From NCBI GenBank assembly GCA_039545335.1, contig BCIN01000006.1:992001-1056000 (forward strand): a stretch of 64,000 nt of DNA, written 5' to 3'. Under the pieces are notes generated by a model. It was not told the DNA's origin and did not search any database. It worked only from the letters and a program-made list of their open reading frames with translations. Position numbers and translations under genes: made by a program. Positions 1 to 64,000 of the stretch are shown one piece after another; positions within the stretch are counted from its first letter, which is position 1, and every line of letters starts with the position of its first letter. This stretch comes from Kondoa subrosea (taxonomy: Eukaryota).

Positions 1-1171
1 CATGCTTGACGACTCCCTTGACGCCCAAGTCCTTCAAGTCAATCGCAAAGACTTGTCCACCTAAATCACCTGCTAATTGTTCGCCAGGTTGGAGTGCTTC
101 CGTGGCAGTCGTAATGTATAACGTTGTCAAATCTTTTCCGCCAAAGACTGGACAAGTACTAGAAAGGAATAAACTATCAGGTGAACGCAGATGATCGAAT
201 GAGTGTTTTGACGCACGGGCATCGTGCTGGTAATTGGATAGTCAAATCATTGACACCTTCAGGTGTGAAGCGCTCAATTATCGAGCGAGAGAAAGAAGCT
301 TGATAGACATTGCCATCGGTACTATCTTGTCATGAGGTACGGTAGAGGAGGTTAATCAAAGCACTTACTCAGTCGTAGCTCCATCCGGATTTCCTTCACC
401 CAGAAGAGAACCAAGTACACCTGGAGGGGATCGTTTCGAATTATCGAAAAAGACCCTTCTATTGCTCAGCGTCGCCGTCTCAACATCATAGTCATAGACA
501 TCTGTCAAGTGATTCAATGCACGGTCACGGATCAAGGTCGAAAAGCCAGACTCACATCCAATCATCGCTTCAGTATGGTTGAAATACATTCTTTTCCCAT
601 CCGGAGAGAAAGTTGGACCATTCCCAATACTGAATTCCTCCCCTTCGATTTGTCTATGTCCTTTCCCATCTTCATAGACAAACAATCTTGCATCCTTTTT
701 CCCATCTTTACTCATTGTCTGAAACCAAAACCTTCCTTTCGAATCACAAGTAGCATCATTCATCCTCATCTTCTCATTATCTAAAACAGTAAACAGTTCT
801 TCTACTTGGCCATTTTCTTCCGATAGATACCCCACTCCTTGATGTGTTGAAACAATATAACTTCCTGGTTTATTTCGTCGGAAAGCGAGTGAGGTGACAT
901 AGCGAGAACCTTTGATTGATATTTCACGACGAGAGACGAAAGATCCATCAGAACCAAGTTGCACGATGTATAGTATTGAGACAGGTGAGGCTTCTATATC
1001 CAAATAATGAAGCGTATTATCGCTAGGTCCTAGATAAAAGTTGATCAGACGGTCATGAAGAGAAGAGAAGAGGATAGAGAGAGATTTACGGTAGAGAATC
1101 CCTTCACCTAGAACCATCCGAGGTTCATGTTTCGAGAAAGCCTCAGTAACTTTGAGGATTTGAGGAGCCAT
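1..1171 (-). CDS. SMP-30/gluconolactonase/LRE family (regucalcin-like) beta-propeller protein; 3' end runs off the window
   Basis: Motifs LGEG, RMNDATCDSKGRFW, IGNGPTFSPDGKRMYF, GNPDG; later exon VFGGKDLTTLYITTA near 100-160; ATG (MAPQILKV) at 1171; several introns. Confidence 0.85.
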
Positions 1172-1422
1172 TCTGCGATAGCGCGCAGTGAAGAGGACAG
1201 AAGAATAAGAATGGGAGAAACGAAGCGAAGGAAACAAGGATAGTCTCAATGTGCGTCGGACTCTGAGCGGATTCAGCACTGGAGAAGAAATAGGGGAATA
1301 CAGCACGGCAGACGCTGTATATTGCAAGAGAGTCAGTGAAGTCTGCATATCGCTCAGGCAGGAATGACCTGCCTTGCTTTGCTTATGACGCTTGTTGTCA
1401 GTTGACCTTGTTCAACCAAGAT

Positions 1423-2683
1423 ATGAGCGAAGAAGCGGATGTCACGCTTGCTGCCTTGCTCCGAAAGTCTATAGACGCGGCCACAACTATTCTGGATACC
1501 TCAAACTACGAGCAACCTCAGTTACAGCAAGTATTGGCTCATTTCACACTTTGCGCTTCTTTGGTCTCGCATTTGGCTATCATCTCCCCTAATGAAACGT
1601 TGGATGATTTGGCAACAAGCACGCTGTATTGCTTGCTTATACCTTATTTTCAAGCAGCCTTGACATTGCAAGTTCGGTCAACGGGGACTGTCGAACGGAT
1701 GGCTTTGTTGAAGCAAGCCAAGGTTGGTCTATTCTGCTATACAGATTTCTTCCTGGAGCTCATCTTCTTTCACATTTTGCTAGACATTCTATGATGTATA
1801 CATCGAATCGCTAAGAAAGCATGAAGTTCTTCGCGATCAACCTGCACTTCCTTCTATCCCCACAGATCCAGCTTCGAGACGAGCAAGTAAGATAGCGGCT
1901 TTCCGACGAGAGAAAGAACTACAAGCCGCTGTTCAATCTTATTCAACAAAACGATCATCAGTATCTGTCAATGCAGGGGAAGAAGGAGAAGATGATGATA
2001 TTTTACGACCACTCTTACTCACTCAAATAGCTCTTTATCACTTACGAGCCTTAAACGACTTATCCTCCATCTCTACTGAATTAGAACTCTTACAACTGTC
2101 CATCCCAATGTCTGATTTACCTCACAATTCAATATCAGAAGAAGAAAAAGATACAGATCAAACTTGGCGTTTAGATAAACCTTTATCGAAATCTTGGTTC
2201 GATACTTCTGCTGGACCAGTTTTAGATCCGAAAGGCAAAATTCTTAGACCGTTTACTATTCTACCTAGCAAGATGCATACGAGGTTAGCGATGCAGGAAA
2301 GTGTTTTCCAGGATAGGAGGAATTTACCTACTATGTCTATTGATGAATTCTTGGATCAAGGTTTGTCTTCTCGCTCCTACATGCTTTAAATTTAAGCTTG
2401 AGATGTGCTGATGGTCAAACAGAAATGGAACAAGGCAATTTCTTGCAAGGAGGAGAAGCGGATGCGCAAAGGCAAGATGAAGAAAGCGCCCGCAAGAAAG
2501 AGCTGGTCGAATTGGATACGAATGAAGCGTATGAAGAAGGAGAAAGACGACTGAAAGAAGCAAGAGATTGGGATCAGTACAAAGATGAACACAGAAAGGG
2601 AGAAGGGAATATGAGTGCGTAACAAACAACTCGATTGTAATCGCTTTTTCTGATACCTTTGCGCTACAGTCGGGCGTGGATGA
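1423..2683 (+). CDS. TAP42: TAP42/alpha4 (IGBP1) PP2A regulatory subunit
   Basis: IISPNETLDDLATSTLYCLLIPY, DPASRRASKIAAFRREKE, GKILRPFTILP, NLPTMSIDEFLD, ARDWDQYKDEHRKGEGN; a final intron gives GNMIGRG-stop at 2681-2683. Confidence 0.9.
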
Positions 2684-2996
2684 CGAGTCAGCGACGGCTG
2701 CAATGAAATACTAAGTCGCATATTGTCTATCCAGCATCCCTTCTGGTCTTTGATTTGAATCATCTTCCATCAGTCAATATTGCAAGCTTTCTTCTTCTTT
2801 ACTTGTTGCAAAATTGAAAAAGGCGACACCTTACCAAGCTGTACAGTACGATGGCTATGCCTTTCGTACTTTATCACTTGCGGTGTTGTTACTGAAGGCA
2901 GTTCTGAACTGTCTGGGCGATGCATTTGCTGAATACGAGTTTCATTTTCCCTTTTCTGACTTTCTTTCATTCTACTTTACTTTTACTTTCAACGTC

Positions 2997-4378
2997 ATGT
3001 TAACAATTCAATCAATTGAAGTTCTCTTCCTTGGTACAGGAAGTTCTGAAACTGTTCCTTTCTTGCAATGTACTTCCGATCTTTCGAACAGTTGCGAATG
3101 TTGCAAATCAGCTCTCCAACCTGGCGGTGACAGAAATATTCGAGCTCATACTTCAGCGGTTATCAAGATCACATTGGCCGACGGCTCGAAAAGAGGTATT
3201 CTGATCGATTGCGGACCAAGTATTCCGGCAAAGATGGCTATCGAACTCGCGAAACATGACATCTATATTGACGCTATCCTCATCACGCACGACCACGGCA
3301 AGTTTCTTCGTGATACGATCTCATTGCTTCGCTAATTGAGAGTGTTATAGTGGATGCTATAGGCGGACTAGGCAATTTGACACAGCTATCGCCCGCTCCT
3401 GGCTCTGAGTCGACAGCTTTCATCCCGATCTACTCTTCTGCCAATACTTTGAAAACGATTACCGAGCGTTTCCCCTGGGTCTTCAAGGAGAACCTTTCGC
3501 AAAGTGAGCTATTCTGCTTACGGAGAGTCGGTAGAATAAGAATCTTCTCCAGCTGCAAAGCCGCCCTTTCTTCAACTCAAGAAACTTGAAGTGGGAATTG
3601 CTAACGATATCTTTGGCATCCCCGTTGTGCCTCTGCCCGGTACATTACTCTCCATAGCCATAAGATAGCGCGCTGATAGCACCTTACAGTGCACCATGGC
3701 ATGCTCAACAAGGAAGATCCGTACATGTCTCTCGGTTTTGCCATTGGTCAAGAAGTCCTCTGCATTTTCGATTGCAATTTGATACCCAAGACGACTTGGT
3801 CTCTTATAGACAAGATCTTTTCAGCCAAACCGCCATCAGTATTTGTTATCGAAGTGATCAGATTGCAACCTGCTCCAGCTCACTATGGATTCGCTCAAGC
3901 TATCTCTGCGGCCTCCCGTGTCAAAGCTCAGCGTACTTACTTTGCTCAACTATGTCATGGTCAATCAGCTGGACAGTGGGATTTGTGTTGCGAAGCCGTC
4001 GAAAGAGGTCAAGAGCCACAGCATCTTAGATTAGGAAAAGACGCAATACCAGCTGCAGTTACTTTCGATGACCAGGCATGGAAATTTGCGCAGACAAAAT
4101 CCTACTGGAATCATGCTCAATTCCGATACATGAATCTGCCAAAGGTTCTGGGAATGGACGAGAGTAGAGATGAAGTGGTCATTGAATTGGCTCTTCAAGA
4201 GGTACAAGAATGGATCGGAAGCATCCCGCAAATTTGGGCAAGAGCCGCCTTTGATGGGCTTGTTTGTAAAGTCGATTGCCTAAAGAGAGTGGTCACAGAT
4301 TCTGGGTATATTCAAGAAAACAGGGCAACGCTAGTAGACTTGAAGCAGCCAGGCATAGCAGGGATTCGACTAAAATAG
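2997..4378 (+). CDS. Metallo-beta-lactamase fold hydrolase, PhnP-like
   Basis: VLFLGTGSS, ILIDCG, LITHDH|VDAIGGL (joined across a GC-AG intron 3298-3350), VHHG, AHYG, LCH, AAFDGL motifs. Confidence 0.8.
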
Positions 4379-4452
4379 AGTAGATTCCATTCAAAGCATT
4401 GCACCACCACACGCGGTAAATACCGCAGACCCTTTTGACACAGTCAAACGTT

Positions 4453-7400
4453 CTACTGCTTGACAGGTGGAATCGAGCAGGGCTCGACGTTCCAAATGCT
4501 CTCCGCATAGTCTCGAATCGAACGATCTGAGGAGAACTTGCCCATTCGAGCGGTATCTGTGAAATGTAAGCAACGAATTGAGCTTGAAAGCAAGAACAGC
4601 TTACTGAGAATACACTTCTGTACCCAGGCAGGTTTGTTTGAGAAGGCGGCATCAACTCTGCACATGACACATGAGCTCCAAAATTATAAGTGGTCAAAGT
4701 GATCCTTACCGAGTCTGAGCTTCCAGATAAGGCACAAAGTCATCTTAAACGCAGGATCAGCAACAATTGATACAGAAGCAACCGCAATGGAAGTTTTGCC
4801 CACCTTGAACGCAGTAATGATCAGCAGTCGGCTTGATTGTGTCCAAAAGAGGTCTATGATTGCGTTAGCTCGGTCTTCTCGCACGTCACATAATGACATA
4901 CTCGAATATCTTTGGATCGCCGAAAGTTCCTTTGCGAATCTCATCGTAAACGTCTTGCAATTCCGGATCAAGAGCCCTTGGTCGATAAGAATGGTTGTGA
5001 CGCAAGTCCTGCACTCAAGGTTAGCCCTGTATTCATGTTTTATGAAATCGCCCACATCAATTTCATCGGTCAAGGCTCCGAAGAAGAAAACATTCTCTTC
5101 CCCAACCTCTTCTGCAATCTCGATGTTGGCTCCATCGACTGTACCAATGATGGGTGCTCCGTTTAGACTGAACTTCATGTTTGATGTACCACTAGCTTCA
5201 GTTCCAGCAGTCGAGATGTGCTCCGAGATGTCGGCAGCCTGAATGCGTGTGAGCTGTCAGCGAGGGGCTGTCTAAAGCAGTTGAGGGTCAAACTTACGGG
5301 AATTAGCATCTCTGCATGTGGGTTATCAGTTCAAGGCTGCATACAAGGGACGGCTCTCCTCGTACCTGCAAGCGAAACTGAATAATCAGGTAAAAACACG
5401 ACTTGGAACAAATCTTTGGGAATATCGCTGTGGACATCCAATATAAGCAATGGAAACAACATGACGAAGCGACCTCACGGATCAACATCAATGGTCTTTC
5501 CGACGCAGTTGATGAGGCGAATGATCAATTTGGCCATGTAGTACTGCAAGAAGACGATCTAAGCGAACATGACACGATAATATGAGATCGACTTACTCCC
5601 GGTGCAGCTTTTCCTCCGAAGATAGATACACGAGGAACGACCTTCTTTCTCTCGGCAGGACTCATCTTCTTCAATGCAGTATACCTCTATTGCAGAATAT
5701 CAGCTTACTTCAGCTGCCACTCGACAAAGGACGAACATAAATGGCGCCGAAGATGTTGAGCGTCTGTCTCTTGTACTCGTGAATACGTTTGACCTGGATA
5801 TCGAACAAGGCGGTCTTGTTGATTTGTCTGCCCTGCTGATCTTTGATGTATTGCGCTAGGCGATCTTTGTTGGCTACTTTTACACTATTGCCGGATGTCA
5901 GATGTCAGAGCGTGTGAGCGTGTATAAGGCTCTCGTGAAGACATACTCGTAGTATGCCTTCTGAAAAGCTGTGTCATTGGCAAACTTCTCGAGATTCTTC
6001 AGCTGACTACCATCTTCAACCCATTTGTCACCAATCTTGGAGGTGATAAGGCTTGCAAGACCAGGATTGCATTGCAGTAACCACCTTCGGAAGGTGATAC
6101 CATTAGTCACATTTGTGAAGCGGTCTTTGCCATAGAAATCGACACTGTAAGCAGACAAGCAGTATGTCAGCAAACAAACAACTTGCGGATCCAGCGGTGC
6201 GTACAAGTCGCTGAACATCTTGGCGACCAGTTTACTGTGTAGCTCAGCCACACCATTGACCTTGTGAGTACCAACAATAGCCAAGAAGGCCATGCGAACT
6301 TAGTACAACATGGTCAGACTGACAGTAGCTATCTCGTCTAGCGACAACTAACCTTGTTTAGGGCTCCCCCAGTTCTCTTCAATGATGGACATGCGGCCCA
6401 AGCGGTCTCGATCATTTGGATAAGCTTTCTCAACTGCTTGCAGGTGGAAGAGATTGATATCGTAAATGATTTGCATGATTCGAGGCAGCAGATGTTCCAT
6501 CAAAGGTACTTGCCATCTGAATCACAGTCTGAGCTCTCGTCTGGAGAGTCGGAGGAGAACTTACTTTTCAAGAGCTTCAGGCAAGACTGTGTGATTCGTG
6601 TATCCGAAAGTGTTGGTAACGATCGTCCAGGCTTCGTCCCAAGGCACGTTCTCTTCATCAATTAGAACACGCATGAGTTCAACAATTGCCAGAGTAGGAT
6701 GAGTGTCGTCTGCCAAAGCGTCAGCTTTACAAGACAATCTTTCGGACACATGACTTACTGAGCTGAATGGCGTTATGTTCAGGGAAGGCTGAGAAGGGCA
6801 GGTTGAGCTTCTTGAAACGACGGATAATGTCGTTCAACGATGCTGCACACCAGAAGTACTGCGATATACATATGAGCATGTGTCTTGCAATAAGATAAAG
6901 AGCCTTACCTGTTGCTTCAATCTGAGTTCTTTTCCGCTGCAAGATCAACCATGTCAGGCCTTGAGATGCACTGTGAAGTTCAAGAAACCTACGCATAGGT
7001 GTTTTCGTTCGGATACAGGACTCGAGTAATCAATTCAGCGTCGTTGCCTTCTCTGACAGCTTTGTCGTAATCTCCAGCATTGAAAGAGTCCAAATCGAAG
7101 CTGCGTTTGGGTTTGGCTGACCACAATCTTAAGTTATTGACTGTATCGGTGTTCCAGCCAGGAATGGGCACATCATAAGGAACAGCTAGAACAGTTTGTC
7201 CTCCTGATAATTTGCCTGTTCCTTTTCCAACAGAAGTGCGTTCAGCGTGACCGTAGAATCTGACTTCGACGGCACTGTCCAATCGAGGGACTTCCCAAGG
7301 GTTGGAGTGATCGAGCCAAGGATCAGGCAATTCAATCTGTTCGCCAGTTGTCTTGTTGAGCGCTTGCTGGAAAATACCATATTGATATCGCAATCCGTAA

Positions 7401-8089
7401 CCCCACATTGGCAATTCTGTACAATACGAATGAGCGAGGTGCTGTTGAAAAGGCTCATGACATACGCTCAGTCGTTCCACTATCAAGGTAGCAAGCGGCA
7501 AGACGACCTAAACCACCATTACCAAGACCAGCATCTCTTTCTGAATCAATGAGATCTTCCATGTTGAAACCCAAAGCCTTGATAGATTCGCTGTACTCTT
7601 TCTTGGCGGACAGATTGAGGAGAGCGTTGTCTAATGATTTACCCATCAAAAATTCGAGTGAGAGGTAGTAGACACGTTTAGGGCTCTTTTGACTGTAGTA
7701 GGTTTGGGTTACTACGAATTATGATGAGCGATGAAACGAATTGGCTGGTATGTTTCTGGGCTTACCGTTCCATTTGCGAATGAGTTCATCGCGAACAGTC
7801 AAGGCTGTAGCTTGGTAAACCGACAGATCGTCTGCGTTGAAAGCAGCGCGAGCCAAAGAAGTAGTCAAGTGATCGACAATGTTTCCTTCAATATCTTTGA
7901 GCTCGTGAGTGTGCTTGTTACGAGCCATTGCAGCTTTCCAGGCTTCAGGATCAGCCTCAGGCGGCTGTCAATCAAGGCAGTTAGATGTCAGCTACCCCAA
8001 CTTGCTTGCATAGGCAATTAACTTACAAAGATATCATCGAGCTGCTTTCCAGTATTATCAAGATAACCAGTAGGGCTTCTTTTATGCAT
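4453..8089 (-). CDS. GPH1: Glycogen phosphorylase (GT35)
   Basis: [73 protein letters not shown]-lysine motif [26 protein letters not shown]-terminal MHKRSPTG (start uncertain); many introns. Confidence 0.95.
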
Positions 8090-9802
8090 GCGAGGACGTC
8101 TTCACATCGAGTCATGGCTCAGTTCCTCGAAGTTTAAATCGCGATCTCATGCAGCTCAAACTAACCTTTGCAACGCCTGTGCAGCTTCAATCGGTGATAC
8201 CAAAGTCACATCGTGTGCTAGAGGGGTCTGGGCAGTCATATTTGCTTTGTTCAGACGCGTGATTCGAAGTTGCTCTGAAATAGGTAAAGTTAGCTAGAGC
8301 TTATGCAAATGCTTGACTTAGACCGCAGTCACGTACAGAGCTGGTAGAGATCACTAATGCAAGGCAGCGAGCTCCTCTGTCAGTATTGACACGTTCAACG
8401 TGGTGTAAGACCAACAACGCGCGGTGGTGCGGAGTTACTTGTTGGGTCTCCTCATGGGGTCATAATTTATTCGCCAGCAACAGGGACAGTAGAAGCATAG
8501 CATAGTGTATGATATATTGTACGAGAAACTACCCTCTCTTCGGCGCGCAGAAGGAGTCGCTTTGGTGTGCAAAGTACCCTTCTCGCTCCCAATCCAACCC
8601 AGATATGGTGTGGAAGGGTGAACTTGCATAGAGTCCTTTTTAAGATGCAGTCATGATCATCTTACCGCAACAAAACTGGGCTAAAAAGTTCTTGACCAGT
8701 ATCTTCTGAAAAAAAGTTCCTGTCTACCAGATGCCAACTTTCGCGAGCAAGGCTTTCAAGCTTAAGCCGCCATCAGGAAGACCGCAGAGCGAGTAGGATA
8801 GCCGTCTGTCTGACATGTGCACACCACAGCGACATCTGATCGGATCGGCATTGATGAGCTTCATCTCTCGATCCCGAATAAGGTCGGGTCTGAATCTGTG
8901 CAATTTGTCATTTACAGAGGAGGTACGAGAGTGAAGAACAATCTGTAATAGACATCGAATGCTGAGGCAGCAATAAGGGAAACAATCGAACGCGATGAAT
9001 GTGTAAGACAGCGCAAGACACAGCGCTTGCGACAAGAAGATGAAGAGGCAAAGCAGGGACCAAGCTCCAACCAAGCTCCTTTGAGGTCCCTCAAAAGCGT
9101 CGTAGGGTTGTTGTGAGATGGCCAAAACGAAGCAGTGTCTTGGAGTTCTGCTACAACGATCTGAGCAGACCTTGCAGCCAGAGACGAATTATATGAGTCC
9201 TAATACCTCATAGTATGAAAGCAACGATGGCTCCCTTTGCTGATACACTTGAACACACGACAATCAAAAAGTAGAGGCAAAACGATTTGATCATCATTTC
9301 TTCCCGATTCGAGGTGCACTGATTTTCGGTCAGACAGACACTCGAGGTTGAATGTAGGCTAGCACTCGAACACTTTCCAAACCAGTTAACCGGAACTAAG
9401 TCGCAGCTGGAAAGGCTCAGAGATACAGCTTCAAGGAAGAAGGTGATGAGAAAGCAAGAAGGGTAAGAGTGGGAGTGCCCAGGTTGCTTCACTTCCCGCC
9501 ATATGCGAGGTGCAGACCCATTCAAACGCGCCCACACTGAATAGTCAACTGGCACGTAGCCAAATCTTCATGTGGACGCAATCGAGTCTGTCCAGTTCGA
9601 TATTATCCCAAGCAAACCAGCAACTTGAGTTTCCGCAGCTTGATTCCGAAGAAACGATGGCGGTCACTGGCGGTCATAAGTAACCTCGAGTTGATTTTCA
9701 GTCTTGCCTCTTGTCCCCGAACAGCGTCTTGCTACATATCCTGGCTGACATACCCGCTTGTATTGATATCACCTATTCAGCGTGAACATCCCTCTCACAC
9801 CG

Positions 9803-11493
9803 ATGACCGATGTCCATCCTTCCCTCGATGGTCTCACATTAGAATTCTTGCGATCAGAGATAGAGCCATGCAGGGTCAAGACCAAGTTCCGATTTCAGAA
9901 TTGGGCCAGATCGGTCGAATGTCATCCTAAAGCAGTGTATAAGCTGGAAACAGAAGAGCAGATTAGACATTTGATCGAATTGGCCAAGAGGGAAGGAGTG
10001 GAATTGAGAGCTTATGGAGCTGGTCATAGTCCTAGCGATCTGGTCTGCACCGATGGCTACTTGCTTTCCCTTGATCGGATGAACAAAGTTCTGCATGTGA
10101 GCATCTTTATAGGTCAGATTGTGCAAGCATGATCTCATAAGCAATCAGGTCGACAAACAACGGAATCGCATGTCCTTCCAAGCTGGTATCTTCCTCAACG
10201 ACATACATGATGCAGCGAGGAAACAAGGGATGGCAGTCTCGACTTTAGGCTCGATATCAGAACAATCAATTGGAGGAGCTATCTCGACAGCAACGCACGG
10301 TTTAGGCATCAATTACTCCAATTTATCAAGTATGGTCACTGAATTGACTATCATTACTGCTGATACGCAAATTCGAACATGCTCCGCCGAAGAAAACTCA
10401 GATCTCTTCTACGCTTCACTTTGCGGATTGGGCTGCACGGGAATCATCACTCGAGTAACGATGCAACTAGAACCTGATTTCAAGCTGAAAGAAGAGATGT
10501 TCGCCATGAACTTTAATGATTTTGTCAATTCGCTGGAAACTAAAGATGATGAAGGAGAACATGGACTTCTTGGTTCAGCAGAACATGTTCGAGCTCTTTA
10601 TTTCCCGCATAACGACTACGTCAAGATAAGTAGGATGAATCGAACGACAGAGGTTTGTTTGAACTAGCTATTTCGTTTGGATACAGCTGATGGTTTGGAC
10701 TATAGCCCTATACTCCTGCTCCATCTTTATGGGAATCTTGGGTCAATCAATATCTGATAGCCAAACATTTTTTCCAAGTCGGTCTCTTTGTAGCCCGATA
10801 TATCCCTTCTGTTTTAGGAGTACACGAACAAATACTTTGGCATTTCTCTCATAATCCACATCATCAACCTAAACTTCAATCTCCTAGCGAGAAGTTCCGT
10901 TGGAATCGATTAGGCGAACCAGTTTATGCCGTAGCCAAATCAAACGAGATCCTCAATTACGATTGTGGACCTAGACAATATACTTATGAAGGTTGTGTAC
11001 CGATTACAAAACTGGAGAAGACGATCTTGGACTTGCATGCTTGGTTTAAGAGGGAAATGGAGAGTGAGAAAGGCTTGCAGTTCCATTTCCCTGTGGAAAT
11101 TCGACCGGTGAACAGAGATGAGATTTGGTTGAGTCCTGCCTATCAAACGAGGGTCGTCTATATTGGTATTCAGATCTACAAGTATGCTATCTCTTTTATT
11201 ATTTAATAAGGCGCATGGACACTGATTACTATTTCAGACCATGGGGATTCGCTGTACCGCATGACGACCTATTCCGACAATTCGAAGCTATCCTTCACAA
11301 AAATTGCGGTAGACCTCACTGGGCCAAAGCACACAATTATAGTCCGGAAGCGCTCAGCAAAATATATCCTCGATTCCAAGATTTCCTGCGATTGAGAGAA
11401 GAAGTGGATCCAAAACGACTTTTCGTTAACCATTACCTCAGAAGACATCTTTTCGGCGCTGAAGTTGGTTTGAGGCATTTCACGATAGAATAG
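9803..11493 (+). CDS. ALO1: D-arabinono-1,4-lactone / L-gulonolactone oxidase (FAD-binding PCMH + ALO domain)
   Basis: FQNWA, covalent FAD site GAGHSPSD, GSISEQSIGGAISTATHG, GLGCTGII, HFPVEIR, GRPHWAK, VDPKRLFVN. Confidence 0.9.
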
Positions 11494-11637
11494 AGGTGTA
11501 CATTATGGCATTATGACAGTATGTAAAGTATGTAACATCGCAAAGCAATGAGGGCCCGTCAACTTGTTGCCTTGGCGGACCGTCGCGAAATAGGTTACGC
11601 TCGCTTGAGCTTCTCCCTCTTGATCTGCACTGTAGAC

Positions 11638-14600
11638 ATGACACAGATAGCTGCTTCTACTGTTAGCAGAGATAGCCGTACGCGCTTCCTTGACTTCAGA
11701 GCCATTGTTTACAAATGAATTGCTTACTTATGCAATGAACAGCCGTAACAAGAGGTGAGCTGTTCATACTCTGGCGGCACAAAGACCTAATTGCGTATCC
11801 ACAGGTTCAGGAGATTGGTCCGCTGCTGTTCAGAAGGCAAAGGAACTGGTTGCCAAACTCAATAACAAAGAGAAAGCTTCGCTTTGCACAGGTACTGGCT
11901 GGGTAAGACGGCAAAAGACATCAGAAGCTTCTCTCACAATTTATACACAGGAAAAGGATCCAGGTGTTGGCAATCTCGCACCAATTCAAGCTGAAGATGG
12001 AACTATCCTCTTTCCTGGTCTGTGTCTACAGGATGGACCAAATGGAATTGTAGGTCTCCTCGCACATCTTTTTGTTGTCTGCTGAAGCTGGACTCCAGCG
12101 CTTCGCCGAGTAGGTCGCTAGGTGCAAAGTGCGGTACTTGGCTAAAGACTATGGCAGTCATGTTAGCGCTTTTCCAGCTCAGATAAATGCTGCTGCAACA
12201 GTGCGTGATTATCTGAGCAAATTCGAGCTCACTGATATGTCGTCTAGTTCGACAAATCCCTTTTCAGAAGAAGAGGTGAAGCGCTTGGTGCGGAAGCTCG
12301 CGGAAAAGGAGTGCATGTTTTACTAGCACCAACGATGAATCTGGCACGAGTTGCTTGTGGAGGAAGAAACTTCGAGGCTGTAAGCCAATATTTACGAGCG
12401 GGACAGATCTCACGCATTCTCTCGCAGTCTGGCGCAGATCCATATCTTACTGGAGAAGTCGCCTACGAGATTATCAAGGGCATACAATCTAAGGGAGTTC
12501 AGGCATGCGCCAAGCAGTTGAGTCCATTTGTCAAATGACTAATGCTCTGCTGATCAGATCACATTTTTTTAGTTACATAGCCAACGAACAAGAACACTTC
12601 AGACAGTCCAGTAGCTCTAATGTTGATAACAAAACGCTACATCAGATATATCTTCATCCTTTTCTTCGCTCTGTCCAAGCTGGTGTAGCAAGTGTCAGTA
12701 TGTCATTGCGCGCATCGATGCCCGGCCCAGCTCATAAGATCTTAGTTACTTCTTACAATCAGTTAAACGGAACTTGTGAGTTCCGTCGCCCTCACCAGAG
12801 CCATCGTCTGAAGGCAAGCAGTTACGTCTGAGCATTACGAGCTGCTGTCCAAGATCCTGAAGTATGATATGGATTTTCAAGGCTACGTTGTCAGGTTGGT
12901 GAATCATCCACGCTATGCTGCTCAGCCATATATCATTTCTTCTTCAAAGTGACTGGTGGGCGCAAAGATCAGGGATGCCTTCCGCTTTGGCCGGATTGGA
13001 CTGTTCTATGCCTGGCGAACATGTGTTCGGAGGTACTGAGCAGTACTAGTAAGCGTCTTGCTTCCTCTTCGCAACCTCTCTTACGAAAATTGAACTGGAG
13101 TGGACGACATCTAGTATCAGCCGTAGAGGAGAACAAATTACCACAATGGCGCTTAGATGATATGGCCACTCGCATACTAGCTGCTTTCTATCTGCTCAAA
13201 CAAGATAAAGACTTTCCACCTGTTAATTTCGACTCTTGGGATCTACAAGACAAAAGCAAGAACCAGCATGTAGATGTGACTGCTGATCATGCTCAACTCC
13301 TTAGAGAAATGGGAAGCGCTTCGATAGTCTTGCTGAAGAATGAAGGAATCCTGCCTCTGACAGGCGCAAATCAGCCTCGAAGTATGGCTGTCATAGGTAA
13401 GCATTATCAGCTTATCGGGCATGTACAATTTACATGACTATGATTAGGTAGTTGCGCTGGAGACTCGCCGAATGGACCTGGACACAGCGGAAGTGGAGGA
13501 CCGGGCTGTGTGAGTGCTTCGGATCATGTGTAGTCACTTGGCTGACCTTCTTACTCTCTCTTCAGCAATGGGGCGGCAGCACAGAGTCGAGTGAGCTTTG
13601 TGCTTTTTGAACGCCAAACATGATTGATGTCTGCGCTTTCAGCTCCTGGATGTACAGCAATGGGTTGGGGTTCTGCAACAGCCAATTTCCCTTATCTCAT
13701 ATCGCCGCTCACTGCTATACAGCAACATGCTAAAGAGAAGCATATTCCTCTTGATTGGCACTTGACGAACGAGAACCTCAAGGCTGTTAGAGAAGTGGCT
13801 CAATCAGCTAGTGTTGCGATTGTTTTCATTTCTGCTAGCTCGGGAGAAGGTCATATTACCATCTCTGGTACATTCCATATCTCTTCTCTCAGCAGATGTT
13901 GATCATAGTGTGGCTTAGGTAACAAGGGAGATCGAAATGACTTGGAAGCATGGCACAATGGTGCTGCTCTGGTCGAAGCAGTGGCAGATTGTAACGTCAA
14001 CACGATCGTCGTTATTCATAGCGTGAGTGGTCAGACGAGCTTACAGCACACTAACAAATAATTTAGGTCGGCCCGATCATTCTGGAACGATTCATTGATC
14101 ACCCTAATGTCAAAGCATGTCTATTCGCTGGCTGTCTGGGACAAGAAGCCGGCAATGCGGTAGCTGATATTCTGTTTGGTCTCGTCAACCCGAGTGCACG
14201 TCTTCCGTATACCATCGCGAAGAGACGGGAGGACTATGGTACAGAGATTATATACGAGAAGAAGGGCAACGAAGACATTGTCCAGGTATGTTGAGCTGAT
14301 TAGTTACTCACTTGGCTCATTATGAAAGTAGATTGACTATGCGGAAGGCTGCTTGATCGACTATCGATATCTGCAGAAAAACAGCATTATGCCTCGATAT
14401 TGCTTTGGTCATGGATTATCGTATACAGTGTGTATCGCTGCCATTCTCTCTGACTGAAACTGATCGATGTCAGACTTTCGTCTACACCGATCTGCGGATT
14501 GACCGCATTGGCAAGCTTGAGGATCTTTCATCTATCGCCGGACCTGGTAATTTAGTGGATGAGGCTCTGCATGCAGCAAAATTCAGGGTGTCAGTCGACA

Positions 14601-14927
14601 TCTGCAACACTGGGAATATGACAGGCAAAGAAGTGAGATTCATCTGATAACGAGCGGCAACTGCTCCTGATTTTGCGAAAGATCGTCCAGCTATACCTAG
14701 CATTCCCTGAGGGTTCGGGAGAAGCTCCAAATGTTCTGCGCGGCTTTGAAGCTATCACCTCACGACCAAGGGAAAAGTCGACCGTCGTTTTCTACCTCTC
14801 GCAATATTCCCTCAGTGTGTGGGATGAGAAAGTAGGGTTCTGGAAGCTTGTCAGGGGAGAATTTGAAGTCAAGATTGGTGCTAGCTTAGAAGACATTCGC
14901 TGTAAATCTCAGCTGACCACGATGTAA
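11638..14927 (+). CDS. GH3 beta-glucosidase with C-terminal FnIII-like domain; roughly 20 short introns
   Basis: [46 protein letters not shown], nucleophile motif [48 protein letters not shown]. Confidence 0.9.
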
Positions 14928-16084
14928 GGACTGTGCACGGATACTGAAAGGAGCTATATCTACATGAAATGGAAACCTCTCTCCTTCTCTTCCATTCTAA
15001 GACTGTCGCACGCTCATCTTCTGCTGGATCGCGAGCGATGAACCCGAGGTCGCTCATCGTCGTAAGAATCGCTTCGGCTTGGTCGAGATCTATGCCCTGC
15101 ACCTGATCCTGATCCCGAGCCCGAGCCAGCTCTTGCGCGATTCCAAGCTTCATCAAGTGCTCTTGCTTTCGCACTGGTAGGAGTGCGACTGAGGTTGATT
15201 TTAAGCAGAGAAATATGCATCCCTATATCGACTCACGGAGTGCGAGGTGTACGACCATGACGAGGAGACTCTTCCTCGTATGAATTGATCGAGTAATCGT
15301 CTGCATCTCTGTATCTGCGAGAACCGCCTGATGCACCTGAGCCAGTAGTAAACGCGGAACCTTCGAAGTAGCCGGAGCCTGCGTGAACTGAACCAGGAGT
15401 ACCAGCGAAGCGACCTAATGGACACTCCTTAATGAGCTAGGTAATGAGAAGATCAAAGGGAGCCTCACTTTGAGAGAAACTGCTGCCAGCAACAGGAGTA
15501 GGGTTGGACGGGTACTGCAGCTCTTATCAGCTACTACGAGGTATCATGATCACAAAACCAACGTTATAGCCATCATCTGAGCCGACATTGTGAGCAACAA
15601 CATGCGAGCACAACAAAAATGCTTACATGCTGAATGAGATGCATAGCTACTATGGGCGCTAGGATATTGCGCCATATCCGGACGTGCTTCTCCGTGGCCA
15701 CCATTGACCCATCTGAAGAAATAAAATGTAAGAATAGAATGTCTCGCCTTGGAATGAACAATCTTACGGGAAGAAATCACGCCTACAGGAACGCATAAGC
15801 TATGATGAGTCGCTGCATATCAGTGCGATGCTTACCAGGCGAGTTTCCGTTGCTGTCGTTTAGCTTGAGCTCTTCGCCAGAGGAAAAGAGCCAAGAGAAG
15901 CAAGACAGCAGTCACGCTGACCACGACAGCAATGACGCTAGAGGAGGCAGATGTCAGTCTAGTAAGGGATTTGAAGACATAAGACTGACACGACAGCTGC
16001 TGAATCAGGTTCGCAATCTTCCAGCGTCCCGTCGTCGGCATCATCAGCTCTTCTATAGATCATAACCGGAGAAGGCGAAGCCAT
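14881..16084 (-). CDS. Hypothetical single-pass membrane protein (multi-exon)
   Basis: ATG at 16084 (MASPSPV), hydrophobic helix VIAVVVSVTAVLLLLALFLW followed by basic RRAQAKR; short GT-AG introns; low-complexity tail. 3' end uncertain. Confidence 0.4.
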
Positions 16085-16386
16085 TCTAGCTAAGGTTGAT
16101 GGTTGATAGTGAATGAAAGAGTGAGGTCAAGAGCGAGAAGCAGTAAGATTGATGAACAAACATTTGACATTCGCAAGAACAAAGGGAAATTTACGGCGAA
16201 CAGTGAATCTGAGAAGGATTAGAACAGCAGATCCGCGGTGTACCATGGCAACTGTAGTAAAAGATATGACTCGGACAGGGTAAGTGCAAGTTAAATACGT
16301 GACGGGGTATCATTGAATGATGCTAAAATGCCAGATGTTACAATACCGAACAAGTCAAGGCGAAAGGGACAGAACCAGCTATTCCT

Positions 16387-16908
16387 CTAGTAGAAATTGC
16401 TGCCAGCTCTTCGACCTCCTCCCGTCATCAGCGGCGGTGCTGAGAAAGCCGAACGAGCCAAACCATTCGAGCTTGCAGCAAAACGAGAATTAGGCAAAGC
16501 ATGAGATCGAGGTGTCAGAGGAGGAATGCGTGATGTGGATTGCCATGCATTAGGAGTATAAGGTGAAGTCATATCTTGATAAGAAGGCGGTGAAATTCCA
16601 GCGACAATATCTGGAAGCTGGGTCATTGCGGCTTGATGCTGGCCCATTGTAGCTGCGTCTGAATGACTCATGAGTATCTTTGTATCGAAACAGATAGGGG
16701 AAATCATACCATGTCGGTCTCTGCTTGTTTTCCTATGCCATAAGAACAGCGCCGCTGCAGCAAGCCAGCCTCTGTGTAAGCTATCATTAGCTTGATTACA
16801 GATTGAAAGATTGCCTACATACGTGCTGGCGCAGACAGCGAGGACTGCAATATAGACTGGAGCCAGATAGGTTCTACAGACGACATTCTCGCTACTAGGA
16901 TCCGCCAT
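16387..16908 (-). CDS. Hypothetical small membrane protein with Pro/Ser-rich tail (PPSY motif)
   Basis: ORF with TM segment PVYIAVLAVCAST...WLAAAALFLW, probable in-frame introns, PPSY motif. Confidence 0.45.
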   Translation of the reverse strand: MADPSSENVVCRTYLAPVYIAVLAVCASTYVGNLSICNQANDSLHRGWLAAAALFLWHRKTSRDRHGMISPICFDTKILMSHSDAATMGQHQAAMTQLPDIVAGISPPSYQDMTSPYTPNAWQSTSRIPPLTPRSHALPNSRFAASSNGLARSAFSAPPLMTGGGRRAGSNFY

Positions 16909-17359
16909 GCTTCAGCTTAATTGACAGTGAAGATAGCCTCTGTAGCGTTTTGGGACTAGTCAAAGCCTCGTCGTAGATCAGATATGATCCGTAAGAGAGA
17001 AAGAGCCCGTAAAAAACTGGAAACAACAAAGGGAAAGCAGAGCAGCAATGAATACAGCTTAAGGTGGGAGTCTGTATACACGAAGCTTGCGGACAGCAAA
17101 GGCATCGAGCCGATCAACGATCATGAAACGTCCAATAGGTCGAATTGCGCTTGCAAGTGTGCGCAAAGGCAAAGACTTCGCTCAGGCCAACCCGAAGAAA
17201 GAGCTGTCTCTGAGCCTGTCTTTAAGCGCTACAGTTTCAGTGCACTCATGCGCTGAGCTGGCTTGATGTGCCAGCCTGACATCGTCGAAATAGAAAGATA
17301 GGCAAATGTACATGCATGCAAGTATATCAATGAAGAGTATCTACAATAATGAGTTGCGC

Positions 17360-19468
17360 TCAAATTCCATGCAATTGCTCAGTCGCAGGGTAGGAGATCT
17401 CATAAGCCAAGTGAAGCTGAACTTTGGCAGCTTTAGGCAAATTGGTGATCCAGCAAAACTGACCAAACCAGTATTTAGACATTGCTACTCCAGATCTAGC
17501 GAAGAAGCTTACCTTGCCCTCATGTCCACCGAGAGAGTTTTCATTCTCATCCGATCCCGAGCTTGCCCATTTGTAAGCAATCCCAGCGGAATCGCGCCGA
17601 ACTTGACCTGGAGCATTGAGATCCATGTCGTCAGGCTGAGGCAAAGGAGGACTGATGTGAGAAACGTTGATTTTCTCATTTTCAGCAACGGGGAATCGAG
17701 AATAAACCAGAAGACGAGGGATATCCAAACGTCCGGTGTTCTTGATGGAAAACTTTTGCGAGTAATGAGTTGTCTTTATGCGACTGACAAGACCACTTTG
17801 AGCGCTGTTCTTGACGAGACCATGTGCGATGACTTGAAGAGATGGGTCAAGACCCAGATTAGCGGTAAAGCGTTCTCCAGGCGAGACAGATGGAATAGTA
17901 GATTTGCCAGCACTGTCGATAACCCGAAGACTTCAGCCCTAGACGCAGCGCATAACAAAGAACAAACGCACAATGATCCATCAACGTAAAGTGAAGCTTG
18001 ACCATCCAAGAGCAAGAAGTCCGAAGTGTTCTTCATCACAGCTCGCAGATAGACTTGAGTCGTCCTCGAAGGTACAGAGACTCTGCACAGATTGATTAAC
18101 GTTTTGATAACAAGACATTTGCTATGAGAACATACCTTTCGAGAACAGCATCCAGTGCAATTTCAGCAATGACAACAGTACGAGCCTTTGTTTCATGTCG
18201 AACATGGATGCTATCGCCGCTGGGAATAGTCTGCTTGCCAGGAACTACATAGGAAGTCGATACGCCAGAGGTGAATGAGACGCTTTCAATGTTGGAAACA
18301 GCTGGTTCTTCTTCTGTCGCTGCCATCTTGCGTTTGATAACAAAGGGAGAGTTCGGAACAGGTGTTGGTGCTGCTGCTGCGAATAAGCCAGCACCACGAG
18401 CAGCAAACATGGAAGAAGCTTGTGGTACGGGGGGCGGAGCTGGTAGTTGGAAGGAGAGGTATTGAGGAATCAAAGAAGGCGGAGAAGAGTTGTGAGATGG
18501 CATAGAAGTTTCCAAGATGACTTCGACGTCTGTCCAATCCTCACCGGAGCTTTGGGCAATCTCGCTCTGAAATCGGATGTGGATAGCTCTACGTAGCCAT
18601 GTCAGCATGCATTACGAAATTGTGATGCAAATAAACCTACTTTCCTGAGGTGGCTTGAGTATCAACTCGTACATCGTACAGAGGTCTCCATCTATTATCT
18701 GTCAGCCGAGATTCACGAAGGGCCGCGATACTACTTGCCTAGCTTGTTCCACAGCATAAGTCATCTCCAAACCAATAGTAGTCGTTTCAGTAGCATGAAT
18801 AGTAATCTTTGCGCAATGTCTCAACGCATGGATACGTTGGATAGCTTTGTTACGCTTGTCTTCTAGGATCGCTCGCTGTTTCTCTTTCTCTTCCTGCTGC
18901 TTCTCGAGCTCAATAAGTTTGCCTTGTACTTCATGGCAATCGGCTTCGTACTGTGGAAACAGAATTATTATAACGTATTACGATACTACGCACGTGACGC
19001 ACCTCGCTCAAGCACGCTTTGAACGCGCTGACTGATGTGACTTCAGGTTTAGCTGATCGAACATAGGCATTGAAGGTGTCGGAACGTGTCTTCAGTCTGT
19101 CAATAGCTTGAATGATCAACTTGAGTTCCTTATTGACGGTGTCCAATTCAGCGGATCCTGAATCTTCTTCTTTGACAGGTAAAGTCTCTAAGACTACTTC
19201 GCCTAGTAAAGCATGTTTGCCGAATGCATCTATCAAAAGCAGATTACGTAAGACTAGAAACAAGAGGCAGGGAATCGAGCAAAGACTTACTGATACGTAG
19301 AGAGTCTTTAGCAATCGTAGGCAAGCCTTTGACTTCAACAACATTGCCACCACCTTGAAGCTCGAGTGAAGTGAAACCACGCGTGATCTCCGCTCGACTG
19401 GAATACAAGGAAACGGAAGTGATGGGATGCTCTTGTGCATTCAAAGAGATCTGATTAGTGTCACTCAT
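17360..19468 (-). CDS. DUF4140/DUF4139 protein (mucoidy inhibitor MuiA-like)
   Basis: N-terminal HPITSVSLYSSRAEITR, coiled coil, AR|WRPLYDVR, IAQSSGEDWTDVEVILET, ASLYVDGS, DIPRLLVYSRFPVAENEKINV. Confidence 0.85.
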
Positions 19469-19798
19469 GATGTGCAGCTATGGTAGCTCGAGAGAAGAAG
19501 CAAGGGGATAAAACGAAGCGGTGTGACGGTTTCAAGTTTGTGCAGATTAAGGCATCAGCATAGCCCTGTTCTGCCGAGAGCGTGCAAATTGAAGGACAGC
19601 AAGAATTGCAGCAAGAATACTACTCAATGACCTTGACGTTGTTATAATAAAAGCTTGCAATTCGCTTTGAACGAGAAGTTTAAACGATAATTATGCTATG
19701 TACTCGAAAGAGTGTTACAAATGACTAGTATATTATACTTATGAATAGAGGGGAATACCGAACGACTTAAAAAGGTAACAGCGGAATTGTCCATGCGA

Positions 19799-21650
19799 TT
19801 AACGTCTTGTGCGACCTGTGCGATAACAATCAGCGGTGCGACAAGACACAGAAGAGGCTAGAACACTCACGACCACCGATCTAACGGAAACAGGATAAGC
19901 AACACTTCATGGTTGAACTTAGACAAAAGACTTACCTTCTCTCTCACAACCAACCACAAAGCAGAGACAGCCAACACATCCTTCATCTCCTCCGCACTAA
20001 GCACCTCTTGAGCTTCCGCACCGGTAATCAAGCTCGTACTAGCAAGGTTATTGGGTACTTGAAGATTCGCAACGAGTTTCGGATGATGCACAGCAGGTTG
20101 CAAAACACCTAAATGAACCACTCTTCTTTCCCCTCCTGGTTCTCTTGGATGAAAGACTAGATCGCATATGAAAGGTCGCTCGGAATCTTCTGGGTCGGAA
20201 TCTGGATCTGAATCGGATGCCAATTGCTCCATTGGATCATTTGAGTGTATGCTTGAAGCAGTTGAACGAGGTCGACCTGGCGGTCTGTTGGAGATTTATA
20301 AGCATACTAGGGTGATGAGACAAAACAATGCGAACCTGGTAGGCGAAGAAGCAGGGCTTGATCTCGGACCCATATCCGCAGACTTGCTTACTCTAGCTTG
20401 ATCCGCATCCGGTACAGGTAGATAAACACTCGAACCTGAAGCAGAAGTAGAAGCTTTGGTAGAAGTCCGACTAAGTTGAGCATGAGCTTCTGAATTTCTC
20501 CTTCGTTTGCTCTTGAGTAAATTCTTTCTTTTACTTCTTCGCCATTCAAAAGTCACATTCCCAATCATTTCTTCCTTGTTCTCTAGATCTCTTCTCAACC
20601 ATTTCTTGACTGTCCAGCTATATCCCGCTGCGAAAGAGCTAGTCTCTTCTGTTCCGTTCAAAGTCAGAGCTCCTTCAGACGCCTGAAACTCATCTCTCGA
20701 CTTGAATAAAGCTAGAGGTTGAGGTGCATTGGGATCAACAGAAGGTGAAACTGCCTTCTCCACCACTACTCCTTTTGCGCCTATAGAGATGGAAGGAACA
20801 GGTATCGCTTTAGTAGTTTTCAAGCTGAAGCGCTTGAATTTGTTGAAGAGTGAATTATTCGCAGGAGTTGGAGTATTAGACTTAGCAGGAGAGTTTTCTG
20901 TTGCAGAGGTAGTTGATAATGGGGGAGATTCTAGATCTGGGCCAGTATTAAGAATCTTGCTACTTCTTCGATCATTTGTGCAAGGCGGAAGAAGTTCGAA
21001 AGCTTCGATATAGCAAAGACCTTCTATTTGAATACCTTTCCTCAAGAATTTGGCTACTTTAGCATCCGTTCCCTTTGATGGAATCAGCATAGGCATTACA
21101 AATCCTGGTAACGAGGTGGACTAACTGCATCTGTGACCGTGGTACTTAGGAGTTTGTGGAATGACAAGTTATATAAAGGAGTTGTTCGCCTTGTTGAAGT
21201 AGAAGCGGTAGAAGAGCCAACGGAGGACTGAGAGCGATTTGATCGAACAGAAGGACTTCTTTGCATAGAAGAAGGTGAAACTTCAACGCTTGATTCTGCT
21301 ACAGCTGAAAAAGAAGCTGAAAGAGATACATCTGATCTTGAATAATCTACAGAACTTCGAGCAGAAGAAGTAGATCCTTCGCCTTGATGATGTTTGGACT
21401 TGCTGTAATTTTGGTGGAGCAACTGTACTTGCAGATCATCAGGACTACGACTAGCTGGAGCTGTATTCCATATATTGCAAATAAGCGAAGGGATGAAACA
21501 TTCTCATGCAAATGACTAACGAGGTCGAACAATAAGAAAGACTTCAGACAGGGGTTCTGATTGCTGGCGAGCAGCACCACGCGAAGGAGAAGTTGCAGAA
21601 CTCATAGATCCTGGTGCTGTAGGACGAGGAGGAGAAGTTGATTCGCTCAT
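19799..21650 (-). CDS. Conserved-looking fungal hypothetical protein (Ser/Pro-rich)
   Basis: Spliceable chain of ORFs: TTPLYNLSFH...TVTDA|GTDAKVAKF, YSWTVKKW, DSDPEDSERPF, PAVHHPKLVA, EEMKDVLAVSALWLVVRE. Confidence 0.65.
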
Positions 21651-22016
21651 TTTAGCATGACCGTGATTCGTGTAATTTCGGGCCCGTAATGACCGAGACA
21701 CTAGGGAATATTAGGCCGCCGCACAGCTATGTAGCAAAGGTATACTTGCTAGGAATCAAGGTATCAATGTCGGACGTGGTCTGAGAAAAGAGAGAAGGAG
21801 CTGGAAGTTGCTGAGTAGAATGCGAGCAAAAGAAGCGTAAGCGTTTCGGCTTAATCTGTGCACTTGTGCAGTGAGCACAGGTGTCTGTAAAATTTCATGC
21901 GCCTTCCTCGTACAAACACCCAAGAACAGATAGCTTGCAGTAAAAGCTAGAAGCGGTGGCATGAGTCTTTATATGCCGCGATGACCAGTTTTCCGCTTTG
22001 CTTCTGATCTCTTGCT

Positions 22017-23161
22017 CTACTTCGCATCCGCATCAATAAGCATGACCGCAGCAGATCCTAATCTAGTTCTCAAATCCGCCTGTTCCATATCGAATGCTAC
22101 CAAATTCATTCGCATCAGACCAACTTTATCAGTAGACAGATAGAGTGTGTACTGACCAGATTCCACAGCTCCCCATCTATCCACTTGACTTTGTACTTCA
22201 ACAGAAGCGCACTGACTAGCTTCCTCTACCGAAATATGTCCTTCTACCAAAGCTAAAGAGATGACGAATGATTTTGAAGTTAAGACAGATCTTTCAAAAG
22301 CTGCTAGTTTGAAATTATCGAACTCGGATACCACTTTGCGTAGAGTGTCTACTGTGGAAATAGGTTGTTTGGTATTAAAGAGGGAATCGAAATGTTTTAT
22401 CTGAACAGAATAGGTTGAGTTGATCCAGTCTAATAAGGGTATCCAATGCTTGTTTTGTAGATTGACTAGAGAATCAGGTGAAGGTTCGTGGAAACTGCGA
22501 AAAACCGATTATGAATGATCAAAGCCAGAATAGCAGGGGCGTTACATACCATATCGAGTCTGTGTGAATGAACTTTAGCAGGTTCTCTATCACTGCGGAT
22601 CGTGTTGTAGGATCCGATAATCCATCAAGTGCTCTACTTGCGAGACTCGTCTGCCCATTTGGTCAGACACAGCAGTCACAACATCGAACAAAAGACGAAC
22701 AACAGGTAAATTGTGAGCTTTGAGTATCAGATCTTGATTGTCCCATTCGTGAGCTACCAAAGTAGCTATTGCAGCTTTATGTTTCGGTACAACTAGAGGC
22801 GTGCCAGAAGGCGTCTTAAGTACTCTTTGATCCAATTTGACAGTCCATTGACCTGAAGACTGCCTTTTAACCCACTTGTATGAAGTACACTCAAGCGAAG
22901 GAAGCTGTACCATCTGATTCTGATTGCACATTGACTTGTTTCCAGAATCGCCTCATGGTCCTTTCAGCCCCTGTTACCGCAGTCTATCAGTACCCTATCC
23001 AGCCTGGCGCATGAGAATTGCTGACGATTGGTTTCCGAAATTACTTCCTCCCTCAAAGATCTAGCAACAGAGAACGCTCTCCTAGCATGGTATATCCTGC
23101 TCGTGGTATTCAGAGCCTGTGCTCTCCCAGCTACACAGCGACAAGGTATGAGTCCATTCAT
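22017..23161 (-). CDS. ATP12: Mitochondrial F1-ATPase assembly chaperone Atp12
   Basis: Presequence-like N-terminus; MRRFWKQV, LDQRVLKTP, VAHEWDNQ, LQNKHWIPLLDW, LAAFERSVLTSKSFVISLAL, QVDRWGAVE. Confidence 0.9.
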
Positions 23162-23207
23162 CTCGCTCGTTGCTTTCCAAGGTCCATTATTTCACTCATC
23201 GACAGCC

Positions 23208-23691
23208 ATGAGCTTAGTCTCTGCTTCAAGATTAGCAGAACTAGCTAAACTACGTTCGTTTCACTACTTCCCACACACGTTTTCCTCTGCTCTTCTCACG
23301 CCGACCTGAACAGGCTGCAACATTTTCCAAACTTCATACAATCCAACAGCTCAAAGAACAGGATCCAAATACCTCAAAGCAGCACTGAAAGGACCTAAAA
23401 TGTTAGGCTACTACAATATTGCTCGACCATTACCTGTTTCAATGTTGAATTCCGTGTTCCCTGATTTGAAATTAATCGATATTAAAGAAGAGCAGAGGTT
23501 GGTCATATTGATTTTGTGTTAGAGTCTGGGGCTAAGAGAATATGTTACAGGTTGAGTGATTTGGAGAACAGGAAACGGAGAGGGAAAGGAACACCTAAGA
23601 AAGGTAATGGTCTGCTTTGAACTCATCTAGCACTGTCTAATGAGCTATATCAGGCGAGGGCAAGAAAGCAGTCAACAGGAAGAAGAAGTAA
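23208..23691 (+). CDS. RSM27: Mitochondrial small-subunit ribosomal protein mS33 (Rsm27)
   Basis: Spliced product MSLVSASRLAELAKL..CNIFQTSYNPTAQRTGSKYLKAALKGPKMLGYY...EEQRL..RKRRGKGTPKK; three introns. Confidence 0.85.
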
Positions 23692-23813
23692 TTGGCGTTA
23701 CAAAGTCATGGTTTGGTCAATCGTATTTTCAGTCACCTGTATATAAATGCATTTCGATACCCAATTGTAACGATGTCTTGAAAGAACGAATTAAACCTGC
23801 AACACAACCTTCC

Positions 23814-26800
23814 TTACAACCCAAATCTTCCTATCGCTCGCAAAGATCTCCTTCGTGCGGGTGGTTTGTAGACATAATCCGCCAAGGGAACAGCACCTTT
23901 GGTACGATATACTTGCAAACGATTTCCGTTACCACAGGTGGTTGTGCTATCTCCCGCACATGCCATTGAACATTCACCAGCATCCCTGGATAGAATCAAA
24001 TCAGATGCAAGATAAATAAAGCAAACACAACATACACCATTTGTGTCTCGATAGGATTGTTTGAAACCCAGCTAATATAGTTATATTGGCTACTTTGAGC
24101 CCATGAAGTAATCAAAGCTCTCACCATTCCGAACCCTTTGAAAGGCAAATCAGATGGAGCGCAGACTATTAGTTAGATGAGACTCACATATTCTAATCCA
24201 GCATATGTATATCCGGCCTTGGCTGCAGTTTCCAAGCACTTTCCAACAGTTCTGTTCCAAACCGTAGAATGATCAAAGTCATGTTATTGTAAAGCCTATC
24301 ACTTACAGAGTACTACCTCCGGTGATTTGCGTCTCCAAGACTCTAGCATTGACACTATCCACATAACATCCATCGTAAATGCTAATAATCAAAGTCAGTA
24401 CTTGGGTACATAAAAAAGAGATTGAATAGACTGACTAGTTTCCTACTTTTTTTTCTTGCTGTGGAGGTAAGATAGCTGTTGCTGTTGATGACTTGTACAC
24501 TTGTACTCTGTTGCCCGAACCACATAGGGTAGTTTTGTCGCCTGCACACAGCTGGAAAGAACAACATCGGTATACAAATTAGACTTGATGAATCGAATGT
24601 AATCTACCATGTTGCAATCTGTGTCCGGACTATGAACAGAAATTTCATCAGTACTTGGCTGATGTACTGTGTAGCATGGGATATTTACGCTTTGTTGCTG
24701 CTCAGTAATGTGTTAGAACCGTAGCATTCTGCATCCTCTCGTTAGAGAGTTGCTGCATATATTGCAAGAGAAGTCACCTGATCCATACTCTGAGCGCGAA
24801 GCGTTCATCAATAAAGGCGAGAGAAACAAGATAGCTTGAAACGACATACCGACACCACCATAAGCCAGACCAGCTGCTCGAGCGGCTTCCATGCAGGTAG
24901 CAACAGTATTTGTTCCCGTATTACCTAAACCTGTAGTCAAAGCTCTTCCACCCTAAGGAAACAAAGTCAATCAACCGAAAACTTGGACTGTAAAGCAAGT
25001 TAACTCACGTTAGGCTCAATATAGCAACCCTGATACTCGAATTCTTCATAGTATTGAACTCGAACAGGTGCTTCAACGGTTCCGACTGGTTGAGTAGGTC
25101 TTGGAGCAGCACTGCTTGTAGAGCTTGGGGGTCCTGTTGGTTTCTTGAATGGATTGGTCTTGCCCGCTTCAACGGTGTATATGGATAGTCTGGAATCACC
25201 GCCACATATCTCGTTGGGATCGCCCAAACACGGATTCTTGCATTCGCTTTCAGCTGCAACAGTCAGGAAAGCAAGTCCATCAGCCCATGAGCTGCAAATA
25301 GCACAGTCCTTGACATACGAGCTGATAATGTCCCTGTATTGAGTTTGTTGCCTCCCCAGCATTCTCTCTATACATACATGATTAGCCTGACCAATTGTAA
25401 TGAGTCTGGTGTGGCGTGCATTCCACTCAAGTCCACATATGCTGTATTGCTTTGCAGCACAATCTTCCAAGCAATCTACATCAGAGTAGTCAGTCTTGAA
25501 CGCAAAGATAAGAGATTCTCTACCTTCGATCGTCATATCCGAGCTCGAACCAACAGCTCGCAAAGCTCGTCCACCACTTGGCTCAGCATAGCATCCTCCG
25601 TATCCGTAGATGTAATTGATAGGATCAGCTGGAGCCGTCGCAGATGCAGATGCAGATGCAGAAGAAGGAGGAACATAAGCTGGAGGGTTTGGATCGAGAG
25701 AGAAAAGTGTAAGTCTTGCACTGCCTCCACAGATTTGCGTATTATTTCCGCTACACGACATGGTGCAGCCAGATCCGACTTGAACTGAAGAATCTGCTTT
25801 TTGGGATCCATAATAGCATTCTCTAATACAGAACTTGAGCATTGTGGTAAAACAAGAAAGCATTGATCTCACCCGCTCCACTCCATTCCGCAGTAGTATG
25901 CATTGTTTGCAGCACACGTAGCTAAACATTGCTCTTGTGTCAAGCCGGAAGAGACTGTCCGGTCTCCCAAAGCTCGTTCGCCATCGGTGAGATCAGAGTA
26001 GCAACCAGCTTGAGTATAAGAAGCTACGGTGAGGGGTGGACCATCATATGTTGCAGTAGCTGAAGGTGCCGCGCCCGAAGCCCCGCTTGACATGGGCTTC
26101 AAAGCGTAAGGGTTAGATTTGCCGGCAGTTAGAGTGTATACGGAATATTGACTGTTTGATCCACCACCTAACATACAGCAGTCAGTTGCAGCCATGCGGA
26201 GAGGTGAAAGTGAATTGACTAACACATTTCATCGCTTCGACCTTTGCAAGTCTTTGAACAGCTAGACTCTTGTGCTCGAAAGAAACCACTTGAACTTGCA
26301 CCTCCCCAGCACTAGAAGTCAATCAGTTTCGAAATCCTTTTTGAGCCTTTACTAACCTCATTACCGTATGTCATACCGCAGACTTCATAAGACAACGCAG
26401 CACAAAGCGTTAGGCAAGTTTCGACTGTCATGAGCGGAGAGCTAGTAATAGGTGAAAGTGTGCGAGTGTCTGGTGATTCTTCATACTAGACAAACTAGGG
26501 TAAGCTTTTTGAACATATAGGACAACAAAGCATACGCAGGCTTCATAACCATACATGTTTGCGGTGACTCGTGGTAAATTTTCAATGGCTGAAGAGACAG
26601 CAGATTGTATTGCAGATGCTTGAGACTGCAAACCTTGAAAGATCGTGGTATAAGGTATTTTCGCCCTGTAAGTCTTCTGTACGTCTTGCAGAAAGAGTCA
26701 GCAATTCCATTGATCAAGTCCGGTAGACACTCACTTCTTGTAGAAGTAGCAGTCAGCGTTTTGACTGGCAACCACAATGTTCGCGATAGTAGTCGATTCA

Positions 26801-27388
26801 GTATTCGAGTTTCTACTGCTGTTGTCGGAACGATACGAGGAATGACCACATGGGAAATCTTGAGCTTGGATTCCAAACATTGACATACTTCCATGACTTG
26901 ATTGCGATTCATTCCGTCAAATTCGTCTGGCAGTTGGCTTAATCGTTTGTCCACGGGGCCTTGATTGGTTCCACTTGGAGCTGCACTACTACTGCTTGGA
27001 ACGCCGCTCAAAGTAATAGTTTGGACAGGTGGAACGGAAGTTTGAATAATGTTCTTGAGTAGTAGTTTCATTTGCGTGACCCAGGGTTGCATGGTTCTTG
27101 TTGATGTCGAGTATGCTCCGACAGAAACAGTCCTTAAACTTAGTCAGTTGCGAAGTACTTCAATGCCTGCAGATGAACTGACCGAGTGACGCGAGTCGAA
27201 TAGATAGTTTGAGTCGAATAAGCTGGTAGGATTCGCAAGTAAGTTCTACAAAGAGTGCCAACATCATTGGGGATAGAAACTTCAGGCGACCAGGAGAGTC
27301 CGGCGAACCAGGCAGTACATGTTGGAGATTGTGCTGAGACGATCCATCCTTGGAGAAATAAGAGCAGGACAACTAATGGTATATGCAT
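23814..27388 (-). CDS. Secreted multi-WSC-domain protein (five WSC repeats)
   Basis: Signal peptide MHIPLVVLLLFLQGWIVSA; five units of Y-x-GCY...R-x-L...T-x-x-x-C...C...G-x-E/Y...EC...C...C-x-G...CG separated by Ser/Thr/Pro linkers. Confidence 0.85.
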
Positions 27389-28112
27389 AACGAGTGTGTT
27401 TTTATTGTATCTGCAATCTTGACAGGCTTGAGAATGACGAGTTCAGAGTAACGACAGTAGGATGATCGACATGAACCAAAGAACGACGAAGAATAAACCA
27501 AACGAAAGAAAAATGAAATTACTGAATGATCACCGGACAGGGAAAAAGCATGCGAAGCACAAGGTATCAACGCTAGCATTTGTTTTCAATCTGATATTCT
27601 CTTTGTCCATTATACTCAGCCGAGCGTTGAACTTCAGGATGCCGGAATTCGAGACGCGATGCCCATAATTCTTTGAAGCCCGGTACTTTCAAGGCTTAAC
27701 CGGCTCCTGGCATCAAAGCCTAATAGTATGACGCCTGCGGTAAAGCAGGAGAAAGTATGTAGAGGATAATCTTTGAATGCGACACACTTGCAAGAGGGCA
27801 GTAGAGATGAAACAAAACGATGCTATATAGCACAGCGTATGGTAGAGCGAAGTGGAAGCTGCTGCGTGTAATGCAGGCAGGCAGTAGCACATCAACAGTA
27901 ACTTCGAGTAATCGAGTTCTTCGCACCAGGACAAGCTTGTGTCGAACAATCATTGAGAATTAGTGCCACGGCCACAAGCGTCACAGATCCGACACACAGA
28001 CAGTGTAGACGGGATCGAGGCTGGCCAGAGGGGCGGGCTACAAGCGAGCAGGGCCTTCAAACACAAGATATCGCAAAGGGAATTGAGCAAAGGCCGAGAA
28101 TGAGGCAGATAG

Positions 28113-31086
28113 ATGGTCGAAGAGCAACACTGGTTCACGACACCAGATATCTCTTACGGTCATGCCCCTGTGCAGCAATTGCAAGCTCGTACCGGACAAA
28201 ATGGTCGAATATGCTTCGAGTGGATTTCCGCGCAAACTGCAAGTCATAGCAATGGTCAGTGCACTCAGCATATGTCATTACGCAAGCTAAAATCATACAG
28301 AAGCGCGATTAAAGCGGGTCAGCGATATTGTGAAAGTAGCTCCAGCTTCGATAGTCAATTATGAAGAGGTTGCGAGACCTACAGTAGCATCCAACAAAGC
28401 TCTACAAGTCACTGTGAGTATTGTCACATCAGCATATGATTTTCACTGACCCTCCATTTTAGTCACGATACTTTAAGCAACATTACTCACATGTTCAGCT
28501 ACCTCTGGACATACTCAGTCGAACTCTTAACGAAGATGCTCATATTTTGGCAAGCAGAAGAGATGCTTCTATGAGTAATCGCATCACAGCAATCGCATTT
28601 CCAACTCCTGGTGAACCGCATGCAGCTATAGCTTTTCCTGCAGGGTTCAACGCAGAATCACTGGGTGAGTTACAGTCTGGACCGCCAATGCTTTCGCTCA
28701 GTCTCTGATGTTCAGACTTTGCAATGTGCTCATTAAATAAACCTTATACCATTGAAGTCTCTGCCAAATCTCGCTTGAACTTTGATGCGCCTGTTTCACA
28801 AGTAGCGTCTTCTCGCTTGAGTAACGGTACAAGTCTGCTCGGTGTTCGAACGCTAGCTCAAATTCAACTTTATACACTTGACGCAACATTTCCTGCTCTA
28901 AAATTCTTTCGCCAAACTCCGCTTTTCAAGATCAATAGGTCAGATCTAGAAAATAGAGCTCCTTTGGATTTCTGCTTCAATCCTTTCAATGAGACGGAAA
29001 TACTTACGGTTACTGGAGAAGGAAAGCTATTTGTCACAAAGGAAGCGGGAACAGTCAAAGTAGGGCAGCCAGTGGACGAGATAAGGCAAGGGTCCTATGA
29101 AAAGCTCGCAAGAGTAGCTTATGGTGCAACGAGCACTAGCACAGTGCTGGCGATGGAAGATATCGTGATTCATTTGGACGAACGGGTAAGTCCGTCTTTA
29201 TTGGGAGTCATATTCCGGACTTAGACGTGACGCAGACTGCGAATGATAAGACAGAGCTCTATCGTATCAAGACAGATGTGGCTCATTTCCCTGTCATCAC
29301 TGATCTGCTCAAACCATTGTCAAGCTCATCTGCTGGTCACCATCACCTGATCTGCACTACGAAGCATGTCGCTGTTCTCGATCATCGCATGCCAGGTCAA
29401 GCAGTGCTGCAATGGCGCCATCACAGACAACGAGATCTGTCTTTACAAATATTGGAACTTCCATCAAGACCAGAGATAGGTCAATGGGCTGACGCGCAAA
29501 TTTAAAGACGCTTCTGATCTGTCTTTTATAGGTCGCCAAATTTTGCTCAGCTCATCTAACAATAGCCTCAAGACTGTCTACTCTTTCTCTGGAGATATTG
29601 CACCCCGTCAAATAGACTCACCTTACTCTCTACCTTGGAATGGCCAGGATAGTATCGGTCTAGCTTCAATAGCAACTCCAGATCGCAAAGTCCTACTCTT
29701 TGAAGCGGCTCAAAATGGATCTGTGCGAGGCGCAATGTATTCCACCACCTCAGATGCTGAAGAGCTAGAAGTCGAATGGGACAATGCGATAGAGGAGATG
29801 ACTGATGCGATATTGCCTCGATGCTCGGAAGGTGACAAAAGGGCTTTCATGCGTAAAAAGTTCAAGAAAAAGATGGAAGGTCAGCAATCTACTCGACCTT
29901 GCGAAAATCTTCTTCTCATCCTCTTGTGAAATTGACAGATCTCTTTGATTGCGGAGTCGCCGAAGAAGATATAAGCACTCTGCCTCTGCTGCAGATAAAC
30001 CACGTTAGCACTGAACATTTGCGAGCTGTGGAAGATGAAGACGATACGCCTGATCCTCGACGTATTCGAACTGCGCTCGAAGCGCTGAGTCTAGCTCATC
30101 CTCAAAAAGAAGATCTAGTGCAACGAAACTCTATCTTCTTTTCGCCTGCTAACCTGCAAGCTGGTCATTATCCTCTGGAAATCATGACGGAGGGTATACG
30201 GTCCCTTCAACTATGGCAAGACGTTCCTTGGCAACATCGCATATCTTCACCTAGTCGAGTCGATGTTCCAAGTCTCATCCCTGATGCAAGCGACGATCTT
30301 TCAAGTATGATCGACACAAGCAAGAAACTCGTCGCGCAGTTCAGCTCTAGCAATATGACTGAATTATCTACTCGTCGATTAACAGCTGCTTCAGATCAAG
30401 TTGTCCTGGACATGAATTTCAGCAGCCGGATCTTATCTTCTCATGCCCTGCGTACACCTCCTAGCGTGATGCAGCTCGATACACCTCAAGTTCTTGGGAC
30501 GTTCACCAAGCGTTTGGAAGACTATACAGCAATTGAACACAAGTTCTTCATTCCTACTCGGTATCAAGCTAGACCTGAAGAACGAAAGAAGGTCACTCGA
30601 GAGGAAGAAGAAGATATACCTGAAGACTTTGAAGTTGATAGCGATGCAGCTCGATTACTTCTTTCGGAATGGAATTTGGGTGGTGATCCCTTCAACTTTG
30701 ACTATCAGAATCCATATGCGGATGAAGTGGCTCCAGATTCAGAGCTATTTGATCCGTCTAAACCAAAAGTTGCACCGGCTCCTCAGGTAGCTCGATTTGG
30801 TGCAAATACGCAACCGCCAGCTATTGGATCAAGCAAGAGCGTTTCTTTCAGCCAACCGCCTGCTATTACTTCTTCTAGATCAACACGACCGCCAGAAATT
30901 GCAGCAAGTCAGCCTGTCAGACCTTCTTCCTTCTCTCAACCTCGTCCTTTTGCAGGCAGTCAACCCGCTGGCAATGAAATAGAAAGTCAATCTTCCCAGA
31001 TCGCTTTCACCCAAGTCATGCCTGGACAATATGGTGGACGACCTGGTGCAACAAAGAAGAAGAAGAAACGATTGGGAGGATTCTGA
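28113..31086 (+). CDS. RRN6: RNA polymerase I core factor Rrn6/TAF1C-like protein
   Basis: Beta-propeller-like N-half (LICTT..VLDHRMPG.AVLQWRHHR..DLSL), LLLSEWNLG.DP, C-terminal QVMPGQYGGRPG..KKKKKRLGGF as recalled for fungal Rrn6. Start uncertain. Confidence 0.6.
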
Positions 31087-31300
31087 TCTGATTGCTCGGT
31101 TACGTTGTGACGCGGGCAGTCCTGTTGGATGAACGTTGTAACACCATCGTGTACTATTGTCCTATGCAAAAACATATAACTACAACACACGCGATATGAT
31201 GTTCCCATTCTGAAGCTGCTCAATTTATTTCTTGAGTTGTCGGCGATGATATAAACAGTGAAGCTCAAATGCTCAGATCTATACCGAAGCCCTGTCATAT

Positions 31301-33111
31301 ATGAGGTACAATACCGTCATGTATCTGCGTGCCCTCTCGCGGTTTGCTGATCTGCCTTAATGTCAGTCTCCCGACAGAACTTGGTACTTGCATATTGAAA
31401 GCTCTGGCTGAACTTTGGCTGATGTTGTATCGCTCCAGACGAATGGATTCTAGCCCATGTATGTTCAACCGAATTGTTCTGCTGTCCTAGTAGAAGTCGT
31501 CAGCTCATTCTTATCGATTGGTAGCGAATGACAGTAGCGGCAGCTGGAAGGCATGTTTTCCGCGCTCAAGTGTCTCGCTAGCTTTATCTGACCCATCGTC
31601 AATAGTTCGGCCATTTCCACAGTAGCTGGGTAAACTCATGGACATCTGCTGCTCAATCAAGTAGCCTAATCCCCTATATAGCTTTCCATTAGACAGTGTT
31701 AAGAGCAGACTGCAAGTCAAGAGGTATAGTAGCGTCTTGGATTGCGTGCAAAAGACATTCCACGATGAAGGAATCAAAGGTCAGATCTTTGAAGCAAAGG
31801 AAATAAATGCAATTAAAGTCCCTCTTTTTAGGCTTCATGAGAGGGATCTGGGTTCCGTACGTTTCTTGCCACTGTCGCGGGTATTCTCCAAATGACAATT
31901 TATAAAGGTTGGGAACTATCACGATTGTTCGAACGCTCTCGTTCTCAATCTATTCTGGGACGAAGGAAAGACTGAAGCGATATATTGAGGGTCAACCGAG
32001 TAAAGCTCAAATAGCTGGGCTTGGCTTTGCGGGAGGTGCAACGAGCGGAATCCTCAGTATGGTTTATCTTTTCGTCATCGCTACATGGAAATGACTTGCT
32101 TTTTAGTCAGTACTGGATCATGCGCTTTCGAATTAGTCAAAGTAAGAGCTCAGCTGGAATTCCTTATAGCGTGAGTTGATTGTACATCTGCCGCTGAAAC
32201 AGCTGATCATTCACATGTTGCAGATCGAGAACGGGTCAACCGTATGAGCCTAAAGGCACCGTCAAGGGAGCTATAGCGATATATCGACAAGCAGGCATAC
32301 GTGGTCTTTACTATGGTCTTCCCCTCCATACAATGCGAGATACTCTTGGCACCGGTTTCTAGTCAGTCAACATCATATGATGTGTGTGCAATGCTGATTA
32401 AGGTGTAGTTTCGCTATATATGACTCTCTTCGACAAGCTGTTGAGCGGAATTACTCCGATCGACTGCCTTTTGGCTTACCCATCGGTTTGGCTCCTTTTG
32501 CTTGCGGATCTTTGAGTGGTATAGCGTCATGGGTTATTAGTGAGTCATTACATTGACTACCCATTGTGCGATAGCTAATCTGTGTCTAAAGTTTATCCTG
32601 TAGATTTAGTTAAGACCAGAGTCCAGCGAGATGCGCTGGAAGGAGTGGTAGGTCGTTTAGCTCTTTTCGGAGATCTTTCTCTTATCCAGAACTAGCATCC
32701 GCGGATGTCTGCTTGGAGTGTAGGTCTCATGTGTTGCGGTGGGTCATGAAATGCTGATTCGTCACATTGAAACCCAGGTCTTCCGATCGTTATCTGCTCG
32801 GGGTATTACAAGGTTGTATAGAGGGCTAGGAGTGTCGGCGTTCAGAAGTTGTTTTACGCATGTGAGTCTCTACCAACAAGGATTGTTCTCGTCGAACAAT
32901 AGCTAATTTTTCGATTTAGGGTTTGCAATGTAAGTGATCTTGATCATTAGCCAATGGCCTCAGCTTATTTTCGATGACCAGGGTATTGCCTAGAGAAGGT
33001 AAGGCTGTCTTCCCCCTCACGCAGCTCTTGCTCAACTTGACTTTGCCTGATCAGTTTTCTACCGCTATTGTCGCTCGAAGTCAGCGTAAAGGGATAGCGA
33101 CGCCTGCTTAA
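31301..33111 (+). CDS. Mitochondrial carrier family protein (three carrier repeats, many small exons)
   Basis: Carrier signatures GFPLDSVKSRLQ, AFELVKVRAQLE, YPVDLVKTRVQ; GIRGLYYG, LYRGLGVSAFRS. Almost invisible in the ORF track because of intron density. Start uncertain. Confidence 0.85.
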
Positions 33112-33194
33112 TGTAGAATTGTCAATGTAGATTCACCTTTTACAGCAATCTAGATTGCCCCTTTCTTTGCTTTATGTAGACTTTCCTTTCCAAG

Positions 33195-35139
33195 ATGGCA
33201 TTTTTTTCAACCTACAACGACGATTTTGTAGGACCGCACAGTCCCTCTTCGAGAAATCAACAGAGCAGAATGGGTGAGCTGCTCTTATCAATTACCAGCA
33301 AGACACTACTAATACAAATGTGTGCAAAGGAAAACGACTGCCACCTGAACATGCAACCGCTCGTCGAGTCAAATGCAGACAAATCTTGTCTGAAGAGATT
33401 GAAAGGCGTGAAGCTATTCTGGAAGAAGCAAAGAAGCGAGAGCTAAGTAAGTCTCTAATCATTCCATGGGATTCAATCACTTATGCCGCATTCCTAATCA
33501 GCCGACGAACAGCGCAAGCAAGGTCATGAAGCTTTCCAAGCTATGGTATCTGAATGCAACAGTGGTGGTAGTCAAAACACTCATGCTTCCGTCGTCAATC
33601 GCTACGTCGGTTATTGTCAAACGAACAGTCTTCCTCCTTTTCCTATGGTTCCTGATGTTCTCGCTCTCTTCTTTCATGATGAAATGGGTAACTTGGCCAA
33701 TTGGGATCCCACTCTTTCCATTCTGAACAAAATGCGTGCTCGAATCGAACCGCAATGGGACGAGGAATACCCAGAAATCGCAATCTCGTACAAAGACGAT
33801 GAATCGATCCTTTCCAAGTTGTTCAGAGCTGGTAAAGAAGAAGTCAAGCCCAAGAAAGCAAAGAAGGGCAAGGGCAAAGCTAAAGCTGGTGAAGAAGAGG
33901 ATGAACTGGCTGAAGATAGTCAACCGCAAGTCGAAGAAGACACTTTGATTGATGGCCCAGAAGCAAGTCCAGCTCCTAAAACCAAGGCTGAATTTCCAAA
34001 AGTTGAGAAAACATCTTTGGAAGCTCTTCTCGCCCATCGAGCTCATTACATGGATGCGATCAAGACGATCAAAACCAGTAAGTTTTAAGCTAGCTTGACA
34101 GAGCACTGCTAATACTGTTGCCTTAGCCGATGTTGAAGATACCAAAGCTATCAAAGTCTGCGAAGCTTACATCAAGACTCTAGAATCAGACAAAGGTCGT
34201 AAAGCTCATCACAACTACTTGAAACGCTTCCGCGAGTGGTGCAAGAAAGTGGAAACTCCAGTCTTTCCTATTCATCCTGCTGCTCTTGCCCTCTTCCTCG
34301 CTGATAAGTGCATGAAATTCGATTGGTACACCATCTGCCTTTATTTCGAGCATTTCAGAAAAGAAACCCTTCCTCTTTTCACCAACGAACATCCTTGGGT
34401 AACGACTGGTTTAAGAGAAGATGTTACACTGGCAGCTTTCCTAGCAGCACCTCGACCTCCTTTGGCTGTTCGGCGTCGACCTGGCCAACCATCCAAGAAG
34501 GACATTGTGCCTGGAAGCGATGCTGTCGTTGCAAAAGAGAAGTTGGAACCTTTACCAATCACTTTCACCAGCATTGCCCATCTTCTTACCAAAGCCATCG
34601 TCTCCGATCTGGCTGTCGTTTTCGGTCGCGATGAAGTCAAACCTCAACTTGGTCGACAGAACATCATCAAGAAATGCTCTCAAACTTTAGAAACTAATGA
34701 AGCCATTCGTACGCAATTGGAACAGCAAGTCAATACTCGTTTATTAGCTGCTCGAGCTAAATTTTTGGCTGAGAAACCTCCTGAAATTTACAACAATGGT
34801 GCTTCACCAATGGAAGATGGTGCAACTGATCCTTCTATCGAGTTGCAACGTCAATTAGCTGCAGCTGTTGCCAACAGTGCAGCTTCAGGTACTTCTTCGA
34901 CTACGGATTTCAATATTCCTTTACCGCCTCTCCCTCCTTCGAACCATACACCAGATTATTTGGACCCTTCTTTGTTCGGTAGCAACAATTATGAAGCACC
35001 ACCTTCTTTTCCGAATTATGATGATGGTGTTTTTGCTGAAATGTTGGGCCATAACAAGCGAGCGAGGGAAGAAGAGATTCAAGTTGAAGGAGAAGGTCAA
35101 GGAGAAGAAGAACCTGCTGAGAAGCGTCAGAAAGTATGA
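33195..35139 (+). CDS. Hypothetical protein with two duplicated domains resembling the SAM-like core-binding domain of tyrosine recombinases
   Basis: Repeats NRYVGYCQTNSLPPFPMVPDVLALFF and KRFREWCKKVETPVFPIHPAALALFL; basic NLS-like patches (PKKAKKGK, EKRQKV). Confidence 0.6.
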
Positions 35140-35232
35140 AGGGGAGAAGATCACGAGCGGCAGCCACAGAGATTGTAATATAGCATGCACTAACCTTTTG
35201 GAAATAAAACACACAAAGCTTGTTTTCATGGC

Positions 35233-36123
35233 ATGAATGATGGTTTCATTTACCAGAAGCGCAAGGTTTCCAGACGGCCAGTTGAAAAGCCATCGATACA
35301 GCAACAGCTAGAGAAGCGTCGATCTCACCTGAATTCACTTGATTTCCTAACACAATTTCGAGGTGAGTTCCTGCTCATGCAAGGCAAAGCGCCTGCTGAT
35401 TATATTAGAGCTATGGCAAGGTATCTTTCAGTCTCACTCTATTAGCAAACCTGCAGCTATTCTTGTGAGTTCATGGGCGAGTGCTCGAAACCTCGCTGAG
35501 AAAGTGATAAAGTGTCTTGGACTCGGGAACCTTTCTATCTGGCGATCAAGAGATCAGTTTCTGCTACTGCAACTATGTGTTGAGCTCTGCGAAGTACAAT
35601 CATCTTCTCTTATCTTGAAGAATGCTGATAAATGATATAGCTCGACGCTAATTCTGTCACACTCTGCGATCCAGCTTTCGAAGAAGAAGATCTGGCTTTC
35701 TTCAAAGAATGCGGCTACAATTCATCTTCTGATGCTACTGTATGTCCCTTCGCTAAGTATTGACGGCAAGACTCAATATCGTCTCTGCAGTCTATGAATC
35801 TGCTGGTCGAGCGATCCACACTCTTCTACATGCCTCTTTGCCCTCGTAGTCTATATGAGCAAGTGTTGAGCGAAAACGCAACCAATCTATCGAATGTTAT
35901 TATGCTCGGTAATGATTTGACATCATACTCAGATAGGTTAGATCCTTTTCCATGTCTACTGTCTCAGTGCTCACTCCTTCTCAGCATCATGCGAATGGAA
36001 GAACGAGAACGTATACCTAGTATCCTCAAATTGGCGAGTTCGTTCGAGAAGATGGCTCTCCCGCTTTCGGATAGAACAGATGAAGCGTTTCCTGGTTTGG
36101 TGATACAATGGATAAAAGGATAG
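35233..36123 (+). CDS. SRR1 (sensitivity to red light reduced / Ber1) domain protein
   Basis: CLGLGN, RDQFLLL, CDPAFEEED, TLFYMPLCPRSLYEQVL, IMLGNDL. Confidence 0.8.
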
Positions 36124-36175
36124 GAGTTGCAAGAACCTGCTTGCATTGTAAAAATATGTATGAAATTGTACCGTT

Positions 36176-37299
36176 CTACGCCATTGATGCTCTTACTTCT
36201 TTATCCTGCTGATACTTCTGAACTGCATCCGCGCATGTGAAGACAATGGCAGGTATACATTGGGACCCTAAAGAGGCTAGGTAAGGAGTTGCTATATTCC
36301 AATCTGGTGCAGAGGGATCGAAGGAAGCCGAGACAAATGGTAAAGAGTTGGATTTCTCGGTGCTGAAGGCCAGCAGCGCTAATGCAGCAACGATGGTCAG
36401 TAGCTTCGGACTTCTGTTGTTTTAGAAACTTACGGATGGTTGCCAACGTCGCGCTGATTGCAATCACTCCGACCATAGTCAAAGCGATCGCAAGGAGTTT
36501 CATAAGACTGACAAATTTGGCGAAAGGGTACGAGACAAAGACATTTCCAACGGCTCCTAGTGTTGGTTTATCGGTCTGGTGTGGATCCATAGATGCTTGT
36601 ATTTCCGGTAGCTTGCGTGCACGGAATTGAAAGAAGAGAGAAACCAGCAGAAGCAACAGCGCGATGGAAAGCAGACCAGCTGCTCCGATGAGACCCTTTT
36701 CTATTTGGCCTAGTCTCAACTGCGCTACATCCCAGACGCTGAACAATCGAGCTTAGCAGCGAAGCATGCACCGAAAGCAAAAAGACGAACTTAGTCTTGA
36801 ATAGATCTGGCCAGTCATCACCGCCATCCAGTTTGATTTCACCCATTGCTATGCTGAACTTCCAAGAATTCTCTTCAGGAACATTCAAAGTTGGAATGAG
36901 GCCTCGGGCAAGCAATTTTCTCCCAAAGATGCCACCTATCTTTCCGCCAATATCTTGAACGCCATTGCTCACAGTATTTGCAGCATCCTCTGCTCCGTCA
37001 GCTACTTGATTGACCGTGCTTGTAACACTGTTGGTGGTATCGATGAGCTTCTTTATTCCGTCATCTAGATTCCATTGGAGAGTGCCTGAGGACATAGTCG
37101 ACTTAGACTTGATCGTCAGACCCAGGATTAGACAGCCTAGAGCTATAGCAGTAAAGAAAGCGTCTACTCCGGTCGAGATGAGATCATATTGTAGGCTGTG
37201 CAGACGTCTTGTTTGATCAGGCGCATCATCCTCAAAGACGCTCGCTTGCTCCTTCTCGCTACCAGCATATTTCTCTCGGATCGCATTGAATCTGTCCAT
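36176..37299 (-). CDS. Hypothetical multi-pass membrane protein
   Basis: ATG MDRFNAIREK; several hydrophobic segments (AFFTAIALGCLILGL, GLLSIALLLLLVSLFF, LLAIALTMVGVIAISA). 3' end uncertain. Confidence 0.55.
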
Positions 37300-37826
37300 C
37301 GGAGAATTGAAGTTGAAATAGACTCGGAAGAAAGCGAGTGATATTAAAGAACAAGAAGAAAAGAAGAGAAAACGAGACCAGCTCTTATGGAGAAATGTAG
37401 ATGAAAGTCGTCGTATAAATTGAGATGATAAGACAGATTGCAAGGGGATTATCATCAGAGGCGAAGTATTCCCTCGCCTCTCAGAGAAGACGATGATTTT
37501 GGCAGAGTCTTAAACCTTCAGTGCCAGCAAATGCAACAAGGACTTTACGGAACTCTGTAGTCCGACCTCTTGGGCACAAAACAGAAATGAAGGAAGGAAA
37601 AGCCCGAAAACTCAATGATCTCTTTTTGATTGCCTTCTTCTATTGGTCGATCCTCCTGTCGACCATATAATACTCGTGTTGCTCATGACTGTAGAAATGT
37701 CTCTGATATTGTAATGCCCCGCTTGCCGGTATCGGAATTGAAGTTATGAAATTTTGTCAGCCAAGCATTTGATCATCGAAGGCATGCGGGATTTGTTTGC
37801 TCTTGTTCCTTCTCAGCGCGAAGACC

Positions 37827-39556
37827 ATGAGCGATTTGCTTCAACCATTAGTGAGGCTCAGGGCATGTTCCTTGATGTTATCGCTAGCTGATAAGAGATT
37901 CGATTTTGGAGTTGGGCGCTCTGCAGGCTTCTGCTTCTGTATTGTTAACCCTCTTCGCTGGTGTGCTCGCCAGTCAGTTCGAGCTTTTGAACGAGGTGAG
38001 CCTTGCGCTGCGAATGAAGTAAGATCGCTTATCATGGCATACAGGAAGCGGCAAAGAATGTCTCGAAGTTTTGCGTCAGGATGGCTCTACCAGCTCTCCT
38101 TGTACGTATCTTCTACTTGCATCGGTACTCGACAATCTGATTTGCGAAACAGATAGCGAATGTAGGTAAAGAGCTCGAGTATGGAACCGCATCACGCTAT
38201 CTCCCTCTTCTCCTCTGGTCCTTAGTCTACAACGTCGTCTCTATCCTGCTTGGTATTCTGCTTACCAAAGTACTCAAACTTCCTGCTTGGACTACGCCTG
38301 CTCTAGCTTTCAATAATACCACATCTCTTCCCCTTCTGCTGGTGCAATCGCTTGCCAGCGCTGATGTACTAAATTCAATATTGATGGGGAATGGGGATAC
38401 GGCTTCTGAAGCTGTAGACAGAGCAAAGAGTTACTTTTTGATCAACGCGATGGTAATGCTCTCTATGTCGTTGCTTGATTGTTTGCCAATGTCGAGCAGG
38501 TATCCAACTCATTGACTTTTGCTCTTGGACCAAAGTTACTCAACGGATCAGAGGAAGATGGAGAAGAGAAAGAACAGCAAGAGGAAGAGGAGGAGGAAGA
38601 AGCAAACGAGCAGACTTCCTTGTTGCCTGATCATGTTCAACATCACGGTGGAAAAGCTGTGGCTCACACTCATAGACACGCAAAGCATCACTGGAAGAAA
38701 TTACATCCTTGGATTCAGAACGCGTTGGAATTTAGCTATTCCTTCCTGAATGCTCCTTTGATTGGTGAGCAAGCTGAGCCACACTCAAGTGATGGATGAG
38801 AATCCTAAGATAAATCTTAGGCGCTCTGATTGGAGCTTTCATTGGTCTGACTCCTCCTTTGAAAAGGGCTTTCTTCAACGATCCAATGAAAGGTGGTTAT
38901 TTCAAAGCATGGCTAACGACATCAATCAAGAATGTTGGAGAACTCTTTGCTGCTTTGCAAGTAATTGTCGTCGGTGTGAAATTGGCTTCGGCTATGCGAA
39001 AATCAAGGAGAGGTGAAGAGTCAGGCGAAGTGCCCATGGCGCCTTTGATCATTGTCAACTTCATGAGACATATTGTTTGGCCAGCGTAAGTTGAAGCGGC
39101 TATTTAAGCTGGAGCTAGCTGATTGAGATTGGACAATTTATAGGATAAGTATTCCTTTAATGTGGTTCCTTGCGAAAAGAGGATATCTTGGTCAAGATCC
39201 GATCTTGTGGTTCTGCATGTGAGTTTGCTTTGGTCATTTTGGCATACTTGCACTGACGTCGGTTTCAGGATGCTTTTCGCTGTTGGATCTCCCGCTATGA
39301 AGCTCACTGCTCTTGCAGACTGGTACATATCTACTCTTTGATAGCGAATGCTTGAGCTTATTGTGCTTCTCTTGCAGTAGTGGAGCATCAAACAAGGAAA
39401 AGATGTCGATTGCCAAGTTCTTGACGGTCAGTCTAGCTTCATTCACTTGCATCTACGAGCTGAAATGGGATCTAGATATCGTATCTGATATCGCCTCTGA
39501 TCTGCTTGGCCGTCGTTGGAAGTCTGAAAGCAACACAAGCAGCAAAAGGATCGTAA
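37827..39556 (+). CDS. Auxin efflux carrier (Mem_trans/PIN-like) family transporter
   Basis: GALQASASVLLTL, FNNTTSLPLLLVQSL, RAKSYFLIN, FLNAPLIG, VGELFAALQVIVVG, DPILWFCM, GSPAMKL. Confidence 0.85.
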
Positions 39557-39771
39557 AAGGTTGTGATTCAATGTGAAGAAGTTGAGTAAAAAGAAGTTTA
39601 GAATATCACATCGGGTTCGCAGCATACACGACAAGCTTGTAGTAATACGGTAATATGAAATGCACTGTACTAAAAATCAAGAAACAGGGTTGACCCTTCA
39701 ATTTGCATGTGAATGCGCCAGCTTAGTAATACACTTTTACGGCTGCTTGCTCTTAACAGCCACACCAAATC

Positions 39772-41270
39772 ATGAAGGCCTACCGCGTGGACAAATACAT
39801 CAAGTCGCTAGAAGAGCTACCTGCCCTGCTGCAAGATGTGCCGGATCCAATTCCAAAAGATGGTGAAGTTCTGGTCGAAAGTGAGCTATACCGTTTGCTG
39901 CCTAGCTCAGCAGCCCTGCCCAGCTTTGCTCCACTGGTCAGGGCTGATCAGTAGCGTTGCGCTGCCTTCTGGTCCGGGCTCACGAGTTCCTGCAGTTCTC
40001 GCATCAGGTCTTAATTTTTTCGACTTACTCCAGACGCAAGGCAAATAGTGAGCTCTCATCGCTGGACGCAGGGCCATGCTGACTGTGAGAACAGTCAAAC
40101 TCAACCTCCATTTCCCTGGTTAGCGGGTTTCGAGTTTGCCGGTCGAGTGATAAGCGAAGCACCTGGCTCACCTTTCAAGAAAGGCGCAAGAGTGTTTGGT
40201 GCAGGTCAAGGAGCTTATGCGGAGAAAATTGCTTCAAGATGGGAACAACTGATTCCTATTCCTGAAGGCATGTCATATGAAGAAGCTTGTGGTCTCTACG
40301 TTACCTAGTCAGCTCCATCCTCTTCGTAAGAGGATAGAGAAACTGATAGTTTATGACTACTTTAGTCCTACTTCATATGCTGCTCTAGTCTTCCGGGCCA
40401 ATGTTCAACCAGGAGAAACGGTTCTTGTTCACGCAGCAGCTGGAGGTGTAGGAATAGCAGCCTGTCAGATTGCGAAAGCACTTGGAGCCAAAGTCATTGC
40501 TACTGCTGGATCTGCCGAGAAGCTCGAAGTCGCAAAGAAATACGGTTACGCTGACTATGCGCTCGATTACCGAAAAGAAGGATGGGAGAATGAAGTCAAG
40601 AAACTTACTGGCGGGAAAGGTGTAGAGTAGGTAACAATCTCGACCGCGAGCTCTTTTATGCTGACATACAGTTTGTGTGAAGTGTGGTATACGACCCTGT
40701 TGGTCTGATCAACAAATCTTTGAAGTGCATCGCCTGGAACGGACGCATCATAGTAGTTGGGTTCGCGGCTGGAAGCATAGAGTAAGCTCTGTCATTAGAC
40801 TACAGGGCGAGCTTGACATATTGCCTTAGATCGGTCAAAACGAATCAGATGCTACTCAAGAATTGTGCTGTTATGGGGGTAAGTCAAGTGTAGTTGGTTT
40901 ATATGAGGTGTATGAAGTTGATCGTTCTTCGCGCGTAGGTATTCTGGGGAGCTTACAGCGTAAAACAGCCTGAAAAGGTTCGCTGCAGCTCAGGTTAGCC
41001 AGTTTCCCGAACTGATCGAGATTGCGGAGCAGGTCAAAGAAACTTGGGACGCTTTGCTGGCAATGTTTGCAAAGAGTAAGCATACCTACTTTTTGATTGA
41101 TGAGCTTGTATTGACAATCATCTTCAGAACAACTCAAACCCATCATTTACGGCAAACCATATCAAGGCCTCGAGAAATTGGCTGAAGGTCTCAAGGCGCT
41201 TTCTGGACGAGACACCTATGGTAAAGCGGTCATCAGCATCAGCCAGACCTCGAACAAGAGCAAGTTGTAA
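39772..41270 (+). CDS. NADPH:quinone oxidoreductase-like medium-chain reductase (zeta-crystallin type), C-terminal PTS1
   Basis: SGLNFFDLLQTQGK, PPFPWLAGFEFAGRV, VLVHAAAGGVG, VYDPVG, WNGRIIVVGFAAG; ends TYGKAVISISQTSNKSKL-stop. Confidence 0.9.
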
Positions 41271-41566
41271 TCTGCTGTATTGCCTTCGACGCAAACTCCG
41301 CTGTTCGACGCCGTCATGTATTGTGGATGTAAGCATGCGTTGTGTCCATGTGTGTCTATCTCTTTGTATATGCGGAAAGAACAATTTCAATTTGTGCTTT
41401 TAAATGAACTATCATACAATAAAACTCGCGAAACACCTTTTCCAGCTAAGACGAAACAGCAATCTGATCAGTAGTATCTCTCTGTCTGTTCTCCTCTCTC
41501 TCTCGCTCATGATTCACTTCTTGGCTCTTCGTTCTCGCTACTGTGATCTATATTTACGACATCAGA

Positions 41567-42224
41567 TTAATCGACTGATGACACAAATCGTTTCTGACCT
41601 GGTAATCTCCTAAATGGACTGAACCTCCTTTCTCTTCTCCTTTGCAAAGTCGACTCTTCAGGTAATCCCAATCCTAGTCCAATCATTCTTCCTGCTTGAC
41701 TATCCGCATCATTCAATGGTAAAGGCGATGGTTCTCTTCTCCTTCTAGGCGGAGGTGCTCTGAAACTTAGCATAGGTGAAGTAGATCTAGAAGGAATAGG
41801 AGAAGAAGAAGAAGGAGGGTCGGTGGATAGGGTTGGAGAAGAGTTGTGGGTTGGTGAAAGAGGTAAATCTGGAGCTGAAGATAATCTGATCAAAGGTGGT
41901 TGAGTTCTTGATCTCTGCTTTCTGTAACATTAGAGTATGTTTGAAAGGTGTACTATGAGAAGGAAGGCGGACCTGCATTGCTTGGCTAGCATTGTTCTCA
42001 TATACTTGTTGATTGTTCGGTAAAGGTTGTATAGGACGTCTAGCCAAAGCCGCAGCAGGATAATTGGCCATAATCTCTGTGATGTCGTCTAAGATGGACC
42101 GCTGTGGTGCTCGAGGTGTAGGTGAGCCATTGAAGCTCTTCGAACGACCCAAGTTTGGTCTGTGGACACAGTAAGCTGCATGTACAGGGCCGTGGATACC
42201 GACATACCGTCGAGGAGGGTCCAT
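41567..42224 (-). CDS. Hypothetical Pro/Ser-rich protein
   Basis: ATG MDPPRRYVG; one plausible GT-AG intron joins two ORFs; low complexity, no recognisable domain. Confidence 0.4.
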
Positions 42225-42756
42225 GCAACAAGTACAATGTCAAGTAGACCGTTGCATAAGGGTAGCGAATGAGGGATTGTCGAAAGAATGAAGTTGGCAA
42301 GAAACAACAGGACGATAAACAAAACAAGCCCCGTTCGCGACGAATTCGGTGACGTTCGTAACGCTGTAACGAGCCTACGAAGGCTCCTATTGCGTAAATG
42401 TACTTACGGAGCGAAAATCATGAAAGAAACGCGTAATATACAAGCGATCACTCGATGACAATACCCGATCTCTGCAATCCAATACCTCGAATGTCGACTT
42501 GGTTGCCACGAGTGGGTCCTGCTCTTGCCTTTTCCTTCTTTTCCTTTCTGGACTTTGAACAAAGCATGAGCGAGATCACCACAGTAAGCAATATTGCAAT
42601 ACCTGTTACTCAGCTATCACGCCCTGCGGCTCCATGTACACCTATTCACCGGGGCTTGTTGTACACCCAGACATCGAGAGAAATCCCGACCTGTGGCAAG
42701 AGCAGCCAGCTAAGACAAGAAGTAAAGTCGAGCTACGTGCTGAACTCACCCATATT

Positions 42757-43710
42757 TCAAGTACCCAATCTATTCAGCAACTCTAGATCAGCCTCATCCA
42801 ACTCACTCCCTTCACCTTCTTCATCATCGCTATCGAATTGCAATCCAGAAGCTTCCAACGGATCAAACGTATCTTCTTCTCCGTCCGACCCAACTCTGAA
42901 TCTACCAACGATGATGATGGTCAGACTTACGAGAGTCTGCAAAAAACGGGAACATACTCAAAAGCATTCTCCCTTGAATTCTCATATGTAGATCGGGAAG
43001 GTAAGAGTGAAGATTGAGCGTGAGCATGTTTCAAAGCTTGTGCTTTTTCTCGAGCGACTGTAGCTGTTTGTAAAGCCAAAGAATCTTCATACGACATGGG
43101 TTGTAATTTAGATGTCGATTGTCTCAACTAATCTTAGAATTATCAAACATACGAATAAAAGGAGAGGTAAAAGGAGGACAAACGGGCGTAGAATGACCTA
43201 ATGATCTTTTCAACCCATTCGTATTCATACTTTCATCTCCTGTACTTGAAGAAGAAGAAAGTGGTGGATCACTAAGATGAAGGGAATCCAATTTCTGCTT
43301 TTCCTTGCGTAATGAGATTTCATGCTGAATCTTCTCTCTTCTACTCTGCAAAGCTTGAGCAGAAACAGCATTCGGTCCTCTAAGAGATACATACGAGCTT
43401 AGTACTCAGGGCAGTAAGGCAAGAGAGGAACGTACATTGCTTTGATGGTATCTTCACATCGAGACAACATATCATCCAATGCCCCATCAGAATGTATAGA
43501 GAAATCATTCGCTGAAGCAATTTGTTTGCCCTTGGCTTTAGATCTGGGTGAGATGAAAGGCGGTGTAGAAGTAGACTTGTTCGTAGGATCTAGGGAACGA
43601 GGAAGAATTCTTGGTTGTCGAGCTGCAGAGGCAGAAGTAGAAGGTACAGGATCATCGTCTGCTGTGGGATTCCTATAAGTATAGGCAGCTGAACCTGGGA
43701 ATTGCAGCAT
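42757..43710 (-). CDS. Hypothetical protein (acidic C-terminus, coiled-coil segment)
   Basis: Four consecutive minus-strand ORFs separated by intron-sized GT-AG gaps; no recognisable domain. Confidence 0.5.
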
Positions 43711-43736
43711 TATATTGTGTTTGACTAAAAGCGACG

Positions 43737-45003
43737 ATGTCCAGCAGTAATAAGCGAATCAGGGTGAGCCTTTTACGTGTGGGAGAGGTCTATAGCTGAA
43801 GAGGAATGCGCGCGTGTTGCAGGGTATATCAATAGCTCGACCAATTGTTTACGGCAATGTCGCAGTCTTGATGAAACCTGAAGAAAGGACAAACGAACAT
43901 ACACATCGATGGACTGTAGCTGTCCGATCTGCTGCATCACCTGAACCTTCTGCTGCACCGCACGAGCATCTGGATAGCGAGCCCACTGCTTCGAGTACTG
44001 AAACTGTGCAAGCTATTGGAGGTCAAGATGATATTTCTTATTTCATCAAAAGGGTGACTTTCAAGCTCCACGATACTTATGCTAATCCGACTCGAAGTCT
44101 GTTTCCTTCATTTATTCCACTTTTTATATGACTTTGCTGATTCTGAGGTGTATGTATTGAAGATGTGGATAAACCTCCGTTTGAATTGACTGAAACCGGT
44201 TGGGGTGAATTCGAAATCCAAATCAAAATCTTCTTCACTTCCGAATCTGGTGAAAAACCAATCACTTTTGTTCATTTACTAAAACTTCATCCTTGGGCTC
44301 CTACACTTACTTCCGGTCCAAACAATTTAACTTCAGGAGAAGAACCACCAGTAGTTGCACCAACACAACCAGAATTTGAACCATTAGCGGAAGATTCTAG
44401 TCCTGCTTCAGAAGTAATGGATGTTGATAAACCTGAATCGAAATCTGAAAAAGAAGAAGAAAAGAAGAAGGAAGAAGAAGTAGCTCCAGCTGTAGTACAA
44501 CAAACACCTGTTTTCAGTCCAGTTCATTCTTGGCAGTATGATGAAATCGTCTTCAACGAACCAACAGAAGCGTTTTATACTACTTTAGTATCGTTTCCCC
44601 TCACGCCTTTGTGAGTGAATGCTCCCTCCTTCATTCTGTCCTTTTTCTACCTTCTTCCCTTACGGGCTTTCACTTCTTTTTGTGCGACCATTCATCAAAT
44701 GACATGCTGATGTTTGGATGTAAATAGACCTGAACAACCTCGAATACCTAAACCGACCAATCGAATGCCTTTAGGTCAAACAGGAGCGGTAGGAGAATTA
44801 TCGTTGCATACTGAAGCGTTGGAAGCAAGAAGATTGGAAGATGCTAGGAAAAGCGTTTTAATCGAGTTGGAGAAAATGAGAACTAGGTCTGTCTATACTA
44901 CAAAGGGTGTACGAAGAGGGAAAGTAGCTGATATAAGGTCAATAGGCTCATTGAAGGTGAACGAGGGTTGATGGAAGCTAGGAGGGAATTGTTGATTGAA
45001 TAA
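43737..45003 (+). CDS. YAF9: YEATS-domain protein Yaf9 (NuA4/SWR1 subunit)
   Basis: [83 protein letters not shown]. Confidence 0.95.
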
Positions 45004-45453
45004 AGCGGAAGGTAAGCTTTGTCCTGTTGCCGCTTGAATTCAACTGATATGAATCTGCGCTACTTCAGTAATCTGTTACAATTCATCGCAACGCCTGTAT
45101 ATCGTCAAACGTAGACAGAAATTTGTTAGGTAGGTGATTCTGTGAGATCTGCCGAAGTTTGGCTTTTTTTACACCATTCAACTACAGTTGTGCACACGAC
45201 TCAAACTCAACCCATCAGTACTGTATTGAAGGAGAACTTCAGCTTAACTCGGCTTTGATGACCTCATGACTTGGCGGACTTCTCCCTGCCGCTTTGTATC
45301 AATGTATTCATATCATGTATCCACTCTCCTTAGACTTGTAGCTACCTCACCCAAGTATGTCAAGCGAACCGGCGACTTGACCGTTCTTCCCTTTGACCGA
45401 ATTCCGTCACGAAGGTGGGCTTCTCCTCTCTCTCCAGAACCACGAACTCAAAG

Positions 45454-46224
45454 ATGGGAAAGAATACTATGAAATGCGTCTTCAAGCCTGCTCCAGAGAA
45501 GGACAAGCCTAAATCGTTCGTCCCCTGCATTGGTTTCAGCTAAATTCGAGAGCTTAGCTGGTGCTACGTCGAACAGCACTGATGAATTCATTGTCATTGT
45601 TGAAGACAAAGCAGCTTTGGAAACTTACAGATCAGACCATAAGGAGACTGGCAGTAAGTCTAAATCCCGCTATTATGTATTTCGCTCATGATGCTACTTT
45701 TTGTAGGCAGGTGAGAGATGCTCGTTAGCAAGAGTATTACAGTCGCTCATACAACTCTGATAGCTCTACTCCGCTGGTCAGCATCGTTGACGGTTCGTAG
45801 GCCAGAGGTGCAACAGCAATATGTATTGATTGTAGCGTGACTGTTCGAACAGGCTTCGCAATCTTCCACACTGGTCAAGGTAAGGCTGATGAGCAGATAT
45901 CAGTCTGGACGGCTGTTAATCTTGTCGCTTTCGGTTTACAGGCAGTCAAGGTATCCTGGAGAGACCTAAAGATGCTGTCCTAGACTCAATCTTCGGTACT
46001 ACTAAAGAGGAGGACATCATCAAGAGGATCTTGCTTGAGGTGCGTGGGAATGGCCTGGGCGATTTCGCTTGAGCTGATAATTGATCGTCGAACGCACAGG
46101 GAACTCTCAAAGCCAGCGATGGAGTAGACTCAGCTAGATACACTAGTACGTGACGAAATTTGCGGTGCAGAATTTGTGCTAAAGTTGTTTCTTCGCTCGT
46201 ACAGCCAAGAACGACGGAGCGTAA
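45454..46224 (+). CDS. Rtc3-like small protein (SBDS N-terminal / DUF1960 domain)
   Basis: Not in the ORF track; spliced small exons give MGKNTMKCVFKP..STDEFIVIVE..STPLVSIVD|GFAIFHTGQG|SQGILERPKDAVLDSIFGTTKEEDIIKRILLE|G. Confidence 0.7.
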
Positions 46225-46435
46225 GCTAACCTTCTCCAAATTGCTTGACTAGCCTAATATCAGACTTCAGATCCGTATCTGTTGGATCTACAACTGGAGG
46301 ACAAGGAAGAGGCGGTCGCTAAATCGTTTTGTACGAACAAATTTGAAAGCATAGGGAAATGAAATGAAACAACAACCAAAGGAAATTACACAAATTATTA
46401 CATAAATATCATTACACCGTTGACCCCGATAACAA

Positions 46436-48850
46436 TCAGAAAGCGAACACAGCAGAATTGGCTGGATAGAAATCAGAAAGTGGATTATGATAGAAGGAAG
46501 ACGAGAGCGAACCTTTGCTCTTGTGACTGGCGACAGAGTAGACCAAGAAACTGGCGAAGAAGAGACCGACAGTAATACCGATTGCAACGGAGACCTGAGC
46601 TCAAATTAGCCTCTTTTCAATACGAAGCCACGCGAACTTGCGATTCGGAACCCGATGAGCAAACCGTCGACATACATATCGTCGCTTCCTCCTGAAATGA
46701 CCAGACCACCTGCTGCCCCGACTCCAGATGGGATAAGGAAGAGTACACCAGGAGCCATTGCGGTAAAAGCAGTTCCCCTGGTACCATGTATTAGCTAAGC
46801 ATTCTTGCACAAGAAGAATAAGACTCACTGGAATAATCGTGAATACAAGTTTCCCAACAGTCCGACAATAGTAGCACCAAGGAAAGAAACCACATCCGAT
46901 TTATTGAAAATGAACATACTGCCAACCGTGTTCGCTAACCAACCAGTAATGCCAATGAAAAGCATAACGGGGAATTGTCTTGATCTGATCCTCGCTTGAT
47001 TACCAATACACATGATTACTGCGAAAGTAGGTACGAAGAGGAAAGCAAAGTAAGGTGAGACAGGTTGTTGATACCAAGGATCAGTTGATGATCGAGGGCA
47101 ATAAACACCACCTTGATGATTAGCTGCGGAGTATTGATTTGTATCAGGGATAGAGAGATAGCCCATCCAATCTTGGATTAGGGCAGGATCGGTCGTGTTG
47201 GAAGCAAAGTTGCCAATATAGGTAGTCATTGCTGTTTGGGATTCTATTTTCGATTGAGCTCTTGCGTCGGGATCGATCATGAGGTAGAACTCGGAACCAA
47301 CGCTGAGACCGAAGCCCTGTGCGTTAGAGAAAGTTTTTAATCAGGCAAGACTGATACAAACTTTCTCCAACTTACGACAAAGAGAGAGTAGATGATAGCA
47401 TAGATGAGCTTGACACTTCCAGCCATCATATTCTTAGATGCCAATTCTAGCGCACCACACACTGTCCGAGGAAATCAGACACAGGCTTTGTTGCGTTGTG
47501 GGGTCAAGCAAGCGCACGGATAACATAGCTGTGTGCAAGGCAAGACAAGTCAGATACGGTCAACTAAGTTGCTTCACTGCTCACCCAGGAATGACATTCA
47601 CCACACTAGCAGAAGCTATTGATTGATAGCAAAAAATGCCAGTTGTTGAAATACCTCTCGCAGCAAAGGCGATAAGAGTAGCGATTGAAATTCTGCTCAG
47701 GTTGTCAGCTGCATACTTCGCGTTCAGCACAATCGGACGCCTACTCAAAGATGTTGGCATATGCTGCACTGTGAGCAACAGCTTTTGTTTGCAGAATCTT
47801 CAACACCAAAGTCATGCAGAAAACGACTGCAGCGTCAATAAGACTGCCTTGAAATCTAGTAAGTCATCATGAGTAACGTCGAGTCATCAATGAAGAGGAA
47901 AAACGACTCACGCCAACATGCACATCATGAAACTACCTGTACTGCCTAATCCGATCTGGAGCCATTCACTGTAAAGCGGTTCGGCTTTGATAATTCGCGA
48001 TAATTCAGCTGATCCTTCCAAAACCGATAGCTCTTGACGAGTGACCTGACGAAAAACTTCGTGCACATTGTGTAATTGAGTAAGATTCAGTCCGCCTGTC
48101 GCTTTGACGAAATGGGTTTCAGACGTATGAGTCTGTGTATAGGAATCAGCTTGTAGCTAGAGACTTAGACTGTACATAATACCTCTGGATCACCAAAAGA
48201 TGCAATCACGACACCAGGAATATGGATGAATTGAGCTCTGACATTAATTGCTACCGCTGCAGCTGATAATTGGACCTCCATACGATGACTTGGCGCGCCA
48301 TACATCATCATTGCCTTGGCCAGCTTGAGCAGGAAAGAATAGCATGCGAGTAGATCTTTTCAGATAGCAATGAGCACAAGCTTGTCTGAAGAGAGAGTAG
48401 CGACTTACGAGCTACGTTTTGAGCGACAGTCATCTTGTTACGTTTCTTGTCGTTTGCTGTAGTAGGATCTTCCATACTCTTCATCAAGGAATCGGGATTA
48501 AGAGTTGCGCAACTACTTCGTCTTCTGTTACTCCAGCCACGTTTCATCTTGTTGCTCTTGAAACTCTTGATACTAGTCGTATCCGAATGATTACCATCGT
48601 CCAAATCATCACTCCTTCTCCTGCTGCCCAATTTTCCTGAACTTCCATCTTCTGCATTATAAAGTTGTAATAGGTTCGAAAGAACACCACCAGTGTTCAG
48701 AACAGGTTTAGCAGGATGTTTCCTTCTGTCTGCAACACCAGCAACCAAATCCACTGCTTCTTTTACTGGTGCTCTTTGAATTCGTTCACGAGTTTTTGAA
48801 GTCTCTAAGCCAGGTCGAGGTGTTTTCTCAGGATCTTGCACGTACGCCAT
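46436..48850 (-). CDS. Prm10-like DUF1212/ThrE-family membrane protein
   Basis: LLKLAKAMMMYGAPSHRME, FIHIPGVVIASFGD, HTSETHFVKA, FEISIATLIAFAA, SASVVNVIPG, GIFLIPSGVGAAGG; ends ANSAVFAF-stop. Confidence 0.85.
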
Positions 48851-49330
48851 ACTCAGGCAATACAACGAGCGTGGTATAGAGGAAAGAGATAAATAGAGCG
48901 AAAGCTAAGGCAGTTCATTTTATAATGTTGAAGAATCGATTCGGCAGAATGACAGCACTAGAGATTGCCCGAGTGACGCTGATGATTGCGTAAGTAATGC
49001 CGAAGAGCCTTGGCGCTATACCTGGCATTGCACCCCTTTCAGACATTCGCACCCCATCCAATTTTCGTGCATGCAGATCGTGTGACAAGTATCTTTGAGC
49101 TGTTTCGCTTCAAGGCATCATAGCATAGATGAATCCAGAGTGCACGCGAGAACAGACAATTCATAGACAGATTTCTCTTCCGAAGTATCTCTTTCTTCAA
49201 GAACACGAACCGGTGGTATCAAGATTCTGTAGCATCGAAGAACTGGACTAGATCCTTCCATTGGGCCCAAAGACTCAGTAATTCAGGACACATTGGCTGT
49301 CAAAAGAAAACATCATCAACCTTGGCAAAA

Positions 49331-50955
49331 ATGGGAGATCCAGCAGCTGCAGCTTTCGTAGACTGGTTCACAGCTCAGGAGGGTGCTTTCCTATCAGATA
49401 AATGTGGTATAGTAAGCTACGAAGAGCAATCTGAAGGAATGGGTCGAGGATGCATTGCACTCCAAGATATCGCAGAAGGCGAAATCTTGTTTTCTGTTCC
49501 TCGGTCTCTCGTTCTCTCTACTTCTACTTCTTCTTTACCTGAAAAACTAAGTCCGGAAGATTGGCATTCATTGAAAACTTCGGGTTGGACTGGTTTGATC
49601 TTATGTATGGCTTGGGAATACCTACAAGGCGAGAAAGGAAGATGGTATAACTACTTTGCTGTCATGCCGCATACTTTCAGCACCCCAATCTTCTGGAAAG
49701 AAGAAGATCTAGCTGAACTCAAAGGCAGTCTCATGCTAGGTATGGTTACCCGCTCAGTATTCCGTTTCTCCAAATTGATCCAATGGCACAGACAAAATTG
49801 GTAAAGAAGATGCTGAAGCCAATTTCCGAAATGTCGCTCTACCTATAATTCAATCTCGACCTGATCTATTTACAAATCAACATCTTTATACTGTTGAACT
49901 GTTCCATCAAATGGGTTCTCTGATATTATCCCGGTCTTTCACTGTCGAACCGCCTGATACCGAGTCTGATCAAGAAGGAGAAGAAGATGTTTCTATGGGC
50001 AAGGAAAACGCAAAGCAAAGCGATCAATCAATCAAATCTATGACAGGAGAAGAAGAGGGAGATAAATCCACCGAAGGCATGGAAGATGGCGCAGCGGATG
50101 TAGCGATGGTCCCGTTTGCTGATATTCTCAATGCAAAGAGTGGTCATGAAAACGCTCATTTGGTTTATGAGATGGACGTCCTAAATATGACGGCTACCAA
50201 GGCGATACCTCAAGGGGAACAGATCTTGTAAGCTCTACCTGCTTCTCGCATGAATTTGACTGATCGTATTGACAGCAATACATATGCCGATCCACCGAAT
50301 AGCGATCTACTCCGCCGATATGGTCATGTCGATATACCTAATGATCACGATATTGTCGAAATCCGTGGCGATCTGATAGCGGATACTGTTTGTAGCTTTG
50401 TCGAGGGCGTGCAGGAGTTGCGGGAAGTCAAGGTCGAGTGGGCTCTTGAGCAAGGAATGGATGAGTACGTATCCCTTGATGAGTATCAAAAACCCGCTCA
50501 TACATATCATAGCGTCTTTTCACTGAGCAAAGAAGATCTCTTACCTGATGATCTATTATCCTATATCATCCTTTTCGCGTGTGGTGAACAAGATTTCAAT
50601 AAACTGGTCGTCAAAGATACGATCCCGAAGCCTCAATTGGATGTATCTACATTGAAGCTAGCAAAGAAGATTATCGAAGCGCGAATGAAAGCCTATCCTA
50701 CTACGATCGAGGTGAGACGTCTCATGACCTTTTGTGAATTGAGACTGACTTGTTTGACAGGAGGATGAACGGTTATTACAAGCTCCTAGGAATGGCAATC
50801 ATCGGAACGCTATCGTTGTTCGAAAGGGAGAAAAGGAGATTTTGCAGGCTGCGCTCGGTAAAGCTATTACTCTCGCTGCTGAACTGAAGCCGAAGAAGCG
50901 AAAGAGAGAGAAAGAGGCAGAAGGGAGCAAGAAAGCCAAGATGGACCAGACATGA
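49331..50955 (+). CDS. SET-domain protein-lysine methyltransferase (SETD6/Rkm4-like, with Rubisco-LSMT substrate-binding domain)
   Basis: GMGRGCIAL.DI.EGEILFSVPR, WTGLILCM, MGSLILSRSF, AMVPFADILNA, NTYADPPNSDLLRRYGHVD, YPTTIEED. Confidence 0.85.
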
Positions 50956-51415
50956 AATCGAATTCAATGGCTTATAAGACATATCACCTTCCCGCTGGCT
51001 TCAGTGATTTCTCCCGAGCGCTCTCTGTAGTCTTTTTGCCTACTGCTGCTTCTATAACACCGTCTTTCAATCCTATTTTCGGCCGAGATCATAGAGCTTG
51101 AAGTCTAGAAGCTACTCGAGCCAAATAGGCTGCTATACCCAGCCTTTTTCTGCCATTTCCATTCCTCTCTTCTGTGCTTCCGTTCTGATTGCTTTTGCTT
51201 GAATGAACGGCAAACTCGATATGCGCTGTATGCCTCTTGAACTGCTGAGATTTCCTTCACCACCCCGGTCGCATCTTCTCAATTGTTCCTCCCTATTTGA
51301 GGCCCATCCGACTGCCTGCAAAGCTTGAGTATTTTACGACTCGGCGATTCGATTTACAAGCAAATCAGGCCTCAGGCGAAGAAAAGTAGCTTAAGCAGAA
51401 AGTGATTGACGAGAC

Positions 51416-52152
51416 ATGTATAGCGCTGGCATTCCAGGCAGCCAACAGCAAGTGAGTGTGATCCCCAACAGTTTGTATTACTAATCTCACTCTATCGGTG
51501 CTCTTCGGGCTGCTCCGTTATCATATTGCATAGCATTTCTTCTTTCTTCTGAACAGCAACGTCAGTATGTCAAAGTCATTTGATGCGTATGGTCTATTTG
51601 CTGCAATTGATAAGATGGAAGGTCAACCGTTTGGAGCTTACCTACACCCAGGTTTGCGTCTAGATTTACCTCTTGCTCAACGCAGACTGATCTCGCGCAG
51701 ACGTCTACTTTGAAATGGGAGCTTATCCACCAGTACGCGGTAGACAAGCAGCTGTCGACTTCGTCTCTTCCTTTCAAAGCGCTCTGCAATCTTCCACCCA
51801 TTCCGATATAAACGTATACAATGTGGATGGTCTCTATTTCTTACAAGGCACCATCAAATACGTACTCAAGAGAGGTGGTGAAGTTACTGTTGGTTTCTTG
51901 AACAAGCTGGAGGTTGATGAAGAAGGCTTGGCTACTTACTATCGAGTGTATATAGACACTGCCCCTTGGTCAAAGCAATGTCGGATCAGTAGCTGTCGCG
52001 GCCAAAGAGATGTCCATCATGCTTGCCGTCTCCTCTCTCTCTCTCTCCATTTTCTCTCGTCTGCTATTTCGTACCTTTCGTCTGGTTCTTTCTCCATCTA
52101 TATCTATGTTCTCTCCATCCGTATAGTACAGATAACATCATTGCACCTCTAG
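51416..52152 (+). CDS. Small NTF2/SnoaL-like fold protein
   Basis: DVYFEMGAYPPVRGRQAAVDF...H...YRVYIDTAP pattern typical of SnoaL-like proteins; both ends uncertain. Confidence 0.5.
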
Positions 52153-52418
52153 TGATTGCCTACGCTTCCAATTGAACGATTTCAAACAAAAAAGCCTTCC
52201 ACGAATATGTACAGCTGCATTTCCGCCCTATCATTAGCTCCCTTTCGCTGTCTGCTTACCTATTGCATGTCTGCGTAATTCAGAATTCAGATTACTCAGT
52301 ACGATCGTGACGGCGCATGATGAAGCTAGGAATTGGATGAATAACGTCAAAATCGAATGGCATAGTGGATTCTATATACAAGCGGGATCAAATTCTAAGT
52401 GTTCTAGGTACGTCGACC

Positions 52419-53435
52419 TCACACAGCTCGCTTATGAGCCTGTACATGCTGATCATAGGCTCCGGCATAATGCAAATGGGCCGCATAACCATGCAAATAT
52501 TGTAGCCATTGCCCAAGGGAAGCACGGGAATATGCAACAGGGAACTCAGGCAATACTGCCTTACTGTAGCGATGCAATTAGCAGATTTGCTTCGCAACGT
52601 GAAGCACGAGCGCACGCAATGTCACCAAAACAAGAGCGATCCATCCTCTCACACTCTTCCCCGCTTCCGCTAGTAGGAGGATCGAAGACTAGGCTGGTCT
52701 CGAAATCGATGATGACAGGGATGAAGCTCGCTGTATCTCCAGCGGTAGCCGGACGACCGGCGACTATGATGTTGTCTAGTTTGAGGTCTCCGTGAAACAA
52801 GCCGCGAGCATGAAGTTGCAGCAGGCCGTGTGCTAGATCCATCATGAGGTGAAGACGGTGCTGTATGTTCTTGGGACCGCCAAGCACGTTAGGATCCAGA
52901 AGAGCAACGCTCAAAGTCTGCAAGGGCGCATAAGCGTGGGCAATTTGAAAGAGCCGGAAATCACCTCGCCGCGGATGCGTTCCATGAGTATAGCTACCGC
53001 AGAGACTTTATGCCCCTTGGATAGTAATCCCTGGGCCCAAGTCCAACCGTAAATTCTTGGGACAGATGCATAAATATGCCCTTCCGGATGTTCACTTAGG
53101 TACCTATAAGCTTCCTCCTGACGGAAGACTTGTCGAATTGCACTTGTCGTGACTTTCAGCAGGCGTGACGAGCTCGTCCAGTCCGGGAAGATTCGTGAGG
53201 TACCGCCTTCAGCTATGGCTTGCGAAGCGATAGTCAAAGGGGCTTGATGTTCCGCATACTTTTCATCGTACTGGGCGATCAACAGGGGGAGCATTCGTAC
53301 GAAGTAAGCGGGTAGCAATGCCTTCTCTTCTTTTGCCTTTGCAATATGATCTGGATTAAGCCAAGGAGGAGGAGGCGGAGGAGGCAACCCGCGAATAGCC
53401 TGCGGGACTTGGGTATGATAGGAGGGATTAGACAT
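52419..53435 (-). CDS. Atypical minimal protein-kinase-like protein
   Basis: IAEGGTSRIF, LLKV, VPRIYGW, ILMERIRGE|TL (47-nt intron), LHARGLFHGDLKLDNII, VIIDFE; a second intron precedes a short tail. Confidence 0.7.
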
Positions 53436-53865
53436 GTTCTGTTTGGTGGGTTGGTTGAAGAGAAGAGAACGAAAGAAGATGAAACTGGGACTATATCTTC
53501 CGAAAACAAAGGGAAATAGACGAGAGTAGGTATGAATAGTTGTATAGCTAGCAGAACAGACAATTCAACAGACCACAGAAATATCTCGCTATCGTATGTC
53601 CAAAAGCTAGTCGAGATTGAATTGATCGGCAAAATGCATCCCAATCGAGAAAAGGGATCCCTTTGTAAGAATATTCAGCCAAGAGTAGTGAGTTCGTATG
53701 TTCAGTAGCCATTTATGCTATAAACAGAGTGATCGTTCTTCTTCGAATCAATGCCTTATATTGAGGAAAGTCAGTAATGTATCCCAGCCAAGATAACCAT
53801 CTGGGCGGTGCATTCAGTAAAGGCTAAGAAGCTCTTAAAGAACGCACTATATATTCCAGCAGCCA

Positions 53866-54884
53866 ATGTCAAACCATCCGTAACGAGCGTGCCGATCAGT
53901 CTGCCTCGACCCAAATTGCGTTCGCCTTTCAGCCCAAATTCAACATGCGCTATACGAGCAGCGAAAAGACCAAGATATGCAAAATGACAGAGAGAAGTAG
54001 GTGCGCCGTTGATTTCAGCGATGGTAAAGAGCAGAATAGCCAGCGGAACTTCACTGCTGTTCTCAGCTCTCCCTCACTTCGAGAAAGTAGCAGAGAGCGC
54101 ACCAGTCTCTACAAAGTTACCATGTGACCTGTAAGGCAGCCAAATCAGTCCCATTCGGTGAAAGTAATACAAAGGACTCGCCTGATCGCGACTTCCAAGT
54201 CTTGCGATGCTGGTTTATCTGCTGTAATTGCTCCTTGTTTTGTCTTCGAACGGATGAAAGAGACGCGGTACTTCAATACTTGACAATAGCCAGCGAGGAT
54301 TGGCGTCCATGATCTGTTGAAGAATCAATCTTAGCTCAAAACCGTGCTGGACTTGGCTTGAAGCAAGGAAAAGACCGACAGCGCTGCAGGAGTCAATACA
54401 AACAGAGGCATCGGACAAAGGATATGCAGTGTTGATGGCCGTCAAGCGAGTACACTGAACGTGGGTCATACACTTCGGTCATTACGTAAGCCGTTCATTT
54501 GTGCACAGCGATGGGCAACGTACACGTAGCACTTATGACATCAATTAAAGCTTGCCCAACAACCTCCTGGACAATTTGGGAATCAGTCAACCGCATGCCA
54601 GCTTGTCCTGTAACGATTGCCTTGATTTATACCAGCATCTCGCTCGGCTAGAGAGATATCATCGACGCTGCAGGGCTATCGCTCAATAGCCAGTCTTCTG
54701 CTCCTTTCCTGGCGGGCACCAATCGGTGCAAAGAGAGCGATTCTTTAGGTGTCGGATCATGTAATACCTTACTGAAGAAATCAGGGACACGTTTCGTGAG
54801 GCGGTCAAGATATACCAGCAAGCGTTGGCCGAGCTGAACTGCGAGGACTTGGCCGGGCACCTGAGTTACTGGCCTGAAGAGTGA
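53866..54884 (+). pseudogene. Possible degenerate BTB/POZ-type gene
   Basis: Protein-like fragments in shifting frames with stops: FQPKFN..VDFSDGK, LLFSALPHF, PFGES..FQVLRCWF, PCWTWLEA, LARLERYHRRC, EEIRDTFREAVKIYQQALAEL. Confidence 0.3.
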
Positions 54885-55541
54885 GAAACAACCAGAGAGT
54901 ATGCTCAAAGCTCGGACAATCAGCATACAAAGTGGTATACTTTCTGAGAATCCTCAAGCTTTTATCAATGCTCTCCAAATCATCAAGAACAAGGCCAACG
55001 TGAATGCTTCATATTCAGAAGAAAATGCTCCTTTCACTGCCAATCCATTGTTCCTCACTGTACTTCATTCGGCACGATGCTGGTTAGTAGCTGTAGGACG
55101 ACTCTTGATTCTGTTCAGTATCAAAGCCTCGTGGGTCAAGGCATTTGCAATTCCCTTCAGTCTTCTATCAATTCGATTCTATTTTACTCTATTTTACAGC
55201 TGCAAAATACTGTGCTATTCATCGCGCCTGTTACTCCAGTAATTGGGAATGGTCAAGCTTATGAGGTCATAGTACTTTCGCCAAATGCAGACTCGGGCAT
55301 CAGGGAGTGAATCAAAAGTCTTCGCTGCTCAAATATAACTCAAGGAGTATCTCAGTGCGTTAGTTAGGGGTAATAGCGCAATTACCGAGCGGATTTCATA
55401 AATGAATGGCAAAGCTTAAATTTTAACCGATCGCATTGTTGTTCCAATTCAACCATGTCACTTCACGCTCGTCGAGCTTCAAGGTCAGCAGGGGCTCTCA
55501 AATCAATACAGCAGAACAATTGACTGCATGCGTGGTATAGC

Positions 55542-56596
55542 ATGAGCTCTAATCAATCTGATTTCCAACTTACGACTGCGCCCAACACGCCGCGACACTT
55601 GCCTCGATCAATGTACACTGCCCAGATAGAGGACGTGCATCAATTACTGTATCACCAGACCTCGAGCGCTGCTGAATTGGATGATCACATAACAAGATTG
55701 TATGAACGGGATGCAAGTATGTCATTGGGAAAGCTCAAATGTAGCTCAGCACTGATGCCGCTTATAGTATATGAAAGTCCACTGATTGTAGTCAACAAGC
55801 GGCAAAGGATAGCAGAGCAATTCGCGCTCATGCGATTATTACCTGGAGAGCTCTATTCGGAAATAGAGGACATCTTCGAAACTGAAGACTTCCGTTCGTC
55901 CTTTTCGTTTGAATCTGTCATGAAATGCTGACAGTATGCTATCAGGCGGCTACCGATCATTCTCTTTCTATCATACTCTGCATTTCTCCCTCTTCCCATC
56001 TCTTGTTGAAGACCCGTCAAGGCATCACGGTCACTCAGCTTACTCTTCTCTCGCTTCTACACCTTTCCATCGATCTCCAGGCGCTTCACCAATACTGCAT
56101 ACAAGTCTGAAACTACATCGGCAACCTTCGCAAGCTAGTGAAATGTTGCCTTCGCCTGTAACGAAATTAGCACGATGGCTCAATCCTTTCTATGTGGTCG
56201 GGAAAATGACTACTGCTACTCTGAGAGTTCAGACAAGAATAGATTTCAATGAAAGGGGGAAGATCGTTCGACGTGCGTATTCATTTTCTCCCCGAAAATA
56301 ATGAATGGTACTGACTTTGACTTGCAGATGAAGATATAGTTGGGATCAAAGAGTTGTTGGAAGCTTTCGCTCTGATACGGCCAATCTATCATATTCAGCG
56401 AAGAACGTTAGGCAAACTTTCTTCCCTCGCTTCTCAATTGCTGTTCACGCAAGAAAAGACTGTCGCTAAGCAAGCTCAAGCGGAAGTGTCGACGGATGAG
56501 AACGTCTTTGGTGGTGGTTTGGGCTTGGACATAACGCCTTTTCAAGGAGCTAAAGATCCCGCTTTAGCAGGATTAAAGGAGTATCAACCTTCTTGA
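55542..56596 (+). CDS. Hypothetical fungal protein, possibly NTF2-like fold
   Basis: Spliceable ORFs: YERDA|IYESPLIVV..IAEQF, LRVQTRIDFNERGKIVR|HEDIVGIKELLE. Confidence 0.55.
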
Positions 56597-56656
56597 ATTC
56601 TGACAGTAGCATTCCATACTTGTACAACAATTGTAATGTAATATATAATCACTCGT

Positions 56657-57882
56657 TCAACACCAAGGTCTTCCCTTGACCGATTCAGCATATTCTTTAG
56701 CTGATCTCCATTTCCACAATGAACCATCATTCACAAATTCCCTCAACTCTGTTGGACCGTGTAGACCTTCACCTTGAAGACCTTTGAAAGTATCGACTGG
56801 TGGTTGAATAAAATGATCTAGTTGGCCTTTGCCTTCAATTAGACGGATCCATTGTCTAACATTGAAGATCAGCACAAGTTCAAAAGAGAAGATATGTTAG
56901 CATACGCAGGATTGAGTTGTAAAGCAGCTGGATCGCTCTTGAGTTTGTCTTCAAAAGCAGTAACAGGAATACATTCAAGTTTCAATTCTTTATGTTCCGG
57001 ATCAGCATCTTGACAAAGAGTGACGATATCTTTGTAAGAAATAGTGTCCCCTCCCAAACGAAGATGATCAGGTAAGACGTTGGTTCCTTTCGATGCGTAG
57101 ATGGAAGCTAGTGAAGCGAGTGAAAGTCCAACATCTGACATGTATGTTAAAGAGACTCGAGTTTCTGGCGTGCCGACTGGTGTGAGGTGATAATTGGGGA
57201 AATCAAGTCCATACCAAGGCCCGAAAGAGGATTCAGTCTGTGTTTCAACGATTTAGACAATTTCACAAAATCGGAGATGTTCATACGCACAAAGAGACCA
57301 CTGTAGACTGCTACGACTTTTGTGAAGAGCGACCGAGCTTTGAGTTGATGTGCTTTCTTGCCAACCCAATCAATCTATTCGATTAGTCAGCACGATTATT
57401 TACTTTCACCGTATCAACTTGCAACAAACCTGCTCAAAATCGTTCGTTCGCCAATCCACACCAAACTCGCTAGGTACATATACAGTCACGCCAGATTCTT
57501 TAGCAGCTTTCAAGATGTTCTCTTTCTTATGATGAGAAGCTTCTTTCTCTGCCGCAGGGAAATTGTTGACATTGATAAGCATATCCACACCCTTCAACGC
57601 TTTAGACAAAGATTTGTCATCATCATAAGTTACTTGCTGGAATTGAAATTGAGCACCAGATGCTTGTGCTTGTTCGGCCAATGATTTCGAACGATCTTCA
57701 GCTAAAGCTTGTTGACCTATAGCTGTGATTGTGTTGAATGATTGAGCGAATTGATTGGAAACGAGAGCGTTGATAGTATGCGTTCCGAGCTTGCCTCTGT
57801 CGGAAGTGAAATCAGCTATATTAGCGGTTGCAAGCTAGATCGCGTACCGAGCTCCCATAACAGCGACATTGATTCTAGGCAT
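56657..57882 (-). CDS. NmrA-like / isoflavone reductase-like NAD(P)-binding protein
   Basis: Spliced N-terminus MPRINVAVMGAR|GKLG (GxxGxxG), LSKALKGVD, AAKESGVTVYVPSEFGVD, YSGLF, SLTYMSDVG. Confidence 0.85.
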
Positions 57883-58559
57883 CTTGATATGTCGTATTGC
57901 AGATGATAGTATACGGCAAGAAGCGCTTCCTGGAAGCAATTCGCAATATCGACGGAAGATAAGATCTGCCTACAACGACCGTTTTCAGTTCTGGTCCTAC
58001 GAGCTATCATGAAGATGCAGAAGAAGAGCGCAGCCAATTCCAGCAAGAAGCAGAGAATCGATAGGCAGCAGGAATAGAGCAGAAGAAAAAAACCAAAAGA
58101 TGAGAACAAGGCTCTACACTTCAAGGATTTCATAGCAAGCGCCTGATATTTGTGTGGAGAGGAACGGAAGAGTCGATACAAATGCAGGAGCACTACTCAA
58201 GTATGCAGACACAGACATCGTTGTAGATGAATGATTTGAGTTCCCTTACTCAAAGCGGTCTGGCGCCTTATTGGCTTTATCTCGAACTGGAAAGTCTGCT
58301 CGTGCTGCTGGTTTACAGCCAATTCCAACAGGAGTCAGCAAAGATGGCCTGACGGGCAGTCTATTTGCGATCTGTTGTTTTGATTTTGTCATTATGAATT
58401 ATGTCAACCGGGAGCCTTCAGTGGCTACAAAAGCCTGGCCTTTCTCTCTTTTCTCTTCTCTCCCAACCACAACCTCACTCCATCTTCACGAACGAGACTC
58501 TAATCCCTCCAACTACTTTACATTCTTTAAACACTCCCGTACACATATAACAATACAAG

Positions 58560-59875
58560 ATGCGCGTTACTGTCTTCTCAGTCCTCATCTCGTAAGCCTG
58601 CGCCTCCTGACATTCCTTGCTTCCTTTACTGATCTTACGTGACAGCTTGGCTACTTCAGCTTTGGCTTTAAACTTGCCTGATCACCTCATCAAGAGGCAA
58701 GAAGCTGCAACTCAGACTTTGGATGATCCAGCAATCCTCAACTTTGCTTTGACTTTGGGTGAGTTCGCGTCTTCATAGTCCTGTCCAAAAACTCACTGTG
58801 GTGTCACACTACAGAGCACCTTGAGAATGCTTTCTACAGTCAAGGCTTGAAGAACTATTCTAGCTCAGACTTTGCTTCTGCTTCTGGTTTGGGCAAGATC
58901 ACTTACAACAACGTTCAAGAGATTGGATCTGATGAATCGAACCACGTTGAGCTTCTCACTGGTGCTCTTTCAGCTGGTCGGTCCACCTTTTCTCTCTCTC
59001 TTATATATAGCTGTCACCTAATCTTGAATGATGTTTGACAGCCGGAGCTACTCCAGTCAAGGCTTGCACTTACAAGTTCCCTTCAACCGATGCTAAATCT
59101 TTCCTCGGTTTGGCTCAAGTTTTAGAAGGTGTTGGCGTGTCAGCCTACATTGGAGCAGCTCAATACATTTCCAACCCAGCTTACTTGGAGGTAGCTGCTT
59201 CTATCTTGACTGTTGAAGCTCGTCACAATGCTTTCATTCGAGTGAGTTCTCTTCTCGATTGAACTAAGCCAGTATTGAAACAGCGATTATAGTTGGCCAA
59301 CGGCTACTCTCCTTTCCCTTCACCTTACGATACTGGCTTGTCACCTCGAGCTATCGTTTCTTTGGCTGGCTCTTTCTTCGCTTCTTGCCCTGACGGTTCA
59401 GCACCAACCATTCAACCTTTCCCAGCAGCTACCCTCACTTCAAACAACGCTACTCTAGGATCTACTTTGGCTATTCAAGTCAATTCCACCGTCACTGCCA
59501 ATCAATCGACCATCTACTGCGCTTTCGCTTCAGGCGTGCAAACGGCTTTCTCTACTTACAACAATGGTTCATGCACTCTCCCTAGCCAGAACGTGACTGG
59601 TGGTCAAGTTTATGGATTGCTCACCAACGCAATGAACATTTCCGATGCTTCTACTTTGGCTGGTCCTTTCATTCTCAATGTCGATACCGCCAACAGTGAG
59701 TTTCTTTCTTTCGTGTGCTGCTATGATGAATTGAGCTAATGATGTTTCTGCAGACACTGTCACTGGTTCATCTGCTGCTAAAGATGCTTCAGTTGAAGCA
59801 AAGAGCTCAGGCTTCAAGACCATGGTCGGAGGTGCTGCTTCGGTTGTAGCGTTGATGGCTGCTGTGTTGGTTTAA
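58560..59875 (+). CDS. Secreted ferritin-like (Ferritin_2, Rds1-type) protein, probable GPI-anchor signal
   Basis: Signal peptide [63 protein letters not shown]; hydrophobic C-terminus SSG...[14 protein letters not shown]. Confidence 0.85.
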
Positions 59876-60102
59876 AGTCGTTTCGCAGAGTCGTTTATTA
59901 CATAGCCTGGTCTTTTGCATTATAGCCTCTTGTCTTATCTATACATCCAGCATTGTGTTTTGTTTGACCTGCACTGCGAGAATGACATTGGATCTGAGTG
60001 TTGTCGCGCGAACAAGTATTCTCTTTTGACTTGCGGCCAAAAAAGCAAAGCAACCTCATATCGCAAAAAGAACAGTGAACTTGAATGTTGTTAGGCGCGT
60101 GC

Positions 60103-60111
60103 AAAAAGAAA
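60103..60111 (-). terminator. Putative RNA polymerase III terminator (TTTCTTTTT)
   Basis: T-rich run with five consecutive T just downstream of the tRNA discriminator base. Confidence 0.55.
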
Positions 60112-60121
60112 GGATTGGAGT

Positions 60122-60262
60122 TTCCTCCAGCCGGGGACGATCCAGCTACCTCTCGCTTTCGAAAATTCGAAGTACTAGGCGAGCGCCTGTTCATATCAAG
60201 GTCAGACAAGGCTCTACAGGCTTCAAATAAGGCTACTGACTCTACCGGTGAGCTATGGAGGA
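60122..60262 (-). tRNA. Doubly interrupted tRNA gene, predicted anticodon AGT (Thr by anticodon; Ala-like body), with a 54-nt spliceosomal-type intron in the D-stem and a 15-nt canonical intron
   Basis: Minus strand: TCCTCCA TA GCTC ACCGGTA GA[gtcagt...ctgac...aacag; 60240-60187]GC G CTCGC CT AGT A[cttcgaattttcgaa]A GCGAG AGGTA GCTGG ATCGTCC CCGGC TGGAGGA A. All four stems pair after removal; T5 terminator about 15 nt downstream (60107-60103). Confidence 0.75.
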
Positions 60263-61425
60263 AGGATAGGAACGCCCTGGTCATCTTAGACAATACAGAC
60301 CAGCTAACCAGGAATTTGTAGAATTTTTGTTCAAGCTTCGGCTTAAGCCCTTGCCTGACCGCTGAGGATCCTAGTCGGAGAAGGAGAAAGAAGACAGAAG
60401 GACCTGACTAGGGGCGATGATTTTGGAGGAGCAGCTAGATTGTAGTAACCAGACTGAGTACTCGCGGTTAAAGAAAGCTTTTAGATACGTGTATCCTAGC
60501 AGGATTGCGACCGTGCACTGCTCTCGTGCCGTCTCATGCTGTTGCTGCACCTTCAATTGAGCACTTACAAGTGAATAGCAAGCGGAAGTGGAAGACCGTT
60601 CGACAAAAGCATGCATACGGAACTCTCAATCACAGTCGTCCCTTTGTTCCAGCAACGTGAGGAGCTTGAGCGCATGGCTGTCTATGCCTTGGCCTTAGAT
60701 CAGCAAGTCACAACACTCGCAGGATGAGAGCTCATTCTTTATCTGTTGCTGATGATGGAGGGGAAGAGACATTGCGCTCTTTTAAGTACATGGCCTACAA
60801 CACTCGGGTAAGTGAAATGTAGAGTCAGAAGAAGACGACTCACTTCAGAAGACATCGCAGTATTCCTTGCCAATATAGGAGATGGACTAAGCGGTTATTG
60901 TGTTTGCTGGAGAGCTTCAATCAATATAGCTGCAGCCTATAGTGGTATGGAAGTCTACGATACATGAGTGCTTGATCGCAGACAATAAGCATAGGATTTG
61001 GACAAGTGACGTTTAATGTTCATAATTGGTTTACTAGAAAGAGCAAGGCGACATGTTTAGATTGTTTGATGCGTTCGTTTTGGAAACAGGTTTGACTTGA
61101 TTCTGGTATGAGAAGGATAGACGGCTTTTGCTGATGCCATACACGGAGGAAGGAAGATAGGTGGTGACGATGAGACCGCATGGCAGCATGGGGGAGCTGT
61201 CAATCTCTTTAAATACGTCGATATTACGAAGAGCATAGGAAAACGACATTTTGATAGTTCACAATACAGAAAGAGCTGCCAAGCCAATCTTGCGATAAGT
61301 ACAGTAGAATGCTCAACAATAACGCCCGACTTACTTCTTGCTCGCATTCCATTCGGCTTAACTAAGAACCCAGAAAATGCGCCGCTTAGCTTCTTCTCCC
61401 TTTCCTCATAGTCCGTCATCTCGGC

Positions 61426-62208
61426 TCACTTGCGTCGTTTATTTGACGCCTTCATCTCCCTTTCTACAATTCGCGGGACCGCTCTCATCCCTGCTTTATT
61501 TGGATGAAACGGCACTTCTCCTTGTAACAAGCCTTTCGTACTCCAAGCCGAAATCCAAGGCTCCCTACTACCAATCGCATGATCGTTACTTTCACCAGTA
61601 ATTGGTACGCGTAAAACGAAAGATCTCTGTTCCGCGGCTCTGACTGTAGCTCGAGCTAGTTTCGCTGCTACTTCTTTATAATGTTCAACTTGTTCTGCAT
61701 TCAGCCAAACGTCGGCTCCAGGCTTTGTTTGCGGACCGAAAGCCGTAATGTATTCGACAAGAATGATCTTAGCTTTTGGTGCTTGCGCGTGTATGAGATC
61801 GAAAGCAGTAAGAAAGCGTTTCTCGAGTTGATCCTCTGTAAGTGGTTCTGTTGCTTCACTTGGCCAAACAGTATTCATCAATCTGCCAATCCAAGTGGCA
61901 AGTAGCTCGTCCTTCATAATTCCTCCTATATAGCCCAGATCGTTTCCTCCACCAGTCATCGTAACAATATCAGTGTTTGAAGGTATCTGACCAATTTGAG
62001 GAGGAAATGTTACACCACGAGAAATTTGAGCTTCGCTGATAAGATTGAGCAGAGTAGCACCAGAGACAGTCAAATCCGTATGTTCGGCATCGAGTGCTTT
62101 AGCCAGCAAAGACCCGTAGTTGACAGACGATCGCATTGCTGCAACATTGCTTAGCGGTTTGAGACCTGGTCCAGCTGCGAAAGAGGAGCCGATGGAGGTG
62201 ATGTGCAT
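61426..62208 (-). CDS. SGNH/GDSL hydrolase (SEST-like esterase), intronless
   Basis: Block I ITSIGSSFAAGPG, block II DLTVSGAT, block III VTMTGGGND, block V PFHPN; single uninterrupted 260-aa ORF. Confidence 0.9.
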   Translation of the reverse strand: MHITSIGSSFAAGPGLKPLSNVAAMRSSVNYGSLLAKALDAEHTDLTVSGATLLNLISEAQISRGVTFPPQIGQIPSNTDIVTMTGGGNDLGYIGGIMKDELLATWIGRLMNTVWPSEATEPLTEDQLEKRFLTAFDLIHAQAPKAKIILVEYITAFGPQTKPGADVWLNAEQVEHYKEVAAKLARATVRAAEQRSFVLRVPITGESNDHAIGSREPWISAWSTKGLLQGEVPFHPNKAGMRAVPRIVEREMKASNKRRK

Positions 62209-62733
62209 CTTATGAGATCAAGTATTCTCCAAGAACTGATACCGCAAGCTATTCGATGACCTGCAATCGCCAAACAAGCTCGGTGCCAGAGGAGATATTT
62301 AGCCTGCACCAGGTACTGTAGCTGCTGCCTACTGTGCTGAAATTGGCCTGATTTGGCCCTTAGCTTGATGGCGGTTTACGGCAAGCTGAAGGAAATTTGA
62401 GCACCTAAGCTTGTTCTGAAGCAACGACCTGGCCTGGCACATAGTCCGCATCAGCAGCGCAGCACAGGGCAGCACTGCTAACCTCAGAGGGCAGGCCTCT
62501 CTCAGCGCCAGCGCAAGGCTCTCGAATCGAGCGGATTAACGAAGTTGCGCAACGCATCGATCCAAACACCAAAGGAGCTCGTCGCGCAGGATTGCAGTCA
62601 TTTTAATCTTCTTCTTTCTCACATCATCGGTTTCTCTGCTCTGGAGTCGGCTGCTCTGGCAATTTAGCCTGCTTTGTATCTGCGACGCAAGAACAAGGAA
62701 TCGAGGACCTCTACTCACGGTCAATCCTCTTCA

Positions 62734-63866
62734 ATGGAGTCAAGACAAGCATTACAGCACTGTCCCGACTGGATGAAGGAGCTGATTCCTGCGGAGGTGA
62801 CTCGGCAAACTAAATATCTGGAAACACTTCAATGGTCAAAAATGATAAACGCCAGCCCGCAAATAATTCAGCACATTATGGCAGAGAGTACCTTGGATGC
62901 AACTACTCTGTACGATACTGTGCTGCGAAGGATCTTTTCCGAATCTCCGGAGGCAGCGGTACAAGCTCTCGTAGTGGATCTGCCAGAAAAATACAGGACA
63001 GGAAATATTATGTGGATAATATCGCTAAGATTGTCTTGTATCTCTCTAGCTTTCTTTCCACCTCCAATTATTTACGCGCTTTTGGTCACGACGATGCGAA
63101 AGCTCTGCTTCCTCTATTGATCACTCTGCTGTTGCCGATATACAGCATCTATGATGATGGTATTTCAAGTGAAGAGTACATGATGCCAAGCCTAGTCACT
63201 CCCCTCTTAGTCACTTTCCGGAAGCAACCTCTTCTATGCGATAATATGATGCAAGACTTGAAGCTAGCAGATCCTGGACTACTCGAAGCATGGAAAGATG
63301 ACCTTCAGAATTTCATGAAACCGGCTCTGCGAAAGGGTATAGCGAACTTGCATCCACAGCATCGAACCGTCTTTTCTTTCGCAGTTTATACCTCGGCAAC
63401 CCTAGGGCTTTCCCTTCCCGAAGACACGGACTCGTACAAATTACCACCGTCTATGCGTCTAATTACAGAATTACCAACGGCACAGCAACGTATGGATGCT
63501 CTGTACAAAAACAACAGCAATAATCATCTCTTGCGCAATACTGTCTTCTTCTCCTGCGTATACTGCACGGCACATTACACGAGGATACCATCTTATGAAG
63601 TACCAGAAGAGGATCCCATCAGCTCTAGATTCAAGTTCTGCAGCGGGTAAGTACATTGTTTGCCTAATTTTGGCGCTGACCGCATGGTTCACAGATGTTC
63701 TTGCGCCATGTACTGTTCCCAGAGTTGTCAAGTTGCGGACTGGAAAGCAGGGCACAAAGAGCGATGCTCAGGTACCAAGCGCAAGCGAGCTGAGAAGGAA
63801 AAGGCTAGGCAAGAGAAAGAGCAGAAAGAGAGGGGCAAGGTGTATCTGGTACGGCTTCTGGAATAA
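62734..63866 (+). CDS. MYND-type zinc finger protein
   Basis: CVYC...FKFCSG|CSCAMYCSQSCQVADWKAGHKERC across an intron near 63647-63694; the N-terminal frame junction near 62960-63000 is unresolved. Confidence 0.75.
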
Positions 63867-64000
63867 CCCGATGAATGCAGACAAGAAGTCAGTCGTGTTT
63901 CAATTGAAGACCATGCTGCGCTAAAACTTGTGCCCTGCAGTCTTCTTATCTATACCATCAATCGTCAACATATTTTCTCTGTCTACTACCATCTCCTCAA

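Follow-up and report, generated by a model that had tools for sequence, protein, structure and literature searches.

A tRNA-Thr(AGU)-type gene with a probable spliceosomal-type intron sequence in its D-stem

The window analysed here, a 64-kb stretch of DNA, carries on its minus strand a tRNA-type gene that is split into two pieces by a 54-nt insert. Exon 1 (60241..60262, 22 nt), delimited by direct reading and by the ARAGORN drawings, contains the 5' strand of the acceptor stem, positions 8 and 9, the D-stem 5' strand GCTC, the D-loop with G18, G19 and A21, and a final GA that forms the first two bases of the D-stem 3' strand. An A-box-like sequence, TAGCTCACCGG, is read directly inside this exon at 60255-60245. 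The insert that follows (60187..60240) is of spliceosomal type and falls between tRNA positions 23 and 24; its limits are drawn from the sequence, from its match to introns and from the tRNA that is restored by its removal. The remainder of the gene, a second piece of 65 nt read directly at 60186-60122, includes a further insert of 15 nt. Its first part, exon 2a (60173..60186, 14 nt), as placed by sequence and ARAGORN, opens with GC, the last two bases of the D-stem 3' strand, and continues with position 26, the anticodon-stem 5' strand CTCGC and positions 32-37 of the loop, in which the anticodon AGT occupies 60176-60174. Next comes a canonical tRNA intron of 15 nt between positions 37 and 38 (60158..60172), located by ARAGORN together with a pairing check and including a T4 run at 60165-60162. 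Exon 2b (60122..60157, 36 nt), again from sequence and ARAGORN, consists of position 38, the anticodon-stem strand GCGAG, a 5-nt variable loop AGGTA, the T arm GCTGG / ATCGTCC / CCGGC, the acceptor 3' strand TGGAGGA and the discriminator A.

The two strands of the acceptor stem, TCCTCCA at 60262-60256 and TGGAGGA at 60129-60123, and the discriminator A at 60122 can all be read directly. The B-box region lies at 60143-60133 and deviates at positions 54 (A) and 58 (T), and its spacing from the A-box is about 69 nt wider than in an uninterrupted tRNA gene. Downstream of the gene we found a Pol III terminator-like T run, TTTCTTTTT (60103..60111, minus strand, read directly), whose T5 run at 60107-60103 starts 15 nt past the discriminator. 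A T5 run within 30 nt downstream is a feature of only 1.4-1.8% of window positions. The first-pass annotation of this DNA had described the acceptor stem, the A-box, the split D-stem, the CTCGC/GCGAG anticodon stem, the T-stem and the T5 run, as well as an insert at 60240-60187 beginning with GTCAGT, ending in AACAG and containing a CTGAC followed by 14 nt. We found every one of these elements on the minus strand at the coordinates given there. The second insert (15 nt, 60172-60158) was implied in that annotation, and its position is now fixed at 37/38, with AGT as the anticodon.

Neither of the standard searches recognizes this locus in its genomic form. ARAGORN reports no tRNA in the unedited window, with or without the intron option. 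The unedited window has no match to the Rfam tRNA model RF00005 at the gathering score, and no RF00005 match at E values up to 10 was obtained for the unedited segment 59900-60500 or for exon 2 alone; the only Rfam hits to the locus and to exon 2 are sub-threshold matches to unrelated families. The expectation that standard scanners would miss such a gene is thus borne out by ARAGORN and Rfam on the unedited sequence. When 60187-60240 is deleted in silico, the check proposed in the first-pass annotation, ARAGORN in intron mode reports a tRNA. When both inserts are deleted, the resulting 72-nt sequence is called tRNA-Thr(agt) at ARAGORN default settings. This call was kept up to 110% of the ARAGORN threshold and lost at 115%, and by this behavior the spliced 72-mer is a tRNA of moderate, not strong, quality. 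For the singly spliced form ARAGORN also offered a tRNA-Ser(cga) with an intron at 33/34, which we discarded: the variable loop is 5 nt long, and the 37/38 reading gives a standard anticodon loop.

In the 72-mer all 21 stem pairs are formed (21/21; stems of 7, 4, 5 and 5 pairs), 20 of them Watson-Crick and one G-T. Its minimum-energy fold has -29.1 kcal/mol as compared to -28.6 kcal/mol for the cloverleaf, and the two are essentially the same fold; shuffled 72-mers average -22.2 +/- 3.4 kcal/mol. The anticodon loop has 7 nt with T33 and A37, and the variable loop 5 nt. The conserved bases T8, A14, G18, G19, A21, T33, A37, G53, T55, C56 and C61 are present, and the bases of the 8-14, 18-55 and 19-56 contacts are in place. 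Those of the 9-12-23, 13-22-46, 10-25-45 and 26-44 tertiary sets are, by the standard tRNA scheme, the usual ones. The positions that deviate are C15, which faces A48, and A54, which faces T58. A 15-48 pair and a T54-A58 pair are the norm in tRNAs, and A54/T58 at this locus is the reverse of the latter, so that the B-box region is weakened. Positions 15, 48, 54 and 58 are all near-invariant in tRNA, which makes four deviations at this locus, and the U1-A72 pair is unusual for a Thr tRNA. From its sequence, the locus is best explained as a gene of tRNA-Thr(AGU) type that is laid out as a Pol III tRNA gene would be, with internal A- and B-box regions and a T5 run.

As a control for the deletion, every possible 54-nt segment of the window was removed in turn and ARAGORN was run on each of the 63,726 variants. 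Only 10 neighboring offsets, all of them at this locus, gave an ARAGORN tRNA (0/63,726 elsewhere). The control was repeated over the whole window at every other deletion length between 30 and 100 nt (70 lengths), which produced matches at four further loci, near 32570, 20866, 8310 and 51927. The stems at these four loci are mismatched or rich in G-T pairs, and GT-AG ends were found in 0/4. A match at 40616-40722, obtained with relaxed ARAGORN settings, has poor stems and was taken as a false positive. At the locus itself, other deletions of 30-72 nt are also accepted by ARAGORN; many alternative deletions pass owing to the strength of the acceptor, D and T parts. We rejected these alternative cuts on the grounds that their anticodon stems are mismatched and their arms long and unpaired. 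A perfect GCTC/GAGC D-stem is obtained only with the GT-AG boundaries or with an equivalent 1-nt shift, and the earlier claim that precise removal restores this pairing agrees with the perfect D-stem seen after the deletion. The computations support a tRNA-type gene whose cloverleaf forms only once exactly the 54-nt segment is gone.

How often the splice signals would be expected at such a place depends on how many boundaries are allowed. All of the intron signals occur together in 2 of the 127,892 54-mers of the window, the insert being one of the two, and the analytic rate for a fixed 54-mer is 9e-6 (about 1 in 100,000). Around the insert ARAGORN tolerates some 50 boundary combinations, so that a realistic estimate of the chance of the signals is about 5e-4 and not 1e-5. 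If length and position are left free, about 25 segments of 45-65 nt with all signals are expected by chance per window, and 64 were seen. The signals alone are thus not rare, and what carries the argument is that they coincide with the boundaries of the tRNA. The observation itself is confirmed and statistically sound.

The insert starts with GTCAGT (60240-60235) and ends with AACAG (60191-60187). Its CTGAC, at 60205-60201, lies 14 nt before the insert end; the putative branch A within this motif is 60202, 15 nt from that end. The window is intron-rich fungal sequence. For comparison we compiled a local intron set from long open frames that can be joined in pairs only across a GT...AG segment, which gave 270 junction groups, most of them spurious combinations. 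Seventeen candidates (16 distinct introns) out of the 270 groups have all three signals; since this set was picked for its signals, it describes the introns and does not prove the signals. The 17 candidates have GTNNGT at the 5' end and YAG at the 3' end, the branch A of their CTRAY lies 7-27 nt before the 3' end, and 13 of them are 46-65 nt long, a range that includes the insert at 54 nt. Seven of the 60 all-signal segments found in the window, the insert counted, open with the hexamer GTCAGT, and some of the others among the seven have open-frame support. The locus lies between a ferritin-like gene and an SGNH hydrolase gene. Four introns of the neighboring ferritin-like gene, identified by eye, begin and end with matching signals, and their branch-like motif, CTNAY, is looser.

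The U2-type GT-AG introns of this genome are characterized by GTNNGT, CTRAY, YAG and a length of about 50-60 nt, and the insert has all of these features. The likeness to the mRNA introns of the window that had been claimed for it is found in length, in the 5' hexamer, in the branch motif and its spacing, and in the 3' end. Taken as sequence, the insert is very probably a spliceosomal-type intron within a tRNA-type gene. Introner-like elements and transposon-derived introns come in many near-identical genomic copies and have target duplications or terminal repeats; of such hallmarks, reading of the ends of the insert revealed neither a target duplication of more than 1 nt nor inverted ends. 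Origin of the insert from a local duplication was considered and rejected: a 10-nt stretch in the middle of the insert resembles the sequence across the exon junction, but 228 of 2000 shuffles score equally. No further copy of the locus was found within the 64-kb window. A single locus was examined here, and an odd copy of a normally multi-copy gene family could be dispensable.

We examined both inserts for the structure recognized by the tRNA splicing endonuclease, a bulge-helix-bulge (BHB), in which the cut sites sit in two 3-nt bulges on either side of a 4-bp central helix with further helices flanking them. At the 54-nt insert, the central helix has 2/4 pairs, or 0/4 with the shifted boundary, and the outer and inner flanking helices have 1/4 pairs each. 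These counts support the conclusion that the 54-nt insert cannot form a bulge-helix-bulge. Removal by TSEN through such a structure had been named in the first-pass annotation as an outcome that would speak against its reading, and no bulge-helix-bulge is present at the 54-nt boundaries. In eukaryotic tRNA introns the anticodon-intron pair joins position 32 to the antepenultimate intron base, as given in the available text of a recent review (PMC10275265). At the 15-nt insert, C32 pairs with the antepenultimate intron G (C32-G(-3)), the central helix has 3/4 pairs and the outer helix, which is the anticodon stem, 4/4. The 15-nt insert thus has the features of a BHB or bulge-helix-loop intron, namely the anticodon-intron pair, the outer helix and the 37/38 site, which is where introns of eukaryotic tRNAs are normally found. 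With a BHB absent at the 54-nt insert and an anticodon-intron pair present at the 15-nt insert, the gene contains two kinds of insert.

Introns of tRNAs are removed by a protein endonuclease and a ligase, those of mRNAs by the spliceosome, and the two are treated as separate worlds. A canonical tRNA intron beside the 54-nt insert implies that two different removal systems would be needed in the same transcript. In the order that we propose, the nuclear spliceosome would cut the primary transcript at GTCAGT...CTGAC...CAG and join GA to GC, which would complete the D-stem. A tRNA body would exist from this point on, and the tRNA splicing endonuclease would measure from it and cut out the 15-nt intron. 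Ligation and then end processing would follow. The first-pass annotation had suggested that both the spliceosome and the tRNA endonuclease may be needed; of this suggestion the presence of two kinds of insert stands, while the spliceosome step is a reading of the sequence. We tentatively put maturation by the spliceosome and then by the tRNA endonuclease at slightly below an even chance. That the locus would encode a working tRNA-Thr which needs both splicing systems in sequence, with the spliceosome acting first on a Pol III transcript, is a possible but more doubtful proposal. The 5' exon is only 22 nt long. In the unspliced RNA the GT of the intron may replace GC in the D-stem, where the predicted unpaired probability is low; with GT standing in for GC the 5' splice site would be hidden, and this counts against splicing.

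A serious rival, and one that we judge rather unlikely, is that the locus is a disabled copy from a multi-copy Thr-tRNA family, which received an intron-derived insertion, is now decaying as a pseudogene and gives no working tRNA. The insertion could have come about when an excised intron was reverse-spliced into a transcript that then underwent reverse transcription and recombination, or as filler DNA at a break; whether or not splicing of the insert continues, the outcome would be the same. Such a history would fit the deviations at the near-invariant positions 15, 48, 54 and 58, two of which lie in the T-loop/B-box region, the missing match to the Rfam tRNA model, with exon 2 alone included, the merely moderate ARAGORN score and the fact that one locus was seen. 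Reverse splicing is moreover a published idea for intron gain in snRNA genes, according to the available text of a review of U6 (PMC5855946). Against decay, the 21/21 stem pairs, the anticodon loop and the terminator are all intact, the canonical intron has kept its anticodon-intron pair, and the three splice signals are intact as well. Had random decay caused the four loop changes, some of the 42 stem bases would be expected to be broken too, and none are.

A tRNA-like module within a Pol II transcript is improbable. The 54 nt would then be an ordinary intron, the locus an exon pair of a non-coding or untranslated RNA, and the module would either be freed by RNase P and RNase Z or have a structural role. 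Pol II transcripts are the most natural place for a spliceosomal intron, and the SGNH hydrolase gene, on the same strand, lies about 1.1 kb upstream of the locus. Between 57.4 and 64 kb on the minus strand, however, we found no other intron-like segment, which gives no support for a multi-exon Pol II gene, and the stop-free frame through the locus belongs to no Pfam family and has as its sole library match a repetitive 710-aa sequence. A Pol III unit is suggested by the A- and B-box regions and by the T5 run that follows the gene directly.

Less probable again is a chance origin of the signals, in which 54 nt of unrelated sequence, inserted into a tRNA gene or pseudogene, have GTCAGT, CTGAC and CAG by accident. 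The number of all-signal segments of 45-65 nt expected per window (~25) and the boundary combinations accepted by ARAGORN (~50) both leave room for accident, and the locus was picked by eye out of a very large scan. The corresponding chance is nevertheless about 1e-5 at fixed boundaries and about 5e-4 over all tolerated boundaries, the perfect GCTC/GAGC stem needs the GT-AG boundaries or the equivalent 1-nt shift, and the length of 54 nt also falls within the narrow range of local introns.

Removal of the 54 nt by the tRNA splicing endonuclease, as an ectopic tRNA intron of the kind found in Cyanidioschyzon merolae or in archaea, is very unlikely. Nuclear tRNA genes of C. merolae do have D-stem introns, which are processed via a BHB (PMC3728597, available text). 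At the present locus the central helix (2/4, or 0/4 when shifted) and the flanking helices (1/4 each) argue against such processing, and the cut sites lie outside paired bulges in the predicted precursor fold. Fungal endonucleases measure from the mature body, as stated in the available part of PMC10275265, and that body is incomplete here. Least credible of all is a protein-coding exon pair in the minus-strand stop-free frame 60407-59898, which we rejected: although 54 is divisible by three, the frame of 169 codons stays open whether or not the insert is present and one library match has E = 3.8e-12 (among 1.84 billion representatives), the frame has no Pfam family, the 710-aa match is internally repetitive, with 11 stretches of 16-29 bits each that inflate the E-value, about two such stop-free frames are expected by chance in the six frames of 64 kb by our own estimate, and the cloverleaf evidence opposes a protein reading.

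The closest known cases to the tRNA-type gene with its spliceosomal-type insert are the mRNA-type introns of fungal snRNA genes. The U6 snRNA gene of Schizosaccharomyces pombe has an mRNA-type intron whose splicing was shown experimentally (Tani and Ohshima 1989, 1991; cited in the available text of PMC5855946). Both loci combine a short GT-AG intron that has a branch motif with a small, structured non-coding RNA gene of Pol III type, and in both the spliceosome would have to act on a non-mRNA. [quoted passage not shown] According to the same partial text, reverse splicing has been proposed as the origin of such introns and the determinants of insertion into non-coding RNAs are unclear (PMC5855946). 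Spliceosomal introns are also described there in the U1, U2 and U5 genes of Rhodotorula hasegawae and in rRNA genes (Takahashi 1993, 1996; Bhattacharya 2000; PMC5855946), and the background given in the first-pass annotation on U6 and on red-yeast snRNA introns agrees with this text as far as it is available. The snRNA genes of R. hasegawae and the rRNA genes resemble the present locus as repeated cases of mRNA-type intron gain in fungal non-coding RNA genes; the class of RNA differs.

Introns in the D-stem are known from a different setting. In C. merolae, tRNA introns are ectopic and multiple and include a D-stem intron in tRNA-Ile(UAU) (PMC3728597, available text). As at our locus, a nuclear tRNA gene there has a D-stem intron in addition to a 37/38 intron and is missed by standard scanners, and an ordered removal has been proposed in which the 37/38 intron is the last to go (same partial text, PMC3728597). 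Most of the C. merolae introns form a BHB or relaxed BHB, some without the central helix, and are cut by the tRNA endonuclease (PMC3728597, in its available text), whereas the 54-nt insert has no BHB and carries spliceosomal signals instead. The nucleomorph of Guillardia theta has tRNA introns outside 37/38, most of which are unable to form a BHB; the available text claims no spliceosomal signals for them, and the nucleomorph is a reduced algal remnant nucleus and not a fungus (PMC3728597).

In the openly accessible literature, the scope of our search, no description of a tRNA gene with a spliceosomal intron turned up. The available text of two tRNA reviews (PMC4033280 and PMC10275265) does not mention one, and in that of the 2023 review (PMC10275265) the spliceosome appears only as a contrast. 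Metagenome contigs were searched with a 21-nt stretch of the T arm and acceptor and gave four loci, all of them chance matches in GC-rich bacterial coding sequence and none tRNA-like. A search of prokaryote genome contigs with both exon edges and a free gap of 35-65 nt gave 0 matches, as expected for a fungal sequence.

If a working tRNA-Thr does mature here through the spliceosome and then the tRNA endonuclease, it would be the first demonstrated case of a tRNA that depends on the spliceosome, and the second natural Pol III-type transcript to be spliced by it, with fission-yeast U6 as the precedent. The range of mRNA-type introns in non-coding RNA genes (U6, U1, U2, U5 and rRNA) would be extended to an RNA that is never inside the spliceosome, which would bear on the question of how introns are gained. 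Two maturation pathways would be held to a fixed order. A class of hidden tRNA genes would be implied, and tRNA gene counts from standard scanners may fall short in intron-rich fungi. If the locus is merely a dead copy, it would still be a clean case of an intron-like insertion in a non-coding gene, of modest interest.

Two other features of the window bear on its taxonomic setting and point to a poorly sampled fungus, probably a basidiomycete. A TAP42 fragment has its best named matches in basidiomycetes, several of them Pucciniomycotina (Microbotryomycetes, Rhodotorula, Mixia, Microbotryum) and several Agaricomycetes, at 29-40% identity. R. hasegawae is likewise a basidiomycete, but identities of 29-40% establish no lineage link. 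For the neighboring SGNH hydrolase the best match has 56% identity, and the named matches are ascomycetes at less than 50%.

The 5′ end of the 54-nt candidate spliceosomal-type intron that splits the D-stem of the tRNA-Thr(AGT)-type locus, GTCAG (60240–60236, minus strand), is the exact reverse complement of the insert's own branch motif, CTGAC (60205–60201, minus strand). Because these motifs are reverse-complementary, the insert's 5′ splice site could base-pair with its branch motif inside the intron. The same complementarity accounts for two overlapping intron candidates on opposite strands at 15938–16008, each of which carries the complete set of signals (a 5′ GTNNGT, a CTRAY branch motif and a YAG 3′ end). 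At most one of the two can be a real intron, a reminder that this signal set yields mirror-image false positives in the Kondoa subrosea genome.

In the unspliced RNA, the first two bases of the insert can stand in for the GC of the D-stem. The T at 60263 (minus strand), directly before tRNA position 1, is able to pair with the discriminator A (60122–60121 region). ARAGORN draws the precursor acceptor stem with eight pairs, this one included, and the longer stem might affect the position of the RNase P cut.

A stop-free frame of 169 codons (P0146, 59898–60407, minus strand) crosses the tRNA locus. Its sole library match, mostly over the portion downstream of the tRNA, is a 710-aa sequence of ∼60-aa tandem repeats that looks like a translated DNA repeat and not a protein.

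The gene at 58700–59875 (plus strand), taken from its sequence to be ferritin-like, converges on the tRNA locus, with its stop codon ∼230 nt from the T5 run at 60107–60103. Four short introns interrupt it, each about 50–65 nt long as judged by eye; its largest exon has no Pfam family. The SGNH hydrolase gene (61426–62217, minus strand) is intronless; its top match (56%) is unnamed and its named relatives are all ascomycetes, whereas the best named matches of TAP42, a gene fragment in the same window, are in basidiomycetes. Patchy distribution or gene transfer could explain this conflict between the sequence matches.
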